Source: Acidobacteriota bacterium
Lineage (GTDB): Bacteria; Acidobacteriota; Blastocatellia; Pyrinomonadales; Pyrinomonadaceae
Length of the DNA stretch: 64,000 nt
Direction of reading: 5' to 3'
Assembly (NCBI GenBank): GCA_040002755.1
Contig: JBDUDV010000004.1
Location: 4,004-68,003, forward strand
The notes under the pieces were generated by a model, which ran no database searches, had not been told where the DNA came from, and saw only the letters and a list, made by a program, of their open reading frames with translations. A program made the position numbers and the translations under genes. Below, one piece after another: positions 1-64,000 of this stretch (position 1 is the first letter of the stretch; each line of letters opens with the position of its first letter).

Positions 1-2916
1 CCGCGGGTCAACGATCTGCTGGAGACCAGAAACGGAGTCTATTGGGTAGCCACGCAGGGCGGAGTATTCCGGTTCAATCCTTCCGCCTTTCAGAATCAGA
101 CTTCGGAGGGCGGTACCAAGCCCGCTCTGAATCAACTATTCACTTTGTATCCAATGGGCAACGAGCCGATGAGTAATCGGGTTGACGTTCTGTTTGAAGA
201 TCACAACGGACAAATTTGGGCGGGCACCGATCAGGGCGCTTTTCGTTTGGATGAGTCTAATGGTAAGGCCACGTTTCTGCCTGTCACGCTCGGCGACCAG
301 ATGGTGGTTGCGATTGCCGAAGACCGCGAAGCTGGTCTTTGGATGAGTACCACGACCGGACTTAGACGACGCTTGCCCGACGGCCGGACCACTCAATATA
401 CAATTCAAACTTCAGGACTCGGCGACCTCTTGACAACCTTACTCTTTGACCGGGAGGGACGACTGTGGATTGGCACGCGAGGCGGCGCCGGACTGGTGGT
501 ACTCAAGCCGCAACCGTCCAGCTCGATCACCACTGACGGTGAACGAGTAACGCTAAAGCTAGACCGATGCAACGAGGGTGCTAACTCCGCAGACCATCGC
601 ATTCGCCTGCCCAACGCACCGGGTGAAGCTTGCCAGTTCACCACTACCGACGGACTGGCCGGGATGATCGTTGAGGGAATGTCACAATCTTCCGATGGGC
701 GAATCTGGATTGGCACCGAGGGAGGGCTTACAGAGTTCGGCGACGGTCGCTTCCGGAGCTACACCACCGAGTTGGGGCTGAGTAATCCCGGAGTTGCTAC
801 CCCGGTTGAGGACCGTGACGGCAATCTATGGCTTGGTAGCGAGGCCGGCGCGACCAAAATTACCTGGAGCGGTTTTACCACCTTTGGCAAAGCGGATGGC
901 CTGGGCACGCCACGCATCACCTCGATCACTGAAAACCAGAACGGAGAGATTTGCTCGGTTAGTAGCGACACCGAATACTTTATCAACTGCTTTGATGGCC
1001 GGCGGTTCAAAGCGATCAGGCCGCAGTTTCCCCGCGAGATCAAGGGCTTCGGCTGGGGCACCAACCAGGTGGCGTTCCAGGATCACCTCGGAGAATGGTG
1101 GCTGCCGACGAGCTCCGGTCTGTGTCGCTTTCCACGCGTGGCTCGAGCAGAAGATCTTGCCCATACCCGACCCAAGGCAGTTTACAGTTATGAGCACGGG
1201 GAACTGCCGGGCAATGACACGTTCCGCTTGTTTGAAGATTCGCGTGGCGACGTTTGGATCAGCATCTCTGGGAACCTGCCAAACGCAATCGTTCGCTGGG
1301 ATCGAGCCACGGAATCGTTTCATGTCCCTGGCGCTGCGGAAGGAGTGCCGCCGTTCGCCCTGCCGACAGCCTACCGTGAAGACGCGGCCGGCAATCTCTG
1401 GATGGGATTTTACAATGGCGGACTGGTTCGCTATCGGGCCGGCAGATTTCAATCGTTCACAAAAGCTGATGGCGCGCCGGCCGGTCTTGTCAGCTCCATA
1501 TATCTGGACGCTGCCGGACGGCTGTGGATTGCGACAGATTCAGGGGGAGTTGCCCGGGTCAACGATCCGCAATCAGACCGGCCACGTTTTGTGGTCTACA
1601 CAATTACCGATGGTCTATCCAGCAACAGTGTCTTTTGCATTACCGAAGATAAGTTGGGACGGATTTACTTGGGCACGGCACGCGGGCTGGACCGGTTCGA
1701 CCGGGAGACCGCCCACATCAGGCATTACACTAAGGCCGAAGGTTTGGCGAGCAATGCGGTCACAACCTCTTTTCGCGATCGGCAGGGTGCACTCTGGTTC
1801 GGCACCGACGTCGGGCTGTCGCGGCTTTTTCCGGGACCTGACCCACCACAGCAACAGCCACCTATTTTGATCAGTGGGCTCCGCATAGCCGGCAACGTGC
1901 AGTCGATTTCGGCGCTGGGCGAAACGGAAATCTCGGGCCTCGCTCTCAATCCGACCCAAAATCAATTGAGCATCGACTTCGTAGGCCTTGGCTTTGCCGC
2001 TGGGGGCGTCTTGAAGTACCAATATAAATTGGTTGGCGCCACCGAAGACTGGAGCCCGCTTACCGATCAACGAACGATCACCTATGCCAGCCTTTCACCC
2101 GGCAATTATCGCTTCATGGTACGCGCGGTCACGGCCGATGGAATCTCTAGCGCTACACCCGCGACTGTTGCCTTCACCATCATGCAACCGATCTGGCAAC
2201 GCTGGTGGTTTATTGCCGCGGTCACGATATTGACGGCGCTGTTGGTCTATTCGTTGTACCTACGCCGCGTTGCGCACCTGGTCGAACTGGAGAAGGTGCG
2301 AACTCGCATCGCCACTGATTTGCATGACGACATCGGCGCCAGCTTGTCGTTGATCGCGATGCTGAGTGAAGTGGCGCGCCGCCAGGCGCTCGTTGGAAAT
2401 TTTAAGGTGGGCGATTCTTTGTCTTCGATCGCTGCCTCGTCAAGGGAACTGGTCGATGCGATGAGCGACATTGTTTGGGCGGTAAATCCACGCAAAGATC
2501 GCTTTAGTGAGCTGGTTACGAGAATGAGAAGATTTGCGAGTGAGGTCTTCAGCTCCAGGGAGATTGCCTTGCAATTCGAAGCGGCGGATCAGGATCACGA
2601 TTTCAAGCTGGGCGCAGACGCACGGCGAGAAATATTCTTCATCGTGAAGGAAGGCGTAAATAATATCGCTCGCCACTCTTCGTGTACTGAAGCTGCAGTC
2701 ATTCTTAAGAAACAAGGCGGCTGGTTGATTCTCGAGTTGCGCGACAACGGCAAAGGTTTCGACCCAGCGCAAGCGGACCAGGGCAACGGACTTGCCAGTA
2801 TGCGCGAGCGGGCCGCAAGACTTGGTGGCGAACTGGAACTCAACGCGGCCAGCGGACGCGGTACGACGCTCAGACTCAAAGTGCCGGTGGAGCGGCAACG
2901 CTGGAGGCTAGGGTGA
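1..2916 (+). CDS. Sensor histidine kinase with beta-propeller/Y_Y_Y-type extracytoplasmic repeats, one TM, HisKA_3-type H-box and HATPase_c; 5' end cut by window edge
   Basis: Frame 1 is open from nt 1, with no stop before the ATG at 145 listed in the ORF track, so the gene starts upstream of the window. It has repeated 'G.(I/L)W(I/M)GT..GL' propeller-like repeats and the TM segment 'WWFIAAVTILTALLVYSLYL'. The H-box is 'RIATDLHDDIGASLS'; ATPase boxes are 'EGVNNIARHS', 'DNGKGF' and 'GNGLASMRERA'. Stop TGA is at 2914-2916. Confidence 0.9.
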   Translation, partial: PRVNDLLETRNGVYWVATQGGVFRFNPSAFQNQTSEGGTKPALNQLFTLYPMGNEPMSNRVDVLFEDHNGQIWAGTDQGAFRLDESNGKATFLPVTLGDQMVVAIAEDREAGLWMSTTTGLRRRLPDGRTTQYTIQTSGLGDLLTTLLFDREGRLWIGTRGGAGLVVLKPQPSSSITTDGERVTLKLDRCNEGANSADHRIRLPNAPGEACQFTTTDGLAGMIVEGMSQSSDGRIWIGTEGGLTEFGDGRFRSYTTELGLSNPGVATPVEDRDGNLWLGSEAGATKITWSGFTTFGKADGLGTPRITSITENQNGEICSVSSDTEYFINCFDGRRFKAIRPQFPREIKGFGWGTNQVAFQDHLGEWWLPTSSGLCRFPRVARAEDLAHTRPKAVYSYEHGELPGNDTFRLFEDSRGDVWISISGNLPNAIVRWDRATESFHVPGAAEGVPPFALPTAYREDAAGNLWMGFYNGGLVRYRAGRFQSFTKADGAPAGLVSSIYLDAAGRLWIATDSGGVARVNDPQSDRPRFVVYTITDGLSSNSVFCITEDKLGRIYLGTARGLDRFDRETAHIRHYTKAEGLASNAVTTSFRDRQGALWFGTDVGLSRLFPGPDPPQQQPPILISGLRIAGNVQSISALGETEISGLALNPTQNQLSIDFVGLGFAAGGVLKYQYKLVGATEDWSPLTDQRTITYASLSPGNYRFMVRAVTADGISSATPATVAFTIMQPIWQRWWFIAAVTILTALLVYSLYLRRVAHLVELEKVRTRIATDLHDDIGASLSLIAMLSEVARRQALVGNFKVGDSLSSIAASSRELVDAMSDIVWAVNPRKDRFSELVTRMRRFASEVFSSREIALQFEAADQDHDFKLGADARREIFFIVKEGVNNIARHSSCTEAAVILKKQGGWLILELRDNGKGFDPAQADQGNGLASMRERAARLGGELELNAASGRGTTLRLKVPVERQRWRLG

Positions 2917-3002
2917 CTAGGTGAGCACCTAGTGATTTGGCAGACGTCAGTGAGTTAGTTTGCACACTGTTTGCATTTTCCAGCTGGACCACCTCAAGCA
3001 GA

Positions 3003-3686
3003 ATGAATACCGACGGCAAAACAGAAGTACAGGCGAATGGCGAACTCGCTGCGGTTATCAAGGTCGCGATCGTGGAAGACCAGCGCAAGTTTCGTGACGC
3101 AGTGACGCTGCTAATCGACGGCACCGAAGGCTTTCGCTGCTCGGGCAGCTACCGTTCAATGGAAGAAGCGTTGGAAAAAATCGAAAGCAATTTGCCCGAT
3201 GTTGTTTTAATGGACATCGGCCTGCCGGGCATGAGCGGCATTGACGGGACTCGCCGCTTGAAAGAACGCTTCCCGCAAATGATTCTGTTAGTGCACAGCG
3301 TTTATGACGACGATGAGCGAATCTTCGACGCCCTATGCGCGGGCGCCAGCGGCTATTTGCTGAAGAAGACTCCTCCGGCCCGTCTGCTTGAAGGTTTGCA
3401 GGAAGCAGCCAGAGGCGGCGCCCCGATGACACCGGAAGTGGCGAGTCGGGTCATCAAAGTGTTCCGCGAGCATCGCCCGCCCGATCGCAGCTACGAACTA
3501 ACACCTCACGAACTTCGCTTGTTGAAGCTGCTGATGGAGGGGCATAACTACAAGACAGCCGCGGCGGAATTGGGCGTTACCACTCATACCATCTCTTTTC
3601 ACCTGCAAAAGATTTACGAGAAGCTGCACGTCCATTCGAAGACCGAGGCCGTTGCCAAGGTTCTACAAGATCGGCTCCTGAAGTAA
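3003..3686 (+). CDS. NarL/FixJ-family response regulator (REC + LuxR-type HTH)
   Basis: Receiver motif 'IKVAIVEDQ ... DVVLMDIGLPGMSG'. C-terminal LuxR HTH 'LTPHELRLLKLLMEGHNYKTAAAELGVTTHTISFHLQKIYEKLHV'. The ORF track begins at TTG 2937; I prefer the first ATG at 3003. It lies directly downstream of the HisKA_3 kinase on the same strand. Confidence 0.9.
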   Translation: MNTDGKTEVQANGELAAVIKVAIVEDQRKFRDAVTLLIDGTEGFRCSGSYRSMEEALEKIESNLPDVVLMDIGLPGMSGIDGTRRLKERFPQMILLVHSVYDDDERIFDALCAGASGYLLKKTPPARLLEGLQEAARGGAPMTPEVASRVIKVFREHRPPDRSYELTPHELRLLKLLMEGHNYKTAAAELGVTTHTISFHLQKIYEKLHVHSKTEAVAKVLQDRLLK

Positions 3687-3717
3687 ACTTGCTATCGGGT
3701 GGAAAGTTTATGCTCTC

Positions 3718-3787
3718 ATTCACACCGGGCTTTAGTCGGATGATCCTCGACGCGACTAACCTACCGGGCTAAAGCCACGGTGTGAAT
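3718..3787. repeat. REP-like inverted repeat (arms attcacaccgggctttag / ctaaagccacggtgtgaat) just after the regulator stop; probable terminator/REP element
   Basis: The left arm (3718-3735) and right arm (3769-3787) are reverse complements apart from one inserted base. The loop is about 33 nt. From memory, the 'cacaccgggctttag' word resembles a repeat that translates as 'GLKPGVNE' in spurious ORFs of soil-bacterial genomes. Confidence 0.55.
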
Positions 3788-3964
3788 AAGAAGGCGAGGT
3801 CTTTCCCGACAAACTTCTTCAGGCTCCAATTAGAATTAAGCAAAGAGGGTTCCTAGAAACCTACCTAGTGACTTCGCGTTTCATCCCGGCGTATTCATGT
3901 GCGCGGTGGCGGAGTGTCACCCGAACTAACCCGACGCAATTTAGGAAAACGACAGGAGAAGGAA

Positions 3965-4507
3965 ATGAAAACTCTAGGTACGAGATGGAGATTAATCGCA
4001 CTCGTTCCATTGGTGGCGGTCGCAATCCTCTCGCTCGGAAGCAGAACGGGAGCCGTGCCGGATCAGAATCGCGAAGTCCGAGAGGCCGCAAATGAAGTGG
4101 GCTTTGTCGTGCAGGGAGGCATAACCCAGGGACAGGTCTTCAGATTCAATGCTGTCCACCAGGTCGGGCCCGGTGGGGGTCCCCATATTGTCCTCGAGCT
4201 GAGAGTGTTCGATTCTCAGGGCAACGTCGTGGCCTCGCATCTATTTCAATTTCCCGACCCCGGCCAGAATCAGGGCAACAACACGTGGAGATCCCAATCC
4301 TTCGATCTGGATGCAGATCTGCTTAGCTCAAATACGTATGACAGCGCGGGTCGGGCACAGTTGACCGGAGTATTCAGGCACCTTCCCAGCTCTCAATCGG
4401 GAGGTATTCCGGGCGGTGGTTGCTTAGTCTCAGGAGAAATATTCAATAACGGCGACGTCAACGGGCGCCGGACGTTGGTCCATATTGCGGGCATACCGAT
4501 CTCATAA
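3965..4507 (+). CDS. Hypothetical secreted protein
   Basis: ATG at 3965 is preceded by GGAGAAGG. N-terminal signal-like 'MKTLGTRWRLIALVPLVAVAILSLGS'. I recognise no family. Confidence 0.6.
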   Translation: MKTLGTRWRLIALVPLVAVAILSLGSRTGAVPDQNREVREAANEVGFVVQGGITQGQVFRFNAVHQVGPGGGPHIVLELRVFDSQGNVVASHLFQFPDPGQNQGNNTWRSQSFDLDADLLSSNTYDSAGRAQLTGVFRHLPSSQSGGIPGGGCLVSGEIFNNGDVNGRRTLVHIAGIPIS

Positions 4508-4604
4508 GGTCGCGAAGCGGTTCGATCATGACCTGGTTGTGGTTTCGTGTTGAAGCAGTGAGGTGTCCGCATACAAAGCCTGGCACACTCGAAGGAGCAT
4601 TTAC

Positions 4605-7181
4605 ATGCACTCCAGAATTCGCATCTTTGCCTATCCACTGATCGGGATTGCAATCGCTATCGCAGCCCTGATTGCTTTTCCGGAGGTTAAGCGGTCAAAC
4701 GCTAAATCGGGGAACCCCGGAGCGAACTTGATTGCAGCGACAACTCTCACGGAGGAAGGGAGCGCAACCCTCTATCCCGAAAATCTAAAAACCTGGACGC
4801 ATATTCACCTGTGGCACTCGTCTCTGTGCAGCGGGGATTTTGTTGCTGGGTTTACGCCGGAGGAGGTTTCCGGCACGGTCGTCGCCGGGTATCGACACAC
4901 CTACGACAAAGGCAAACGAATTCTCGGTTGTCCATCCGGAAACAATTCAGTCCACCGTGGGAGCGTATGGTTCGACTTGAGCGAGATCATGGGCAAGGCA
5001 GATCCGTTGCACGTGTCGGTGCAAAGCGCCACGCTTCACTTTAAGCCGCTCAGCGGGAGCTGTAACGGCGAGCTGCTCATCGCCACCAAGAACTGGTTGA
5101 AGGGCGATGAAATCGAAGACCTTGTACCGGGGGACTCATTCGCGAAAATCGGCAGCACTCTCGGATCCGGCCCTCTGCTAGGAGCTAAGGTCGCCTCATG
5201 TGGATCTGGAGGGTGCGACATCGAGGTAAAGGAAATTGTTAACAACTGGTTAAAGGGAGATGACCACGGAGGGTACCCAAACTTTGGCTTTGTCTTGAAA
5301 GGCACGTTGGAAGGTGATGCTGAGTATTCGGACAATGACGCTTGCCTGGCGCGTTATGGAGAGTTCAGTCTGACCGTGAAGTACAGGTACGACAAACCGC
5401 TGCTCCACATTACTCTGCCCACTCCGTCGCCCACCCCAATTGGCAGGTCGGGACCTGGCATTCCCGGGGGAGACGCAACAGCATTTGTTGCCTGTACAAA
5501 CTACGCAATCGGCGCCGAGGCTACCGCGCAGAACTACACGAAAGATGGCGTTTTTCCAGGCCTCCACTTCGACCCCTCTTACGCGATAGATGGGATACGC
5601 CACACGACAACCGATGGCGGAAATTACTGGCGCGACGACGACCCGCTACCTTCATGGCTGCAAGTCAAGTTCACAAAATCCAGGATGATCGACGAAATTA
5701 CTGTCGTAACAATCCAGGACCCCGGCCTTGAAAAAGCAATCGACCCGACTGACACCCAGACCTTCGAGAGGTTCGGCGCCACCGCTTTCGACGTGCAGTA
5801 TTGGACGGGGACTGACTGGCAAACTGTGCCGGGAGGATCGATTACAGGGAACAATTTGGTAGTGAGGAAGATTAACTTCCCGCCCCTAACTACTACTATG
5901 ATCAGAGTGGTGGTGAATGGCGTCGCCCCGCCAGACAAAGTAGCGCGCCTCGTGGAAGTTGAAGCTTGTGGGCACCCTTCGACGCCGCCAAAAAAACCGG
6001 ATGGATCCGGGGGCGCTTCTGGCTTGTCGGCGCGGACAGAAACTGCGTTTGGTCTGATCACAACCACCTTCGACACGCTGCAGGGAACAGTCAGCGTCAA
6101 CCTTCCCGACGATGTCGCTGCCGGTGACACAATTTCCGGTACCGTGATCACAGAACCAAAAGGGACTACTAAAGATGAGCAGGCGAAGAATGAAGATTCA
6201 TTAAATGGCTTTGTTGTCGAAGTAGCCAAACAAGACACCCCAACGCAGCAGCAAGGCAGCAAATGGGTCATCCCTCCAATGGCCCAATTCATTCCCGTGG
6301 TGCTGAAGAACAGGAACGGCGAAGTCGTTGCTCGAACCCAGGTGCCGGTCAATCAAGGGACGGTAGTCAAACCAAGATCGAATGGAGAACTTCCGCAACA
6401 GGGCAGCTATTCCATGCCGCCGTTTGGTCAGGCCGGGAGACCGATATCGGTAGCTGGCCCGTTTGATGGTGACTTCAACAACACGGCAGTCAATCTGGGT
6501 AACAACACTGCACAGTTTCTGGCCGAGTCGCCGCGGAAAGTGGTGGTGAGGAGTCCTGCGAACCTAATAGGTCCCTCCACTATCGAGATTAATGAACAGA
6601 ATAAAGTCGTTGCCCGGTGTCACTACCAAAGCATTGGCGTGAGGTTGGCGGCCGGCAAGTTGAATCTAATTCGCGGAGAGCAGACAACCGTGACTGTAAC
6701 TCTATCCGGCCTGGATGGCGCGACTGGTCCTGTGCCAATGCAGTTAACGAATGCGAGTCCGGCGACAGTGCGCATGGAAGGTGGTGACACACAAACCATT
6801 ATTGCGCAGCCTGGAGAAGTCACGGGCGGCGTGTTTACTGCGAAGCGGACCTTGACGGGAATCAAACCGGGTGGCTTCGCAATTAATGCCGTAGTTAATC
6901 CTGCGATAGGTACTAAAGGCGGGGGTGGCGTTTGGAAAACCTGTGAAGCTGGGCCCGGGGCTGGCCCACATAACAGTGGACTGAATAACGATTCGCTGGG
7001 GGGCCCGATTAATGTCTTCGCGGTCACGGCCGCAGATATCCAGGGTCTCGACGGCAAACCATACGACTTCACCGGTCCACGGGTGGGAAGTCCGGGCAGT
7101 CTGCCGCCGCTTGCTCAAGCGTTGGATGTAGCACGACGCGGGGATGTTAACGGCGCCAAACGTTGGCTCTTGCGCTTCTAA
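4605..7181 (+). CDS. Large secreted/anchored protein with a central F5/8 type C (discoidin/galactose-binding-like) domain and C-terminal Ig-like region
   Basis: ATG at 4605 is preceded by GAAGGAG. N-terminal hydrophobic segment 'IRIFAYPLIGIAIAIAALIAF'. The segment 'NYAIGAEATAQNY...AIDGIRHTTTDGGNYWRDDDPLPSWLQVKF...IDEITVV' looks like F5/8 type C. The long ORF has coding-like composition. Confidence 0.7.
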   Translation: MHSRIRIFAYPLIGIAIAIAALIAFPEVKRSNAKSGNPGANLIAATTLTEEGSATLYPENLKTWTHIHLWHSSLCSGDFVAGFTPEEVSGTVVAGYRHTYDKGKRILGCPSGNNSVHRGSVWFDLSEIMGKADPLHVSVQSATLHFKPLSGSCNGELLIATKNWLKGDEIEDLVPGDSFAKIGSTLGSGPLLGAKVASCGSGGCDIEVKEIVNNWLKGDDHGGYPNFGFVLKGTLEGDAEYSDNDACLARYGEFSLTVKYRYDKPLLHITLPTPSPTPIGRSGPGIPGGDATAFVACTNYAIGAEATAQNYTKDGVFPGLHFDPSYAIDGIRHTTTDGGNYWRDDDPLPSWLQVKFTKSRMIDEITVVTIQDPGLEKAIDPTDTQTFERFGATAFDVQYWTGTDWQTVPGGSITGNNLVVRKINFPPLTTTMIRVVVNGVAPPDKVARLVEVEACGHPSTPPKKPDGSGGASGLSARTETAFGLITTTFDTLQGTVSVNLPDDVAAGDTISGTVITEPKGTTKDEQAKNEDSLNGFVVEVAKQDTPTQQQGSKWVIPPMAQFIPVVLKNRNGEVVARTQVPVNQGTVVKPRSNGELPQQGSYSMPPFGQAGRPISVAGPFDGDFNNTAVNLGNNTAQFLAESPRKVVVRSPANLIGPSTIEINEQNKVVARCHYQSIGVRLAAGKLNLIRGEQTTVTVTLSGLDGATGPVPMQLTNASPATVRMEGGDTQTIIAQPGEVTGGVFTAKRTLTGIKPGGFAINAVVNPAIGTKGGGGVWKTCEAGPGAGPHNSGLNNDSLGGPINVFAVTAADIQGLDGKPYDFTGPRVGSPGSLPPLAQALDVARRGDVNGAKRWLLRF

Positions 7182-7247
7182 CAAGCATTTTCAAACAAGC
7201 ATTCGGCGGTGCGGTGTTGATCTATAAGAAGTGTCCGGAGAGCCTCC

Positions 7248-8621
7248 CTAACCGTCGGGCCTCCGCCGGCTGCCTGCTGCCGACTTTTTCTTTCGCCCGA
7301 GCGACCATGTAAGCAGCGGCGGCGTCACTAACGTGGTGACGATGACCATGATCACAACCGCGCCAAACGTCGCCGGGCCAATGACCGGCTCTGGAACCCC
7401 TTTCACATCGGGCAGCACCAGGGTGGCGCCGATGCCGGCGAATATCAATCCGACTTCGCCACGTGGAATCATTCCCAAGCCGACTGCCAACCTATTCGTG
7501 CCCCGCTCGAGCACCCCCACGGAACAAATCTGTTTCCCAATGACTGCCGCCAAAGTGAGTGCCGCAGCAAAGCCCAGCAGATTCAGCTGCGAAAAATTCC
7601 TGAGGTCAACTTTCATCCCCATCAAAACAAAGAAGACCGGCACCAGCACGAAGCTTGCGGGCCGCAGTAGATCGTGAAGGTTGCGCTCCTTGCGCGCGCG
7701 CGCCGGCTTGTAGTGAACCTCATCAAGCACCAGACCAGCGGCAAACGCTCCCACGATGGGCGCGAGGCCGACTTTAGCCGCAGCCCAGGAAAGAAACAGG
7801 CAAAAGGAGATAGCCAAGGTCAGCAGCACGCCTTCCGACTCTAACCGTCCGGCACCGCGCAGCAGGCGTGGCACAACAAACTTACCCAAAACGATTGCGC
7901 CAATCAGAAACAGCAAGGCCTTGACGGCGATTAATCCGACGTTCATCAGAGAAAGCGCGGCGCCCGTTGCGGTTGCTTTGATCGCCCCAGCAACCACGGC
8001 CAAAATCATGAGACCAAGGACGTCGTCAATCACCGCCGCACCGAGAATGATGCGCGCCTCGCGGGTCGCTAGTTTCGCCAGGTCTTTGAAGACGCGCGCG
8101 GTGATGCCAACGCTCGTCGCGCAGAGCGTAGCGCCGATGAAGATATGAACCAGACGCGATTCATTCGGAATAAAGTAAGCCGACACGCCCCAACCCAAAA
8201 AGAACGGAGCGATCACGCCAAGCACCGCCACCAGCAATGATGACCAACCAACTTCCATCATCTCTTTCAAGTCGGATTCCAGGCCGACTTCAAACAGCAG
8301 AATGATTACACCGATCTCGGCAATCGCCGCGATGATTTCGTTGGTCTTCAGCGGTTCGGCGGCAGTGAAACCAAACAACACCAGGTTTCCCAGGATGATT
8401 CCGCCAATGAGTTCGCCTAACACAGCGGGCTGTTTGAGTCGTTCAAATAGTTCTCCGCCAAGCTTGGCCACGATCAACATCGCGGCGAGCCCGACCAGAA
8501 CCATTGGCTGGAGGCTGTGACCAGCGCCTGCAGCCGGCGGTGCTGCTTGCGCTGCGCACGGAGATGCGGCGCACATCAGGAGTGCAGCGGCAACCAGGCT
8601 CGATTTTGCATGGTTTTTCAT
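7248..8621 (-). CDS. Cation:proton antiporter (CPA2, Kef/NapA-like Na+/H+ or K+/H+ exchanger)
   Basis: Polytopic membrane protein of about 12 TM with typical CPA motifs 'LGELIGGIILG', 'AEIGVIILLFEVGLE', 'GATLCATSVGITARV' and 'PRGEVGLIFA'. Confidence 0.85.
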   Translation of the reverse strand: MKNHAKSSLVAAALLMCAASPCAAQAAPPAAGAGHSLQPMVLVGLAAMLIVAKLGGELFERLKQPAVLGELIGGIILGNLVLFGFTAAEPLKTNEIIAAIAEIGVIILLFEVGLESDLKEMMEVGWSSLLVAVLGVIAPFFLGWGVSAYFIPNESRLVHIFIGATLCATSVGITARVFKDLAKLATREARIILGAAVIDDVLGLMILAVVAGAIKATATGAALSLMNVGLIAVKALLFLIGAIVLGKFVVPRLLRGAGRLESEGVLLTLAISFCLFLSWAAAKVGLAPIVGAFAAGLVLDEVHYKPARARKERNLHDLLRPASFVLVPVFFVLMGMKVDLRNFSQLNLLGFAAALTLAAVIGKQICSVGVLERGTNRLAVGLGMIPRGEVGLIFAGIGATLVLPDVKGVPEPVIGPATFGAVVIMVIVTTLVTPPLLTWSLGRKKKSAAGSRRRPDG

Positions 8622-8802
8622 GATTGGTTATGGAGCAGTGCGATTATTACATATCTGATGCAATGCTGGTTTTATGTTTGCTCAGGTTGCGTCGCCCTCA
8701 CTCGCCTTCTATAATGCGGCAAATTTCAACGCCCCGGCTTTTAGCAGTAATCCATAGCGAACCCGGCAGTTTGCGAAGGCACAAGGCAAGCCAACATACA
8801 AC

Positions 8803-9666
8803 ATGTCAACTCCTATCAGGTGGAAAGAACGCAGACGTGTCGCAGCTGCTGGTGCTGAGCGACCACAAACACCTCTGCGCTCTTTGGCGCTCAACCTGGG
8901 TGACGCGGCGCGTGCAGCACTGTCGGAACCTTTCCGGCTTACGGTCGAACACCATCAAATCCATCTAAAACGTCTGCCTCCTGAACTCGACGGTTTTCGC
9001 GTTGTTCAACTTTCTGACATCCATCACAGTCCCTTCACGAGCCGCGAACAGATTGAACGCGCGGTTGAAACAGCCAATAGCCTGCAGCCTGACATCGTGG
9101 CGCTAACCGGCGACTATGTATCCAAAGAACGAGCCTACGCTGCTCCATGCGCCGAACTGTTAAGCGCCTTGCGCGCGCGTCACGGCGTTTACGCAGTGTT
9201 GGGCAATCACGACCACTGGACGGACGCGTCCTTGATCACTGACCTCTTCCGCGCCGAAGGAATCACTGTGCTGGTCAATCAGGGGATGCGTTTCGAGAAT
9301 AACGGCGCCGCGTTCTGGCTCGCAGGTGTAGACGACACCATGGTCGGACTGGAAGACTTGCCCCTCGCGTTGGCGGGCGCGAGCGTTCACGAGTTTAAGC
9401 TCCTGCTGGCCCATAATCCGATTATCCTCCGGCGAGCCGCTCGAGCTGGAGTGGACCTCGTCCTCAGCGGTCATACCCATGGCGGACAGGTTAGTCTGCG
9501 ACCTGAACGCAGCGGGGCTGGCCGGACACGTCGTCGCTTGCTTAAAGGTTTGGCGCGCCAGGGCGAAACCCAGATTTACATAACGCGTGGTCTGGGAACT
9601 GTGGTTTTGCCGGTTCGCTTCGGCTGCCCTCCTGAAGTTTCGTTACTCGAATTACGAACCGCCTGA
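8803..9666 (+). CDS. Metallophosphoesterase (calcineurin-like, YkuE/YaeI type)
   Basis: Motifs 'LSDIHH', 'LTGDYV', 'GNHDHW' and 'GHTHGGQV'. Confidence 0.85.
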   Translation: MSTPIRWKERRRVAAAGAERPQTPLRSLALNLGDAARAALSEPFRLTVEHHQIHLKRLPPELDGFRVVQLSDIHHSPFTSREQIERAVETANSLQPDIVALTGDYVSKERAYAAPCAELLSALRARHGVYAVLGNHDHWTDASLITDLFRAEGITVLVNQGMRFENNGAAFWLAGVDDTMVGLEDLPLALAGASVHEFKLLLAHNPIILRRAARAGVDLVLSGHTHGGQVSLRPERSGAGRTRRRLLKGLARQGETQIYITRGLGTVVLPVRFGCPPEVSLLELRTA

Positions 9667-9667
9667 G

Positions 9668-9750
9668 ATGGGTGGATGGTGAGACTAATTTGTGAATAGC
9701 AATGAGCTATTGCTTTGCCTATTCACTATTCACAATTCACTGTTTACTAA
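9668..9750. repeat. Heptad-word imperfect hairpin (GTGAATA / TATTCAC words)
   Basis: The left part is '...tgtgaatagcaatgag'. The right part is 'cctattc actattc acaattc actgttt actaatc', five tandem 7-mers. The element fills the spacer between the phosphoesterase stop and the pgsA ATG. Confidence 0.55.
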
Positions 9751-9753
9751 TCA

Positions 9754-10365
9754 ATGTCCTCCCGAGTACTTACCGTCCCCAACTTGCTCACCGTCTTTCG
9801 GATGGTGCTCATCCCTGTTTTTGTCAGCCTTCTTTTCTATCATCGGTTTCTTTCGGCGCTGGCTGTCTTTGTCCTGGCCGGACTGACCGACGGGCTCGAC
9901 GGACTTTTGGCGCGGCGTTTTGGCCAGCAGTCACAACTCGGCACAGTTCTCGATCCAGTTGCTGACAAACTGATGCTGGTAAGCGCGTTCATCGTCCTCT
10001 CAATGCGCAGCATCTTCCCGCAACCTTTGCCGAGCCACTTGCCGGTCCCCTTCTGGGTCACAGTTGCGGTCATCAGTCGCGACGTTTTCATCATCGTGGG
10101 CGCGGCCGCTATTAATATGACCACCGGCTTTAGAGGTTTCCGTCCTTCCTGGCTGGGCAAGCTAAACACCACCGTCCAGATTGTGGGAATCGCCGCCATA
10201 ATGTTTGCCGCAAGTGTTCCTCATTACCATGGCTACTATCTTCCCACGGTCTATGCCGCCGTGTTTATACTGGCCATTCTCTCCGGCCTCCACTACATCT
10301 TTTTCGCCTCGAAACTCATGAACGAAGACCGGAAACCGTCGCCAGCACCCGAACAGCACTCATAA
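9754..10365 (+). CDS. pgsA: CDP-diacylglycerol--glycerol-3-phosphate 3-phosphatidyltransferase (CDP-alcohol phosphatidyltransferase family)
   Basis: Family motif 'GLTDGLDGLLARRFGQQSQLGTVLDPVADKL'. Small polytopic membrane protein. Confidence 0.85.
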   Translation: MSSRVLTVPNLLTVFRMVLIPVFVSLLFYHRFLSALAVFVLAGLTDGLDGLLARRFGQQSQLGTVLDPVADKLMLVSAFIVLSMRSIFPQPLPSHLPVPFWVTVAVISRDVFIIVGAAAINMTTGFRGFRPSWLGKLNTTVQIVGIAAIMFAASVPHYHGYYLPTVYAAVFILAILSGLHYIFFASKLMNEDRKPSPAPEQHS

Positions 10366-10425
10366 ACCTCCATGTTTTGCTTCAAGAGAAGCTGCCGGGG
10401 ACCTATTGGCCAAAGTTGACACTGA

Positions 10426-10454
10426 TGGGCTCACATATTATAGTAAGCGACCCT
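10426..10454 (+). promoter_or_regulatory. Consensus-like sigma-70 promoter of the dnaK operon (TTGACA-17-TATAGT)
   Basis: TTGACA at 10426-10431, a 17-nt spacer, then TATAGT at 10449-10454. This lies about 130 nt upstream of the dnaK ATG. Confidence 0.6.
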
Positions 10455-10456
10455 TC

Positions 10457-10489
10457 AACTAGAGTTATTGAGAGGTCGCGGCGGCAAGC
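10457..10489. promoter_or_regulatory. 33-nt imperfect palindrome over the predicted transcription start (GCGACC-N2-TCAA ... TTGA-N2-GGTCGC); candidate HspR operator
   Basis: The sequence 'gcgacccttcaactagagttattgagaggtcgc' has 11 of 16 symmetric positions paired. It starts 3 nt after the -10 box. A MerR/HspR-type repressor gene ends the same operon. Confidence 0.4.
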
Positions 10490-10581
10490 TGCAGCAAGGT
10501 AGCGCGAACCGTCGAGTGTGCCGCACTACTCATGGAGAAGCGGGATAGTGAGCTAAATATCGTTTTGGAGAACAAAAACAA

Positions 10582-12504
10582 ATGAGCAAGATTATCGGAA
10601 TCGACTTGGGAACGACCAATTCCGTGGTGGCAGTCATGGAAGGCGGCGAACCTACGGTCATAACAAACTCAGAAGGCGGTCGCACCACCCCATCGGTGGT
10701 CGCGTTTACCAAAGATGGTAGCCGGTTGGTTGGTCAGGTGGCGAAGCGCCAGGCAGTCACCAATCCAGAAAACACGGTCTATTCAATCAAGAGATTCATG
10801 GGACGGCGCTTCGATGAAGTCACCGAAGAGACAAAGCAAGTGCCTTACAAGGTGAAATCTGCCGGCACCGGCGATGTGCGTATCGAAGCCGGCGGCAAGG
10901 AATGGAGCCCGCCGGAGATTTCGGCAATCATCCTGCAGAAGATGAAGCAGTCGGCTGAAGACTACCTCGGGCAAAAGGTGGACAAGGCAGTGATTACCGT
11001 CCCGGCTTACTTCAACGATGCGCAACGCCAGGCGACCAAAGATGCCGGCAAGATCGCCGGTCTCGAAGTGATGCGCATCGTCAATGAACCCACCGCAGCG
11101 GCGCTTGCTTACGGACTCGACAAGAAGAAGGACGAGACGATTGCAGTGTTCGACTTCGGCGGTGGCACATTTGACATTTCAATCCTTGAAGTGGGCGAAG
11201 GCGTCGTGGAAGTGAAGTCGACCAACGGCGACACGCACCTTGGCGGCGACGATATTGATGAACGCCTGACCGAGTGGATCATCGAAGAGTTCAAGAAAGA
11301 TCAGGGCATCGATCTTTCGAACGACAAGATGGCCCTGCAGCGTTTGAAGGAAGCTTCGGAGAAAGCAAAGATCGAACTCTCCAGCACCATGGAGACCGAA
11401 ATCAATTTGCCGTTTGTCACGGCGGATCAGTCTGGTCCAAAACATCTGGCGATGAAACTCACGCGCGCGAAGTTTGAACAGCTGGCTGAGCCAATCCTGG
11501 GCCGTTTGAAAGCGCCGGTGGAACAGGCGATCAAGGACGCCGGGCTTGGCGCCACCAAGATCGACGAGGTTGTTTTGGTAGGCGGCTCGACGCGCATCCC
11601 TAAAGTTCAGGAGATCGTGAAGGGCCTGTTTGGCGGCAAGGAACCGAACAAGAGCGTTAACCCTGATGAAGTGGTAGCGATCGGCGCGGCGGTTCAGGCG
11701 GGCGTGCTTTCCGGCGAGAAGACCGACATCCTGCTGCTGGATGTGACACCGCTTAGCCTCGGCATCGAGACGCTTGGTGGCGTGTTCACCAAACTGATCG
11801 AACGCAACACAACAATTCCAACCCGCAAGTCGGAAATATTTTCAACGGCTTCGGACAATCAAACGTCCGTCGAAGTTCACGTGCTGCAGGGCGAACGGCA
11901 AATGGCCAGCGACAATCGCACGCTCGGCAAGTTTCACTTGATCGGCATCCCGCCGGCGCCGCGCGGTATGCCGCAGGTGGAGGTGGCTTTTGACATCGAC
12001 GCCAACGGCATCGTGAACGTTTCAGCCAAGGACATGGGCACGGGTCGCGAACAGAAGATCACCATCACTTCGTCTTCCGGTCTCTCGAAAGAGGAGATCG
12101 ACAAGATGATGCGCGATGCTGAGTCACATGCGGCTGACGACGTCAAGAAGCGCGAGGAAATTGAAGCGCGCAATAAGCTTGACACGCTCGTCTACCAGAT
12201 GGAGAAAACGCTCAACGAGAATCGCGAAAAGGTTGGGGCCACTGCCGGCGATGTTGAGACAGCCATTGCGGAAGCCAAAAAGGCGTTGGCTGAAGGTGAC
12301 GTTGAAAAGCTGAACGAAGCTTACAACCAACTGCAGACTGCCTCGCATAAGATGGCGGAAGCGCTTTATCAACAAACCAGCGCGACCGGAACCGAAACGC
12401 CCGCTGAGGATCAAGCTTCAGCAGCAGGAGCATCGTCTGCGGGGGGCCCAGGCGAAGACAATGTAATCGACGCTGAATACGTTGACGTGGACGAGAACAA
12501 GTGA
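10582..12504 (+). CDS. dnaK: Molecular chaperone DnaK (Hsp70)
   Basis: Unmistakable Hsp70 sequence: '[15 protein letters not shown]', 'DLGGGTFD', '[13 protein letters not shown]'. Confidence 0.99.
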
Positions 12505-12577
12505 AAGTAAACAGTGAACGGTGAGCAGTGAGCGGTTTAGGGCGGATGACCTCGACTGCTAACTGCTCACTTATTTT
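12501..12577 (+). terminator. Heptad-word hairpin plus T-rich tail between dnaK and dnaJ (probable partial terminator/attenuator)
   Basis: Tandem 7-mers 'tgaacgg tgagcag tgagcgg' are present. The stem gtgagcagtgagc (12521-12533) pairs 12/13 with gctaactgctcac (12558-12570). It is followed by 'ttattttcc'. Confidence 0.5.
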
Positions 12578-12583
12578 CCAGCA

Positions 12584-13756
12584 ATGGCGAAACAAGACTA
12601 CTACGAAGTTCTGGGTATCAAGCGAGACGCGAAGCCTGAGGAGATCAAAAAGGCTTACCGCCGACTCGCGCGCAAGCATCACCCTGACGTCAATCCCGGC
12701 GACAAAGCATCCGAGGAGCGTTTCAAGCAAACTACGGAAGCGCACGATGTGCTTTCCGATCCAAAGAAACGCAAAGTTTACGATCAGTTTGGGCAGTATT
12801 CCGACAACTTAGCGGACGCGGCTGCACGCGGCGCGACGCCAGGCGGCGGCGCGGGACGAACCTCGCCGGGCTTCGATTTCAGTGGCTTTGACTGGAACAC
12901 CACGACGGCACCGGGTGGCGGTGCTGGCAGCGGCTCGAGTTTCCGCGACATCTTTGCGGATCTTTTTGGCGGCAGCGCAGCGAAGGAACCAGAGCCGCCG
13001 CGAGCACAGCCAAAACGCGGCGCGGACATCGAGATGCCGCTCGCGCTCTCGTTTGAAGAAGCGATCAGAGGCATCACCACTAATCTGACCGTGAGCCGTT
13101 CCGAGCAGTGTTCGCGTTGCAACGGCGCGGGAGACATCGGCGGACCAGTAATGGTTTGCCAAACCTGCAAGGGCTCAGGCCAGGTGCAACGCGCTGGCGG
13201 TCGTTTACGTTTCGCGCAGGAATGTCCGGACTGTGGTGGCACAGGCCGCAGACGATCACCATGCTCGTTGTGTAAAGGCAAAGGCACGCTGCCGAAGACA
13301 GAAACTGTAAAAGTGCGGATTCCCGCCGGAGTAGAAACTGGTTCGCGCGTGCGCATCCCGGGTAAGGGTGAAGGTGGACGACTCGGCGCACCGCCGGGCG
13401 ACTTGCACATCATTACAAATGTCGGCACGCACAAATATTTCACGCGCAAAGGCGACAACATCTACGTCACGGTGCCGATAACGGTGCCTGAAGGCGCGCT
13501 CGGTGCCAAGATTGAAGTGCCGACCGTCGAAGGCAAAGCGCAGTTGCGCATTCCGCCGGGGACGCAATCGGGTCAGAAGTTTCGTTTGCGCGGGCGCGGT
13601 GCGCCGTCGCTCCGCAAGCCTGGCGCGCACGGCGATCAATTTGTTGAAGTGCAGGTGACACTTCCGAAAGTGATCTCAGAAGAAACTAAGGAACTGCTGC
13701 GACAGTATTCAAAACTAAACGACCAGAACCCGCGAGTGGAAATGGGACTGGAATAA
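12584..13756 (+). CDS. dnaJ: Molecular chaperone DnaJ (Hsp40)
   Basis: J domain 'DYYEVLGI...[17 protein letters not shown]'. G-rich linker. Four CxxCxGxG zinc-finger repeats: 'CSRCNGAG', 'CQTCKGSG', 'CPDCGGTG', 'CSLCKGKG'. Confidence 0.98.
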
Positions 13757-13883
13757 GGAAGTGAATGGTGAAAAGTGGAAGGTGAAAAGCAGAACCGAAG
13801 CGGGCTTCGAGAGACATCTCTAAATGCCTGTTCGTGCTTTTTTCCTTTCACCTTTCACTCTTCACTATTCACTGTTCACTCTT
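13757..13883. repeat. Long heptad-word inverted repeat between dnaJ and hspR, right arm ending at the hspR ATG
   Basis: The left arm (13757-13789) reads 'gaagtga atggtga aaagtgg aaggtga aaag'. The right arm (13837-13883) reads 'cctttca cctttca ctcttca ctattca ctgttca ctctt'. Both have 7-nt periodicity, and the arms are approximately reverse-complementary. Confidence 0.6.
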
Positions 13884-14285
13884 ATGAAGCGTAAACCTAA
13901 GACATACACAATCAGCGCCGTGGCGGAGCAGTACAGTCTGCATCCGCAAACGCTGCGCATGTATGAACGCGAGGGACTACTCAAGCCGTCGCGGTCTGAA
14001 GGCAATACGCGTCTCTACACCGATCCCGACCTCGCTCGATTGGAACTGATTCTTGCGCTAACGCGTGACCTCGGCGTAAACCTCGCTGGCGTCGAGATCA
14101 TTCTAAACATGCGCGAGAAGATGGATGCGATGCAGCAAGAGTTTGAACGCTTCTTCCTCTATCTCCAATCACACGCTGACGAGTTAACCAACTTTGTCGA
14201 ACCTCCGGCTGAAGGCACCTCCGACGCGCTCGTTCCGCTAACGCGCGCCGCGGCCCTCCGTCGCCGCACCGCCTCCCGTAGCTAA
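13884..14285 (+). CDS. hspR: MerR-family heat-shock transcriptional repressor (HspR-like)
   Basis: The MerR HTH 'YTISAVAEQYSLHPQTLRMYEREGLLKPSRSEGNTRLYTDPDLARLELILALTRDLGVNLAGVEIILNM' is typical of HspR. It is the last gene of the dnaK operon. ATG at 13884 is preferred over the upstream ORF-track start, which lies inside the repeat. Confidence 0.85.
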   Translation: MKRKPKTYTISAVAEQYSLHPQTLRMYEREGLLKPSRSEGNTRLYTDPDLARLELILALTRDLGVNLAGVEIILNMREKMDAMQQEFERFFLYLQSHADELTNFVEPPAEGTSDALVPLTRAAALRRRTASRS

Positions 14286-14462
14286 GCAAGCGTTCTTGTA
14301 TCCGACCCAAAACCTGTTTCTCCCGCGTCGTGCTGGCAAATGTCGCGCCCTGCGATAAACTGTCCGCCACTCGAAACCACCGCTTCTAGTTGTCCAACCG
14401 CTTACGTTCGGCGAAGGATTTCAAACCCTAACCCTCTTCGCCAACATCGGCAGCAAAATACG

Positions 14463-17400
14463 ATGACCAGACTTGCCTCCGTGCGTCTTATTGTCTCGGC
14501 CCTTCTTTCGGCGTTGCTTCTCGTTACCACAATAATTGCCGAACCTAACGTGGTTGCGCAGGATCTTGATAATGTCACGCTCATCGGACGCGTGCTGGAT
14601 CAGAACGGCGCCGTTATTCCCGGAGCCACAATCGAGGCCATCTTGGTGACGACGGGCGCGACGCGCACGACAGCTACCGATGACCAGGGACGCTACCGCA
14701 TCATTCAGCTCGAGCCCGGCGTCTACAACTTGCGTGCGTCATTCGCCGGCTTTACGCCCGCGGAGAAAAAGGAACTGACATTCATTGCCGGCAAAAACGT
14801 GCAGCTCGACCTCACGCTCGTTCCGGAAGGTGTCAAAGTCGACCCTGTTACCATCACTGCCGATGACGCGCCCGCAGTTGATACTACGCGAACCGTCGTT
14901 GGTGGCACGGTCACTATGCAGGAAGTCGAATCGTTGCCATTGAACTCGCGATCACCGCTGGATCTGATTTTCACCTTGCCAGGCGTTTCCGAAGAAGCTC
15001 TCTCCACGCGCGACCTGGCTGAAGATCGCAACTCGTCGGCTTCCAACACTCCGGAAGAGTCCGGGACGTTTTCGCTCTCAGGCGGTACGGCTTATTCAAA
15101 CAACATTACGATCGACGGTCTCGACAACAACGACGACCGCGCGGCCCGCGAACGTTTTCAACCCTCGCTTGAAGCCGTCGTGGAAGTTCAGATCATTACC
15201 AACCAGTTTTCCGCGGAGTATGGTCGCGCTTCGGGCGGACGAATCAACATTCGTACGCGCGGCGGCTCGAGTAAGTATCGAGGACGGGCGTTCTACTTTT
15301 TCCGCGACGACTTTCTCAACGCGAACACTTCCAATAACCAGGCCAGAGGTTTGCAACGCTTGCCACTTACGGAACATAATCCGGGCTTCACATTTAGCGG
15401 GCCACTGCGCGTGCCGCATATCTATGACGGCCGCAAGAAAACGTTTTTCTTTACCGCTTACGAATACGACACGACTCTTGACTCGACAACGGTAGACACG
15501 CTGGTGCCCATCCAGCAGAATCCGCGCTTCCACATCCCGGGTCCGACCGTGACTGACCCGGCGCTAATTGGTCCGCTACGAGTCGCCGCAGGCATCGCGC
15601 CGTATTTTGCTGGACTCTCGACTCCGGTAAAGAATCACATTCTGACGACGCGCATCGACCACAAGTTCTCTGATTTGCACAATGCTTCTGTGCTTTATCA
15701 ATTAGGACGGCAAAACAATCTGCGCCAGTTTGCCGGCGGCAATCGTTTCGCCGAGGCGTTGCTCGGCAAGAGAAGAAATACTGATGCCATCTCCTATACG
15801 GACAACTTTGTAATCTCACCCAACCTCGTCAATCAAACTCGGGTGCAGTTTTCCCGCCTGACTCCAGGGGTAGCAGCCAGCGGCGGCCGCAGACCTGTAG
15901 TGCTGATCACTCTCGACGACCCCTTGCCTTCCAGCGATCCTGATCAACGTTCCGGCACGTTGGTGGCCGGCTCGTCAACGTCGGGCGCTTCGGATCGGCG
16001 CGAGTCTCGCGCGCAGGTACAAGAGATCCTTTCCTGGGTGCACGGCGCCCACTCACCAAAACTCGGAGCTGACGCACAGTACATTAGCTCGACCTTCATT
16101 GATCTTTCCGATATCTCGGGCACCTACAGCTTTTCTAACGCCCGCGACTTCATCGCGAATACGCCAAGCCGCTTCCGGCAAAACTTTCATGGAGAATCAA
16201 CCCAGCACAATGCTTACATGGGTTTCTTCATACAGGACGACTGGCGACTGCGTTCCAATTTAGTCTTGAATTACGGTCTTCGTTATGACAACGAGACGAT
16301 CATCAATGATAAGAACAACTGGGGGCCGCGCATTTCTGCTGCTTACGATCCATTCAAGAACGGGAAGACTGTCGTCAGAGTTGGGTCTGGAATTTTTTAC
16401 AACCGCGCCCTGCTTCGCACTATTGACGATTTCACGCTCGGCGCACAGCAGCGCTTCTTCGATACCAACAATCTGATCGATCCGACCACTGGACACTTGG
16501 GCAGCGCCGATTACCGCCGCGCTTTCATTGCTGCAAACCTCGATTTTCCCGGGACACTTACAGTTGACTCGCCAATCGTCAAAAAATTTGGGGTGCTTAA
16601 CACTGGATTTTCTCGACGGCTCGATCCCGACCTGAGCATTCCTGAAAGCTATCAGGCCAACGTCGGTTTCGAACGAGACCTGGGAAACGGTTTTCTTTTC
16701 GAAACAAACTATACGTTTAATCGCGGCATACATCTGTGGCGCGAATTCAACGCCAACGCGCCGCGTCTGCCGGCTGGCTTCAAGAGCTTTTCCGAGTATC
16801 TCGGCTCGCGTGATTTTGTAAACTTCCGCAGCAACCCGTTTGGTATTCGTCCGCTCTATAATGTATCTGCCGCCGGTGATCTTGTCAGGTTCGTCTTTGG
16901 CCCTCCTGATCCTGCAAATCCAAATGCAGTTGCGCGCATCATTGAACGGGGCGTGCCTGTCTCTGTGATCAATCTAAATAGCTTCACTTCTTCGACGTCG
17001 GTTGAAGTGGCGCAGGCGGCCTTGAACCGTTTCCGGCCTGACCCAACTCACGCTGATATTCAGCAACTAATCGCGGCCGGTAACAGCTTCTACCACGGCA
17101 TCACGTTCGAAATTCGCCAGCGGTTAAAACGCGCGAAAGACTTCGCTTTCTCGTTCCGCTCGGCCTACACCTATTCGCACACGACTGACGATGGCATTGT
17201 GAACACTTCCGATGCATTGATCCCGGGGGATTTTTTCTCCGAACGCGCGCGTAGCCTGTTGGATCGCAAGCATCGCTTTGTTTTTTCCGGCACCCTGGAT
17301 ACGCCAAACTATCTAGGCAAATTGCGCTTGTCGCCAATCTTCAGACTCACCTCCGGCGCTCCTTTCAATATTTCCATCGGCGGCGCGGACCGCAATCTTG

Positions 17401-17813
17401 ACGACGTCGGAAACGATCGGCCAAATTTCACCGGCGACACCGGGTTGCTTCACTGGCGCGGCCCCGGCGATCCAATTGATCCTGCAATCCTGAACCTATT
17501 TACGCTGCCCACGATCGGCCAAACTGGAAACCTGCCGCGCAACGCCGGCCAGGGACCGGGACAGTTTTTCTTCGATCTAAACGTCACGCGCGAATTCCGT
17601 TTGAGTGAGACCATGAAGCTGCGGCCGGTGGTGGAATTTGATAACGTGCTCAACAAAACCGTCTTCAGCTTCGGCAGCGAATTCATTAACTTTAACTCCT
17701 TCGCTCCTACGGCGACGCCGGCACAGCGTCAGGCATTCCTCGACTCCTTTCTCGTTACCACGCGCACCATGCGACCGCGACAGGTTCGGCTGGGTATTCG
17801 CTTCGACTTTTAG
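14463..17813 (+). CDS. TonB-dependent-receptor-like outer-membrane protein with N-terminal CarboxypepD_reg domain (Acidobacterial type)
   Basis: Signal peptide 'MTRLASVRLIVSALLSALLLVTTIIAEPNVVAQ'. 'GRVLDQNGAVIPGATIEA...TDDQGRYRI..L.PGVY' is the carboxypeptidase-regulatory fold. Plug-like segment 'LPLNSRSPLDLIFTLPGV'. Long beta-barrel ending in 'RLGIRFDF', with a terminal aromatic residue. Confidence 0.85.
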   Translation: MTRLASVRLIVSALLSALLLVTTIIAEPNVVAQDLDNVTLIGRVLDQNGAVIPGATIEAILVTTGATRTTATDDQGRYRIIQLEPGVYNLRASFAGFTPAEKKELTFIAGKNVQLDLTLVPEGVKVDPVTITADDAPAVDTTRTVVGGTVTMQEVESLPLNSRSPLDLIFTLPGVSEEALSTRDLAEDRNSSASNTPEESGTFSLSGGTAYSNNITIDGLDNNDDRAARERFQPSLEAVVEVQIITNQFSAEYGRASGGRINIRTRGGSSKYRGRAFYFFRDDFLNANTSNNQARGLQRLPLTEHNPGFTFSGPLRVPHIYDGRKKTFFFTAYEYDTTLDSTTVDTLVPIQQNPRFHIPGPTVTDPALIGPLRVAAGIAPYFAGLSTPVKNHILTTRIDHKFSDLHNASVLYQLGRQNNLRQFAGGNRFAEALLGKRRNTDAISYTDNFVISPNLVNQTRVQFSRLTPGVAASGGRRPVVLITLDDPLPSSDPDQRSGTLVAGSSTSGASDRRESRAQVQEILSWVHGAHSPKLGADAQYISSTFIDLSDISGTYSFSNARDFIANTPSRFRQNFHGESTQHNAYMGFFIQDDWRLRSNLVLNYGLRYDNETIINDKNNWGPRISAAYDPFKNGKTVVRVGSGIFYNRALLRTIDDFTLGAQQRFFDTNNLIDPTTGHLGSADYRRAFIAANLDFPGTLTVDSPIVKKFGVLNTGFSRRLDPDLSIPESYQANVGFERDLGNGFLFETNYTFNRGIHLWREFNANAPRLPAGFKSFSEYLGSRDFVNFRSNPFGIRPLYNVSAAGDLVRFVFGPPDPANPNAVARIIERGVPVSVINLNSFTSSTSVEVAQAALNRFRPDPTHADIQQLIAAGNSFYHGITFEIRQRLKRAKDFAFSFRSAYTYSHTTDDGIVNTSDALIPGDFFSERARSLLDRKHRFVFSGTLDTPNYLGKLRLSPIFRLTSGAPFNISIGGADRNLDDVGNDRPNFTGDTGLLHWRGPGDPIDPAILNLFTLPTIGQTGNLPRNAGQGPGQFFFDLNVTREFRLSETMKLRPVVEFDNVLNKTVFSFGSEFINFNSFAPTATPAQRQAFLDSFLVTTRTMRPRQVRLGIRFDF

Positions 17814-17888
17814 CAAACCTCCCCGGCGTCGCGCCGCGGCCCACCAGCGGTACGACATTCAGTGTCTCTGTGGTAAATTTCGAAGCTG

Positions 17889-18602
17889 ATGCCCAACCCT
17901 TCATCACAATCTGAGCACGTCAGCGAGATCGATACTGCGCTGCTCGACGTCGAACTCTTTCTCAAATACCAGGCGCACGACCGAGCCATCAAACGATTGC
18001 GAGAAGCGATCGAAGGACATCCCCGCTCAATTCCGCTGCGCGAACGCATGCGCGAAATCTGTATCGTGCAGAAGCAAGGTGACGAAGCGGCGCGACAGTG
18101 TTTGGCGTTGGCGAAGATTTACATCGAACGTGAAGAGTTTGACGATGCCTACGATCGACTGTTGGAAGCTAAGCAGCTCGATACGCGCATCAACATCGCC
18201 GGTGGCTTGGAAGCAATCCGGCGTGCGCGCCGTCCAGACTTGCGGCCTGAAGCGGCTCCGATTCAAGCTTCTGGAGACCCGCTCGTCACGCTGGCCGGCG
18301 ACCTGACGGCGATCAGCGTCTTTGATGCGATCCAGGTAATCGAAAACGCCAGGCTCACCGGCACACTTCTGCTAACAAACGATACTCAATCGGGAACCGT
18401 TCGCTTCAATGATGGCATGATTGTTGACGCCGAGGCGGCTGGCGCTACTGGCGAACCGGGATTTCGGCAAATTGCCGAGATAACCAGTGGCAGTTTTGAA
18501 TTTCAAAAATCAACTGAAGAATTTCCCACACGCATTCAGGCAGCGAGCAACACCAACCTGATGCTCGACACGCTACGACAGCTCGACGAAGCCAATCAGT
18601 GA
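17889..18602 (+). CDS. DUF4388 (PatA-N-like) domain protein with N-terminal TPR-like helical region
   Basis: The C-terminal 'LAGDLTAISVFDAIQVIENARLTGTLLLTNDTQSGTVRFNDGMIVDAEA...GEPGFRQI...GSFEF' matches my recollection of the DUF4388 signature. Confidence 0.7.
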   Translation: MPNPSSQSEHVSEIDTALLDVELFLKYQAHDRAIKRLREAIEGHPRSIPLRERMREICIVQKQGDEAARQCLALAKIYIEREEFDDAYDRLLEAKQLDTRINIAGGLEAIRRARRPDLRPEAAPIQASGDPLVTLAGDLTAISVFDAIQVIENARLTGTLLLTNDTQSGTVRFNDGMIVDAEAAGATGEPGFRQIAEITSGSFEFQKSTEEFPTRIQAASNTNLMLDTLRQLDEANQ

Positions 18603-18604
18603 GC

Positions 18605-19909
18605 TCAACCTGTTGGCAACTCGATTGTGAAGGTGCTGCCTTTGCCGAGTTCAGAGGTGACTGAAACTTCGCCGCCATGTGCACGGGCCAGGTGCTTCAC
18701 AATTGCCAACCCGAGGCCGATACCACCCATCTCGCGTGAGCGCGCGCGATCCACGCGATAAAATCTTTCAAACAGACGCTCAAGATGCTGCGCGGGAATG
18801 CCCTCGCCGGAATCTTCCACAATGATGCGGGACCGGAGACCAGAGACGGGCGACCGCGGGTTGACCGCAGCATCCGTGTGCTCTTCGTGGCTGATCTTTA
18901 CCGAGCCGTGTTCACGATTAAACTTGATCCCGTTTTCCACCAGGTTAGTCAACATCTGCTCCAGCCGGCGCGCGTCCGCGTAAACCATCGCTTCGCGAGC
19001 GACGCCGTTGCTAACGATAATTCCCTGGTCCGACGCTTTGGTTGCGAGCGACGCGATAACGTCGTTGACGATCGGGGCGAGCTCAATCAGCTCGGCTTTG
19101 ACCTGCACATTACCGGCCTCTATCTGGCTCAGTTCGAGGATGTCATCGATTAGGTCGTGCATCCGCGTCGCGTTCCGGCGAATGATTGAAAGGAAGCGCT
19201 GGCTGGCCTCTTTGTCGTCGATTGCGCCGGCTTCGAGCGTTTCGATGAACGCCAGAATCGCCGTTAGCGGTGTGCGCAATTCGTGGGAAACGTTGGAAAG
19301 AAACTCCTGCCGGACTTGCTCAAGTCGCTCGAGCCGCGTGACGTCGATGAAAACGCCTAACGCGCCCTCGGCTGGTCCTTCCGCGGGCCTGCCTTTTGAG
19401 TTAGCCAGCGGAACCACCCGAAGATCAAACACCAGCCGCTCCTGTCCGTGAGTCTCAACCTTGACGCCACTCCGTTCCGTCCCTTTGAGTGCGTCCAGGA
19501 AAGCGCCGTAGATCGCCGGATTGCGAGTGAGCTCGGTAAGTCGTTGTGCGTCAAGCCTGCCCCGGGAAAGATTAAACAAACGGTGCGCTGCGGTGTTTGA
19601 AGCCACGACCTTCATGTCCTTATCAACTACGAGCAAACCCTCGCGCATTCCGTTCATCGTCGCTTCAAACAACTTCCCCAGGGCGAAGGTGTCTGCCGGG
19701 GATCCTTCATCGATCGGATCGACACCAACGTGTGTCGCCTGAAGTTCTTCGGTTGCAGGCCTGTCTGAGAGAGTTCTGACGACTAACACCACGGCAGCCA
19801 GCCCGACGAGGCCAGCCATAACCGCGCGCACGGTAAACGAAGGCCATAACAGAGCGACTGCAATAGCAAGTGCAGCGGCAACGGCTAGCAATGCATTGCG
19901 CTTAGACAC
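18605..19909 (-). CDS. phoR: Phosphate-regulon sensor histidine kinase PhoR-like (TM, PAS, HisKA, HATPase_c)
   Basis: H-box 'FLSNVSHELRTPLTAI'. ATPase boxes 'NLVENGIKF', 'VEDSGEGIP' and 'GGIGLGLAIVKH'. It lies downstream of phoB in the pst-pho cluster. Confidence 0.85.
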   Translation of the reverse strand: MSKRNALLAVAAALAIAVALLWPSFTVRAVMAGLVGLAAVVLVVRTLSDRPATEELQATHVGVDPIDEGSPADTFALGKLFEATMNGMREGLLVVDKDMKVVASNTAAHRLFNLSRGRLDAQRLTELTRNPAIYGAFLDALKGTERSGVKVETHGQERLVFDLRVVPLANSKGRPAEGPAEGALGVFIDVTRLERLEQVRQEFLSNVSHELRTPLTAILAFIETLEAGAIDDKEASQRFLSIIRRNATRMHDLIDDILELSQIEAGNVQVKAELIELAPIVNDVIASLATKASDQGIIVSNGVAREAMVYADARRLEQMLTNLVENGIKFNREHGSVKISHEEHTDAAVNPRSPVSGLRSRIIVEDSGEGIPAQHLERLFERFYRVDRARSREMGGIGLGLAIVKHLARAHGGEVSVTSELGKGSTFTIELPTG

Positions 19910-19935
19910 GATTTGATCTTTTCACAAACTGAAAC

Positions 19936-20090
19936 GGCGGGCAACGCCCGCCTGCGGAGGCCACTTTGTCCGATCGTGACCTGGCGCCGGCACGGTTAGC
20001 CTGAAGCAATTGCAAAAAATAGGGTGAAGCCGCCCATTGGGCCAAAGCGGCGACAGGTCGCTGCACTCCAAGGAGCCGCCTCGTTCCAGA
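19936..20090. repeat. REP-like element in the phoB-phoR spacer (GC hairpin ggcgggcaacgcccgcc plus 'ccaaagcggcgacaggtcgctgcactccaaggag' unit)
   Basis: The unit at 20041-20074 is about 29/33 identical to the reverse complement of 24528-24560 in the pstS-pstC spacer. It also shares 'tgggccaaag(c/t)ggcgacagg' with 24621-24640. Its translation gives the spurious '...LECSDLSPLW...' ORF (19922-20113). Confidence 0.7.
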
Positions 20091-20137
20091 CCGGTGGGGA
20101 CTTGTTGAGACATTCCTGAAGCTTATCGGTCAAAACT

Positions 20138-20833
20138 CTAGGCAGCGCGCTGACAGCCGACGAAACGGTAGCCGACGCCGACGACAGTTTCAATGCAATC
20201 GCCGCATTCGCCGAGCTTCTGCCTGAGGCGACGGATGTGAACGTCGAGAGTGCGCGCGTCGCCGTAATAGCTGTAGCCCCAAACGTTATCAAGCAACTGC
20301 TGGCGAGTGATCACACGGTCGGCACTCTTGGCCATCACCGACAAGAGACTGAATTCCTTGTTTGTCAGTTTCACTTTCTGTCCATGGCAGACTACGCGGA
20401 TGTCGTCGAAATCGATCAGCAGGTGATCGTCTTCGTAAGTTTTTCCGCTGGTCTCGTCCATGCGTCGCATGACGGCGCGCACGCGTGCCAGCAGCTCCCT
20501 TACTGAAAATGGTTTCGTGATGTAATCGTCAGCGCCGAGATCCAATCCCGCAACTCGATCTGACTCAGAAGCCTTAGCCGTCAACATGATGATTGGTGTG
20601 CGACGAGTTGCGGGTTCTCTACGCAGGCGCCGGCACAACTCGGTGCCGCTCATTCCCGGCAACATGAGATCCAGAATTATCAGCGACGGCGGTTCACGCT
20701 CACTGAGGGCGGCGCTCAATCCTGCTTCGCCGGTCAGGGCTGTGATGGCCGGGAATCCTTCGCGCTCGAAGTTGTACTTCAAACTCTCCGAGATGTCTGG
20801 GTCATCTTCAATGATTAGGATTGGTCGTGTCAT
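20138..20833 (-). CDS. phoB: Phosphate-regulon response regulator PhoB (OmpR family)
   Basis: REC 'ILIIEDDPDI...LIILDLMLPGMSG...TAK'. Winged helix 'LTNKEFSLLSVMAKSADRVITRQQLLDNVWG...RTLDVHIRRLRQKL...IETVVGVGYRF'. Confidence 0.9.
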   Translation of the reverse strand: MTRPILIIEDDPDISESLKYNFEREGFPAITALTGEAGLSAALSEREPPSLIILDLMLPGMSGTELCRRLRREPATRRTPIIMLTAKASESDRVAGLDLGADDYITKPFSVRELLARVRAVMRRMDETSGKTYEDDHLLIDFDDIRVVCHGQKVKLTNKEFSLLSVMAKSADRVITRQQLLDNVWGYSYYGDARTLDVHIRRLRQKLGECGDCIETVVGVGYRFVGCQRAA

Positions 20834-20848
20834 GTTTGTAGGACCGAC

Positions 20849-20905
20849 ATGCTTGTCGGTCCGCTTTTCAACTTCGCTTCAAGACTGGCAGGAGTGTCTG
20901 TCCTA
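20849..20905. repeat. REP-like element in the phoU-phoB spacer: perfect hairpin GGACCGACA-tgct-TGTCGGTCC plus 'ggcaggagtgtctgtcctac' unit
   Basis: A 9-bp perfect stem lies at about 20851-20872. The second unit resembles the arms at 59083-59145 ('ttcctgcctgtcc / ggacagacaggaa'). Confidence 0.6.
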
Positions 20906-21562
20906 CTTGAAGTGTTTGATAAAAGCGGCTTCAGCCATGTAGACGGTCAATTCGCATATATCGGTCACGTAGTCGCCGATGCGCTCAAGGTGCTTCGCCA
21001 CAAAAAGCAGTCGCGCGTCGCGGGTCGCCGTGGCCGGTTCGGTCACCATCATTTCGATCAAACGGTGAAAAATGTGGTTGTAGAGTTCATTGATCTCGGC
21101 ATCGCTTTGAATGACCTCGCGCGCCGCAATCGCGTCGCCGGCCGTGAAAACATCGAGGGCCGCTCGTAACATCCGGAGCGCGTGTTCGGCCATGCGTTGC
21201 AAATCAACAACTGACTTCAACTCTGGTTCGTTATTGAGATCGATAGCCACGCGCGCAATGTTGGCCGCGTGATCAGCGATGCGTTCCAGTACCGGCGCCA
21301 TCTTCGCAACAGATATAACGAAACGAAGATCACGCGCCGCCGGTTGCCGCAGGGCGATGATATCGATGCACTGACGATCAACTTCAACTTCAAGTTGATC
21401 AATTTTGTCGTCCTGTTCGAGGACCTGGCGCGCGAGATCGCTGTCGCGTTCCAGCAACGCCTTCATCGCTCGCTCAAGTGCCGTCTCGGCTTCTCCGCCC
21501 AACAGTAAGACGCGGTCGCGAAGCGAGTCGAGTTCGTCGTCAAGATGTCTGTGGTAATCCAT
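20903..21562 (-). CDS. phoU: Phosphate signalling complex protein PhoU
   Basis: Two PhoU repeats with 'D..ID..E' / 'ERIGDH(Y)' motifs ('LERIADHAANIA', 'LERIGDYVTDI'). It follows pstB. Confidence 0.92.
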   Translation of the reverse strand: MDYHRHLDDELDSLRDRVLLLGGEAETALERAMKALLERDSDLARQVLEQDDKIDQLEVEVDRQCIDIIALRQPAARDLRFVISVAKMAPVLERIADHAANIARVAIDLNNEPELKSVVDLQRMAEHALRMLRAALDVFTAGDAIAAREVIQSDAEINELYNHIFHRLIEMMVTEPATATRDARLLFVAKHLERIGDYVTDICELTVYMAEAAFIKHFK

Positions 21563-21571
21563 AATCGTTTG

Positions 21572-21673
21572 GTACTTTGTGCTAGGTGCTTGAACTCTGT
21601 TTCTGGTCTTTGGCCTTTGCTCTCTGAATTTGTGCTATCGCCGCTTCGAAGTTCAGAGTACTAAGAACAAAGA
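21572..21673. repeat. Heptad-word imperfect inverted repeat in the pstB-phoU spacer
   Basis: Words 'ctttggc ctttgct ctctgaa' face 'agttcag agtacta agaacaa agag'. 'ctctgaa' pairs with 'ttcagag', and the outer arms are approximately complementary. This element is weaker than the others. Confidence 0.4.
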
Positions 21674-21679
21674 GCATTT

Positions 21680-22519
21680 TTAACCAAATCTTCCCGTTAT
21701 GTAGTCTTCCGTCAACTTCTCGTCGGGATTAGTAAACATCTTCTCAGTCGAGTTCACCTCAATAAGTTTGCCCAGCAGGAAGAAGGCTGTCATGTTGGAA
21801 ACGCGTGCTGCCTGTTGCATGTTGTGCGTCACGATCACGATGGTGTACTGCTTCTTCAATTCGACGATCAGTTCCTCGATTTTGTGTGTGGCGACCGGAT
21901 CCAGCGCCGACGCCGGCTCGTCCATCAATACTACCTCAGGCCGAATGGCCAGCGCTCGCGCAATGCACAATCGTTGCTGCTGACCGCCGGACAGACTCAG
22001 CGCCGAACTTTTCAAGCGGTCCTTCACTTCATTCCAAAGCGCAGCGTCGCGGAGCGCCTGCTCGACGCGCTCCGCCAGTTCGGCCTTGCTCGCAGTCAGA
22101 CCGTTTATTCGTAAACCGTAGGCGACGTTATCAAAAATCGACTTGGGAAACGGGTTCGACTTCTGAAACACCATCCCCACTTTCCTTCGCAGCTCAACCA
22201 CATCCGTGCCGGGACGATAGATATCGACGCCGTCCATCAACACTTCTCCCGCGACGCGTGTTCCGGGGATAACGTCGTTCATCCGGTTCAGCGTACGCAG
22301 GAATGTAGACTTGCCACAGCCCGACGGGCCAATGAAGGCCATCACTATGCGTTCAGGAATTTGCAGCGACACGCTTTGGAGTGCCTGAGTCTTGCCGTAA
22401 TAAAAATCGAGATTGCTCACCGCGATCTTCGCCGCGTCTCCCACTCGCGGAGAATCATGGACGCCTGTGAGTTCAGGGACTTTCAATCTCGGTGCAGGTA
22501 TTGGTGCGGATGTCGACAT
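21680..22519 (-). CDS. pstB: Phosphate ABC transporter ATP-binding protein PstB
   Basis: Walker A 'GPSGCGKST', signature '[14 protein letters not shown]', Walker B '[12 protein letters not shown]'. The PstB-typical N-terminal region is present. Confidence 0.97.
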
Positions 22520-22561
22520 TCTTAAGTCTTGGATTTCAAATTACAAACTTCGATCTCGGAA

Positions 22562-23395
22562 TCAAAACTTCCTGCGGGTCAGAAAGCGGACGGCGATATT
22601 GATCGAAAGGATCAGGGCCATCAACACCAGCGTCGCTGCCCATGCTTGTGCGTGCCATTCGTCATAGGGCGAAATTGCATAGTTATAGATCTGTACCGTG
22701 AGCGATGCGATCGGCTGATCGAAATAGTAGCTGAAAAAGCGGCTGCCAAAGGCTGTAAACAACAACGGCGCGGTTTCGCCCGAGATGCGCGCGATAGCCA
22801 GCATTGCGCCGGTTGCAATTCCGGAAGCGGCCGCTGGAACTATGACGCCCAGGGTCACCCGCCATTGCGGCGCGCCCAACGCCAACGCGCCTTCGCGCAA
22901 ACTGTGCGGGACGAGCTTGATCATTTCCTCGGTGGTACGGGCCACAATCGGGATCATTATCAGCGCCAGCGCGATGCCACCGGCGAGTGCGGAGAAATGT
23001 TTCAGCGGCACCACGACGATTGTGTAAACGAAGACACCAGTAACGATCGACGGAATGCCCGTCAATGTGTCCACCAGGAACCTAACCAGGCTGCCGAAGC
23101 GTCCGCTGCCAAATTCAGAAAGATAAATACCGACAGCAATTCCGAAAGGCATGCCGATCGCCGACGAAAGCGCGAGCAGCATCAAAGTGCCCATGATCGC
23201 GTTACGAATGCCGCCGCCTTCACCGACCGGTCGCGGATCATTCGTAAGGAAACCGAGGCTGAGTGCGCTAATTCCCTGGGTAGCAATGTAGGTGAGAATG
23301 ATCAAGAGAACGCCAATCGCCACGACGGTGCAAAGCGCCGTTAGCGATGTCATCGTCGCACTCGTGGTGCGGCGTATCTGATCAACTCTTCGCAT
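22562..23395 (-). CDS. pstA: Phosphate ABC transporter permease PstA
   Basis: Six-TM permease with the EAA-type loop 'REGALALGAPQWRVTLGVIVPAA'. It lies between pstC and pstB. Confidence 0.93.
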   Translation of the reverse strand: MRRVDQIRRTTSATMTSLTALCTVVAIGVLLIILTYIATQGISALSLGFLTNDPRPVGEGGGIRNAIMGTLMLLALSSAIGMPFGIAVGIYLSEFGSGRFGSLVRFLVDTLTGIPSIVTGVFVYTIVVVPLKHFSALAGGIALALIMIPIVARTTEEMIKLVPHSLREGALALGAPQWRVTLGVIVPAAASGIATGAMLAIARISGETAPLLFTAFGSRFFSYYFDQPIASLTVQIYNYAISPYDEWHAQAWAATLVLMALILSINIAVRFLTRRKF

Positions 23396-23406
23396 CTCTA
23401 ATTATC

Positions 23407-23485
23407 GAAGTTCAAGTTCCAGGTCTCAAGTTGCAAGTTTTCTCTTGACCTGAAACTTGAAACTCGAAACTTTTGACTTGAAACC
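23407..23485. repeat. Heptad-word inverted repeat in the pstC-pstA spacer (clearest example)
   Basis: Read in 7-nt steps: 'aagttca agttcca ggtctca agttgca agttttc tcttgac ctgaaac ttgaaac tcgaaac ttttgac ttgaaac'. That is 4-5 copies of AGTTnCA followed by 5 copies of its complement nTGAAAC. Confidence 0.7.
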
Positions 23486-23489
23486 GCTT

Positions 23490-24485
23490 TCAGACCGCGC
23501 TGCCAAGTCCGCTCGTCTTGCGCGTCACGTTCCAAACCAAAATTCTAGCGAGTGCATTTACTACAAACGTGACGAAGAACAGGATCAACCCGAGCTCCAC
23601 AAGGGCGCTGAGATAAAGGTCCTGCGTTGCTTCGGTAAACTCGTTGGCGATTGCCGAGGCGATCGTGTACGACGAATCAAATAGCGAGGCGCTGATGTGC
23701 GCGCGGTTGCCAATCACCATGGTCACAGCCATCGTCTCGCCAATCGCGCGGCCTAACCCGAGTATCACGGCGCCGGCAATGCCGGGTGCGCCGTTTACCA
23801 AAACCACGCGCGTTGTCTCCCACCTGGTTGCGCCCAATGCGAGCGCCGCCTCTCGTTGTGAACCCGGCACTGCCGCCAGTACGTCACGCACCACCGCCGA
23901 AATAATCGGCGTGACCATGATCGCGAGAATGATGCCGCCCGTAAGTAAACCGATCCCGGTGATCGGCCCTTTGAAAAGTGGCAGCCAGCCGACCCATCGT
24001 TGCAGTGTTGGGTCGACGTGAACGCGCAGAAACGGGGCTAGCACAAAAATCCCCCATAGTCCGTAAACCACCGAGGGAATCGCCGCCAACAGTTCAACGA
24101 GGAACGCTAACGGACGAGCAAGACTCTGCGGCGCTTGCTCTACCAGAAAAATTGCAATCCCTAGCGACAGCGGCACGGCTATCACCAGAGCTATTAACGA
24201 AGACACGACTGTGCCGTAAATAAACGCCAGCGCTCCGAATTGACTCTTCACCGGATCCCAATCCGTGCCGGATAGAAACCGTAAGCCAAACTGGTTGATT
24301 GAGAGTCTTGACTTATAAGCGAGAGCGCCGATCATCGCCCCCACGATCACGAGCATCAGCGTCGCGGCGCCCAACAACAGCAGGCGAAATATCGCATCAC
24401 CCGTGTTGCCGGTGGGCGAGAGCGCGCGTCGTAAATCGGCAAGAGTTTTATTTCCCAGCGGACGTGACTTAATGGTTTCTTCCAT
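23490..24485 (-). CDS. pstC: Phosphate ABC transporter permease PstC
   Basis: Polytopic permease with 'REAALALGATRWETTRVVLV' EAA loop. It follows pstS. Confidence 0.93.
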   Translation of the reverse strand: MEETIKSRPLGNKTLADLRRALSPTGNTGDAIFRLLLLGAATLMLVIVGAMIGALAYKSRLSINQFGLRFLSGTDWDPVKSQFGALAFIYGTVVSSLIALVIAVPLSLGIAIFLVEQAPQSLARPLAFLVELLAAIPSVVYGLWGIFVLAPFLRVHVDPTLQRWVGWLPLFKGPITGIGLLTGGIILAIMVTPIISAVVRDVLAAVPGSQREAALALGATRWETTRVVLVNGAPGIAGAVILGLGRAIGETMAVTMVIGNRAHISASLFDSSYTIASAIANEFTEATQDLYLSALVELGLILFFVTFVVNALARILVWNVTRKTSGLGSAV

Positions 24486-24520
24486 CTCAGCGACGGCTAA
24501 AGACAGCCGTGAAATCCGGC

Positions 24521-24690
24521 GCGCCTCTTTGGAGTGCGGTGACCTGTCACCGCTTTGGTCGGCGGCGACCTGTCGCGGTCCCCGTTGAGACTATCAAGAG
24601 AGTAGGGCGTCAAGCCGCCCTGGGCCAAAGTGGCGACAGGCGGGGCCCCGGCGCGGCAGCCACGTCCCCGCGCTCCAAAGAGTCGTCACC
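24521..24690. repeat. Pair of inverted REP-like units filling the pstS-pstC spacer
   Basis: Unit a (about 24526-24570) is 'ctctttggagtgcggtgacctgtcaccgctttgg...'. Unit b (about 24618-24684) is '...ccaaagtggcgacagg...gcgctccaaagag'. The two are inverted relative to each other and belong to the same family as 20034-20080. They generate the spurious ORFs 24403-24588 ('LECGDLSPLW') and 24509-24811. Confidence 0.7.
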
Positions 24691-24693
24691 TGC

Positions 24694-25776
24694 CTACCTT
24701 AATGGCTTTCCACCCGAAGTGATGGAATTGATTTTAGCTTCCGCGCGCTTCACGATTTCGGCAGGCAGCGGCGCGTATTGCAAGTCTTTTGCATGCTGTT
24801 CGCCGTCGTGAATTCCCCACCAGAGAAAATCAACCAACGCCTTGCCCTTGTCCGCGTTCTTCTGGTCCTTGTACGCAAGGATGTAGGTGTAGCTGGAGAT
24901 CGGATAGGCATTCTGGCCGGCTGAATTTGTGATCGACACTCGCAGGTCGTCCGGCGTTTGCGCCGAAGCGGAAGCTGCCGCCGCGGTTACTGCATCGATT
25001 GACGGTTCCACAAACTTTCCGCTCGCATTCCTGATCAGCGCCACGGGAAGTTTGTTCTGCACCGCATACGCCAACTCAACATAACCAATCGTGTTTGGCT
25101 GTTGCTTGATTTGCCCGGTGACTCCTTCGTTACCTTTACCGCCCTGGCCGACCGGCCACTTAGGCGACTTATCAGTGCCGACAGTCGTTTTCCATTCCGG
25201 GCTCACTTTTGAAAGATAATCGGTGAACACGTAGGTCGTGCCGCTGCCGTCAGAGCGATGCACGGTAGTGATATCCGTCGCCGGCAGGTTGATGCCGGTG
25301 TTGTCTTGCTTAATTCTCGGGTCATCCCACTTCTTGATCTTGCCGAGGAAAATGTCAGCGATGACTTCCGGAGAAAGGTGCAGCGGCTCGGTAACAGATG
25401 CAACGTTGTAGGTGACGACAACAGCGCCCAACACTGTCGGGATATGCAGCAACTCGCCGGGGGCAGCTTTCAAATCTGCGTCACTCATCGGAGCGTCCGA
25501 GGCGCCAAAGTCAACCGTCTGTGCCTGGATCTGTTTAATCCCGCCGCCGGATCCGATTGACTGATAATCGATGCGCACATTCGGGTTGGCCTTGCCGTAT
25601 TCGCTGACCCACTTTTGGTAAAGCGGATTAGGAAACGTTGCACCGGCGCCTTGCAGAGTTATCGCTCCGCCTGGCCCTCCGCTTCCGCTTTGACCACTAC
25701 AGGACGACCCAATTACAGCCAACGCCAATATTAAGATCGAAATTAAGGTTGTAGATTTTTGCTTGAACACGGACAT
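24694..25776 (-). CDS. pstS: Phosphate ABC transporter substrate-binding protein PstS (lipoprotein-like)
   Basis: Signal/lipobox 'LALAVIGSSCSG'. PstS motifs 'GAGATFPNPLYQKW', 'YQSIGSGGGI', 'DFGASDAPM' and 'RSDGSGTT'. SD GAGGA lies 8 nt upstream of the ATG. Confidence 0.95.
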   Translation of the reverse strand: MSVFKQKSTTLISILILALAVIGSSCSGQSGSGGPGGAITLQGAGATFPNPLYQKWVSEYGKANPNVRIDYQSIGSGGGIKQIQAQTVDFGASDAPMSDADLKAAPGELLHIPTVLGAVVVTYNVASVTEPLHLSPEVIADIFLGKIKKWDDPRIKQDNTGINLPATDITTVHRSDGSGTTYVFTDYLSKVSPEWKTTVGTDKSPKWPVGQGGKGNEGVTGQIKQQPNTIGYVELAYAVQNKLPVALIRNASGKFVEPSIDAVTAAAASASAQTPDDLRVSITNSAGQNAYPISSYTYILAYKDQKNADKGKALVDFLWWGIHDGEQHAKDLQYAPLPAEIVKRAEAKINSITSGGKPLR

Positions 25777-25831
25777 AATTTTTCCTCAAATAGACAGGCA
25801 AGAGTCGTGGAATAGCAGCCCACTCTAGTTA

Positions 25832-25875
25832 GCCGATGTTACGTTTATCTGAACGACGCCTGAACTTTATGTTAA
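25832..25875 (-). promoter_or_regulatory. Pho-box array upstream of pstS: four 11-bp-phased direct repeats
   Basis: The minus strand reads 'TTAACAtaaag TTCAGGcgtcg TTCAGAtaaac GTAACAtcggc' with exact 11-nt phasing. It is followed immediately by 'TAACTA' as a candidate -10, and it ends 55 nt upstream of the pstS ATG. The hexamers resemble the TT(A/T/C)ACA PhoP/PhoB-type half-sites. Confidence 0.6.
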
Positions 25876-26080
25876 GCATGAGCCTCTGAAGACCGAGGTA
25901 GCATGTAAGGCCGCCGGGATTAGAGTTTGGAAAGCCGTCGCGAATCCGAGATTGGCTTTGAAGGGAGGGATGGAGCCCCGAAGACGGCCTTCAGGGTCAC
26001 AAACGTTGTCATCTGCGAAGCGAGGCCGCGACCGTCGAGTCCAGACGCAGCGTCACAAAAATGCCCACTAAATAGATTCG

Positions 26081-26428
26081 TCAACCGATAATTAGCCTGT
26101 AGCCGACGTTGACCATCGTCTCAATTTGCAATTTGTGAGGTGCGATCTTGTGACGAAGTCGGTAGACATATACGTGGAGGCTTTCCATGTTCACGGGCTT
26201 GTCGTTGCCCCACGCGTATTGCCAGAGTTCTTCGGATAGGACAATCCTGTCGGGCGAACGCACCAAGCGAGACAGGATCAAGAATTCGGTGCGTGGCAAC
26301 TTTAGAGATTGACCACCGCAGGCAACGTAATAGCTCTTGTGCTCAACTCGCAGATAGCCATCGTCATACACATCTTCTATGACGGGCGGGTCCTTGCTCT
26401 CAGTAAGGGACATCTCTGTTGTTGACAT
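26081..26428 (-). CDS. Stand-alone OmpR/PhoB-type winged-helix DNA-binding protein (Trans_reg_C only, no receiver domain)
   Basis: 115 aa. 'LKLPRTEFLILSRLVRSPDRIVLSEELWQYAWGNDKPVNMESLHVYVYRLRHKIAPHKLQIETMVNVGYRLI' is a complete Trans_reg_C domain. The approximately 40-aa N-terminus has no REC features. Confidence 0.8.
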   Translation of the reverse strand: MSTTEMSLTESKDPPVIEDVYDDGYLRVEHKSYYVACGGQSLKLPRTEFLILSRLVRSPDRIVLSEELWQYAWGNDKPVNMESLHVYVYRLRHKIAPHKLQIETMVNVGYRLIIG

Positions 26429-26458
26429 ATTCGATGCTTGAAACCCGCAAACTGCCCA

Positions 26459-26507
26459 ACGTACTTCAGCTGTTGCTGCCCGGGTGTCGTGCGCCGCCGA
26501 AGTACGT
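26459..26507 (-). other. 9-bp stem hairpin between the TonB-receptor gene and the wHTH gene
   Basis: 'acgtacttc' (26459-26467) pairs with 'gaagtacgt' (26499-26507). The loop is 31 nt and there is no T-tract. Confidence 0.4.
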
Positions 26508-26519
26508 CCGACAATTCGT

Positions 26520-29500
26520 TTAGAAGTTCAACCGCAGCGCAAACTGAATCTGGCGACTTGTGCCCAGACCCACATCACGAACAACTGTTTGGCGCAGCAG
26601 ACCGAAGGGTCCGCCAGCGGCGCTCTGCGTATATGGCTGTCCGGGCTGAACGTTGGCGCCGGCTACAGTATAGACACCGCCCGCGAAGGCGACCGTCGGC
26701 AATGCCAGATTCAACCGTGAACCAGGGACGTCGAAGTTTGCCCGATTGAAGAGATTGAAAACTTCCGTCCTGAATTCCAGGTTGGTGGTCTCCGAGAACT
26801 TGAAGCGCTTATTGAAGATCATGTCAAACTGCCGGAAGCTTGGACCGCGCAGGAAATTTCTCGGTACATTTCCGAAGGTTCCCGGAGCGGGCGTGGTGAA
26901 TGCAGCCGGATTCAAAATCAAGCGATCATTCGTCAAATACGGGCTCACGCCGGGGACGAGATTGGGACGGCGCACATTTCGCGAAGCACCGCCGCCCGGT
27001 GTATTAACAACGGCCGCAAAACCCGGCGGCAGAGGATTCGCCGCTAGCTGGGCAACAAAACCGGTAGGTAGAGTTCCACAGCCAGCCGGATTCACGCACT
27101 GCATTACTACGTCAGGGCGAACGATGCCAATCTCAAGCGGCAGTCCGGAGCGGGCGTTCACAATTGCGCCGATCTCCCAATCGCCGAGGATCGCGTTGCC
27201 TACGCTGCCGAAATCATGCTTCTTGTTTTTGCCGAAAGGCAGATCGTAGATAGCGCTAAAGTTAAAGCTGTGGCGAACATCGAAATTGTTATCGCCGATA
27301 TCGTAGTTGTAATCAGATATAGCTCGCGCGTTGTTGGCCGCAGTGCGAGCTTCATTCGATCCTGAGGTGTTGCCAAACGAGTGGGCGAAAGTGTACTGCG
27401 AGTTCAATGTGACGCCCGAACTGAGCCGGCGGGTGAGCGAAAGCTGTAGTGCCTTGTAACTGTCACGGCCGCCACTGGTTTTGTAGTCTACTTCGGCGTA
27501 CGGCTGTTGTAGGGTTGAAGTGCCGGAGATGATTGAAAACTCCCGCACGGCCTGAGTGACGGCAACGACCTGTCCCGGACAAATTCCATTCACCGGATCC
27601 ACGTTGCAGCGGTTAATAACACCGAAACCTGACGGCAGAGGTGTTCCATTCAGTATGGTTGTCTGTCCCGGCAGAATCCGGTTCGCCACACTACGGAGGA
27701 AAAGATTCCGCCCCTGCGATCCTACGAATCCAGCAGTAAATATCGTCTGGTAGGGCAACTGTTGCTGCAAGGAGAAACCGTATTGGTAGATCTTTTCGGG
27801 GACAGTGTATTCATTCGCATACGCGCGCGGCTGATAAGCCCGAATGTTTGGGTTGTTGAAGTTGGCGGCGATCAGAGCGGGGTCCTGTGGATAGGACAAT
27901 ACTGTACCGGCAGGTGGGGTCAGCGTTGAGCTAATGCGATTGGACTCAATCGGCTGAACCAGATCTTCAGTTTGGCCGGGACCGTAATAGATGCCGAAGC
28001 CGCCGCGTAGCACCGTGTTGCCTCCAGAGAAGAAGCCAGCGCCAGTCGGATTCGGGGACCACGTCAGCGCAACGCGGGGGCCGAAGTTCTTTTTGGACGA
28101 GTGATACGGGTTTTCGCTCGAATTGCGCAAAACCCCGGTGTCGATGTTGAAATATATTTGGCGGTTGTTGGCCTCTTTTAGAGGCGAGTAATACTCGTAG
28201 CGAAGACCATAGCTTAGGGTAAGGCCGGGTTTGATCTTCCACTCGTCCTGTGCGTACGCAATGTCATAAGTCTGCTTCGCAAGAGCGACGCCAGTCGAAC
28301 CGTTAAAGAATGGTGACGGCGCTGAAAGATCGCCGAGCAGTTGTGTTGACTGCAACGAATTTGCCAGAAAGTTATTGACGCTTGAGAAGGTGTAAGTGAC
28401 TCCGCCCTGTCGGTCAGTGTACAGGCGAATCGCGCGAATTTCGCCGCCGAATTTGATGTTGTGATTGCCATGAGTCCAGCTCAGACTGTCGATGAACGAA
28501 ACCGAGTAAGGCGTGTACGGTTGACCGCGGCCGTTCTGCGCACTATTGGCTCGAATCAGTCCGCCGGGCACCGCCACTCCCGCATTGGATCCCTGACCGG
28601 GAAGAGCAAACCCGGCAACGCTGCCGGCGATGTTGAATGATAAATTCGATAAGTCGATTCCGTTTACCGTGGGCGCGTTCGCGACAATGCGCGAGTAAGC
28701 GCCGTTATAGCCAATCTTGAATTCATTAAGCAGAGTAGAGCTTAAAATTGACTGCAGGGCCCATACGCCATTTTGCGGAATTTGGCGAATGACGATGCGT
28801 CTGCCGGTGACGCCGTCGGGTTGACTATTAAAAGCCTGATCGCGGAAGAACCTGAAATAGGTCGAATGCTTCGCATTCAGTTTTAGGTCCAGACGCAAGG
28901 CCGCTGATGTTTCATTTACGATATTGCTGTCTTGTAGCTGCACCGTGTCGAACAGGTCAGGTCCAGTCCGCAGGGTTACGACGCTTGGGGCGCGGAACGC
29001 CGGAATGAGGGCGGCCGTGGCTGCATTGCAAGTCACGCCGCCAGAGCCGAGCGGGGGAGCACAAATCCGCGATGCCAAACCAGGCACCGCCTCGATAGCA
29101 TTAACGCCTCCCCGCAACCGATAGCCTTCAGTCGAGAAAAAGAAGAACGCCTTGTCTTTCTTGATTGGACCACCGATCGAACCACCGAACTGGTTCAACC
29201 TCAACTTGCTTTTTTTCCCAATGATGTTGTCGAAGAAGTTGGCTGCGTCCAGCGCGTCATTACGGAAATACTCAAACAATGAACCGTGATATTGGTTGCT
29301 GCCAGACTTGGTAACAACACTGATTTGGCCGCCAGTTCCCGTGCCAAACTCGGCCGGATAGTTATTTGAATCCACGCGAAATTCCTGAACGTTCTCGAGG
29401 GAAGACTGGAGTCGGAAAGGAGTGGGTATCTCGCCGTTCAAGTTGCCCGGCGATGTATCAATGATCGCGGTGCCCTCGATCCCGTCAAAGCGAATCTCGT

Positions 29501-30071
29501 TTTGTTCGACCGCGCGACCAGAGAAACGGATATCTCCGTATGTGCCGGATCCACTGTTAACTGAACCCGGAGCTTGCAGGTAGAGCTGCGAGAGTTGGCG
29601 CCCATTGATCGGAAGACCTTCAACCTCGCGCGGATTTACGTTTGCGCCCATCGCCGCCGAACTTGTTTCCAACGTTGCCTCACCCCCGGCCGCAACATTA
29701 ACGGTTGCCGCCAGTGCCGCCGGTTGCGCAACCAGCGTCAGAGCAAACTCCTGGCCGACGAGCACTTCAACATTCGTGGTCTTCGCCGAGAGGTCTTTCG
29801 CGCTGGCTGTTACGGTGTAAGACGAGGGACGAAGCGAGGAGATGATGAAGTAGCCAACCTCATTCGTGGTGGCCGTTCGTTCTTCACCGGTTCGCTCATT
29901 CTTCACAACGATCGTGGCGCCAGGTACCAGGCCCCCGGTGGCATCAGTTACCGTGCCCGCAATTCGCCCCTGATCGGTTTGCGCGTTTGCGACAAGCGGC
30001 GACACAAATAGTGTTGCGAGAGCGATCAGCGCAATCACGATGTGCGGCAATTGGGGGACTCGACTACGCAT
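26520..30071 (-). CDS. TonB-dependent-receptor-like outer-membrane protein with CarboxypepD_reg domain; predicted Pho-regulated
   Basis: Signal peptide 'IVIALIALATLFVSPLVANAQ'. 'GRIAGTVTDATGGLVPGATIVVKNERTGEERTATTNEVGYFIISSLRPSSYTV'. Plug-like 'LPINGRQLSQLYLQAPG'. Barrel ending 'QFALRLNF'. Confidence 0.85.
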   Translation of the reverse strand: MRSRVPQLPHIVIALIALATLFVSPLVANAQTDQGRIAGTVTDATGGLVPGATIVVKNERTGEERTATTNEVGYFIISSLRPSSYTVTASAKDLSAKTTNVEVLVGQEFALTLVAQPAALAATVNVAAGGEATLETSSAAMGANVNPREVEGLPINGRQLSQLYLQAPGSVNSGSGTYGDIRFSGRAVEQNEIRFDGIEGTAIIDTSPGNLNGEIPTPFRLQSSLENVQEFRVDSNNYPAEFGTGTGGQISVVTKSGSNQYHGSLFEYFRNDALDAANFFDNIIGKKSKLRLNQFGGSIGGPIKKDKAFFFFSTEGYRLRGGVNAIEAVPGLASRICAPPLGSGGVTCNAATAALIPAFRAPSVVTLRTGPDLFDTVQLQDSNIVNETSAALRLDLKLNAKHSTYFRFFRDQAFNSQPDGVTGRRIVIRQIPQNGVWALQSILSSTLLNEFKIGYNGAYSRIVANAPTVNGIDLSNLSFNIAGSVAGFALPGQGSNAGVAVPGGLIRANSAQNGRGQPYTPYSVSFIDSLSWTHGNHNIKFGGEIRAIRLYTDRQGGVTYTFSSVNNFLANSLQSTQLLGDLSAPSPFFNGSTGVALAKQTYDIAYAQDEWKIKPGLTLSYGLRYEYYSPLKEANNRQIYFNIDTGVLRNSSENPYHSSKKNFGPRVALTWSPNPTGAGFFSGGNTVLRGGFGIYYGPGQTEDLVQPIESNRISSTLTPPAGTVLSYPQDPALIAANFNNPNIRAYQPRAYANEYTVPEKIYQYGFSLQQQLPYQTIFTAGFVGSQGRNLFLRSVANRILPGQTTILNGTPLPSGFGVINRCNVDPVNGICPGQVVAVTQAVREFSIISGTSTLQQPYAEVDYKTSGGRDSYKALQLSLTRRLSSGVTLNSQYTFAHSFGNTSGSNEARTAANNARAISDYNYDIGDNNFDVRHSFNFSAIYDLPFGKNKKHDFGSVGNAILGDWEIGAIVNARSGLPLEIGIVRPDVVMQCVNPAGCGTLPTGFVAQLAANPLPPGFAAVVNTPGGGASRNVRRPNLVPGVSPYLTNDRLILNPAAFTTPAPGTFGNVPRNFLRGPSFRQFDMIFNKRFKFSETTNLEFRTEVFNLFNRANFDVPGSRLNLALPTVAFAGGVYTVAGANVQPGQPYTQSAAGGPFGLLRQTVVRDVGLGTSRQIQFALRLNF

Positions 30072-30190
30072 AGTATTTCTCCTCGACTTGGAATGACTGC
30101 TGTTTTGTTGAAAATTTCACTCCTCAAGTAAGGAGCGACACGCTGAAGCCGATGCAAATGCTTATTGGTTGCGAACGCAGACTCTATGGG

Positions 30191-30234
30191 AGTGAGGTTA
30201 AGGTGCTGTGAATAGCGCCTTAAATGTTTGTTAA
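30191..30234 (-). promoter_or_regulatory. Pho-box array upstream of the TonB-receptor/wHTH operon: four 11-bp-phased repeats
   Basis: The minus strand reads 'TTAACAaacat TTAAGGcgcta TTCACAgcacc TTAACCtcact', followed by 'ccCATAGAGT'. It ends 120 nt upstream of the ATG at 30071. Confidence 0.55.
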
Positions 30235-30300
30235 TCCCAAGACACTCTAAACAGCCGAAGAGGGTGTGTGAGCGCGGAACAAAGCATGACATCGACTTAG

Positions 30301-30333
30301 TTAACATACTGTTAATGTCGTGGTAACAACGGG
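30301..30333 (+). promoter_or_regulatory. Third Pho-box-like array, oriented rightward: three 11-bp-phased repeats
   Basis: 'TTAACAtactg TTAATGtcgtg GTAACAacggg' with hexamers at 30301, 30312 and 30323. A candidate -10 'TAGGAT' lies 4 nt downstream (30338-30343). The array points toward the 65-aa ORF at 30409. Confidence 0.45.
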
Positions 30334-30408
30334 CGAGTAGGATGCCCTCCACTTTTCTTCTAAAAACTGCTTCGACTGTTCAAGTCTATTTGTTCTTCGG
30401 GTGACGTT

Positions 30409-30606
30409 ATGGCAATTTCACACGAGCTCAGCAGCGAGATCGCCACGGCCCTACTCGCAGCCAAAAACAGCTCTCCGCGCGAATTACAGGACCGAAAAAG
30501 AATCCTTCTGATTATTCACTCCACACTCCAACGATTAACCGAGCGGGAGCGCGAGGCTCACCTTCAATCTCGACCGGCGATAAAGAAGGCGATCGCAGGT
30601 AGATGA
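30409..30606 (+). CDS. Small hypothetical protein (65 aa), possibly Pho-regulated; may instead mark a small RNA
   Basis: This is the only plus-strand ORF downstream of the rightward Pho-box array. The predicted protein 'MAISHELSSEIATALLAAKNSSPRELQDRKRILLIIHSTLQRL...' is helical and charged. I recognise no family, and there is no clear SD. Confidence 0.3.
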   Translation: MAISHELSSEIATALLAAKNSSPRELQDRKRILLIIHSTLQRLTEREREAHLQSRPAIKKAIAGR

Positions 30607-30692
30607 GCAGAATCGGCTGGCACAGTCGTATCTCGACTGGCGCTTCGGTAAAAACGAACTTGATATGTTTTGGGAGAGAGTTCTGAGGAGAA

Positions 30693-31493
30693 CTAGCGCA
30701 GGGCCGCAATCTGACTGTGCTCGATGCCGCCAACCATATTCGCGTCCCAGATAAGCCAATAACGCTTCTTCTTATTTGTCGCCGGCTTTTGCTCTTCGAA
30801 AGCGAGTCGGACGAGGTGGGTCATGAAAACGGTGTTTGCCGCAAGCGGTGAGAGAGTGAAAAAGTAATCTGCTCGCTCGGGAAGATTACACTCGCGGCGC
30901 ATTTGATTGATGTGCGTCTCGCAATCACCGGTCTCGTCAAGAGTCGTCGCATCATTGCTGTCGTCGACAATGTGATCCAGTTCGTGAAGCAGTCCCCACC
31001 CAACGTTAAATGCTTCCAGCGCCCGCTCATCTCCGACTACCTTATCGAAATCCGCGAAGTCAATTTGGACAACGAAGACGGGCCGACTGTTTGCCGCGGT
31101 TGTTTTCCATCTACCCGGAATCACGCGACAAAACGCCACATCTGAACGATTGCTCGCATCTTCAAGCACCACGACGTTGCGGCCGTTGCTTGCATTGGCG
31201 AGTAGTTCCCTGGCGCTCTGAGAGCCGCCGGCAGTTCTATTTCCTGCCAGTCGCAGTATGCCGTCATCGTCAAACTTCAAATCCGTCAGGCCGCTGATCT
31301 TTTGTAGCTTGGTGGCCAACTCTTCGCGACGCGCGACCGAGAGTTCTTCACGACAAACAACGCTGCCGCCATCAACGTTGCCGCGAATTTCGTTCGCTAA
31401 TTGATCGACCGGCGAGAGAAGTAGAACGATGCCGGCAAGCCACGCTGCTCGAGTAATTGAAGAAAAAGATGTCCTGCGTGGTCCGGGTAGCAT
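30693..31493 (-). CDS. Hypothetical secreted protein with HExxH zinc-metallopeptidase-like motif
   Basis: N-terminal signal-like 'RAAWLAGIVLLLSPVDQLA'. A single 'WGLLHELDHIVDD' (HELDH = HExxH). No family recognised. Confidence 0.6.
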   Translation of the reverse strand: MLPGPRRTSFSSITRAAWLAGIVLLLSPVDQLANEIRGNVDGGSVVCREELSVARREELATKLQKISGLTDLKFDDDGILRLAGNRTAGGSQSARELLANASNGRNVVVLEDASNRSDVAFCRVIPGRWKTTAANSRPVFVVQIDFADFDKVVGDERALEAFNVGWGLLHELDHIVDDSNDATTLDETGDCETHINQMRRECNLPERADYFFTLSPLAANTVFMTHLVRLAFEEQKPATNKKKRYWLIWDANMVGGIEHSQIAALR

Positions 31494-31820
31494 TCAGCTT
31501 CCTGTTCGAATGGAACCGGCAAACATGTGTGAATGTCGGTTCAGGTTTTTGATGACTTGTGTTTCGCGCTTGCTTCGCGCTCTGCGCCATTAGGGAAGGC
31601 GCGATGGGGCCGATGTTACCAAAATGTTAACTGTGCGGATAGAAATTTTTTCCACAGGTTCTCACCATCTGAACGTGCGCTGAATGTGGTCTTAACATTC
31701 GCGCGTTTGGGGCTGCGGATCCGCCTCGATTTTTTAAATTCTATTTAATCGTTCGGCTACTTGCCGATAACATCGGCGCGCGAAAGTAGTCGCGAAACTA
31801 TTTTTGGAGGATGACAAGAA

Positions 31821-32009
31821 ATGACGAGACCGACTCCGAAGAACGAACGACGATTTAGAGTGATCTGTATCTCGTGTGGAGTGAAGATCCGGGAAAACGC
31901 GAGCGACGATTCGCATGGAATGTGCCTGCGGTGCTTCTACGCAATGCTGGCTCTGAGACTTCGCACCCAGAAGCGCGTAATAGCAGGCGAGTACGTAAGC
32001 GACCGCTAG
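31821..32009 (+). CDS. Small zinc-ribbon-like protein (62 aa, CxxC...CxxC)
   Basis: ATG is preceded by GGAGG 9-10 nt upstream. 'VICISCGVKIRENASDDSHGMCLRCFY' has two CxxC pairs. The gene is convergent with, and overlaps by 4 nt, the stop of the sixA-like gene. Confidence 0.45.
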   Translation: MTRPTPKNERRFRVICISCGVKIRENASDDSHGMCLRCFYAMLALRLRTQKRVIAGEYVSDR

Positions 32010-32521
32010 TTTAGCGGCGGCGATCTCAAGGTCGCGGCGAGTTCCTTAAGCCTCACGATCCAGTCAAGCGTAGCCTTGCCTTCCTGACCCTTGTTCCAAT
32101 CAGAAGCATCAATATCAATTTTTGCCAGCGTGGCCGTTGACATCTGCGCGGGTTGACCGGTCAGGAGTTGGACCAATTCTTCCAGTCCAGGGTTATGCCC
32201 AACCACAAGAACCGTGCTGACGTCATTCTCAATTTCGGAGACCACTTCCAGCAGTCGCAGCGAGCCCGCCTCGTAGATCCTTTGATCGTAACTTATGTTT
32301 GGTTCTAACTCAGCCGCGGCAAGGACCAGCCCCATTGTCTCCTGTGCGCGCGTTGCCGTTGAACACAAAACCAGATCAAACTTTACGTTCTGTTCTTTGA
32401 TGAACGTGCCGACCGCCTGGGCAGCGCGTCTGCCACGCTCGTTCAACGCACGATTGAGATCATTTGAGAGGGGTTCGGGATTCTCCGATTTGGCGTGCCT
32501 TAAGAGAAAGAGTGTCTTCAT
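32006..32521 (-). CDS. sixA: Histidine phosphatase family protein (SixA-like phosphohistidine phosphatase)
   Basis: 'MKTLFLLRHAKSE' (RHA/G catalytic motif), 'LNERGRRAA', 'VLCSTATRAQETM', 'VVGHNPGLEEL'. I chose the ATG at 32521; the longer ORF-track start runs into an intrinsic terminator. Confidence 0.75.
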   Translation of the reverse strand: MKTLFLLRHAKSENPEPLSNDLNRALNERGRRAAQAVGTFIKEQNVKFDLVLCSTATRAQETMGLVLAAAELEPNISYDQRIYEAGSLRLLEVVSEIENDVSTVLVVGHNPGLEELVQLLTGQPAQMSTATLAKIDIDASDWNKGQEGKATLDWIVRLKELAATLRSPPLN

Positions 32522-32548
32522 AATGGCGGAAATGTTTATCAGATAGAC

Positions 32549-32590
32549 GCAAAAGAAAAAAGCCCTGGTGGAGGTCGGTACCACCAGGGC
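32549..32590 (-). terminator. Canonical intrinsic terminator on the minus strand, 25 nt upstream of the sixA-like start
   Basis: The minus strand reads GCCCTGGTGG-taccgacct-CCACCAGGGC followed by 'ttttttcttttg'. The stem is 10 bp and perfect. Confidence 0.8.
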
Positions 32591-32885
32591 CCCGGTCGTT
32601 TCAGCGGCAAACAGCAACGGGCAACTAAAACTCGCCGCAGTGTTTGTTCAGGCGGGAATACTAACTATCGGCTCAGATCACTTCATTCCAACTGCCTTCT
32701 CCGTTGTGCGTTCCCCCTTAGTCCGCACAACAGGCTACGCGGAGAATGATCCACGAAGGTCACCTGCGAATATCGCGTCGCTTGCGCCATCTGCCGGCAA
32801 TGAGTATCTGGCTCAGGATGGTGAATCCTGAATCCTAATTTGCCGTTACCGGCAGGTTAAATGTTAGTTAAGTGGTGAACTACGG
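32591..32885 (-). ncRNA. Candidate structured non-coding RNA or long leader (family not identified)
   Basis: About 300 nt with no minus-strand ORF of 60 aa or more, ending at the terminator above. Hand-visible helices: GAACTAC-gccc-GTAGTTC (about 32873-32890); CTGCCGG...CCGGCAG enclosing CAGGAT-ggtga-ATCCTG (about 32790-32856, plus-strand notation); TTCTCC...GTTGTGCG-loop-CGCACAAC-GGAGAA (about 32700-32745). A possible promoter is CTAACA-18-TAATAT at about 32893-32922 on the minus strand. Confidence 0.4.
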
Positions 32886-32935
32886 GCGTAGTTCCGATAT
32901 TATTTGCGCAACTCGCGAACTGTTAGGAGACACGA

Positions 32936-33481
32936 ATGGACCAGATGAAACTTGTTTTCCTACATGGCGCTCCGGCAGTTGGAAAGCTGACTGTCGCGCG
33001 CGAGCTCGCCACGCTCACAGACTTTCACTTGTTTCACAATCACCTGACGGTTGATCTGGTCGGCTCACTATTTCCGTTCGGCAGCAAGCCCTTTGTCCTT
33101 CTCCGTGAACAGATTTGGCTGGCCGCGTTTGGCAGGGCTGCAGAAGATAAAGTCTCGCTCATTTTTACGTTCAATCCGGAGCGCACAGTTAGGGGACGCT
33201 TCGTTCAAGACACGGTCGATATTGTCGAAGCTGCGGGCGGGCGAGTTGTTTTCGTGGAACTTAGGTGCGCTGAAGCTGAACTGGAAAGACGTCTCGAGGA
33301 TGCGTCACGCCAGGAATTTGGCAAGCTGGCTTCAGTTGGGCAATATCGATCGCTGCAAGACGCCGGCGCATTTCAATTTCCCAAACTTCCGAGTGAAATA
33401 TCACTCGATACTACGAACACTCCCGCAGCCGCTGCGGCCAAACTGATTTACGAACACATCAACCGGGGTTTACTTCAATAA
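32936..33481 (+). CDS. P-loop kinase/NTPase (AAA_33 / shikimate-kinase-like fold)
   Basis: Walker A 'LHGAPAVGKLTVA' lies at the extreme N-terminus. The size (181 aa) is typical of small-molecule kinases. Confidence 0.6.
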   Translation: MDQMKLVFLHGAPAVGKLTVARELATLTDFHLFHNHLTVDLVGSLFPFGSKPFVLLREQIWLAAFGRAAEDKVSLIFTFNPERTVRGRFVQDTVDIVEAAGGRVVFVELRCAEAELERRLEDASRQEFGKLASVGQYRSLQDAGAFQFPKLPSEISLDTTNTPAAAAAKLIYEHINRGLLQ

Positions 33482-33545
33482 GAACGTAAAGGGACACGGA
33501 TTGACCATGCCCCCAAACGCTAACGCCACCTCGAATGAGTTGTCT

Positions 33546-36500
33546 TCAAAAAGTAAACTTCACAGCCAACTGCAACTGTCTCGGATCGCCGACGCCCTGC
33601 CGCAGGAAGCCGTCGAAATTGAACAGCGCCGCTCCGCTGAGCGGGTTGATTAGGTTCTTGTTATTGAATGTATTGAACATTTCGACGATTGGAATCAGCG
33701 CATAGCGTTCGCCAAATTTGAACGGCCGCTGCAAGCGCCAATCAAACGAGAAGTATTGATTGTCTTTCCTGAGCGTGTTGCGCGCCGGGCTCGCCAGCGT
33801 TCGGTTACCCGATATTGGTTGCGCTGAACGCGCCTGCACCCGGAAGTTACCCTCAAGCCCCCATGGCAATTGCGCAAACGTTATGAAGTTGAACTTGTGG
33901 CGGATGTCGCGATCAGACAAGCCATAGTCGAGCTGAAGATTGAAGATGTTGAGAGAACGATCAGTAAAGGGATCGCGTTCGTTCGAGTCGTCGTCCATGT
34001 CTTTGGAGAGAACGTAGTTCCATTCAAACTGGTAGCCCTTGCTCAAACGCTTTCTCATGCCCACCGTGAAACCGCGATAGAGTGACTTGCCCACGGCGCT
34101 CGTCACGAAGACGTCCCCCAAAGTTGGGAACAAACCAGTCCTTGCATAATTCAAGAAGCGAGTTAGATGAATTCCCTTCGAGTGCGTGAAATCGAAGTAG
34201 AGCGAAAGATCTTTGGCGATCTCATGCTCAAACTGCACATTGGTTGTATAGATGCGCGGGTTGGCGTAGTCCTTACTAAATACTCGCACAGATGAACCAG
34301 GCTGAATCCCGCCACCCGGCGCAACGGGCACGATGTTGGGCCAGGTAGGCCTGGCGGCGCCATTGGAACAGCCGAAACTTGAAGCACATGCGATCCCGTA
34401 TTGCTGGACGCCGTTGTCAGTAATCGAACCGACCTGCGACAACATATTCTGGCGGCCATAAAAAATGCCGTACGTACCTCGCAACACCGACTTCCCTTTG
34501 CCGCCGATGTCCCAGGCGAATCCCACTCGAGGTTGGACTTCTTTCTTCGGGCTGTGCAATGTGCCGTCGGAAGGAAAGTTGGGATTGCTTAGCAACGATC
34601 CATACGCTGTCTGACTGGGAGGAACTATCACCTTCGGGAAAATCTGCGCTTCCCAACGCAGCCCCAAACTCAAGGTGAAGTTTGGACGTACTTGCCATTT
34701 ATCCTGCACAAATAAGCCGAGGTCCTCGTTTTTGACTGTGGACTTGCCCGGCGGCGGAACACCGGGAAGGCCGGTTGAAATTCCGTTTTGCAAATAGAGC
34801 AACAACGGACCACCAGCCAGGGTCGAGCCCACGGGGCAGGGAGTCGGCGCGGTGGTCCAACTGCCGTCCGAGCACCTGAACGCGTTTGGTCCAAAGCCCC
34901 CTGGACCGGCGGGCGACGCGTAACGCAGGAAGCCCGCAGCCGAATCAAACAAATATCGTCCGGTAAAAAATCCGCGAAAGACCTGGTCGTTCAGCGTATG
35001 CACCCACTCGCCGCCAAGTTTGACCGTGTGGTTCCCCGAAATGATCGAGAAGTTATCCTTCACATGCGTTCGCCAGAGAAGTTCGTCGACGGCGGGTTGC
35101 AGGAAAAAAGGATTACCAAACCTAAAACTCGGAGCAAAGCCCACGCCCGTGTCGGCGGGAACACCGGAAGGAGTTGCATTTCGCGGACGGAACTCGCGTG
35201 AGTAGGAAAAGTGTGCTTCGTTTAGCTTTGTCGGCGAAAGCGTCGAGAAAAGATTGAAGTTCAGATTATTAATCTTGGAAGGACCCTCGATGCCGTTTGC
35301 GGAAGTGCCATACGTCGCTACGTCGAATGTCTGGTTGGTGTTCTTCGAGTAATCAAAGTTGTATGAGATTGCCAGTTGATTCGATTTGTTGAGATTGAAG
35401 TCGCCCTTGCCTAACAATGCATAGTTTCTGATTGGATGCTGCACTGGCAGCCCTTCATTCTGTCCGGTCCTGGCCTGAATGAAATTGATCAGCGCCAGAC
35501 GTTGACAGTCAGCGCTGGAGGCGATCAAAGCCTCCTGGGCCGGATTTGTAATAACCGGAGCAGCGACTGGACAAGGCGTGCCAATCGGATCGCTTAGATT
35601 GGCGCGCGTCAGTCGCTCGCGAATGCCTTCGAGCGCGAAAAAGAAAAAGGCCTTGTCCTTCTTGATGGGACCACCGATGGTGCCGCCAAACTGCTCGCGG
35701 CGAAAATCCTTAAGCGGTTTCCCGTCTGAAGTGTGGGCTGTCAACGCTTCGAGACGCTGGAAATGAAATAAACTGCCGTGCACGCTGTTGGTGCCGGATT
35801 TCGTAATTACGTTGATAACACCACCCGCCGTACGTCCGAATTCGGCATTCGCTCCAGTAGCCACCACCTGAAATTCCTTCACGGCTTCTAACGTGATGTC
35901 GATGGCCGCCCGTTGACCGCCCAACTGCTCGCCGAAGAACCCGTTGTTGTAGTCGCCGCCATCAAGGCTGACGTTATTGAACACGCCTCGCTGTCCGGCA
36001 AAAGTTATCTCGTCGCCATCCGGTCCCTGCACCACGCTCGCTCCTGGTGTCAGAGTCAACAAATCCTCAAACTTTCTGCCGAGAATGGGAGTTGTGTTTA
36101 CGGTCGTCTCGTTCAGGGTGGTGCTTGATTCTGTCTTAACAGTATCGACCGTTGGCGTGGCTGTGATTGTCACGGTCTCCTGAACAGAACTAATTTTCAT
36201 CGCGAGCGGAAGGTTCATCGCCTGCCCTACAGTTAGATCCGCCTTTTCCACCACCAGCGTCGCGAAGCCGGTCTTGGCGACAGTAACCGTATACCTGCCC
36301 GACGGTAATTGCGGCGCCACAAATCGCCCTTCATCATCCGTGTTTGTCGTTCGGACGAAGTTGGTATCTATATTTCTAACTTCAACGTCGGCGCCGGGAA
36401 CAGCTGCCCCGTTAGCGTCAAGCACGGTGCCCTGAATCGTGCCGGAAGTAATTTGGGTTTGCGCAGCAACTACTGTGGCAAACAAGCAGGTGACGAACAG

Positions 36501-36557
36501 ACAAATACCCAATCCCTTAGCCCGTTGGGCAAAGGAGCGAAGCAGGGGGTTACGCAT
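33546..36557 (-). CDS. TonB-dependent-receptor-like outer-membrane protein with CarboxypepD_reg domain
   Basis: Signal peptide '...LFVTCLFATVVAAQ'. 'GTIQGTVLDANGAAVPGADVEVRNIDTNFVRTTNTDDEGRFVAPQLPSGRYTV'. Plug-like 'TPILGRKFEDLLTLTPG'. Barrel ending 'QLAVKFTF'. Confidence 0.85.
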   Translation of the reverse strand: MRNPLLRSFAQRAKGLGICLFVTCLFATVVAAQTQITSGTIQGTVLDANGAAVPGADVEVRNIDTNFVRTTNTDDEGRFVAPQLPSGRYTVTVAKTGFATLVVEKADLTVGQAMNLPLAMKISSVQETVTITATPTVDTVKTESSTTLNETTVNTTPILGRKFEDLLTLTPGASVVQGPDGDEITFAGQRGVFNNVSLDGGDYNNGFFGEQLGGQRAAIDITLEAVKEFQVVATGANAEFGRTAGGVINVITKSGTNSVHGSLFHFQRLEALTAHTSDGKPLKDFRREQFGGTIGGPIKKDKAFFFFALEGIRERLTRANLSDPIGTPCPVAAPVITNPAQEALIASSADCQRLALINFIQARTGQNEGLPVQHPIRNYALLGKGDFNLNKSNQLAISYNFDYSKNTNQTFDVATYGTSANGIEGPSKINNLNFNLFSTLSPTKLNEAHFSYSREFRPRNATPSGVPADTGVGFAPSFRFGNPFFLQPAVDELLWRTHVKDNFSIISGNHTVKLGGEWVHTLNDQVFRGFFTGRYLFDSAAGFLRYASPAGPGGFGPNAFRCSDGSWTTAPTPCPVGSTLAGGPLLLYLQNGISTGLPGVPPPGKSTVKNEDLGLFVQDKWQVRPNFTLSLGLRWEAQIFPKVIVPPSQTAYGSLLSNPNFPSDGTLHSPKKEVQPRVGFAWDIGGKGKSVLRGTYGIFYGRQNMLSQVGSITDNGVQQYGIACASSFGCSNGAARPTWPNIVPVAPGGGIQPGSSVRVFSKDYANPRIYTTNVQFEHEIAKDLSLYFDFTHSKGIHLTRFLNYARTGLFPTLGDVFVTSAVGKSLYRGFTVGMRKRLSKGYQFEWNYVLSKDMDDDSNERDPFTDRSLNIFNLQLDYGLSDRDIRHKFNFITFAQLPWGLEGNFRVQARSAQPISGNRTLASPARNTLRKDNQYFSFDWRLQRPFKFGERYALIPIVEMFNTFNNKNLINPLSGAALFNFDGFLRQGVGDPRQLQLAVKFTF

Positions 36558-36643
36558 GATCTTCTCCTGTAGGTTTTTGATCTGAGTCTGTGGTTCAGAT
36601 CGAGTTAAGAACTTTGCCGGAGCTCCGCTTACGAAGTCTGTTC

Positions 36644-36673
36644 ATCTTAGTTAACGCGTCTCAAACGTGTCAA
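36644..36673 (-). promoter_or_regulatory. Candidate sigma-70 promoter for the 33546-36557 receptor gene (TTGACA-18-TAAGAT)
   Basis: On the minus strand, TTGACA lies at 36673-36668 and TAAGAT at 36649-36644. This is about 85 nt upstream of the ATG. Confidence 0.4.
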
Positions 36674-36997
36674 CACTTAGTTCGTTAACGCTACCTGACT
36701 CAGATTTTCCGCACATTTTTCCTGACGAGGCGACTCAATCCCGCAGAGTAGCGGCGTATCCATTTTTTCAGATCGGGACGAAGCGCAAGAGATTGACCGC
36801 CACCAGCAAACCCCGTTTGCTTGCCAGCGAAACCTTTGGTCGGAACCTGCGTACTAACTGGCGCATCGGCATATTGATAACCCGAAACAGGCGCGTCAAC
36901 GACTCGCGGGAATTGGCAACCATCCCGTTTTGGTTTTAGTAAAATCCTTCTCGTGCCATCATCAATTAAATCCAACGATCCTTTAAGGAGCATCTAC

Positions 36998-39043
36998 ATG
37001 CGTCATCTCAATCTGCGTTTTTTGACGGCGCTCGTCATGGCGGCGTCGATCGCGCTCGCGGCCTTCGCCCAGACTGCGCCGCACGGTTTCGATCCGGCCA
37101 ACATGTGCACCACCACTTGCAAAGCGTGTGAAGACTTTTATCAGTATGCCAACGGGGGCTGGATCGCCCGGAACGAAATTCCCCCGGCGTTTTCGACGTG
37201 GGGCATAAGTAGCCCAATGCGTGAAAAGAACGTCGCCACGCTGCAGCAAATTCTCGAAGACGCTGCGAAGAATACAGCGGCTCCGAAAGGCAGCAACGAA
37301 CAAAAGATTGGATCGTTTTACGCCAGTTGTATGGACGAAGCGAGGATCGAAGCGGCCGGCGCTACGCCGCTGGCGAAGGAACTCGCCGCCATCAACAATA
37401 TGAAAAGCGTGCGCGACCTACCGGCGATGCTCGCCCACTTGCACCGTATCGGCGTGCCCTCGATATTCAGTTTCGGCGCCGGCCAGGATTTCAAAAACAG
37501 CTCCAGCGTGATCGCCGTTACCGGGCAGGGTGGCCTTAGTCTTCCCGATCGCGATTTTTATTTGAAGGACGACGAAAAATCCCGGAGCACCCGCACTGCG
37601 TATGTTCAGCACGTGACCAACATGTTCAAGCTGCTTGGCGACAATGCCGATAACGCCGCGGCGGAAGCGCAGACGGTGATGAAGATTGAGACGCAGCTCG
37701 CGCAAGTCTCGCTGGATCGCGTGGCCCGCCGCGACGCATCGAAGCAGTATCACAAAATGTCGCCTGCGGACTTAAAGACTGTGATGGCAAACTTCGACTG
37801 GACGACCTACACCACTAAGCTCGGGGCGCCGAAGTTTTCCGAGATCAACGTCGCACACCCTGACTTCTTCAAAGGCGTCGATCAAATGCTCACCAGCGTG
37901 CCGATCGACGATTGGAAAACCTACTTGCGTTGGCATCTGGTCCACAATGCTGCTGATGCGCTCTCAACTCCTTTCGTCAACGAGGATTTTGATTTTTACA
38001 GCCGGACATTGAACGGCACGAAGGAAATTCAGCCGCGTTGGCGCCGTTGCGTCATCGCTAGCGATCAGCGGCTTGGCGAAGCGCTCGGCGAAGTCTACGT
38101 GAAAAGAGCCTTCCCGCCTGAAGCCAAAGCGCGCATGAAGCAACTAGTCAATAATCTGATCGTGGCCTTGCGCGAAGACATCCCGAGGCTCGACTGGATG
38201 AGCGAGCCAACCCGCCAGGCCGCGATTGCGAAGTTGAATGCCTTCACCGTGAAGATTGGTTATCCAGATAAGTGGCGCGACTATTCGGCGTTGAAGATCG
38301 AACGCACTTCGTTCGTAGACAATCTCCTTCGTTCAAGTGAGTTTGAACGACAACGAAACCTCGCGAAGATGGGCCAACCCGTCGATCGCACTGAGTGGGG
38401 CATGACGCCGCCGACCGTCAACGCCTACAACAACTCGCTGATGAACGAGATTGTTTTTCCCGCGGGCATTCTCCAACCACCCTACTTCGATCTGACCGGC
38501 GACGATGCGCTGAACTACGGGGCCATCGGCGCCGTTATCGGTCACGAAATGTCGCACGGCTTTGATGATCAGGGACGCAAGTTTGACCTTCAGGGTAATC
38601 TCAAAGACTGGTGGACTGAAGCTGATGCAAAGAACTACACCGAACGCGCCAACTGCGTTGAGCAACAGTTTTCCAGCTTCCACGTGGACGAAATCAACCT
38701 GAATCAGAACGGCAAACTCGTTTTGGGAGAATCGATCGGCGACCTCGGCGGACTCAAGATCTCGTGGCTCGCTTTTCAAAAATCCATGCAGGGCAAACCG
38801 CGGCCGGCAGACATTGACGGCTTCACACCTGAGCAGCGTTTTTTCCTCGGCTACGCGCAGGTGTGGGGCAGGAAGCAAACTCCCGAAGCGATGCGACAAC
38901 AGGTTTTGACGGACCCGCATCCGCTCGGTCGTTTTCGTGTCAACGGGCCGCTTTCAAACATGCCGCAGTTTGCGGAGGCGTTTCACTGCAACATGGGCGA
39001 CGCGATGGTGCGACCGCCGGAGAAGCGTTGCCAGGTTTGGTAA
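36998..39043 (+). CDS. pepO: M13 family zinc metallopeptidase (PepO / endothelin-converting-enzyme-like)
   Basis: 'VIGHEMSHGFD' (HExxH), 'GESIGDLGG' (ExxxD), 'NAYY-type NAYNNSL', C-terminal 'CQVW'. Signal peptide 'LTALVMAASIALAAFAQ'. AAGGAG lies 7 nt upstream of the ATG at 36998. Confidence 0.93.
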   Translation: MRHLNLRFLTALVMAASIALAAFAQTAPHGFDPANMCTTTCKACEDFYQYANGGWIARNEIPPAFSTWGISSPMREKNVATLQQILEDAAKNTAAPKGSNEQKIGSFYASCMDEARIEAAGATPLAKELAAINNMKSVRDLPAMLAHLHRIGVPSIFSFGAGQDFKNSSSVIAVTGQGGLSLPDRDFYLKDDEKSRSTRTAYVQHVTNMFKLLGDNADNAAAEAQTVMKIETQLAQVSLDRVARRDASKQYHKMSPADLKTVMANFDWTTYTTKLGAPKFSEINVAHPDFFKGVDQMLTSVPIDDWKTYLRWHLVHNAADALSTPFVNEDFDFYSRTLNGTKEIQPRWRRCVIASDQRLGEALGEVYVKRAFPPEAKARMKQLVNNLIVALREDIPRLDWMSEPTRQAAIAKLNAFTVKIGYPDKWRDYSALKIERTSFVDNLLRSSEFERQRNLAKMGQPVDRTEWGMTPPTVNAYNNSLMNEIVFPAGILQPPYFDLTGDDALNYGAIGAVIGHEMSHGFDDQGRKFDLQGNLKDWWTEADAKNYTERANCVEQQFSSFHVDEINLNQNGKLVLGESIGDLGGLKISWLAFQKSMQGKPRPADIDGFTPEQRFFLGYAQVWGRKQTPEAMRQQVLTDPHPLGRFRVNGPLSNMPQFAEAFHCNMGDAMVRPPEKRCQVW

Positions 39044-39063
39044 CGAATTAACCGCGAGTTTAC

Positions 39064-39137
39064 GCAGATGAGCGCGATCAGAATCGAGGGGCTATGAAAT
39101 TTGTAATCTCTTATTGATCTGATCTGCGTTCATCTGC
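39064..39137. repeat. Imperfect inverted repeat between convergent pepO and chrA (probable bidirectional terminator; word-repeat type)
   Basis: 'gcagatgagcgcgatcaga' (39064-39082) faces 'tctgatctgcgttcatctgc' (39118-39137). The arms contain GATCTG/CAGATC-like words. Confidence 0.5.
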
Positions 39138-39146
39138 CATCGGTTT

Positions 39147-40637
39147 TCAGGCGAGGAAAAACCCCAGCACAAAGCGAACTAAACCCGCGCCGAGAATGAC
39201 CCAAATTGCATTCGGGCGATAGCGCACCAGCACCACACCAGCGATCACCGCAATCAACAAGCCTACCCAACTGTGAATACCGGCGCGGCCGATGCTGATC
39301 CCGGCAGCTACCAGCAGACCAACAACAGCCGGCGTAACTCCTTTCAAAAACGATTGCACGATTTTGTTGGTGTGGAAACGCGCGAGCGACGATCCGGCAA
39401 CCACCATCATCAGAAACGACGGCAGAAAAATGCTTACCGTCGCCACCAGCGCGCCAAGTGTTCCCGCTACGCGATAGCCGATGAAGGTTGCGGTAATTAA
39501 AACGGGGCCGGGCGTGATCTGGCCGAGCGCGGTGGCGTCAACAAACTCCTGGTGCGTGAGCCAATGATGCAAGTCAACCACTTCCGTTTCAATCAAAGGA
39601 ATCATCACGAAGCCACCGCCAAACGTGACCGTGCCGATGCGCAGAAAAAGGGTTGACAGCGTCAGCAGCAAGGCAAACTTCGCAAAGACCGGCATAGCAG
39701 CGCCAAATACAGCCAGTGATCGAAGTTTCGTTTTCGATGGATCGGAAACATCGTGACCATGATCGAGATTCTCCTCCGTCGCTGCGCTGTCCGTTGTTTG
39801 ATCCGTCGCTTCAGCAGTTTCACTTTGCGCCGGCAGCCCTGCCCGCCGAACGCGCTCTTCCGCTATTGCGCGGGTTAGATAACCACCAACGAAGTTAGTG
39901 CGACGAAGCCGCCGGCGTCTTCTTTGCAGCGTTACGCGCGCGGAAATGCGTTTCCTACGTGAAGCTACGCCGCGAAGTTTTCCCAGCTTGCGCAGTTGTT
40001 TCTCGGCAAAAGAATCGATAAAGATGCCGATGAGACCGGCCACCAGCACCACCTCGATCACAGTGGCACTGAAAAACGCGACGACGATGCAGGCGAAGAC
40101 TGAAAGAAACCACTGCCATGGTTGGCCCAGCGTGTTACGTCCCATGCGCCAGGCAGTCACGATTATCAGCGCCACCACAGCGGCGTTCAGTCCATGAAAA
40201 AGCCGATCAGTGTCGGGCAGGTAGCGCAGGTGGCGATAGAGAATGGCGAGCACGATCATCATCAGCATCGACGGCAAAATGAAGCCCGCCATCGACACGG
40301 CGGCGCCGCGCCAACCGCGAATCCTGAGCCCAACATAAGTGGTCATGTTGCCGGCAGAGGTGCCAGGCAGGGTTTGCGCAAGCGCAAAGCCGGAAGCGAA
40401 CTCCTGCTCCGTGAGCCAACGGCGCTGCTTCACAGCGAGCGTTCTGACTTGTGCAATCACCGCCAGTCCGCCGCCAAAACCGACCGTGCCGATTTTCAGA
40501 AATGAAAGAAAGAGTCCGCCGAGGGTTGGGGTCTGGGCGATGCGCTCGATTTCGCGGCTAGTATCCCGCACGCGCGTCCGCATCTTGCGTGCACGATTCC
40601 TTATTCTACTCGCCCGCTTGTCGACCGGTGTCACCAC
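39147..40637 (-). CDS. chrA: Chromate transporter ChrA (two fused CHR domains)
   Basis: Two homologous halves each carry 'F..FLKIGT..FGGG.A.I......V....W......F......A...PGP'. They are joined by an Arg-rich then acidic linker ('RRKRISARVTLQRRRRRLRR...ETAEATDQTTDSAATEENLDHGHD'). Confidence 0.85.
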   Translation of the reverse strand: MVTPVDKRASRIRNRARKMRTRVRDTSREIERIAQTPTLGGLFLSFLKIGTVGFGGGLAVIAQVRTLAVKQRRWLTEQEFASGFALAQTLPGTSAGNMTTYVGLRIRGWRGAAVSMAGFILPSMLMMIVLAILYRHLRYLPDTDRLFHGLNAAVVALIIVTAWRMGRNTLGQPWQWFLSVFACIVVAFFSATVIEVVLVAGLIGIFIDSFAEKQLRKLGKLRGVASRRKRISARVTLQRRRRRLRRTNFVGGYLTRAIAEERVRRAGLPAQSETAEATDQTTDSAATEENLDHGHDVSDPSKTKLRSLAVFGAAMPVFAKFALLLTLSTLFLRIGTVTFGGGFVMIPLIETEVVDLHHWLTHQEFVDATALGQITPGPVLITATFIGYRVAGTLGALVATVSIFLPSFLMMVVAGSSLARFHTNKIVQSFLKGVTPAVVGLLVAAGISIGRAGIHSWVGLLIAVIAGVVLVRYRPNAIWVILGAGLVRFVLGFFLA

Positions 40638-40671
40638 TAGGGCAACAGACTAACACAACGCCCCCGTCACG

Positions 40672-42435
40672 TTAGAATTTCACCACCGTGTCGAATTGCA
40701 AGCGGAACGTGGAACGGTTCAATGAGCCGGGCGGCGTAGCGACGAAGGGACCCAACAGTCCGTTGGGACGCTCGGTAAAAATGCCCGTCATCGATAGCGT
40801 CACGCGCGCATCCGCAGCATAAGAGAATTGGAAGCGGTGGCCGCGAATATCAGACTGCTGCGTCACGTCAGAAAAATTAAACGGCGTAAGCACTGCATCT
40901 TTTTCGATCCGCATGAACGTGTAACCAAGCTGCATGTCGCCGCGCGCCTTCGTGGCGCCAATCTGAACTTCACCCCAGAAGCCCTGGTTTTCATGATTAG
41001 GAACGAGCAAGTCCGCGCCTCCAGGCCCGGCGCTGACAACGTTGTGCGTTTGCGTATTAGTGACCAGATTCAACAGCACAGTCACGGGAAATCGTTTGCT
41101 TTGTTTCAACTCGAGCCGAGCCAGCAGGTCAACGAGGTTGTAGCCTGAAGCCAGCCGTCCGTCGCGATTTGTCGCGTTGTTGCTCGCGTTCGTCAGCCCC
41201 AGTCCGCCGTGTCCGGCAACCAGCAGGTCACGCGATATCGCCACCTGCGTCGTAATCGTTTGCGCCGGATTCCCGCCGGCCGCGGGAATTGTGAAGGTTA
41301 ACGGCAGCAGCAAATTACTTCCGAAAACCTGCACCGGCGAGATGAACTGTGTTCCTGAAAAATATAGATCTGAAGCGGAAAGACTAAGCGCTACTTTCGC
41401 GTTCGGCTCGAAGCGCGCCCGCACCTGGCCACCGTAGAGCGCCAGGTCGCGGCCGCCACGCCGCGACTGATCAATATTGACTGTGCCATTGGCGTTGCGA
41501 ACAAACGCAGAGTTGCGCTCGAGGAAAGGAAGCTGGAAAGCGACAAAGATCATTTCCTTCAGCTTGGATTTCTTTGACGCGTGCGTGTACGACTCGTTAA
41601 AGCCCTCCACCATCAAATCGTTGTCGATAGTCAATTCGGTGAACGCCCAGGGCGGTTCGAATTTTCCACCTTGAAGCCGCAACCCGGCAACGCGTTTCGG
41701 CTTGTAAGTTATGAAGGCCTGATCGAGCTCGAAAGGTTTACGAGTGAAAAAATCCGTGAGAGTTTGGTTGGTCGAAATATTGTCGGCGAAGCTGCCGGTA
41801 GCCAAACGCATCCCCCAGTCAAACTCGTTATTGATGCTACCGCGCATCTGTAGCCGCGCACGCAGACGCATGCGGTGACGCGGACTCAATTCATTTCCTA
41901 ACACCGCCGGATTGTCACCGTTGGTCAAACTGTTTGACAGGCCAAAAAAAGATTCTGAGCGCAGGCGAATGTCGCCGCTAAACTTGATCGCGCCTATTTC
42001 TGACACGCGCGTCTCAACCTTCTTCAGTCGGTCTTCGACGGTGGGAGTCTGCGCGGTTTCGACACCCATGGTCGCACTGGTGGCTGGAGTTGCTGCCGTC
42101 AATGGCTGCCCATTCACTTTGCCCGCCAGCAAGCGAATTGTCTCCTGTTGCTCCGCGATAGTCTGTTGCATTTGATTCAGCCGCTCGTTCTGTTGCTCCA
42201 ACAGCTGGGCCAGCGCGTCCAGTTTTTCTTCGGTAGTCTCCGGTTTTTTGTCGCCCGGTGACGCTTCTCCCTTCTTCTTTTCCGTCTCGCTTGTCTCGCG
42301 CAGGAAGCTGTGACCTTCGCCGGAATTCGCCGGGGCCATGTTTTGCGCGTGAGTAGCAGTCGCGGAAAAAAGGAAAGGTGCCAGCAGTGACAACAGGAAA
42401 AGGGATCTGGTGCTATGCGAACTGAATATCAACAT
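40672..42435 (-). CDS. Outer-membrane porin with N-terminal coiled-coil ('putative porin' type)
   Basis: Signal peptide 'LFLLSLLAPFLFSATATHAQ'. Coiled-coil 'EEKLDALAQLLEQQNERLNQMQQTIAEQQETIRLL'. Beta-rich remainder ending 'RLQFDTVVKF'. Confidence 0.7.
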   Translation of the reverse strand: MLIFSSHSTRSLFLLSLLAPFLFSATATHAQNMAPANSGEGHSFLRETSETEKKKGEASPGDKKPETTEEKLDALAQLLEQQNERLNQMQQTIAEQQETIRLLAGKVNGQPLTAATPATSATMGVETAQTPTVEDRLKKVETRVSEIGAIKFSGDIRLRSESFFGLSNSLTNGDNPAVLGNELSPRHRMRLRARLQMRGSINNEFDWGMRLATGSFADNISTNQTLTDFFTRKPFELDQAFITYKPKRVAGLRLQGGKFEPPWAFTELTIDNDLMVEGFNESYTHASKKSKLKEMIFVAFQLPFLERNSAFVRNANGTVNIDQSRRGGRDLALYGGQVRARFEPNAKVALSLSASDLYFSGTQFISPVQVFGSNLLLPLTFTIPAAGGNPAQTITTQVAISRDLLVAGHGGLGLTNASNNATNRDGRLASGYNLVDLLARLELKQSKRFPVTVLLNLVTNTQTHNVVSAGPGGADLLVPNHENQGFWGEVQIGATKARGDMQLGYTFMRIEKDAVLTPFNFSDVTQQSDIRGHRFQFSYAADARVTLSMTGIFTERPNGLLGPFVATPPGSLNRSTFRLQFDTVVKF

Positions 42436-42508
42436 GATTCATCATCCTTTTTGTGAAGAGACTCCTGAAGAAATCACACCGGGAACGCCCCACAATGTCA
42501 CTTTAGTC

Positions 42509-42534
42509 TTAAGGTCAAGTGAACACGACCTTAA
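42509..42534 (-). terminator. 8-bp perfect hairpin downstream of the 271-aa gene (no U-tract)
   Basis: 'ttaaggtc' (42509-42516) pairs with 'gaccttaa' (42527-42534). The loop is 10 nt. Confidence 0.35.
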
Positions 42535-42558
42535 ATTGATGTTAACGGGCAGGGTTCC

Positions 42559-43374
42559 TCAATCGAGCAGCACTCGCGTCGACAACGCCTCCGCCCGCTC
42601 AATCGCCGCCAGCAACCGGAGAAACTGCGAATAGTTTTTTCCGCGCGCGGTGAGACGCGCAATCTCCGACTGGCTTAGATCGTTGCGCAGCATAAGGTCG
42701 AGAAAGTCGTGGTAGTCGGCAGTAGCTGCAAACGGAAGTTCGCGAACGTAAGTCGTTTCCTCATTATCCTCGGAACGAAACCCGGCAAGCACATCGAAGA
42801 CGTTGTCAGTCGTAAGGCGCGCGGCTTCTCGCGACAAACGAATCGGCAGACGCAGCTCAAAAAAACGTAAACCTTCGGAAGTGGTAACGCGGCGCAGTTC
42901 TTTCGTCGCCTCGCCATCAAACGGCGACTCCGCATCGATCAGTATGCGCAGCAAGCGTGGTTGATCTTCGCTATCCACCGTGTCGAGCGCGAGCTGGACG
43001 CGGTCGGCAAGAAATTTTTCAAACTGCGCTTCGATTGGATAAGTGATGCGCCCGAGGCAGCCCACCGCTTCACCCTCGCCGGCAATCCCAGCAGCGCCCT
43101 CAGGTAAACAAGCCGGACAACTCGCACAGATTTCAGTTTCAGCCTGCATGAGTTCAACTTCGTCGCGCGCGTTTTCCACCCACTCGAGTTTTTCCTGCGT
43201 GGGCGCGCCCGTGTCACCGGTAGTCAGTTGCGCATGAAGATTGCTGAGCCGGCCCCACTCGCGCAGATGCTTCTCGGTGTAGCGAGCGCGCAGCGTGCAG
43301 GGATATTGGACGGCGAATTCAAGTGACAAAGCTGATTCTCGGAGATCGGAATCCGAACGTTCGTTGGGGAGCAA
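42559..43374 (-). CDS. Hypothetical protein (271 aa) with CxxCxxC...C motif; third gene of a compact cassette
   Basis: Long ORF with coding-like composition. 'EICASCPACLPEGAAGIAGEGEAVGCLGRI'. Its start lies 8 nt after the stop of the 76-aa gene. No family recognised. Confidence 0.65.
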   Translation of the reverse strand: MLPNERSDSDLRESALSLEFAVQYPCTLRARYTEKHLREWGRLSNLHAQLTTGDTGAPTQEKLEWVENARDEVELMQAETEICASCPACLPEGAAGIAGEGEAVGCLGRITYPIEAQFEKFLADRVQLALDTVDSEDQPRLLRILIDAESPFDGEATKELRRVTTSEGLRFFELRLPIRLSREAARLTTDNVFDVLAGFRSEDNEETTYVRELPFAATADYHDFLDLMLRNDLSQSEIARLTARGKNYSQFLRLLAAIERAEALSTRVLLD

Positions 43375-43382
43375 TCGCTGTT

Positions 43383-43613
43383 CTAGGCTGCTGACAAAAG
43401 CGCTTTCTGGGCTGTTTGAGACAGCTCTGTTGCGACAAAGTAGTCCCCGGGATAAAGATAGTCCTCGCCTGATTCGTCGATTAAACGCACGTAGCCATCA
43501 GCTATTGCAGATTTGTCAGGCCCAAGTCGATAAATCTTCCGTGTCTCCAAATCATCACAGTCCTCGTTTCGGATGCAGAGGACGAATTGTGTTTCTCGTT
43601 CTCGTTGGTTCAT
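43383..43613 (-). CDS. Small conserved hypothetical protein (76 aa)
   Basis: 'FVLCIRNEDCDDLETRKIYRLGPDKSAIADGYVRLIDESGEDYLYPGDYFVATELSQ' matches a small uncharacterised family I recall from cyanobacterial and soil genomes ('...LIRVIDESGEDYLYP..YF..IELPQ'). From memory, that family is usually paired with the upstream gene type. Confidence 0.65.
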   Translation of the reverse strand: MNQRERETQFVLCIRNEDCDDLETRKIYRLGPDKSAIADGYVRLIDESGEDYLYPGDYFVATELSQTAQKALLSAA

Positions 43614-43618
43614 GGCTT

Positions 43619-43851
43619 TTAGTCCAAATAGCGTTTGATTTTCATCTTTCGCTTGCCTATCCCGTGTGCCTCATACCAATGCAATTCCACGTTTCGTATC
43701 CTACCACTGGCCAGCCGAACTCTGGCAACACCTTTGAGCTTCGCCAACGACCAACTCCAAATTGCTTTCGCAGCCGCCCGAACTCCCGACTAGAAGGACC
43801 GGCCGCAATTGTTTCCGTTTCAACGATCTCGCCAATGATTTCGAAATACAT
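43619..43851 (-). pseudogene. Small conserved hypothetical gene (about 77 aa) disrupted by a 1-nt frameshift
   Basis: The frame from ATG 43851 gives 'MYFEIIGEIVETETIAAGPSSREFGRLRKQFGVGRWR' and then degenerates, stopping at 43657. Shifting one nt at about 43738-43743 (CGAAGC where CGAAAGC is expected) gives 'KLKGVARVRLASGRIRNVELHWYEAHGIGKRKMKIKRYLD*', ending at TAA 43619-43621. I recognise that sequence as the conserved C-terminus of this family. Confidence 0.7.
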
Positions 43852-43924
43852 AAGCTGGACTGAAGAATAGCTTACTTCTCAGTTGAGTAAGGACGCGCCA
43901 CCTCATACTGCTAGAATAGAATTG

Positions 43925-45289
43925 ATGCAAGGTTCCATTTATCCGCCTGGCCCGCGCCGGATTATTCCGTTGTCAGGCTTGCTCGCTTACCGCAAGGGCC
44001 CGCTGCCATTTTTCCAAAACCTGGCGGCGCAGTATGGCGACATTTCTTACTTCCGCCTTGGCCCGCAGGAGGCGTTTTTTCTAAATCATCCCGAATACAT
44101 CAAAGACGTGCTGGTCACTAACCACCAGCGATTTCACAAAGGCCTCGCCCTGCAACGCGCGAAGCGATTGCTCGGCGAAGGACTGCTAACCAGCGAAGAT
44201 GAATTCCACCGGCGCCAAAGGCGTTTGGCGCAGCCGGCGTTTCATCGTGCTCGCGTTGCTTCCTACGCCAGCGTGATGACTGACTACGCGTCGCAAACCC
44301 GCGCGCGCTGGTGCGACAGCAACACCCTCGACATGTCTGAAGAAATGATGCAACTGACCCTCAGCATTGTGGGCAAGACACTTTTCGACGCCGATGTCGT
44401 TTCGGACGCCAAGGAAGTTGGCGAAGCAATGACCGTGGTGATGGATCTCTTCAACATCATTACTATTCCGTTCTTTGAGTTACTACAGAAGCTTCCGCTG
44501 CCGCAGTTGCGCCGTTTCGATGCGGCCAAAGCGAAACTGGACACGATCATCTATCGCTTGATCGAGGAGCGGCGGCGTAGCGATAGAGACCGAGGCGATC
44601 TGTTGTCGATGTTGTTGCTGGCTCAGGACACTGAAGGCGACGGCGGCGCGATGACTGACGAGCAGTTGCGCGATGAACTCATGACTATCTTTCTGGCCGG
44701 CCATGAGACCACGGCAAACGCGTTGACCTGGACCTGGTATTTGTTGTCACAGAATCCTGAGGCCGAAGCCAGAATGCATAAAGAAATTGATCGCGTGCTC
44801 GGAGGGCGATTGCCCGGCTTCGACGATGTGGCGCAACTGAAATATACCGAGATGGTGCTGGCTGAATCGATGCGGCTTTACCCGCCGGCGTGGGCCCTCG
44901 GCCGCCTCGCCATGGAAGATTTCGAGATTGGTGGTTACCTGGTTCCGAAAAAATCCCTCGTGCTCATGAGCCAATACGTGATGCACCGTGATTCGCGCTA
45001 CTTCACCGACCCGCTCAAATTTGACCCCTGGCGTTGGACGCCAGAAGCGCGCGAGTCGCGCCCGCAGTTTTCTTACTTTCCTTTTGGCGGCGGTCCGCGC
45101 CGCTGCATCGGCGAAGGCTTCGCGTGGATGGAAGGCATTCTTCTGATCGCGACCATCGCCCAGCACTGGCAAATGAGGCTAGTTCCGAACCATCCGGTGG
45201 CACTCAAGCCGGTGATCACGCTGAGACCGAAGCATGGGATGCGGATGACGGTGACCAGGAGGCAGACGGCAGGAGCAGGGTACAGGTGA
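43925..45289 (+). CDS. Cytochrome P450
   Basis: Heme-binding loop '[16 protein letters not shown]'. I-helix 'FLAGHETTA'. 'ESMRLYPP' (ExxR/PERF region). ATG at 43925 is preferred over the TTG at 43883. Confidence 0.93.
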
Positions 45290-45335
45290 AGCGTGCCTTG
45301 GTTCACCTGCCGTCTGCCTTCTGCTTCTGCCTCCT
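45258..45335. repeat. Heptad-word imperfect hairpin overlapping the P450 stop codon
   Basis: 'caggtgaa' (45283-45290) pairs with 'ttcacctg' (45302-45309), and the outer 'aggaggcag' pairs with 'ctgcctcct'. The right arm reads 'cctgccg tctgcct tctgctt ctgcctc' as 7-nt words. Confidence 0.5.
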
Positions 45336-45383
45336 CTCCTTATGGTAAGCTTGCCTCCTCCGGATAACCGCAATGTGAGGTCC

Positions 45384-45590
45384 ATGCCGATGTCAATTAG
45401 TCAGGATTTATTGGAAATACTCGCGTGTCCCGCCTGTAAGGCGAAGGTCGAATTAAAGGCCGATGGCAGCGGCTTGAAATGCGTTGGGTGCCGGCGCGTC
45501 TATCCTATCCGCGACGACATTCCGGTGATGCTCGTTGATGAGGCGACGATAGAAGGCGAAACAGAAGTTGAACCCGCCGAACGACCTTGA
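45384..45590 (+). CDS. Trm112/YcaR (UPF0434) family zinc-ribbon protein
   Basis: 'LLEILACPACKAKVELKADGSGLKCVGCRRVYPIRDDIPVMLVDEA' is the family signature. Confidence 0.85.
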   Translation: MPMSISQDLLEILACPACKAKVELKADGSGLKCVGCRRVYPIRDDIPVMLVDEATIEGETEVEPAERP

Positions 45591-45599
45591 ACTACTCTC

Positions 45600-46748
45600 T
45601 TGAATAGTCTAAAGGACATTCTTGAATCGTCTCCCCAACTACGCGGACTCCATCATGGATTGCGCGGCGAAGTTACCGCGCAGCCGCTCGCGCCGGCCAT
45701 GTGGGAATGGAAAACTGTCGAGCGAGTTCTCGTCATTCGTTTACGTTCCATCGGCGACACTGTACTGACAACTCCGTCGCTCCTGGCGTTAAAAAGATTT
45801 CTGCCGCATGCAAGCGTCGACATTTTGTTGGAAGACTGGGTAGCTCCCGTGCTCGCCGGATTTCCATCCGTTAACAATGTGATCACGCTCGAACGAAAGA
45901 GCACTTCCGCACGCGCGCGCGTCGCCCGGCAATTGCGCGCCAATAACTACGACGTTGTTTACAACTTGCACGGCGGCACAACGTCGACGTTGCTGACGCG
46001 CGCCAGCGGTGCAAAGCATCGCGTCGGTTACGAAACTTATCAATACGCCCGCCTGCATAATCACCTGTCACCTTCTTCGTCATTGCTTTGGGGGCGAGAC
46101 AAGACGCATTCTGTCGAGCAACAACTCGCGCTGCTTGGGTGGACGGGCGTCCCTGTCAGCGACCGACCGCCAACTCAGCTCGCAGTAACTCCGGAAGCAG
46201 CGGCCAAGATCGCCGCACGGCTGAAAGCTGCGGGATTAGACGAGGCGCCGTTGGCAGTGATTCATCCCGCAGCAGCGTTTGCGACGAAGCAGTGGGCGGC
46301 GGCTAAGTTTGGCCTGGTGGCAGAGGACGTTCGAAGTCGAGGTCTTGCGGTGATTGCCATAACAACGCCGAGCGAGAAATCCATCGTCGATGAGATGAGC
46401 AAGAATGCTGGTACGCCGGTTGCGGCGTTCACGGATTTATCTCTGCCGGAGGTAACAGCGCTGCTCGTGCGCGCGCGATTGTTCATCGGAAACGACAGCG
46501 GCATTGCACACATTGCGGCGGCAGTCGAAACTCCGTCAGTCGTCATTTTTGGCTCATCGAACACAGCGCACTGGCGGCCGTGGGCCAGCTCCGCGGCCGA
46601 AGTTGTCTATGAAGAGATGGAATGCCAACCCTGTCATGGCTACTTCTGCGAAAAGTTTGCAGAGGCGGAGTGCATCAAGCGCGTGCCGCTGGAACGTGTC
46701 ATCGCCGCGACTGAACGGGTATTGCGAGAAAGCGGCGGACATTCGTGA
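45600..46748 (+). CDS. Glycosyltransferase family 9 (LPS heptosyltransferase-like)
   Basis: 'RVLVIRLRSIGDTVLTTPSL' N-terminal GT9 motif. 'GNDSGIAHIAAA' C-terminal motif. The true start may be the internal Met at about 45699. Confidence 0.85.
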   Translation: MNSLKDILESSPQLRGLHHGLRGEVTAQPLAPAMWEWKTVERVLVIRLRSIGDTVLTTPSLLALKRFLPHASVDILLEDWVAPVLAGFPSVNNVITLERKSTSARARVARQLRANNYDVVYNLHGGTTSTLLTRASGAKHRVGYETYQYARLHNHLSPSSSLLWGRDKTHSVEQQLALLGWTGVPVSDRPPTQLAVTPEAAAKIAARLKAAGLDEAPLAVIHPAAAFATKQWAAAKFGLVAEDVRSRGLAVIAITTPSEKSIVDEMSKNAGTPVAAFTDLSLPEVTALLVRARLFIGNDSGIAHIAAAVETPSVVIFGSSNTAHWRPWASSAAEVVYEEMECQPCHGYFCEKFAEAECIKRVPLERVIAATERVLRESGGHS

Positions 46749-46792
46749 CCTGGACACTGATCCAGTTTCCAGATTTGGATTAATCGTCAATC

Positions 46793-47779
46793 ATGGCCCC
46801 ATTAACGAAACAGCGCGCTCAGGGACTTATTGGAGCGATGCGCGATCGAAAAATCGTCGTGCTCGGCGACGTGATGCTTGATGAGTTCGTGTGGGGCGAT
46901 GTCACGCGAATTTCTCCGGAAGCGCCGGTGCCCGTCGTCGACATTCGTCGCGAGTCGTCTCACCTTGGCGGCGCGGCGAACGTACTCGCTAACGTTGTTG
47001 CGCTCGGCGCGCAGGCAAGTGTTATTGGGGTCATCGGAAACGATTCTGCCGGGGATCGATTGCGCCGTTGCCTGAAGGAAGTCAGTCCGCTTCAGCCGGA
47101 TGATTACCTCGTAGTAGACGAGAGTCGTCCGTCTACAACCAAGACGCGCATTATCGCCCACAGTCAACTCGTGGTGCGCGCCGATCGCGAACTGCGCACT
47201 CCAGTCAACGGTCAAACCGAAAAAGGCATTCTTGATTCATTGAATCAGGCCCTTCAGGATGCGGATGCGTTCGTAATTTCTGATTACGACAAAGGCGTGA
47301 TCACGGCACGTATTCTTGGCGAGATCCTGCCGTCGGCTTACGCGCGTGTGCCGGTGCTGATTGATCCCAAGATTCGCAACTTCATCCACTATCGCCCGGC
47401 GTCGTTGATCACACCAAACCATCACGAAGCGCTAAGAATGACCAACCTCGAAGCAGACTCTGATGAAGGCCTGCATCAGGCAGCTCGAGTGATACGTGAG
47501 AAACTCAACTGCGATGCGGTGCTGATCACGCGCGGCGACCGCGGCATAATGCTTTTGGAAGGCGATCGCGATCCGGTATTCGTGGAAACGGCTGCACGGG
47601 AGGTTTATGATGTCACCGGCGCCGGCGACACCGTGATCGCGACGCTGGCGGCGGCGCTGGCGGCAGGAGCAACGATGCTGGAGGCCGCGAACCTGGCGAA
47701 CCACGCCGCGGGCATTGTTGTCGGTAAGGTGGGGACGGCGACGGCAAGCGCTGATGAGTTATTGGCAACGTTTGCCTAA
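46793..47779 (+). CDS. hldA: D-glycero-beta-D-manno-heptose-7-phosphate kinase (RfaE domain I / PfkB family; kinase domain only)
   Basis: 'KIVVLGDVMLDEFVWGDVTRISPEAPVPVV', 'GGAANVA', 'DVTGAGDTVIATLA'. At 328 aa there is no adenylyltransferase domain. Confidence 0.85.
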   Translation: MAPLTKQRAQGLIGAMRDRKIVVLGDVMLDEFVWGDVTRISPEAPVPVVDIRRESSHLGGAANVLANVVALGAQASVIGVIGNDSAGDRLRRCLKEVSPLQPDDYLVVDESRPSTTKTRIIAHSQLVVRADRELRTPVNGQTEKGILDSLNQALQDADAFVISDYDKGVITARILGEILPSAYARVPVLIDPKIRNFIHYRPASLITPNHHEALRMTNLEADSDEGLHQAARVIREKLNCDAVLITRGDRGIMLLEGDRDPVFVETAAREVYDVTGAGDTVIATLAAALAAGATMLEAANLANHAAGIVVGKVGTATASADELLATFA

Positions 47780-47827
47780 CACCGGGGAGCGCGGGCGTCC
47801 GCCCGCAATGATCGCGAAGCGAAAAAC

Positions 47828-50299
47828 ATGATTGGCAAGTCGCTCAACCATTACAAGATCCTCGAAAAGCTCGGCGTGGGCGGGCAGGGCACTGTTTACA
47901 AAGCCACTGACGGAAAACTCGGTCGCACGGTAGTGGTGAAAGTCTTGCCGGCCGAGTTGACTGCGCGCGAAGCGAACCTGCGACGTTTCGAACGCGAAGC
48001 GCGGCTGGCTTCATCTCTCGATCATCCCAACATCTGCACCATCTTCGATCTCGACGAAGCCGAGGGTCACCACTTCATCGCTATGCAATACGTCGAAGGA
48101 AGCAACGTGCGGCAACTGGTGAACGGGCATCCGCTGGAGTTGAAGAGCGCGCTGCTCATCGGCATTCAGGTCGCCGACGCACTGGCAGCGGCGCATTCGC
48201 GGGAGATAATCCATCGCGATATCAAGTCGGGCAATGTGATGGTCACGCCTTCGGGACAGGTAAAGATTTTGGATTTCGGTCTGGCGAAGTTGCTGGACAA
48301 CACGGACGACAGTTCGAGGTCGACAATTCATCGCACTGACTTGACGGAAGTCGGCGTCCCATATGGTACGGCCACTTACGCAGCGCCCGAACAAGCGCGC
48401 GGCGATCGGGTTGATAAACGCGCCGACATTTTTTCCACCGGTGTGCTGCTCTACGAAATGCTTACGGGCACGTGGCCATTTCGCGGCATGACCACGATCG
48501 ATGTGCGACACGCGGTGCTGCACGATCAGCCCGCGCCGGTTATTGAACTCCGCAAGGAAGCAATCCCCACGACGCTCCAAAAAATTCTGGATCGTTGTTT
48601 GGCGAAGCAGCCGCGGGACCGTTATCAGGAAATGGAAGAACTGCGCGACGATCTGCGCGGGGTGTTGCAGGAGGTTTCGGCTTCAGAAAGCAGCGGCCAG
48701 GCATTCACGAGCGTCCTGCCCGAACCGCCGCGTCATCTGGCCGGCGAAAGCACCATGTCGAAAGCGATGCGCTGGTTGAAGGGCAAATCGAAATCAGAGT
48801 CGACTTCCGCGCCGGGCGCAGCAACACCCACCAAGCCGACGATTCACGAGACACCGTTTACAACCATCGCGGATCCTGAGAAGAAGAGTCTGGCGATTCT
48901 CTGTTTCCGCAACTTGAGCAACGATCCGGCCTCGAGCTTTTATGAGTTTTCGCTGGCTGACGCTGTGATTACCGAGCTCGCGCGCGTGCGTTCGCTGGTG
49001 GTGCGACCTTCGTCCGTGATCGCGAAATACCAGGGACAGCAACTGGATCCGCGTGACATCGGTCGCGAGTTGCGCGTCAATGCAGTGTTGACCGCGGGCT
49101 TCATTCACGCCGGCGGCCGCTTCCGCGTCACTGCCCAACTGCTTGACGTCGGCTCGGGCGATATACTTTGGAGCGATCGTATCGACACGTCCACTGAAGA
49201 CATCATTGCGGTGCAGGACGAAATCGCGCAGCGAATTGTAGAGGGCTTACGACTGGAACTGAGTCCCGCTGAGCAGGACGGTATAGCGAAGCCGGCAACG
49301 CAAAATCCGGCAGCCTACGAACAGTATCTGCGCGGTCGCGACCTTTTCGCCCGTTTCATTTTCCGCACCATCGCCCAGGAAGATTGCGACGCCGCCATCG
49401 AACATTTTCAACGTGCGATCGAGCTCGATCCCAACTTCGCGCTCGCGCTCGATGGCCTGGGCGCTTCTTACGTCAATCGAGTTTTCAAAGGCTTCGGCGG
49501 TGCTGAAGACTACGAACGCGCTGAGGTAGCCTTTTCCAAGGCGCTCGCCATCGATCCGAAGTTGACTGAAGCGCGCATGTTAATGGTCTTCGTGTACCTC
49601 TGGCGTGGCGAAAAGCAGAAGGCGCGCGAGGAAGTCGCGCTGGCGCGTCGTGAATCGCCGGATGAGCCGGTCGTTCACTTTGTTAAAGCTACTCTGCACC
49701 GGCTTGATGGTGAATATGGACGCGCGCTGCGCAGTTTCGATCGCCTGATGCGTCTCGATCCCGCCGCTCATGTGGTCGCCAGTTACAATCGCGCGCTGGT
49801 TTACATGTACATGGGAAACTTCGAGGAAACGAACCGGCAACTAGATCAGGCCGGCGATCCCGACAATCCTCTGGTCAAAACTTTTCGCGCGCTCGCGTTG
49901 TATTACACCGGCCAAACCGACGCAGCCGCCGAGCTGATGCAACAAAATATCGCCGAACATCAAAACCTGCATGGCATTCGCCCCTTCATGGCAATGTTCT
50001 TGAGTGCTCAGGGGAAACATGAAGAGGCGCGCGCGCAACTGAACAGCTCGGTGATCAGAAACGCGGAAGTTGATCCAGACATCGCCTACTCCGTAGCGTC
50101 AGTTTATGCGCTCGAAGGAATGCGAACTGAGGCACTCGAGTGGCTCAGACGCGCGATTGCGCTCGGAAATGAAAACCAACTCTGCTTTGAGAGCGATCCA
50201 AACTGGACTTCGCTACGAAAAGATGAAGAGTTTCAGAAGCTAATGACACAGGTGCATGCAGCTCATGTCGCACACACAACCAAGCCCGCGGCTGGCTAG
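47828..50299 (+). CDS. Ser/Thr protein kinase with C-terminal TPR-repeat region
   Basis: Hanks kinase motifs 'LGVGGQGTVYKA', 'VVKV', 'HRDIKSGNVM', 'DFGLAK', 'YAAPEQ'. The C-terminal half has TPR-like repeats. Confidence 0.92.
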   Translation: MIGKSLNHYKILEKLGVGGQGTVYKATDGKLGRTVVVKVLPAELTAREANLRRFEREARLASSLDHPNICTIFDLDEAEGHHFIAMQYVEGSNVRQLVNGHPLELKSALLIGIQVADALAAAHSREIIHRDIKSGNVMVTPSGQVKILDFGLAKLLDNTDDSSRSTIHRTDLTEVGVPYGTATYAAPEQARGDRVDKRADIFSTGVLLYEMLTGTWPFRGMTTIDVRHAVLHDQPAPVIELRKEAIPTTLQKILDRCLAKQPRDRYQEMEELRDDLRGVLQEVSASESSGQAFTSVLPEPPRHLAGESTMSKAMRWLKGKSKSESTSAPGAATPTKPTIHETPFTTIADPEKKSLAILCFRNLSNDPASSFYEFSLADAVITELARVRSLVVRPSSVIAKYQGQQLDPRDIGRELRVNAVLTAGFIHAGGRFRVTAQLLDVGSGDILWSDRIDTSTEDIIAVQDEIAQRIVEGLRLELSPAEQDGIAKPATQNPAAYEQYLRGRDLFARFIFRTIAQEDCDAAIEHFQRAIELDPNFALALDGLGASYVNRVFKGFGGAEDYERAEVAFSKALAIDPKLTEARMLMVFVYLWRGEKQKAREEVALARRESPDEPVVHFVKATLHRLDGEYGRALRSFDRLMRLDPAAHVVASYNRALVYMYMGNFEETNRQLDQAGDPDNPLVKTFRALALYYTGQTDAAAELMQQNIAEHQNLHGIRPFMAMFLSAQGKHEEARAQLNSSVIRNAEVDPDIAYSVASVYALEGMRTEALEWLRRAIALGNENQLCFESDPNWTSLRKDEEFQKLMTQVHAAHVAHTTKPAAG

Positions 50300-50345
50300 G
50301 CGATTAAGTTAGAGTTCATAGGTCAGCCGATCCAGCGCCACAGAC

Positions 50346-50461
50346 GCAAATGTTTAGAGAAACTCCGAGCCTTTAATAGATTCTATTTCGGAATGGAGCT
50401 CTGCAGAGAAGGAATGTTTTGTCTCGCGTCGGTGCTATAAACATTTCGCCGCTACGCGGCC
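50346..50461. repeat. REP-like element ('aaatgtttagag' / 'ctataaacattt' arms) in the kinase-dacB spacer
   Basis: The arms at 50348-50359 and 50435-50446 are 11/12 complementary, with a third 'aatgtttt' copy at about 50413. From memory, the 'ctataaacatttcgccgctacgcgg' word translates as the '...INISPLRG' pseudo-peptide common in soil-bacterial repeats. Confidence 0.4.
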
Positions 50462-50489
50462 ACTCTCGCATCGAACTTCAGAAACAATA

Positions 50490-52205
50490 ATGGTCAAAAC
50501 TCTTCGAGCACACAGTTATCTCAGCGTCCTTCTGCTCTTCTCCCTGATCCAATCGGCAACACCGATCGGCGCGCAGCAGACACCGCAACGCGAACGACGA
50601 GTCACGACGGCGGCAACTGCAACACCGACGCCAAGTCCAGCGCCATCAACGGCTGATAATCCGGCGGAGACCCCACAGTCTTCGCCGGCGTCAACGCCGG
50701 ACGTTGTCCAGATCCGAAGAACTGCCACTACGCGCTCGCTCGCTGAGTTGCAATCCCGCATCACCGAGATACTGAGGAAGCCCGAGCTGACCCCGGCAAT
50801 GGTGGGAATCAAGGTTACTTCGCTGGAAACGGGCCGTGTGCTTTTCGAGGAAAACGCCAACAAGCTGCTGCGTCCGGCGTCGAACATGAAGCTCTACACG
50901 GTGGCGGCGGCGCTCGATCGCCTGTCGCCTGACTATCGCTTTGTCACCAGCGTCTATGCCAACGAAAAGCCAACCGACAAAGGCGTCGTCAAAGGCGATC
51001 TGACAGTCTACGGCCGCGGCGATCCATCAATGGCCGCGCGCTTCAACAATGGCGACTACTTCAAAGGCATTGACGATCTCGCCACGCGCATCGCGGCGGC
51101 GGGCGTGAAGAAGGTAGAAGGAGATCTGGTCGGGGACGAAAGTTATTTCACCGGCCCGCAATACGGCAGCGGCTGGGAATGGGAAGATCTGCAGTGGTAT
51201 TTTGGCGCGGAGGTGAGCGCGCTGACGGTTAACGACAATGCGCTCGATCTGTTTGTTAAGCCGGGTGCGAAGGTTGGCGCTCCGGCACTGATAACAACCG
51301 GACCACCTGATCCCTTGCTGCGAATTGTTAATAAGGTTGTTACCGGCGCGCGAGGAACCAAGCGAGACTTGAATGTTTACCGGGAGCTGGCCGGTGATGA
51401 ACTGAAAATAAGCGGCTCGATTGCGGTTGACGACAAAGGCTACACCGGCGGCGTCGGCATCTCGCGTCCCGCACTTCTTTTCGCTTATCTGCTGCGAGCG
51501 TCGCTGGCCCAGCGCGGCGTGACCATCAAAGGCCAGACGCGAACGGTCGATAGCCGTTCGGGCAACAGCAAGATTCCGAAAGTTCCGCTCAGCCTCTTAC
51601 CTGTCAATACCGGCTCGGGGCCGGTGGAGCTTGCGAGCATGCAATCGGTTCCGTTAAGCGCAGTCGCAGCGAATACGTTGAAGCCAAGCCAGAATCTCTA
51701 CACTGAAATCATCCTGCGCACGCTCGGAACGGTAGTACTGCCGCCCGGGAATCCATCACGAACCGATAGCACCAGTGAAACTGACGGCATCGCAGTCGTC
51801 AAGAAGTTCCTGCAGGAAGCGGGAATTACTCCAGCCTCGCTGGTGTTGACTGACGGCTCAGGCCTTTCGCGAAACGATATGGTCACCGCGGAAGCAACGA
51901 TTCAGTTGTTGACTTACATGCATCGACATCGTTACGCCGCCATCTTTCGCGACGCGTTGCCGATCGCAGGGGTTGACGGCACGCTCAGAAATCGTTTCAA
52001 AGGTACTGCGGCAGAAAATAACCTGCGCGCCAAGACCGGAACATTAAGCTCCGCGAGTAGTCTTTCGGGTTACGTCCGCGACGCCGCTGGCGAAGATCTG
52101 GCTTTTTCAATCATGATCAATAACTATCCTACAGATGCAGACGTCAGAACAAACTGCATCGAGCCGATTGCCGTCCTGTTGGCCTCGTTCGGCGGGAAGC
52201 CGTAG
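50490..52205 (+). CDS. dacB: D-alanyl-D-alanine carboxypeptidase/endopeptidase (PBP4, S13 family)
   Basis: Active-site 'PASNMKLYT' (SxxK). 'LTDGSGLSRNDMVT' (SxN region). 'KTGTLSSASSLSGY' (KTG). Confidence 0.9.
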   Translation: MVKTLRAHSYLSVLLLFSLIQSATPIGAQQTPQRERRVTTAATATPTPSPAPSTADNPAETPQSSPASTPDVVQIRRTATTRSLAELQSRITEILRKPELTPAMVGIKVTSLETGRVLFEENANKLLRPASNMKLYTVAAALDRLSPDYRFVTSVYANEKPTDKGVVKGDLTVYGRGDPSMAARFNNGDYFKGIDDLATRIAAAGVKKVEGDLVGDESYFTGPQYGSGWEWEDLQWYFGAEVSALTVNDNALDLFVKPGAKVGAPALITTGPPDPLLRIVNKVVTGARGTKRDLNVYRELAGDELKISGSIAVDDKGYTGGVGISRPALLFAYLLRASLAQRGVTIKGQTRTVDSRSGNSKIPKVPLSLLPVNTGSGPVELASMQSVPLSAVAANTLKPSQNLYTEIILRTLGTVVLPPGNPSRTDSTSETDGIAVVKKFLQEAGITPASLVLTDGSGLSRNDMVTAEATIQLLTYMHRHRYAAIFRDALPIAGVDGTLRNRFKGTAAENNLRAKTGTLSSASSLSGYVRDAAGEDLAFSIMINNYPTDADVRTNCIEPIAVLLASFGGKP

Positions 52206-52220
52206 CGCACAAGACTGAAA

Positions 52221-53093
52221 ATGGCTCCAAAGTTCATCAAGTTTCACGGCTTCGGCAACGACTACATCGTTGTCGAGTCGAAGGACCTCGCGCTCGCTGG
52301 AATTTCCGAAACCGCTGAGCTGAGCGCGTTCGCACAGCGCATTTGCAAGCGCCATTACGGCGCGGGCGCCGATGGCATTGCGGTCGTTAGCCTCGCCAAA
52401 ACCGAGGGCGCTGATTTTGAGGTCCGCATCTTCAACCCGGACGGCAGTGAAGCGTCGCTCTCCGGAAATGGCACCCGCTGCGCCGCGAGCTATCTTTACT
52501 ACAAACAACTCTGGACGACTGCAGAACTTCGCCTCACCACCCGCGCCGGAATCAAACTTTACACTCTTCGTGAACAGGACGGCGCTGGTCGTTACGTGTT
52601 TGACTCCGAACTCGGGCAACCGAAGTTTGACTCAAGTTCGATTCCTATGACGACGCGCGAGCCGCTGCGGAAAGTTATCGACTACGATCTGGATGTTGCC
52701 GGCGAGTCGTTTCCAGTCACCGCGTTGCAGATGGGAAATCCTAACTGCTGCATTTTCGTCAGCGACTTTGATGCGCTTGACTGGCGGCGCATCGGCAAAG
52801 CGATCGAGACGCACAAACAGTTTCCGGATCGTACAAATGTTGTTTTCGTCCGCGTCGTTGATCGGGAATTGATTGAGTTAAGAATCTGGGAACGCGGCGT
52901 CGGTGAAACGGAGGCTTCCGGCACTTGCTCCTGCGCCGCCGCGGTGGCTGCGATGATCAAGGGCGAAACTGAACGACTGGTGGACGTGCTGATGCCGGGC
53001 GGCCGCGCGAAGATCAATTGGCGTGGAGATGGCGAGGTTGTGATTACCGGCACCGCTGGAGTAATTTATGAGGGCGATTGGCTTTCGAAATAG
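52221..53093 (+). CDS. dapF: Diaminopimelate epimerase
   Basis: 'FIKFHGFGNDYIVV', 'NPDGSEASLSGNGTRCAA', 'GETEASGTCSCAAAVA' (two catalytic Cys regions). Confidence 0.95.
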   Translation: MAPKFIKFHGFGNDYIVVESKDLALAGISETAELSAFAQRICKRHYGAGADGIAVVSLAKTEGADFEVRIFNPDGSEASLSGNGTRCAASYLYYKQLWTTAELRLTTRAGIKLYTLREQDGAGRYVFDSELGQPKFDSSSIPMTTREPLRKVIDYDLDVAGESFPVTALQMGNPNCCIFVSDFDALDWRRIGKAIETHKQFPDRTNVVFVRVVDRELIELRIWERGVGETEASGTCSCAAAVAAMIKGETERLVDVLMPGGRAKINWRGDGEVVITGTAGVIYEGDWLSK

Positions 53094-53163
53094 TGGCTTT
53101 TTCCTAGTCCGATAAGTGTTTTAGTAATTACGCGGCCCTTGGAGTTGTCGCTAAACTCCCCCG

Positions 53164-54456
53164 ATGATTAACCCCGACGAACTCTCCCGACGTGTCCCCA
53201 GTGGTCACCTGATTCCAGTCGTGCTGGCGGCGGCGCTGCTGCTGACTGCGTGCGGCGGCAGTGCAATTTCCAAAGCCGAAGTCGATCCCGGGTCAAAGCG
53301 TTCCGTCAAACAAACACCTGCCGACCTTCCTTTCTGGCTGGGTAATTCACAGCGTAACTTTTATGGGAGTGGCCCGCTGGGCGAAGGTCCACTTGAAATC
53401 GTTTGGGAAATCGAAACCAAGTCGATCAGTGGCAGGCTGCATCCTGATCCATGGGGTGGCACGTCATGGCCGGGCCAGCCTTCGGTTGATGGTAGTCGTG
53501 TTTACTTTCCCTCTGCTGACGGCAATGTGTATTGCGTCAACACGCAGGACGGCAGCGTCATCTGGAAATTCAAAGGCAGAGACAGTTTCAAGTCGACGCC
53601 GACAATTCTCGGCGATCGGATCATCGCCAGCGGGTTGGACCATTACATCTATTGCTTAAACGCACACGACGGCACGTTGATTTGGGAATACCAGGCCGGA
53701 TTTGAAATTGATGGCTCGGCAGCCGTGCGCGATGGATGCATTTACTTTGGCTGCGAAGACGGTTTCTTTTACTGCCTCAATCTCGCCGATGGTTCTCTTG
53801 TGTACAAGACCGAGCGCCTCGGCTCCATGGAGGGCAGTTGCTCAGCTGTTGACGGGCGAATTTATGTGGGCACTGAGACCGGCGATCTTTACTGCCTCAA
53901 CCAGACTGACGGAGCCACTATCTGGAAGGCGCGCATCGGCGCCGACTCAGATTCAACCCCCGCGGTCGCCGGAGGCTTCGTATATACAGCCGCCGAGGAC
54001 GGCTACGTTTACTGCTTCCGCCAGTCAAACGGCGAACCGGTCTGGAAATTCAAAGCTGACGGTGGCTTGAGCAAAAGTTATGAGGAGCGAAGCGGGTTCT
54101 GGGCCAGTCCGATAGTTGTAAAGGATCGGATTTTCATCGGTTCCAACAACGGATACATGTATTGCCTGACCGCAAACAAGGGCGAGATCGTCTGGCAACA
54201 ACTGATGCGAGCGCCGATCTGGGGAACGTCACCAGTAGTCGATGGCCGGGTAGTGTTTGGCGATAAGAGTGGTTGGCTTCACATACTTTCCGCTGAGAAC
54301 GGTAAATCCCTGGGCGAAATCAAAATTGGAGACAACCTAAACTCCACGCCAGCCGTAGTGGGCGGCCGGATCTACATTGGCGCATTCAACGGCAAGCTTC
54401 ATTGTGTCGAAGCAAGAGCGGGCGGTTGGGAAAAGGCGGAGGGAATGGGCGGATGA
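53164..54456 (+). CDS. PQQ-like beta-propeller repeat lipoprotein (BamB/YfgL-like fold)
   Basis: Lipobox-like 'LLLTACGG'. Repeated 'DG..(I/V)W(K/E)(F/Y)......S.P.......(I/V)(Y/F).G...G..YC(L/V)' blades. Confidence 0.8.
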   Translation: MINPDELSRRVPSGHLIPVVLAAALLLTACGGSAISKAEVDPGSKRSVKQTPADLPFWLGNSQRNFYGSGPLGEGPLEIVWEIETKSISGRLHPDPWGGTSWPGQPSVDGSRVYFPSADGNVYCVNTQDGSVIWKFKGRDSFKSTPTILGDRIIASGLDHYIYCLNAHDGTLIWEYQAGFEIDGSAAVRDGCIYFGCEDGFFYCLNLADGSLVYKTERLGSMEGSCSAVDGRIYVGTETGDLYCLNQTDGATIWKARIGADSDSTPAVAGGFVYTAAEDGYVYCFRQSNGEPVWKFKADGGLSKSYEERSGFWASPIVVKDRIFIGSNNGYMYCLTANKGEIVWQQLMRAPIWGTSPVVDGRVVFGDKSGWLHILSAENGKSLGEIKIGDNLNSTPAVVGGRIYIGAFNGKLHCVEARAGGWEKAEGMGG

Positions 54457-55097
54457 GTGCATCGCTGATTTATCTCGTTGACAACACGCTTGATGGCCAG
54501 GGCGCCAGCCCTCGCGAGTTGCGTGCGGTGCTCAGTCGTCTGCACGAAGGGGTGGAAATACTGACCGAGCCTTATCACGCGGTTTCACTCAAGCGCATAA
54601 ACTCACTGCGTCCGTCACATATCATTCTGAGCGGACAAAGTCATCCCTGGGATCGCTACAATCCGGAAGCGCTCGCCGGCGTGATTGAAGTGATCAAGAA
54701 AGCCTCGGAACCCATCCTCGGCGTCTGCGGCGGCCACCAGCAGATCGCCCTGGCTTACGGCGCGCCGGTGGATCTGATGGGCCGGCTCGAGCCGGGCGAA
54801 GGATACGAAGGCGCCAAACGGGAGCGCGGTTATTTCCCGGTGGAAACCAACCGCAAAGGAATCTTCAAGGGCTTGCCCAAAGAAATTACTGTCTGGCATT
54901 CCCACTTCGACGAGGTAAAGACTCTACCCAAACGCTTCCGGGTGACGGCATGGAACGAGACCTGCCCGATTCAGGCGATGGAACACACCGAGCGACCATT
55001 GTTTGCCGTGCAATTCCATCCGGAATTGTTTGACGACAAACACCCGGATGGGCGGCGGATACTCGACAATTTCCTTTCATTAACACCGTTGCTTTAA
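54453..55097 (+). CDS. Class I glutamine amidotransferase-like protein
   Basis: Nucleophile elbow 'ILGVCGGHQQIA'. 'FAVQFHPE' His/Glu region. The ATG overlaps the upstream stop (ATGA at 54453-54456). Confidence 0.8.
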   Translation: MSASLIYLVDNTLDGQGASPRELRAVLSRLHEGVEILTEPYHAVSLKRINSLRPSHIILSGQSHPWDRYNPEALAGVIEVIKKASEPILGVCGGHQQIALAYGAPVDLMGRLEPGEGYEGAKRERGYFPVETNRKGIFKGLPKEITVWHSHFDEVKTLPKRFRVTAWNETCPIQAMEHTERPLFAVQFHPELFDDKHPDGRRILDNFLSLTPLL

Positions 55098-55256
55098 CTC
55101 AGATCCAACCTAAAATCGTGCGTCTCCGAGGCACAAATGTGCGGCTTGAAAAGGTAGCTTTGCGGCTCTGAGTCCCAACAACAAGGCTTTAACCCCCTCG
55201 GATGACTAAAACCGCCTGCTTTTGTGTGACTGAAACACGCGGAATCCTCTAGACGT

Positions 55257-55272
55257 ACCGAAACGTTTCGGT
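55257..55272. promoter_or_regulatory. Perfect 16-bp palindrome ACCGAAACGTTTCGGT (LacI/PurR-operator-like)
   Basis: The sequence was read directly and is self-complementary over all 16 positions with a central CG. It lies in a 467-nt ORF-free spacer. Confidence 0.4.
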
Positions 55273-55395
55273 CACATTTCCAGCCCCTTCTTAACTCTAA
55301 ATATTCCAGCAGTTGCGCCAAATTGGGCCGATTTTTGGGCCTTTTTGGCCTCGCCAGGCTGGACACAGTTGCAACCCTTTGTTAGCTTCCTACGT

Positions 55396-55432
55396 GAACA
55401 GGCGAGAGTTAAGCTCGCTTGTTTTTGTTTTG
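55396..55432 (+). terminator. Candidate intrinsic terminator inside the 55098-55564 spacer
   Basis: The GGCGAG-agttaag-CTCGC(TT) stem is extendable by A-T/G-T pairs and is followed by 'gtttttgttttg'. It lies about 300 nt after the amidotransferase stop and about 130 nt before the next ATG. Confidence 0.45.
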
Positions 55433-55564
55433 TAATGCACTTCAACTTTCCGGCGCATGCATCAAGGATGCAAGCCCCCAACTCCGGCCGACGTTGTTCG
55501 CAACTCCTAGGGCCGGGGGTCGAGTTATAGGAAAGAACGAACTCTCGGACAGGAGACCCGAACA

Positions 55565-56101
55565 ATGAAATCAGTGGTTAGTCGAAGCGCCATAATTGCG
55601 ACTTCGTTTTTGACAGGTTTGTTAGTTTTTTCCGCTACGCCATCTATAGCAGACAGTCCTCTTACGCAGGTTCGTTCCCGAAAAGTCGAAAGTCAGCAGA
55701 GTCCGGTTGAGGCAAAAGCTGCCGCGAGGGTAATCGCGCCGGATGCCGATTCCGCTAGTCGAAGCCGGACAGTCGAAGAATTCGCACCGGGAGTCCCCGC
55801 GTCGTCTTACGTCGCAACGGCTTACAGCCTCAAGGGCAGAACTGCCAGCGGCCGGATGGTAACCAGGGGATTAATAGCTGCCGATCCTTCGATTTTGCCT
55901 TTGGGTTCGCGCGTGCGACTCGATCATCCGGGATACAGCGGTGAATATTTGGTGGCTGACACGGGCGGCGCTATCCGCGGACGCCGGATTGATATTTGGA
56001 CGCCGAGTACAATCGAGGCGATGCGTTTTGGCCGTCGCACGGTAAGGCTGACTGTGCTGAGCTACGGCGCCAGAAGGTCAAGACGAAGCGCCAAAAGCTA
56101 A
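55565..56101 (+). CDS. 3D-domain (MltA/RlpA-like double-psi beta-barrel) cell-wall-active protein
   Basis: Signal peptide. 'ATAYSLKGRTASGRMVTRGLIAADPSILPLGSRVRLD....GEYLVADTGGAIRGRRIDIW' is the 3D-domain signature. Confidence 0.8.
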   Translation: MKSVVSRSAIIATSFLTGLLVFSATPSIADSPLTQVRSRKVESQQSPVEAKAAARVIAPDADSASRSRTVEEFAPGVPASSYVATAYSLKGRTASGRMVTRGLIAADPSILPLGSRVRLDHPGYSGEYLVADTGGAIRGRRIDIWTPSTIEAMRFGRRTVRLTVLSYGARRSRRSAKS

Positions 56102-56126
56102 GGCAAATTTCTTTGGGAATTGGAAA

Positions 56127-56160
56127 GGCAGAAGGACAAACCTTCTGCCCTTTTTATTTT
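56127..56160 (+). terminator. Intrinsic terminator of the 3D-domain gene
   Basis: GGCAGAAGG-acaaa-CCTTCTGCC (perfect 9-bp stem) followed by 'ctttttatttt'. Confidence 0.8.
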
Positions 56161-56256
56161 GCAGTGCGTCTAAAGCGCAGCCTAACAGTTTGCATCACTC
56201 GTGTTACCATAATCGCGTAAACTAATTCCAATTGTCCGCGAACTAACTGGCCTACT

Positions 56257-57348
56257 ATGCAAGTTTCCAGGCAGCCGTCTGAGAACAACCAAGAGATACC
56301 AGCAGCTGAACCACTGGTGGAAGTGACCCGTGGTGGAATCACCGAGTCGCGACATCGCGGCCACATCATCGCGGTGGAACCTGATGGAACCATTGCCGCA
56401 TACCTCGGCGCACCGGCGACAGTGACCTACCTGCGTTCCTCGGCGAAGCCACATCAGGCAATTCCCTTGGTTGCTTCCGGCGCCGCTGATCGTTTCGGCT
56501 TCACTGAAGAAGAGATTGCGCTGGCCTGCGCCTCGCATAGCGGCGAACCAATTCATACCGAAGTTGCCGCGTCGATGCTAAGGAAGATTGGGCTCGGACC
56601 TGAAGCGCTGAAGTGTGGCGTACATGAGCCGTTCAGCCCGGAGGTAGCCCAACAACTTCGCGAAAGAGGTGAAGCGCCGAATGTCTTGCACAACAACTGT
56701 TCCGGTAAGCATGCCGGCATGTTAGCGCTCGCGCTGCATCTCGGCGCACCCACGGAAACATATGACGAGGCCACCAATCCGGTGCAGCTCGCAATCGGCA
56801 AAACAGTCTCCCAGTTTTCAGGGATCCCAATTGAAGATATTGCGGTCGGTACGGACGGTTGTGGCGTTCCGGTTTTTGGAATTACGGTCAAGTCAATGGC
56901 GTTAATGTACGCACGACTGGTTTCAACGCCGGCGGAGTTTGACGAGCCGACTAAGAAAGCCTGCGCACGAATCGTTGCAGCGATGACCAGCCATCCGGAA
57001 CTGATCGGTGGCACATCCGAACGTCTCGACACTGAGATCATGCGTGCCGCGCCAGGTCGGCTTGTCTCCAAGGTGGGAGCGGAAGGTGTTTACACAGTCG
57101 GCGTTTTGCCTTGCAAGGATTGGCCGCGCGGCTTGGGGCTCGCCCTCAAGATCGAAGACGGAGACGATCATCGCGCGCGCCCCACCGTAGTGATTGAGTC
57201 GCTCAGGCAGCTGGGCATACTAGCAAATGAGTCGTTGGAGGCCGTCGCGCGCTATGCTTTTTTTCCGGTGCGCAATCGTCGTGGAGATGTGGTTGGCGAA
57301 GTGACGCCGGAATTTAAACTGAATCAAGCGGGTAACATTCAAGGATAA
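56257..57348 (+). CDS. Asparaginase family protein (L-asparaginase II / Rhizobium-type, PF06089-like)
   Basis: 'VEVTRGGITESRHRGHI', 'RSSAKPHQA', 'ALACASHSGE', 'NNCSGKHAGML', 'TDGCGVP' match my recollection of this family. Confidence 0.8.
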   Translation: MQVSRQPSENNQEIPAAEPLVEVTRGGITESRHRGHIIAVEPDGTIAAYLGAPATVTYLRSSAKPHQAIPLVASGAADRFGFTEEEIALACASHSGEPIHTEVAASMLRKIGLGPEALKCGVHEPFSPEVAQQLRERGEAPNVLHNNCSGKHAGMLALALHLGAPTETYDEATNPVQLAIGKTVSQFSGIPIEDIAVGTDGCGVPVFGITVKSMALMYARLVSTPAEFDEPTKKACARIVAAMTSHPELIGGTSERLDTEIMRAAPGRLVSKVGAEGVYTVGVLPCKDWPRGLGLALKIEDGDDHRARPTVVIESLRQLGILANESLEAVARYAFFPVRNRRGDVVGEVTPEFKLNQAGNIQG

Positions 57349-57351
57349 GTT

Positions 57352-57924
57352 ATGGACAGCGCTGGGATATCACAGTCGGGAAACGGTAACGGCGGCGACG
57401 ATCGGTTGGAAGAAGCGCCACTTAACCCGCCCCCGCTGCGCAATGCAGCCGGGAATATCGATCTCGACTCCGTTCCCGATGTTATCCAATGGTTCCTCGA
57501 TTTCGACCAGCGCGTCGCCATCGTTAAACACTCAAACGTCGAAGAAGTGTTTCAGTGGAAACAGGAAAACAGCCGCAGCCAGGGTGAAGTTGTTTTTGAT
57601 TTCAAGCAGGCGCAGGATCGTCTGGCCATCGGGATCATCCAGGCGCTGGCTGAACACAACACCGAACGCGCGCTTCATTCCTGGATTAGTCAACTTCTCA
57701 ACGCGCTCGACGAGGCCTCGAAGGCGAATGAGGCAGCCGCCGAGGCTTACCAGCTCGCTCTTGCTGCCGGCGGCTCAATTGTGAAGGAAGCAGATAAGAT
57801 TCCGTCGGCCCGCGGGCGGCGCGATTTTCTGATCAACTGTTGGGTCGAAACACTCTGCACCGCCGAAGCGCGTGTGCTGGGTTGGCTCTACCAGGAATTT
57901 TACGGTAAAGCTTTCGCACCGTGA
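57352..57924 (+). CDS. Hypothetical protein (190 aa), translationally coupled to both neighbours
   Basis: It starts 3 nt after the asparaginase stop, and its stop overlaps the next start (GTGA). No family recognised. Confidence 0.6.
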   Translation: MDSAGISQSGNGNGGDDRLEEAPLNPPPLRNAAGNIDLDSVPDVIQWFLDFDQRVAIVKHSNVEEVFQWKQENSRSQGEVVFDFKQAQDRLAIGIIQALAEHNTERALHSWISQLLNALDEASKANEAAAEAYQLALAAGGSIVKEADKIPSARGRRDFLINCWVETLCTAEARVLGWLYQEFYGKAFAP

Positions 57925-59075
57925 GTCCGTCCTTTGGTCCATACCACATGAACGACACTATTCGCGCGCTCTTTCCGGTAACAGAGCGCGCTATCTATTT
58001 AAACCACGCTGCGGTCTCAGCACCGCCAACTCCAACCATCAATGCGATCAAGTCGCAGCTTGCTGACGTTTCAGAAAACGGCTCGATAAACTTTCGCCGC
58101 TGGCTCGCAGTGAAGGAAAATGCCCGCCGGCTCGTCGCGGGAATGCTGGGCGTACTTCCCGAACAAGTCGCGTTCATGCGAAATACTTCTGATGGACTCT
58201 CGACCGTAGCCAACGGACTTGACTGGCAACCGGGGGACAACCTCGTGACTTTCCGTCATGAGTTTCCTTCAAACCTCTATCCGTGGCTGCGCCTGCGAGA
58301 CGCATTGGGCGTGGAAGTGCGTGTGTGCGAAGAACGCGATGCTCGTGTTGACACGGATGAACTAATTCGCTTGGTTGACCGCAACACCAGAATCGTCGCC
58401 ATCAGCCAGGTGCAGTATGCGTCTGGTTATCGCGCCGACCTCGAACGCATTGGGCGCGTCGCACACGCCCACGACGCGCTGCTGGTCGTTGATGTGATTC
58501 AGGCGTTGGGGGTGATTCCGATCGACGTCGAAGCCGAGTTGGTCGACGTCGCCGCGGCAGCCTGTCATAAGTGGCTGCTAACGCCGGAAGGCGTGGGGCT
58601 GTTGTATCTTTCGGCGCGGGCACGCGAACGCATTCAGCCGACGCTGGTGGGCTGGACGAGCGTTCCCAATCCGGACGACTACGGCAATTATGAGCAGGGT
58701 TGGAATCAGGGGGCACTCGCCTGGGAAACCGGGACGGCGCCAGTCGCCCTTATCCACGGATTGGAGGCAAGCCTGAAACTCTTGAATGAAGTTGGCATTG
58801 GTCGCATTCAGGCTTACCTGGAAACATTGACGGACCATCTCTGCGAAAGACTCCGCAACACGGATTATCGAGTTATCAGCTCCAGGCGAGCGGGAGAAAA
58901 ATCTCAGATTGTTTGCATTCAACACACGGGTGGTTTGAGTCCAATGGATCTTTACGCCCACCTCAAGCAGAAAAACATTATCACTGCCCCGCGTGGTGAC
59001 CGGCTGCGCATCTCGCCTCATTTTTACAACACGCTCGCTGAAATAGATGAGCTCGTGAAGGCTCTGCCGCAGTAG
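57921..59075 (+). CDS. Class V aminotransferase (cysteine desulfurase / selenocysteine-lyase-like fold)
   Basis: 'IYLNHAAVSAPP', 'ISQVQYASGYRADLERIG....HDALLVVDVIQALG', 'AAACHKWLL' (PLP-Lys region). The alternative start is the ATG at 57948. Confidence 0.85.
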   Translation: MSPSFGPYHMNDTIRALFPVTERAIYLNHAAVSAPPTPTINAIKSQLADVSENGSINFRRWLAVKENARRLVAGMLGVLPEQVAFMRNTSDGLSTVANGLDWQPGDNLVTFRHEFPSNLYPWLRLRDALGVEVRVCEERDARVDTDELIRLVDRNTRIVAISQVQYASGYRADLERIGRVAHAHDALLVVDVIQALGVIPIDVEAELVDVAAAACHKWLLTPEGVGLLYLSARARERIQPTLVGWTSVPNPDDYGNYEQGWNQGALAWETGTAPVALIHGLEASLKLLNEVGIGRIQAYLETLTDHLCERLRNTDYRVISSRRAGEKSQIVCIQHTGGLSPMDLYAHLKQKNIITAPRGDRLRISPHFYNTLAEIDELVKALPQ

Positions 59076-59082
59076 GACTGAC

Positions 59083-59156
59083 ATTCCTGCCTGTCCGAGA
59101 TGCCAGCCCTAGGCCCAATCACAGAATATTGGACAGACAGGAAATATTTTTCTTTC
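59083..59156 (+). terminator. REP-like hairpin plus T-tract after the aminotransferase gene
   Basis: 'attcctgcctgtcc' (59083-59096) pairs 12/13 with 'ggacagacaggaaat' (59131-59145). It is followed by 'atttttctttcc'. The words belong to the same family as 20880-20900. Confidence 0.55.
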
Positions 59157-59479
59157 CATGGCGAGCGATTATCGTTCGCTGTTGAAGCCCTGACGTATTG
59201 AAGTTGTACGCGGTTTTTTTACTTACCGATGCCGCCCCTCATCCCAGTCGGCCAAAATACCCGAAAAACTCAGAAGAGGTGAAAGGCGATGGCCTGAACC
59301 GAGTATTGGCACGCTCGTTGCCAAAGAGAAATCAGAACAAAAGGGTAAGAGTAATCGGGTCGGCTCAAGATTGAGTGAGTGGAAGCTTTGGGGGAGGCGT
59401 CCTCTCACAATTCAAAAGGCGGGTGGTGACTCTTTCGGGGGATAGAGTTAGCGTTCGCAGCAATCGAAGAGCAAAAATT

Positions 59480-59557
59480 GCGGTGCTGCTGATCGTCGTC
59501 TTGACGAGGCTTGGGGGAGCTTCCCAGGAAAGATCAGCAGCCCGCATTATTTTTGTG
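59480..59557 (+). terminator. Orphan intrinsic-terminator-like structure on the plus strand
   Basis: 'gcggtgctgctgatc' (59480-59494) pairs with 'gatcagcagcccgc' (59532-59545), followed by 'attatttttgtg'. No credible plus-strand CDS lies upstream within 59157-59480. Confidence 0.45.
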
Positions 59558-59561
59558 ACCC

Positions 59562-59640
59562 GGTAGTAAATCGTGAATAGTAAGTAGATCCTGCGCGTCT
59601 GCTGCAGCAACTCTTTACTATTCACGATTTACTATTTACC
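59562..59640. repeat. Heptad-word inverted repeat downstream of the 394-aa gene
   Basis: The left arm reads 'gtagtaa atcgtga atagtaa gtagatc'. The right arm reads 'ctttact attcacg atttact atttacc'. The arms are near-perfect reverse complements. Confidence 0.65.
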
Positions 59641-59644
59641 CGTT

Positions 59645-60829
59645 TTAGTTTCTCCGCTCCAGCAGTCGAGCCGGATCGGTTTCCGGAGTCAACTCGTCCA
59701 GGTTAAGACGGAGCATTGCATCGGAGTCAGCATAGGCCTCGCGGGCTCGTTGCTGTGCCCGGCGCGAGCGAAACAAGAGCGCGCCAAAGAACCCGCCAAC
59801 AGCCAGGCAAGTTACCAGTGCTAACCCAGATGTCTTAACTACGGAGACAAATACGCCCAGAGTCGTCTCAGTGAATTCACGCGTGGCTTGCTCGTAAGAA
59901 AACGGATTTCGTCCCAACCACTGAACTACTTGCTGATACTTCACCTGGTCGATGAGTTGGTTGGCCGCTTCCGCGCTTGGTGCGTCAAAAACAAACACCG
60001 AATAGTTGCCCACCCGACGATAGGCCGTCGGCGCCGGCTGTCCTTGAGCGCCAAGCTCTTGCAGCTTCGCTTTGATGCGCTGGTCATTCTCTGTTGCCAA
60101 CGAGGCGGTGTTGAATTCAACTATGATCAACTTCTGAGCGCCGTAATCAGCAACTGCAGCTTCAGCGCCCCCTTCGAAACTCACCACGTCCAGCACCTGC
60201 TGATTGCTGTACGCATTTATTAACGCTTCTTTGTTTGCGGCGTACAGCACTTGCGCCTGCTTGTTCTCCCAATCAGGAAGATGCTTCACCAGGACGGGAA
60301 TCTCACCGGCCCCTTTATCGAGCGTGTCGGCCAGACTCTTTGCAAAACTCGTCAGCCGTTGTGGGTCGGGTAACTTGTTCTCATCTTTCACGGCAACGAC
60401 AGCCCGACCCTTGAAGAAAATCAGAAATGTATCCGGAGCGGGACCCGAATGATAAAAACCCGATGTTCCAACATCTGCACTATCTGGCTTGTCGCCACTG
60501 ACCGCCTTTTCCGCAAGCTCCCTGCTTTGTGTCAGCTCAGCGTATGCTGCGGAGTCAGAAGGCAAGGTGATTAACACTATCGAAAAGCGGTGACCGTCTT
60601 TCGACACGTAAGTCCGACCTGCGCCCGACGTAACACTGGAACGCTGGTACGAGCTTTCAAGCGACTTGTTCTGTAACTCAGTCGGGTTGATCCCGCGAAA
60701 GTCTCCCAACTTATCCGGGAGGAGTTTGGCCGCAGGATCAGTCGGCAGACTCTGGCCGACAACGGGGACGAACGAGAGCAGCAAAGATGCCAACATCAGC
60801 AAGAATGTTCTGAACGCACGAGAAAACAC
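59645..60829 (-). CDS. Hypothetical exported protein with C-terminal TM anchor
   Basis: Signal peptide 'FLLMLASLLLSFVPVVGQ'. C-terminal TM 'LALVTCLAVGGFFGALLF'. No family recognised. Confidence 0.6.
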   Translation of the reverse strand: MFSRAFRTFLLMLASLLLSFVPVVGQSLPTDPAAKLLPDKLGDFRGINPTELQNKSLESSYQRSSVTSGAGRTYVSKDGHRFSIVLITLPSDSAAYAELTQSRELAEKAVSGDKPDSADVGTSGFYHSGPAPDTFLIFFKGRAVVAVKDENKLPDPQRLTSFAKSLADTLDKGAGEIPVLVKHLPDWENKQAQVLYAANKEALINAYSNQQVLDVVSFEGGAEAAVADYGAQKLIIVEFNTASLATENDQRIKAKLQELGAQGQPAPTAYRRVGNYSVFVFDAPSAEAANQLIDQVKYQQVVQWLGRNPFSYEQATREFTETTLGVFVSVVKTSGLALVTCLAVGGFFGALLFRSRRAQQRAREAYADSDAMLRLNLDELTPETDPARLLERRN

Positions 60830-60929
60830 AACTTCACCTCAAGAATAAGCGCTGGTCCTTTAGAACCCGAGGTCCTTTGGATGTTCCGCCTAAAATGGCG
60901 GTTGGCAGCGCGCGGCTACGTTCGGTAGT

Positions 60930-61541
60930 TTAAGTCCGGCGTCGGAGTTCGCGCAAAAGCAGGTCGGCGTAATAGCGTGGCTTGCTGATGTTGTGAATGA
61001 CGGTGGTGCCGCCAATTTCGCTGGCGTTGTCGATCAACAAATCGCCAAAGCCGAGCAGGCGTTGCGGAATGCTGGCAGAAACTGTGACGTCCTGAATTTT
61101 GGTCAGCGGGATGTTGCGCGTCGTCCGCGCGATCAGGCCGGTATCAATCTCAATCTTTGAGTCGGTCAAGGTATACCGGACCATGTTTCGCTTCAGATGG
61201 TAATAAGCGGGAATCAGCAGCAGCGTCAGCGCCAACGGGATTGAGATGTAGATTGGAGGCTGAACATCGACCGGTAACAGGGCCAGCAGCACAACCAGCG
61301 CAATAGCCCCAGCCATCGCCAGGGCGTAACCGAGCTTGATGAAGATCATGGTGGGACGAACCGTGAAGACGACCTTCTCGAGATCGTCGTCATCCACCTT
61401 GCCGCTCGGATCCGGGGGCACCGGAAGGGCGCGCTCGGCGCGTGCGATTTGCGTTGCCTCCGGATCGTCGGCGGGGGAACCGCAGCCGGAACAAAAACGC
61501 TTGCCAGGCTCTAGTTGCGATCCGCAGTTGGAACAATGCAT
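60930..61541 (-). CDS. Zinc-ribbon + bacterial PH (bPH_2, YdbS/YdbT-like) domain membrane protein
   Basis: 'MHCSNCGSQLEPGKRFCSGCGSP'. Two TM segments. 'YTLTDSKIEIDTGLIARTTRNIPLTKIQDVTVSASIPQRLLGFGDLLI'. Confidence 0.75.
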   Translation of the reverse strand: MHCSNCGSQLEPGKRFCSGCGSPADDPEATQIARAERALPVPPDPSGKVDDDDLEKVVFTVRPTMIFIKLGYALAMAGAIALVVLLALLPVDVQPPIYISIPLALTLLLIPAYYHLKRNMVRYTLTDSKIEIDTGLIARTTRNIPLTKIQDVTVSASIPQRLLGFGDLLIDNASEIGGTTVIHNISKPRYYADLLLRELRRRT

Positions 61542-61559
61542 CTTCGGATATTAGTTAGC

Positions 61560-62030
61560 CTAAGGGGTTGGCGGCTTGGAGTCGACCGGAAGCCCCGCGC
61601 TTTGCCAGGCGGCGAAACCACCAAGTAGCGCACCAGCATTATCGATACCTTTTGTTTTCAGTTCGACCACCGCACGGGCGGACGTATGTTCGCTTGGTCA
61701 AGAACAGTAGGTGACGATCAGCTTATCCTTCGGTAACTCGTCGAAATGATTTACGATCTCGGCCTCAGGAATCAATTTAGCGCCTCTGATGTGCCCCATG
61801 TCCCACGAAGACTGATTGCGCACATCAATCACCACGGCTTGATTCTTATCCAACAGATCCTTGAGTTCAGCGACGGTCACGCGGCGCGCACCGTCAGTCG
61901 GAGCCGGCGCCACCGGAGCGGCCGCTGTGACCGGAGCCGTATTCTTGTTTTTCTGCTCAGCCGAGTTGCAGCCGCTTTGCACGACCGCCCCTAAAAGGCC
62001 GAGGGCCAAAAAGGAAATATAAAGACGCAT
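61560..62030 (-). CDS. Exported single-domain rhodanese (sulfurtransferase) interrupted by one in-frame TGA at 61698-61700: candidate selenocysteine codon or nonsense mutation
   Basis: ATG at 62030 has GGAGG 8 nt upstream. Signal/lipobox-like 'LALGLLGAVVQSGC'. 'AVVIDVRNQSSWDMGHIRGAKLIP...KLIVTYCS' is followed by TGA. The same frame then continues 45 codons, 'PSEHTSARAVVELKTKGIDNAGALLGGFAAWQSAGLPVDSKPPTP', to TAG 61560-61562. The ORF track shows only 61698-62192. Confidence 0.75.
61664..61684 (-). other. SECIS-like hairpin starting 14 nt downstream of the in-frame UGA
   Basis: The RNA is 5'-CGUCCGCC-CGUGC-GGUGGUCG-3'. Pairs are C-G, G-C, a U/U mismatch, C-G, C-G, G-U, C-G, C-G. The 5-nt apical loop contains GU. 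The structure was folded by eye only. Confidence 0.35.
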
Positions 62031-62219
62031 TAAAATGACCTCCAAAAAAGCCCGTGACCCACGATCGCGGGCACATAGTAAATTATCCACAGCTAATTTC
62101 TTATGCTCATCTGCATTTGTCAATGCCGCCAGTCCACAGCCCAGGACAAATGGTCGTGTTTTCTTTACTTCTTTGCGTGCTATAGTTCGCACTCACCAAA
62201 TCCTGAACACGGAGCTTTC

Positions 62220-63818
62220 ATGCTCGAGGAACCACAAACCCGGCCGGTAAAATGGGCCAAGGTCATCGATCAAACGCGTTGCATCGGTTGTCATGCTTGT
62301 ACAACCGCATGCAAGTCGGAGAACCTCGTGCCGCTCTCGGTGACGCGGACTTACGTCAAGCACGTCGACGTCGGCGTCTTTCCGCAAGCTCGCCGCGCGC
62401 ATCAGGTAACGCGCTGCAATCAATGCGCGCACGCGCCCTGCGTCACCGCCTGCCCGACCACGGCGATGTTTAAGCGCGCGGACGGCATCGTTGATTTCGA
62501 CAAATCGATTTGCATTGGCTGCAAAGCCTGCATGGCCGCCTGCCCTTACGACGCGATCTTTATCAACCCCGAGGACCACTCCGCCGAGAAGTGTAACTTC
62601 TGCGCGCACCGCATCGACGTCGGCCTTGAACCGGCGTGCGTTGTCGTCTGTCCGACGCAGTCAATTCTGATCGGTGATCTAAACGACACTGATTCGTACG
62701 TGGCGCAGATCGTCAATCGCGAAGCGGTAGCGGTTCGTCGTCCGGAAAAAGAAACGCTGCCAAAACTTTTCTACAAAGGCGCACACCAGGCGACGCTCGA
62801 TCCGCTCGCGGCGCGACGACCGGACGGCGGCTTGTTTATGTGGAGCGAACAACAGGAGAGTTCGTCGCAGGTAGTTTCCGGAAATCCAAACTTCAACAAC
62901 AGTTCGGCGGCAGCGTTGTTGTCTTACGATGTGGCACACGCGATTCCCTGGGACTGGAAAGTCAGCCTTTACACCTGGACCAAGGGCATCGCTAGCGGTG
63001 TTTACCTGGTTGCCGCGTTGCTCATCCTGTTTGGTTTCCTGAGCGCGAACAATTCGATCTGGTTGTGGGCAACACCAATTGTTTCCGGCGTCTTCCTGGC
63101 AATCACCGGCGGACTGCTGATTTGGGACCTGGAACACCCAGAGCGTTTCTATCTCATCTTCACGCGACCGCAGTGGAAAAGTTGGCTCGTCAAAGGCGCG
63201 TTCATCATTGCCGGATACACGCTGGTGCTCGGGTTGCACTTCCTCGCGAGTTTGCTGGGATGGAGAGCATTTCAAAGTTGGTTGATGCTCGCGGGAATTC
63301 CTTTGTCGATTATGACCGCGGTTTACACAGCTTATCTTTTCGCGCAGGCGAAGGCGCGCGACATGTGGCAAAACCCGTTGCTGCCACCACATTTGCTCAC
63401 GCAGGCGCTGCTGCTCGGATCGGCTGTGCTGTTATTAATGGCGTCGTGGTTTGAAAAAACTGCTGATGATGAACTCAGCCGAACGCTCGCTCGTCCGCTG
63501 AGCGCGGTTGTGGTTTCGCTTTGGATACTGGCAATCACGAGCCTGCTTCATCTTCTGATGATCTGGGGCGAAGTCTCTCTGACGCATCCAACAGCACACG
63601 CGCGTCTCGCAATTTGGGAGATGGTGCGCGGCAGATATAGGAGCGACTTCTGGATGGGAACAGTGCTGTCCATCGTTGGCGGATTGATTCCCGCGCTCGC
63701 TCTCTTCGGCGTCATCAGTATCTCGCTGGGCGTCGCCGGCGCGCCGCTGGGTTTGATCGGTATGATGCTTTACGAGAATGCTTACGTGCAGGCGGGACAA
63801 TCAGTACCGCTGGCTTGA
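62220..63818 (+). CDS. Fused 4Fe-4S ferredoxin-type subunit (PsrB/TtrB/NrfC-like) + NrfD/PsrC-like polytopic membrane subunit
   Basis: ATG at 62220 has GGAG 7 nt upstream. Four Cys clusters: 'CIGCHACTTACKSEN', 'CNQCAHAPCVTACP', 'CIGCKACMAACP', 'CNFCAHRIDVGLEPACVVVCP'. The C-terminal approximately 330 aa has 8 or more hydrophobic helices typical of NrfD-family quinol-interacting subunits. Confidence 0.8.
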   Translation: MLEEPQTRPVKWAKVIDQTRCIGCHACTTACKSENLVPLSVTRTYVKHVDVGVFPQARRAHQVTRCNQCAHAPCVTACPTTAMFKRADGIVDFDKSICIGCKACMAACPYDAIFINPEDHSAEKCNFCAHRIDVGLEPACVVVCPTQSILIGDLNDTDSYVAQIVNREAVAVRRPEKETLPKLFYKGAHQATLDPLAARRPDGGLFMWSEQQESSSQVVSGNPNFNNSSAAALLSYDVAHAIPWDWKVSLYTWTKGIASGVYLVAALLILFGFLSANNSIWLWATPIVSGVFLAITGGLLIWDLEHPERFYLIFTRPQWKSWLVKGAFIIAGYTLVLGLHFLASLLGWRAFQSWLMLAGIPLSIMTAVYTAYLFAQAKARDMWQNPLLPPHLLTQALLLGSAVLLLMASWFEKTADDELSRTLARPLSAVVVSLWILAITSLLHLLMIWGEVSLTHPTAHARLAIWEMVRGRYRSDFWMGTVLSIVGGLIPALALFGVISISLGVAGAPLGLIGMMLYENAYVQAGQSVPLA

Positions 63819-63843
63819 AGTTTACAAATTGCTTGTCTACTAA

Positions 63844-64000
63844 ATGAACTCTAAAGATAACGTGAGTGACGAAACCTTCTATCCCGGCCCGAGCCGAAAT
63901 CACCTCGCAGCGTTTCCGCCGAAGGAACGGTGGGACAACTGGACTGAGCTCGATTCGCAGGCCTGGCCGCGAAGGAAGGAGCGCCACTATTCACTGGTTC
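63844..64000 (+). CDS. N-terminal fragment of a probable molybdopterin (Mo/W-bisPGD) oxidoreductase catalytic subunit; continues beyond window
   Basis: The frame is open from ATG 63844 to the window end: 'MNSKDNVSDETFYPGPSRNHLAAFPPKERWDNWTELDSQAWPRRKERHYSLV'. The '...W..W.E.D..AWP.....Y.LV' lead-in resembles the segment preceding the N-terminal Cys cluster of this enzyme family (from memory). The position after an FeS/NrfD gene fits. Confidence 0.45.
   Translation, partial: MNSKDNVSDETFYPGPSRNHLAAFPPKERWDNWTELDSQAWPRRKERHYSLV

Follow-up and report, generated by a model that had tools for sequence, protein, structure and literature searches.

A rhodanese gene on the minus strand of the 64,000-nucleotide stretch of acidobacterial DNA analysed here (hereafter called the window) very likely encodes a selenoprotein. 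We consider the gene to be intact and its predicted product to be an exported lipoprotein, with an in-frame UGA, codon 111, recoded as selenocysteine (Sec) by means of a SECIS-type hairpin. Our high confidence in a Sec-containing rhodanese comes from the conservation of the UGA, together with a small RNA hairpin, in more than 100 genes of soil Acidobacteriota. The first-pass annotation of this DNA, which was made from the sequence alone, had proposed a candidate selenoprotein at this site, and the proposal is now supported by the conserved TGA/Cys column, by purifying selection on the tail that follows the UGA, and by the presence of the hairpin in TGA forms only.

The read-through coding sequence (61560..62030, minus strand) begins with the ATG at 62030 and runs for 110 codons to the TGA at 61698-61700, after which the frame stays open for 45 more codons and ends with the TAG at 61560-61562. 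These boundaries had been reported in the first-pass annotation and were reproduced exactly. The product has 156 residues, and its sequence around the in-frame stop reads VTYCS-UGA-PSEHTSARAVVELK. The Pfam Rhodanese profile (PF00581) matches residues 52-144 of this read-through product over profile positions 1-101 of 102, which constitutes a full-length domain, with a score of 62.2 bits against a gathering cutoff of 22.2. Because the match runs across the UGA, the codon interrupts an intact domain, in agreement with the earlier view that the stop splits an otherwise complete rhodanese. The 45 codons after the UGA (61563..61697, minus strand) encode the helix-strand-helix with which the rhodanese fold ends, an assignment drawn from substitution rates and from the structural model of an orthologue. 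In this model, which is of a Cys-form orthologue, pLDDT values are 86-97 on both sides of the UGA column, and the helix at 113-124, the strand at 130-133 and the helix at 136-142 have values of about 86-96. The top Foldseek matches are single-domain rhodaneses (probability 1.00, rmsd ~1.8 Å).

The canonical catalytic cysteine of the rhodanese fold is kept in this protein. When solved rhodaneses are aligned with it (3tp9, 'yCRTGG--RSA'), their catalytic Cys falls on Cys109 (codon TGT, 61704..61706, minus strand), which is invariant in alignment A1. The inferred Sec codon (61698..61700, minus strand) lies two residues further on, forming the motif C-S-U in an active-site loop that is two residues longer than usual (Cys109-Ser-Sec111-Pro-x-Glu-His-Thr). 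The UGA had originally been assigned to an active-site Cys position, which is correct in that the codon falls within the active-site loop, but not in the sense of the canonical catalytic Cys, since C109 is retained.

The first-pass annotation also recommended that the read-through product be aligned with homologues at position 111. Among 105 unique homologous genes, a collection to which soil metagenomes were added, the codon in this column is TGA in 102 and TGT or TGC in the other three. All 25 non-Cys species-representative genomes, including one Chloroflexia MAG, carry TGA, with identities that extend down to ~39%. At the protein level, 100 of the 120 closest clusters end just before the column, 15 have Cys, and five have a 'W' assigned by JGI; database homologues exhibit only Cys, truncation or this JGI 'W' at the position. 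The Cys forms read YCSCPAEHTAA (general pattern YCSCP.EHT), which bears out the earlier statement that rhodaneses of a 'YCxCPxE' type carry Cys where the UGA sits. Cys-form orthologues are contiguous full-length proteins encoded at the same locus, and in one genome a Cys form and a TGA form occur in tandem. Sequence comparison thus shows a conserved UGA that is replaced by Cys in homologues, and this arrangement, a UGA aligned with Cys and accompanied by UGA-containing homologues in other organisms, is the Sec/Cys pair expected of a bacterial selenoprotein gene.

The distribution of TGA codons also bears on the possibility, raised along with the original proposal, that the UGA arose by a recent nonsense mutation, making the gene a fresh pseudogene, or through an error of sequencing or assembly. 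One TGY-to-TGA change would be enough, and the DNA comes from a metagenome-assembled genome. However, 102 unique genes, drawn from independent assemblies and samples and with identities that reach down to 39%, carry this TGA, and their tails are intact and selectively constrained. These observations rule out a pseudogene or sequencing error, an explanation that we find scarcely credible.

The five JGI proteins with W at the column imply another explanation, in which TGA has been reassigned to a sense codon throughout the genome (genetic code 4 or 25). One of these proteins has readable DNA, and its codon is TGA. In the window, TGA closes 13 of the 27 longest open reading frames (ORFs), as well as the adjacent, conserved FeS-NrfD gene, whose TGA (63816-63818) stands directly before the next gene. 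Furthermore, a second TGA terminates the read-through ORF itself in five orthologues. The initial observation that TGA serves as a normal stop elsewhere in the window is therefore borne out, code reassignment in the window is ruled out, and genome-wide reassignment is exceedingly improbable. A codon-usage filter applied to in-frame TGAs yielded no convincing candidate for a further selenoprotein gene in the window. A scan across loci for other conserved in-frame TGAs was overwhelmed by conserved genes translated out of frame.

Immediately downstream of the UGA, the mRNA can form a SECIS-like hairpin (61667..61681, minus strand) composed of a 5ʹ arm CCGCC (61677-61681), a loop CGUGC (61672-61676) and a 3ʹ arm GGUGG (61667-61671). 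The stem begins 16 nt and the loop 21 nt after the UGA. Across genes the consensus is CCGCC-NGUKY-GGYGG, with all five pairs formed in 101 of the 102 TGA forms; in the alignment of the 5-bp stem, 100% of the cells are paired. Stem pair 28-38 varies between G-C and G-U. At pair 26-40, 13 sequences have C-G and seven have G-C, a compensatory swap that may reflect as few as one evolutionary event. Synonymous divergence (pS) in the hairpin codons is 0.037 compared with ~0.7 in the flanks. The third positions of codons 6-10 have zero entropy, although all four synonyms are in use for Ala elsewhere. The stem is missing from all three Cys forms, which encode other residues there and which are the sole DNA controls. 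On this comparative evidence, selection on the RNA hairpin is confined to the UGA forms.

A larger version of this structure had been described in the first-pass annotation, with eight base pairs and a spacing of 14 nt from the UGA. The inner five pairs are those conserved. The outer three are mostly unpaired in orthologues (of 20 sequences, 12 lack pair 23-43 and 17 lack pair 25-41), and therefore the conserved stem starts 16 nt rather than 14 nt after the UGA. The suggested resemblance to bacterial SECIS elements fares better, given that the hairpin fits their published geometry and is conserved in TGA forms only. Published bSECIS criteria (PMC13188914) call for a loop of 3-9 nt, a stem of 4-16 bp, a G in the first two loop positions, a distance from UGA to loop of 16-37 nt and a minimum free energy (MFE) of at most -7.5 kcal/mol. 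The hairpin has a 5-nt loop (N-G-U-K-Y) with G in the second position and U next to it, a 5-bp stem, and a spacing of 21 nt. In 102 of 102 TGA forms the local MFE does not exceed -7.5 kcal/mol, although the conserved 5-bp hairpin by itself has a median of -6.6 kcal/mol, which is weaker than the threshold.

When the window sequence is considered alone, the fold after the UGA is no better than those of shuffled sequences (z = +0.43), and so the significance of the hairpin derives solely from the comparison across genes. Searches with Rfam returned nothing at the gathering threshold for the whole window and nothing at E <= 10 for positions 61560-61760. As with the E. coli fdhF and fdnG SECIS elements and the bSECISearch consensus, the hairpin is a stem-loop within the coding sequence just past the UGA that carries a small apical loop with G and then U, and its distance from UGA to loop of 21 nt lies inside the published range of 16-37 nt. 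Compared with these, however, it is far smaller, with five conserved base pairs and neither the conserved bulged U nor the lower helix. It is also nearly invariant in sequence and matches no Rfam family, and its binding by SelB is a prediction.

Beyond the hairpin, the tail evolves as a protein. Over codons 12-40 after the UGA, pS is 0.70 and pN is 0.20 in the read-through frame, which gives a pN/pS ratio of 0.28; the 50 codons before the UGA give 0.28 as well. Protein-level conservation of this kind past the UGA, in a tail that finishes the rhodanese domain, is expected of a selenoprotein, and the substitution pattern shows that the tail is translated. These data weigh against another reading of the gene, in which translation stops at the UGA to give a 110-residue protein and the downstream conservation is due to an RNA element or a separate peptide. 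Every public annotation has the protein in this form (~100 clusters of 107-113 amino acids), and the hairpin is indeed conserved at the RNA level. A separate peptide would have to be made from a tail with no start codon within it, and a protein ending at the UGA would be left without the last helix-strand-helix of its domain. Moreover, the Cys-form orthologues at the same locus are contiguous and full-length. We therefore regard termination at the UGA as very unlikely.

Sec-containing rhodaneses have been reported before (PMC1088965; PMC13188914), as the first-pass annotation had correctly stated, and the protein encoded in the window does not represent a new kind of system. It is related to the described "CxU" rhodanese selenoprotein family, a form listed in PMC13188914, and its best NCBIfam match is the corresponding model, NF041203 ('rhodanese_LYCAU, rhodanese-related (seleno)protein'). 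With Sec entered as Cys for the scan, the protein scores 88.7 bits and its alignment spans profile positions 14-126 of 126. The C-x-U (or C-x-C) motif of the family is present as Y-C109-S-U111. Nine other members of the clade score 78.2-104 bits, and NF041203 is the top match in every case, with the next family 30 bits or more behind. None of the proteins scanned attains the curated 115-bit cutoff, and for this reason we treat the clade as a sister of NF041203. A search seeded with the member nearest the cutoff (L025) returned six matches, none of which is named as a selenoprotein.

Members of both groups have a single rhodanese domain in which the catalytic Cys is kept and Sec (Cys in some) follows two residues later. 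The motif differs, being L-Y-C-A-U in NF041203 and T-Y-C-S-U-P-x-E-H in the window clade, and the latter is further set apart by a lipoprotein signal or membrane anchor and by conserved linkage to FeS-NrfD and MopB genes. Other predicted rhodanese selenoproteins include forms 1, 2 and 4 (UxxS/UxxG, with Sec at the catalytic position), a Sargasso Sea 'rhodanese-related sulfurtransferase', and TsoB, a rhodanese/DsbD fusion with a UxxxxU motif (PMC1088965, PMC13188914). They share with the window protein the rhodanese fold, a Sec encoded by UGA within or close to the active-site loop, and a bacterial SECIS that immediately follows the UGA. In those proteins Sec replaces the catalytic Cys or the domain is part of a fusion, whereas the window protein retains the Cys and places Sec second. 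The TsoB model yields 31-43 bits against a cutoff of 805.

Acidobacteria include organisms that decode Sec (PMC1794560 Table 2; PMC12013277 Table 2). No genes for SelA, SelB or SelD were found when the E. coli proteins were searched with tblastn against the window and all loci used for comparison (~1.35 Mb, with flanks up to 10 kb), where the only match was a weak, EF-like one in an unrelated betaproteobacterial locus. ARAGORN likewise found no tRNA-Sec in the window or in the same ~1.35 Mb of loci with flanks up to 10 kb. As these loci comprise flanks only, the absence of sel genes and tRNA-Sec from them is uninformative rather than negative.

The same absence leaves room for a decoder other than the Sec machinery, such as an allo-tRNA suppressor or a tRNA-Cys of the selC*/SelB* type that imitates tRNA-Sec, that would read the UGA with the hairpin as a stimulator and insert Cys, Ser, Trp or another residue. 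Allo-tRNAs in Acidobacteria can act as nonsense suppressors (Mukai et al., PMC5389517), selC* tRNAs are found in other phyla, and the conserved UGA, translated tail and conserved hairpin would be compatible with programmed read-through too. However, that study found the selC* tRNA-Cys opal suppressors only in anaerobic Firmicutes, Thermodesulfobacteria, Nitrospirae and Proteobacteria and none among Acidobacteria (PMC5389517), and a general suppressor would also read many ordinary TGA stops. In addition, a column with either UGA or Cys is the classic Sec/Cys signature, the geometry of the hairpin and its G-U loop match the SelB-type bSECIS model, and the CxU motif is shared with the nearest curated family, which is one of selenoproteins. 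We thus judge a decoder other than the Sec machinery to be unlikely. It is also quite improbable that canonical SelA, SelB, SelC and SelD are absent from these Pyrinomonadaceae and Blastocatellia and that the hairpin directs some other route, such as a site-specific opal suppressor of the allo-tRNA type, but if true, a lineage that is abundant in soil would possess a mechanism of programmed recoding that is new.

By inspection, the rhodanese begins with charged residues, to which a hydrophobic core and a lipobox are added, and this N-terminus is a putative lipoprotein signal peptide (MRLYISFLALGLLGAVVQSG-C; 61968..62030, minus strand; codon of the lipobox Cys21 at 61968-61970). The lipobox reads V-Q-S-G-C here, most orthologues having L-T-A-C instead. 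Alignment A1 shows no variation at Cys21 or S23, and distant members of the clade also possess a lipobox or a membrane anchor. The product is accordingly a predicted exported lipoprotein. Upstream of the gene is a GGAGG ribosome-binding site (62039-62043, minus strand) and, further upstream, a promoter-like element (62093..62123, minus strand) whose two blocks, TTGACAAA (62116-62123) and CATAAGAAATTAG (62093-62105), are unchanged across 12 loci in Sec and Cys forms alike. A scan for consensus promoters did not flag this element, and its promoter role is therefore putative. A terminator-like hairpin before the start codon (62052-62064) was rejected, as such structures arise at chance frequency and this one is not conserved.

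The divergent neighbour of the rhodanese gene (62217..63818, plus strand) encodes a fusion of 4Fe-4S and NrfD domains (Fer4_11 and NrfD) that resembles TtrB, DsrO and NrfC. It adjoins the rhodanese gene both here and at 21 or more other loci, among them the rearranged L019 and L022. The start of a molybdopterin oxidoreductase (MopB) gene follows (63862..64000, plus strand) and continues past the edge of the window; the encoded fragment is 96% identical to the N-terminus of the 961-residue MopB of locus L063. Its best NCBIfam match is the thiosulfate reductase PhsA, at 200 bits and far under the cutoff of 694. On the other side, a gene for a membrane protein with zinc-ribbon and bPH_2 domains (60930..61541, minus strand), identified from these domains and from synteny, begins 18 nt after the read-through stop and is probably co-transcribed with the rhodanese gene. 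The conserved linkage to a Psr/Phs-like molybdoenzyme operon suggests a role in sulfur-compound metabolism. The molybdoenzyme may face the cytoplasm, since its subunits exhibit no visible Tat signal.

A partial parallel is provided by Sud, a periplasmic rhodanese-like polysulfide-sulfur transferase that serves the polysulfide reductase PsrABC in Wolinella succinogenes and is not known to contain selenocysteine. In both cases, the gene for an extracytoplasmic single-domain rhodanese resides beside genes for a Psr/Phs-type enzyme with molybdopterin, FeS and NrfD components. The parallel would be one of functional analogy only.

From the comparative evidence, we infer that the residue inserted is Sec, that its decoding depends on SelB, and what its chemistry and cellular role may be. 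In the proposed mechanism, the CCGCC-NGUKY-GGYGG hairpin located 16 nt past the UGA would act as a bacterial SECIS that recruits SelB with Sec-tRNA(Sec) to the ribosome. Translation would then pass the UGA and proceed through 45 more codons to complete the fold. Cys109 would carry a persulfide, and Sec111 would most likely be its partner nucleophile, forming a selenenylsulfide. The product might thereby serve as a periplasmic sulfur or selenium transferase, or as a thiol/selenol redox protein.

The gene is systematically mis-annotated, in that ~100 clusters, including those from NCBI annotations of MAGs, present it as a 'rhodanese-like domain-containing protein' of 107-113 residues, and JGI sometimes translates its UGA as Trp. 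With scores of 78-104 bits against a cutoff of 115, the whole clade is missed by the curated NCBI selenoprotein model. A simple correction for annotation pipelines is indicated. The clade also offers a clean natural system for study, with a very small and near-invariant SECIS and with one genome in which a Sec paralogue and a Cys paralogue form a tandem pair. The linkage described above permits a concrete hypothesis, namely that a Cys-x-Sec relay for sulfur or selenium is tied to a Psr/Phs-like molybdoenzyme. If the UGA is indeed read as Sec, then Pyrinomonadaceae and Blastocatellia, groups that abound in soils that are largely aerobic, would commonly decode Sec and would be using it in an exported lipoprotein.

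The gene for the exported rhodanese reads 110 codons on the minus strand, from an ATG at 62030 to a TGA at 61698-61700, and the same frame then stays open for 45 codons to a TAG at 61560-61562, as described in the first-pass annotation. The context at the UGA is ...KLIVTYCS-UGA-PSEHTSARAVVELKTKGIDNAGALLGGFAAWQSAGLPV..., and with the UGA entered as Cys the Pfam Rhodanese domain spans residues 52-144 (profile positions 1-101 of 102), such that the stop cuts an otherwise intact domain. TGA is an ordinary stop in the window (G+C 55%), as had also been claimed: it terminates 13 of the 27 longest open reading frames (ORFs), and it closes a conserved neighbouring gene (63816-63818), with the following gene starting 44 nt further on. 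In five orthologues (L002, L011, L021, L022 and L025) a second TGA is the true end of the read-through ORF, and thus in one mRNA a TGA would be read through and another obeyed ~42 codons later.

Among the 120 closest database proteins, 100 stop exactly at ...[YH]CS, just short of the UGA column, 15 run to full length and have Cys there (YCSC[PS].E[HQ]T), and the remaining five, all full-length gene calls by JGI, have Trp (P0001, P0003, P0012, P0015 and P0017). The DNA behind one of these ‘Trp’ proteins (locus L067, 528-980) reads TGA, so its Trp is a translation artefact, and the JGI calls appear to come from short contigs translated in code-4 style. Trp also occupies the column in P0272, a relative sourced from NCBI. 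At the DNA level, species-representative genomes and soil metagenome contigs yielded 105 unique genes, whose codon is TGA in 102, TGT in two and TGC in one. The TGA forms include proteins as little as ~39% identical and one from a Chloroflexia metagenome-assembled genome; in all of them the frame is open for 41-46 codons past the UGA (76 in the Chloroflexia representative, L026), and the conserved C-terminal part of the rhodanese is encoded there. Because TGA and an open, conserved tail persist throughout these divergent homologues, the fresh nonsense mutation or sequencing error that had been offered as an alternative is excluded.

Rates of change, computed from 1500 TGA-form gene pairs drawn at random, are nearly the same over the 50 codons before the UGA (pS 0.74, pN 0.21, pN/pS 0.28) and over codons 12-40 after it (pS 0.70, pN 0.20, pN/pS 0.28). 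This identical selection regime on either side indicates that the tail is translated. The AlphaFold model of a Cys-form orthologue (P0004) has pLDDT values of ~86-97 over residues 41 to 150, folds the tail as helix-strand-helix, and groups by Foldseek with ordinary single-domain rhodaneses (BH2092, Alr3790 and PDO-rhodanese fusions). Its Sec/Cys column lies in the loop joining strand 102-106 to helix 113-124.

The UGA had been placed at the active-site Cys, an assignment that requires correction. In alignments to solved rhodaneses (e.g. 3tp9, ‘vyCRTGG--RSA’), the active-site loop is two residues longer than usual and the retained Cys109 occupies the canonical catalytic position; hence, the UGA is not the catalytic Cys. 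It is instead the second position, two residues on, of a C-x-C/C-x-U motif (Y-C109-S-U111-P-x-E-H-T). In the putative mechanism, Cys109 would carry the persulfide and Sec111 would serve as a neighbouring nucleophile, giving a selenenylsulfide.

The sole structure predicted by RNAalifold for an alignment of 20 sequences is a 5-bp stem located 16 nt past the UGA (minus strand; 5ʹ arm CCGCC, 61677-61681; loop CGUGC, 61672-61676; 3ʹ arm GGUGG, 61667-61671). All 100 cells (five pairs in 20 sequences) are paired, and shifting the 3ʹ partner by 1-3 columns lowers pairing to 32-70%. Thirteen sequences have C-G as the outer pair and the other seven have G-C, without exception, a compensatory swap that may represent a single evolutionary event; the middle pair is sometimes G-C and sometimes G-U. 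All five pairs form in 101 of 102 unique TGA forms, and the loop is always N-G-U-K-Y. Of the larger stem proposed at first, these inner 5 bp are conserved and the outer three pairs are not. Synonymous constraint provides the strongest evidence for an RNA element: third-position entropy is zero at codons 6-10 after the UGA, and pS is 0.037 at codons 6-11 versus ~0.7 on both flanks. Elsewhere in the tail, Ala codons use all four synonyms. The three Cys-form genes all lack the stem (2-4 pairs, -4.1 to +2.8 kcal/mol, versus a median of -6.6) and encode TAAIAV or TAIRAV in this region rather than TSA[RGS]AV.

Across the 1.35 Mb of fetched sequence there are 113 copies of the motif, 111 of them exactly 16 nt past this TGA, although the bearing genes are homologues and the placement therefore reflects constancy rather than independent recurrence. 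Judged by the bSECIS criteria of a 2026 review (PMC13188914), the hairpin fits the model, with a 5-bp stem, a 5-nt loop carrying G at position 2 followed by U, a UGA-to-loop distance of 21 nt and a local MFE <= -7.5 kcal/mol in 102 of 102 genes, which bears out the suggestion of a SECIS-like element. The conserved hairpin on its own reaches only about -6.6 kcal/mol, the window sequence folded singly is no better than shuffles, and no Rfam family matches the window or the hairpin region.

Paralogues also occur in tandem. At L065 a Cys form (TGT, without the hairpin) and a TGA form with it lie side by side (10001-10477 and 10505-10983), and L066 shows the same tandem (one Pyrinomonadaceae genome, GCA_036009765.1, DASYLB010000030.1); these may be a selenium-independent and a selenium-dependent isoform. 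Locus L020 carries two TGA-form paralogues (TGA at 9714 and 10283), each with the conserved hairpin.

Rhodanese selenoproteins, correctly mentioned in the first-pass annotation, have been predicted since 2005 (PMC1088965), and the 2026 review lists five forms, of which ‘form 3’ is NF041203 with the motif CxU (PMC13188914); a 2022 review named the CxU form ‘COG0607 form 2 (CxU)’. NF041203 (‘rhodanese_LYCAU, rhodanese-related (seleno)protein’) is the top family for the window protein (88.7 bits) and for nine further clade members (78-104 bits), with the next family always at least 30 bits lower. The clade thus resembles NF041203 in its C-x-U motif and top score but differs in that none of the ten members scanned reaches the 115-bit cutoff, which explains the universal truncated annotation. 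We therefore regard it as a sister of the known family, not a formal member, and by analogy treat it as working in the same way.

No selA, selB, selC or selD was found within the window and the flanks, up to 10 kb, of the fetched loci. Sec-decoding members of the phylum appear in Table 2 of PMC1794560, and Occallatibacter riparius is Sec-decoding (PMC12013277); our literature search turned up no report of Sec decoding in Pyrinomonadaceae or Blastocatellia specifically. Because Acidobacteria carry unusual suppressor-like allo-tRNAs (PMC5389517), read-through of the UGA without Sec stays a minor rival to Sec insertion.

The N-terminus resembles a lipoprotein signal, with an invariant Cys21 and an L-T-A-C lipobox in most orthologues, and distant members have a lipobox or membrane anchor; the rhodanese is probably extracytoplasmic. 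Divergent from it on the plus strand are a 4Fe-4S/NrfD fusion gene (62217-63818) and a molybdopterin oxidoreductase gene of the 961-aa class (starting at 63862 and running off the window at 64000), whose products may resemble SoeABC-type sulfite dehydrogenases. The oxidoreductase is weakly PhsA-like (best match thiosulfate reductase PhsA, 200 bits; cutoff 694). The FeS-NrfD gene is close to the rhodanese in the window as well as in at least 21 loci, and in the rearranged L019 and L022 it is still present, downstream on the same strand. Inspection revealed no obvious Tat signal in either molybdoenzyme subunit, which makes a direct periplasmic partnership uncertain, and the complex may face the cytoplasm. 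Several loci have an MBL-fold/rhodanese fusion close by, and in one Cys-form genome (L063, 7349-7908) a PIN-domain/DUF433 toxin-antitoxin pair separates the FeS-NrfD and MopB genes.

Promoter-like blocks TTGACAAA and CATAAGAAATTAG (62093-62123, minus strand) upstream of the rhodanese are invariant in 12 loci of Sec and Cys forms, and may be a promoter or regulator-binding site common to the divergent FeS-NrfD operon. A terminator-like hairpin with a T-run just upstream of the RBS (62052-62064, minus strand) was rejected, because such hairpins are no more frequent than chance predicts and orthologous loci do not preserve it. On the other side lie genes for a SufS/CsdA/SclA-like class-V aminotransferase (57921-59075, plus strand; below all cutoffs), a DUF6599-like protein (59645-60829, minus strand) and a zinc-ribbon/bPH_2 membrane protein (60930-61541, minus strand). 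Their order is kept in ~15 loci and lost in more distant relatives, and so may be inherited from a common ancestor rather than mark a functional association.

On the comparative sequence evidence, the rhodanese gene is real, conserved and UGA-recoded, and its product is very probably a CxU-type rhodanese selenoprotein with a minimal SECIS. The kind is known, namely the CxU rhodanese selenoproteins; what is new is an additional member or sub-clade, whose gene is widespread in soil Acidobacteriota and mis-annotated.
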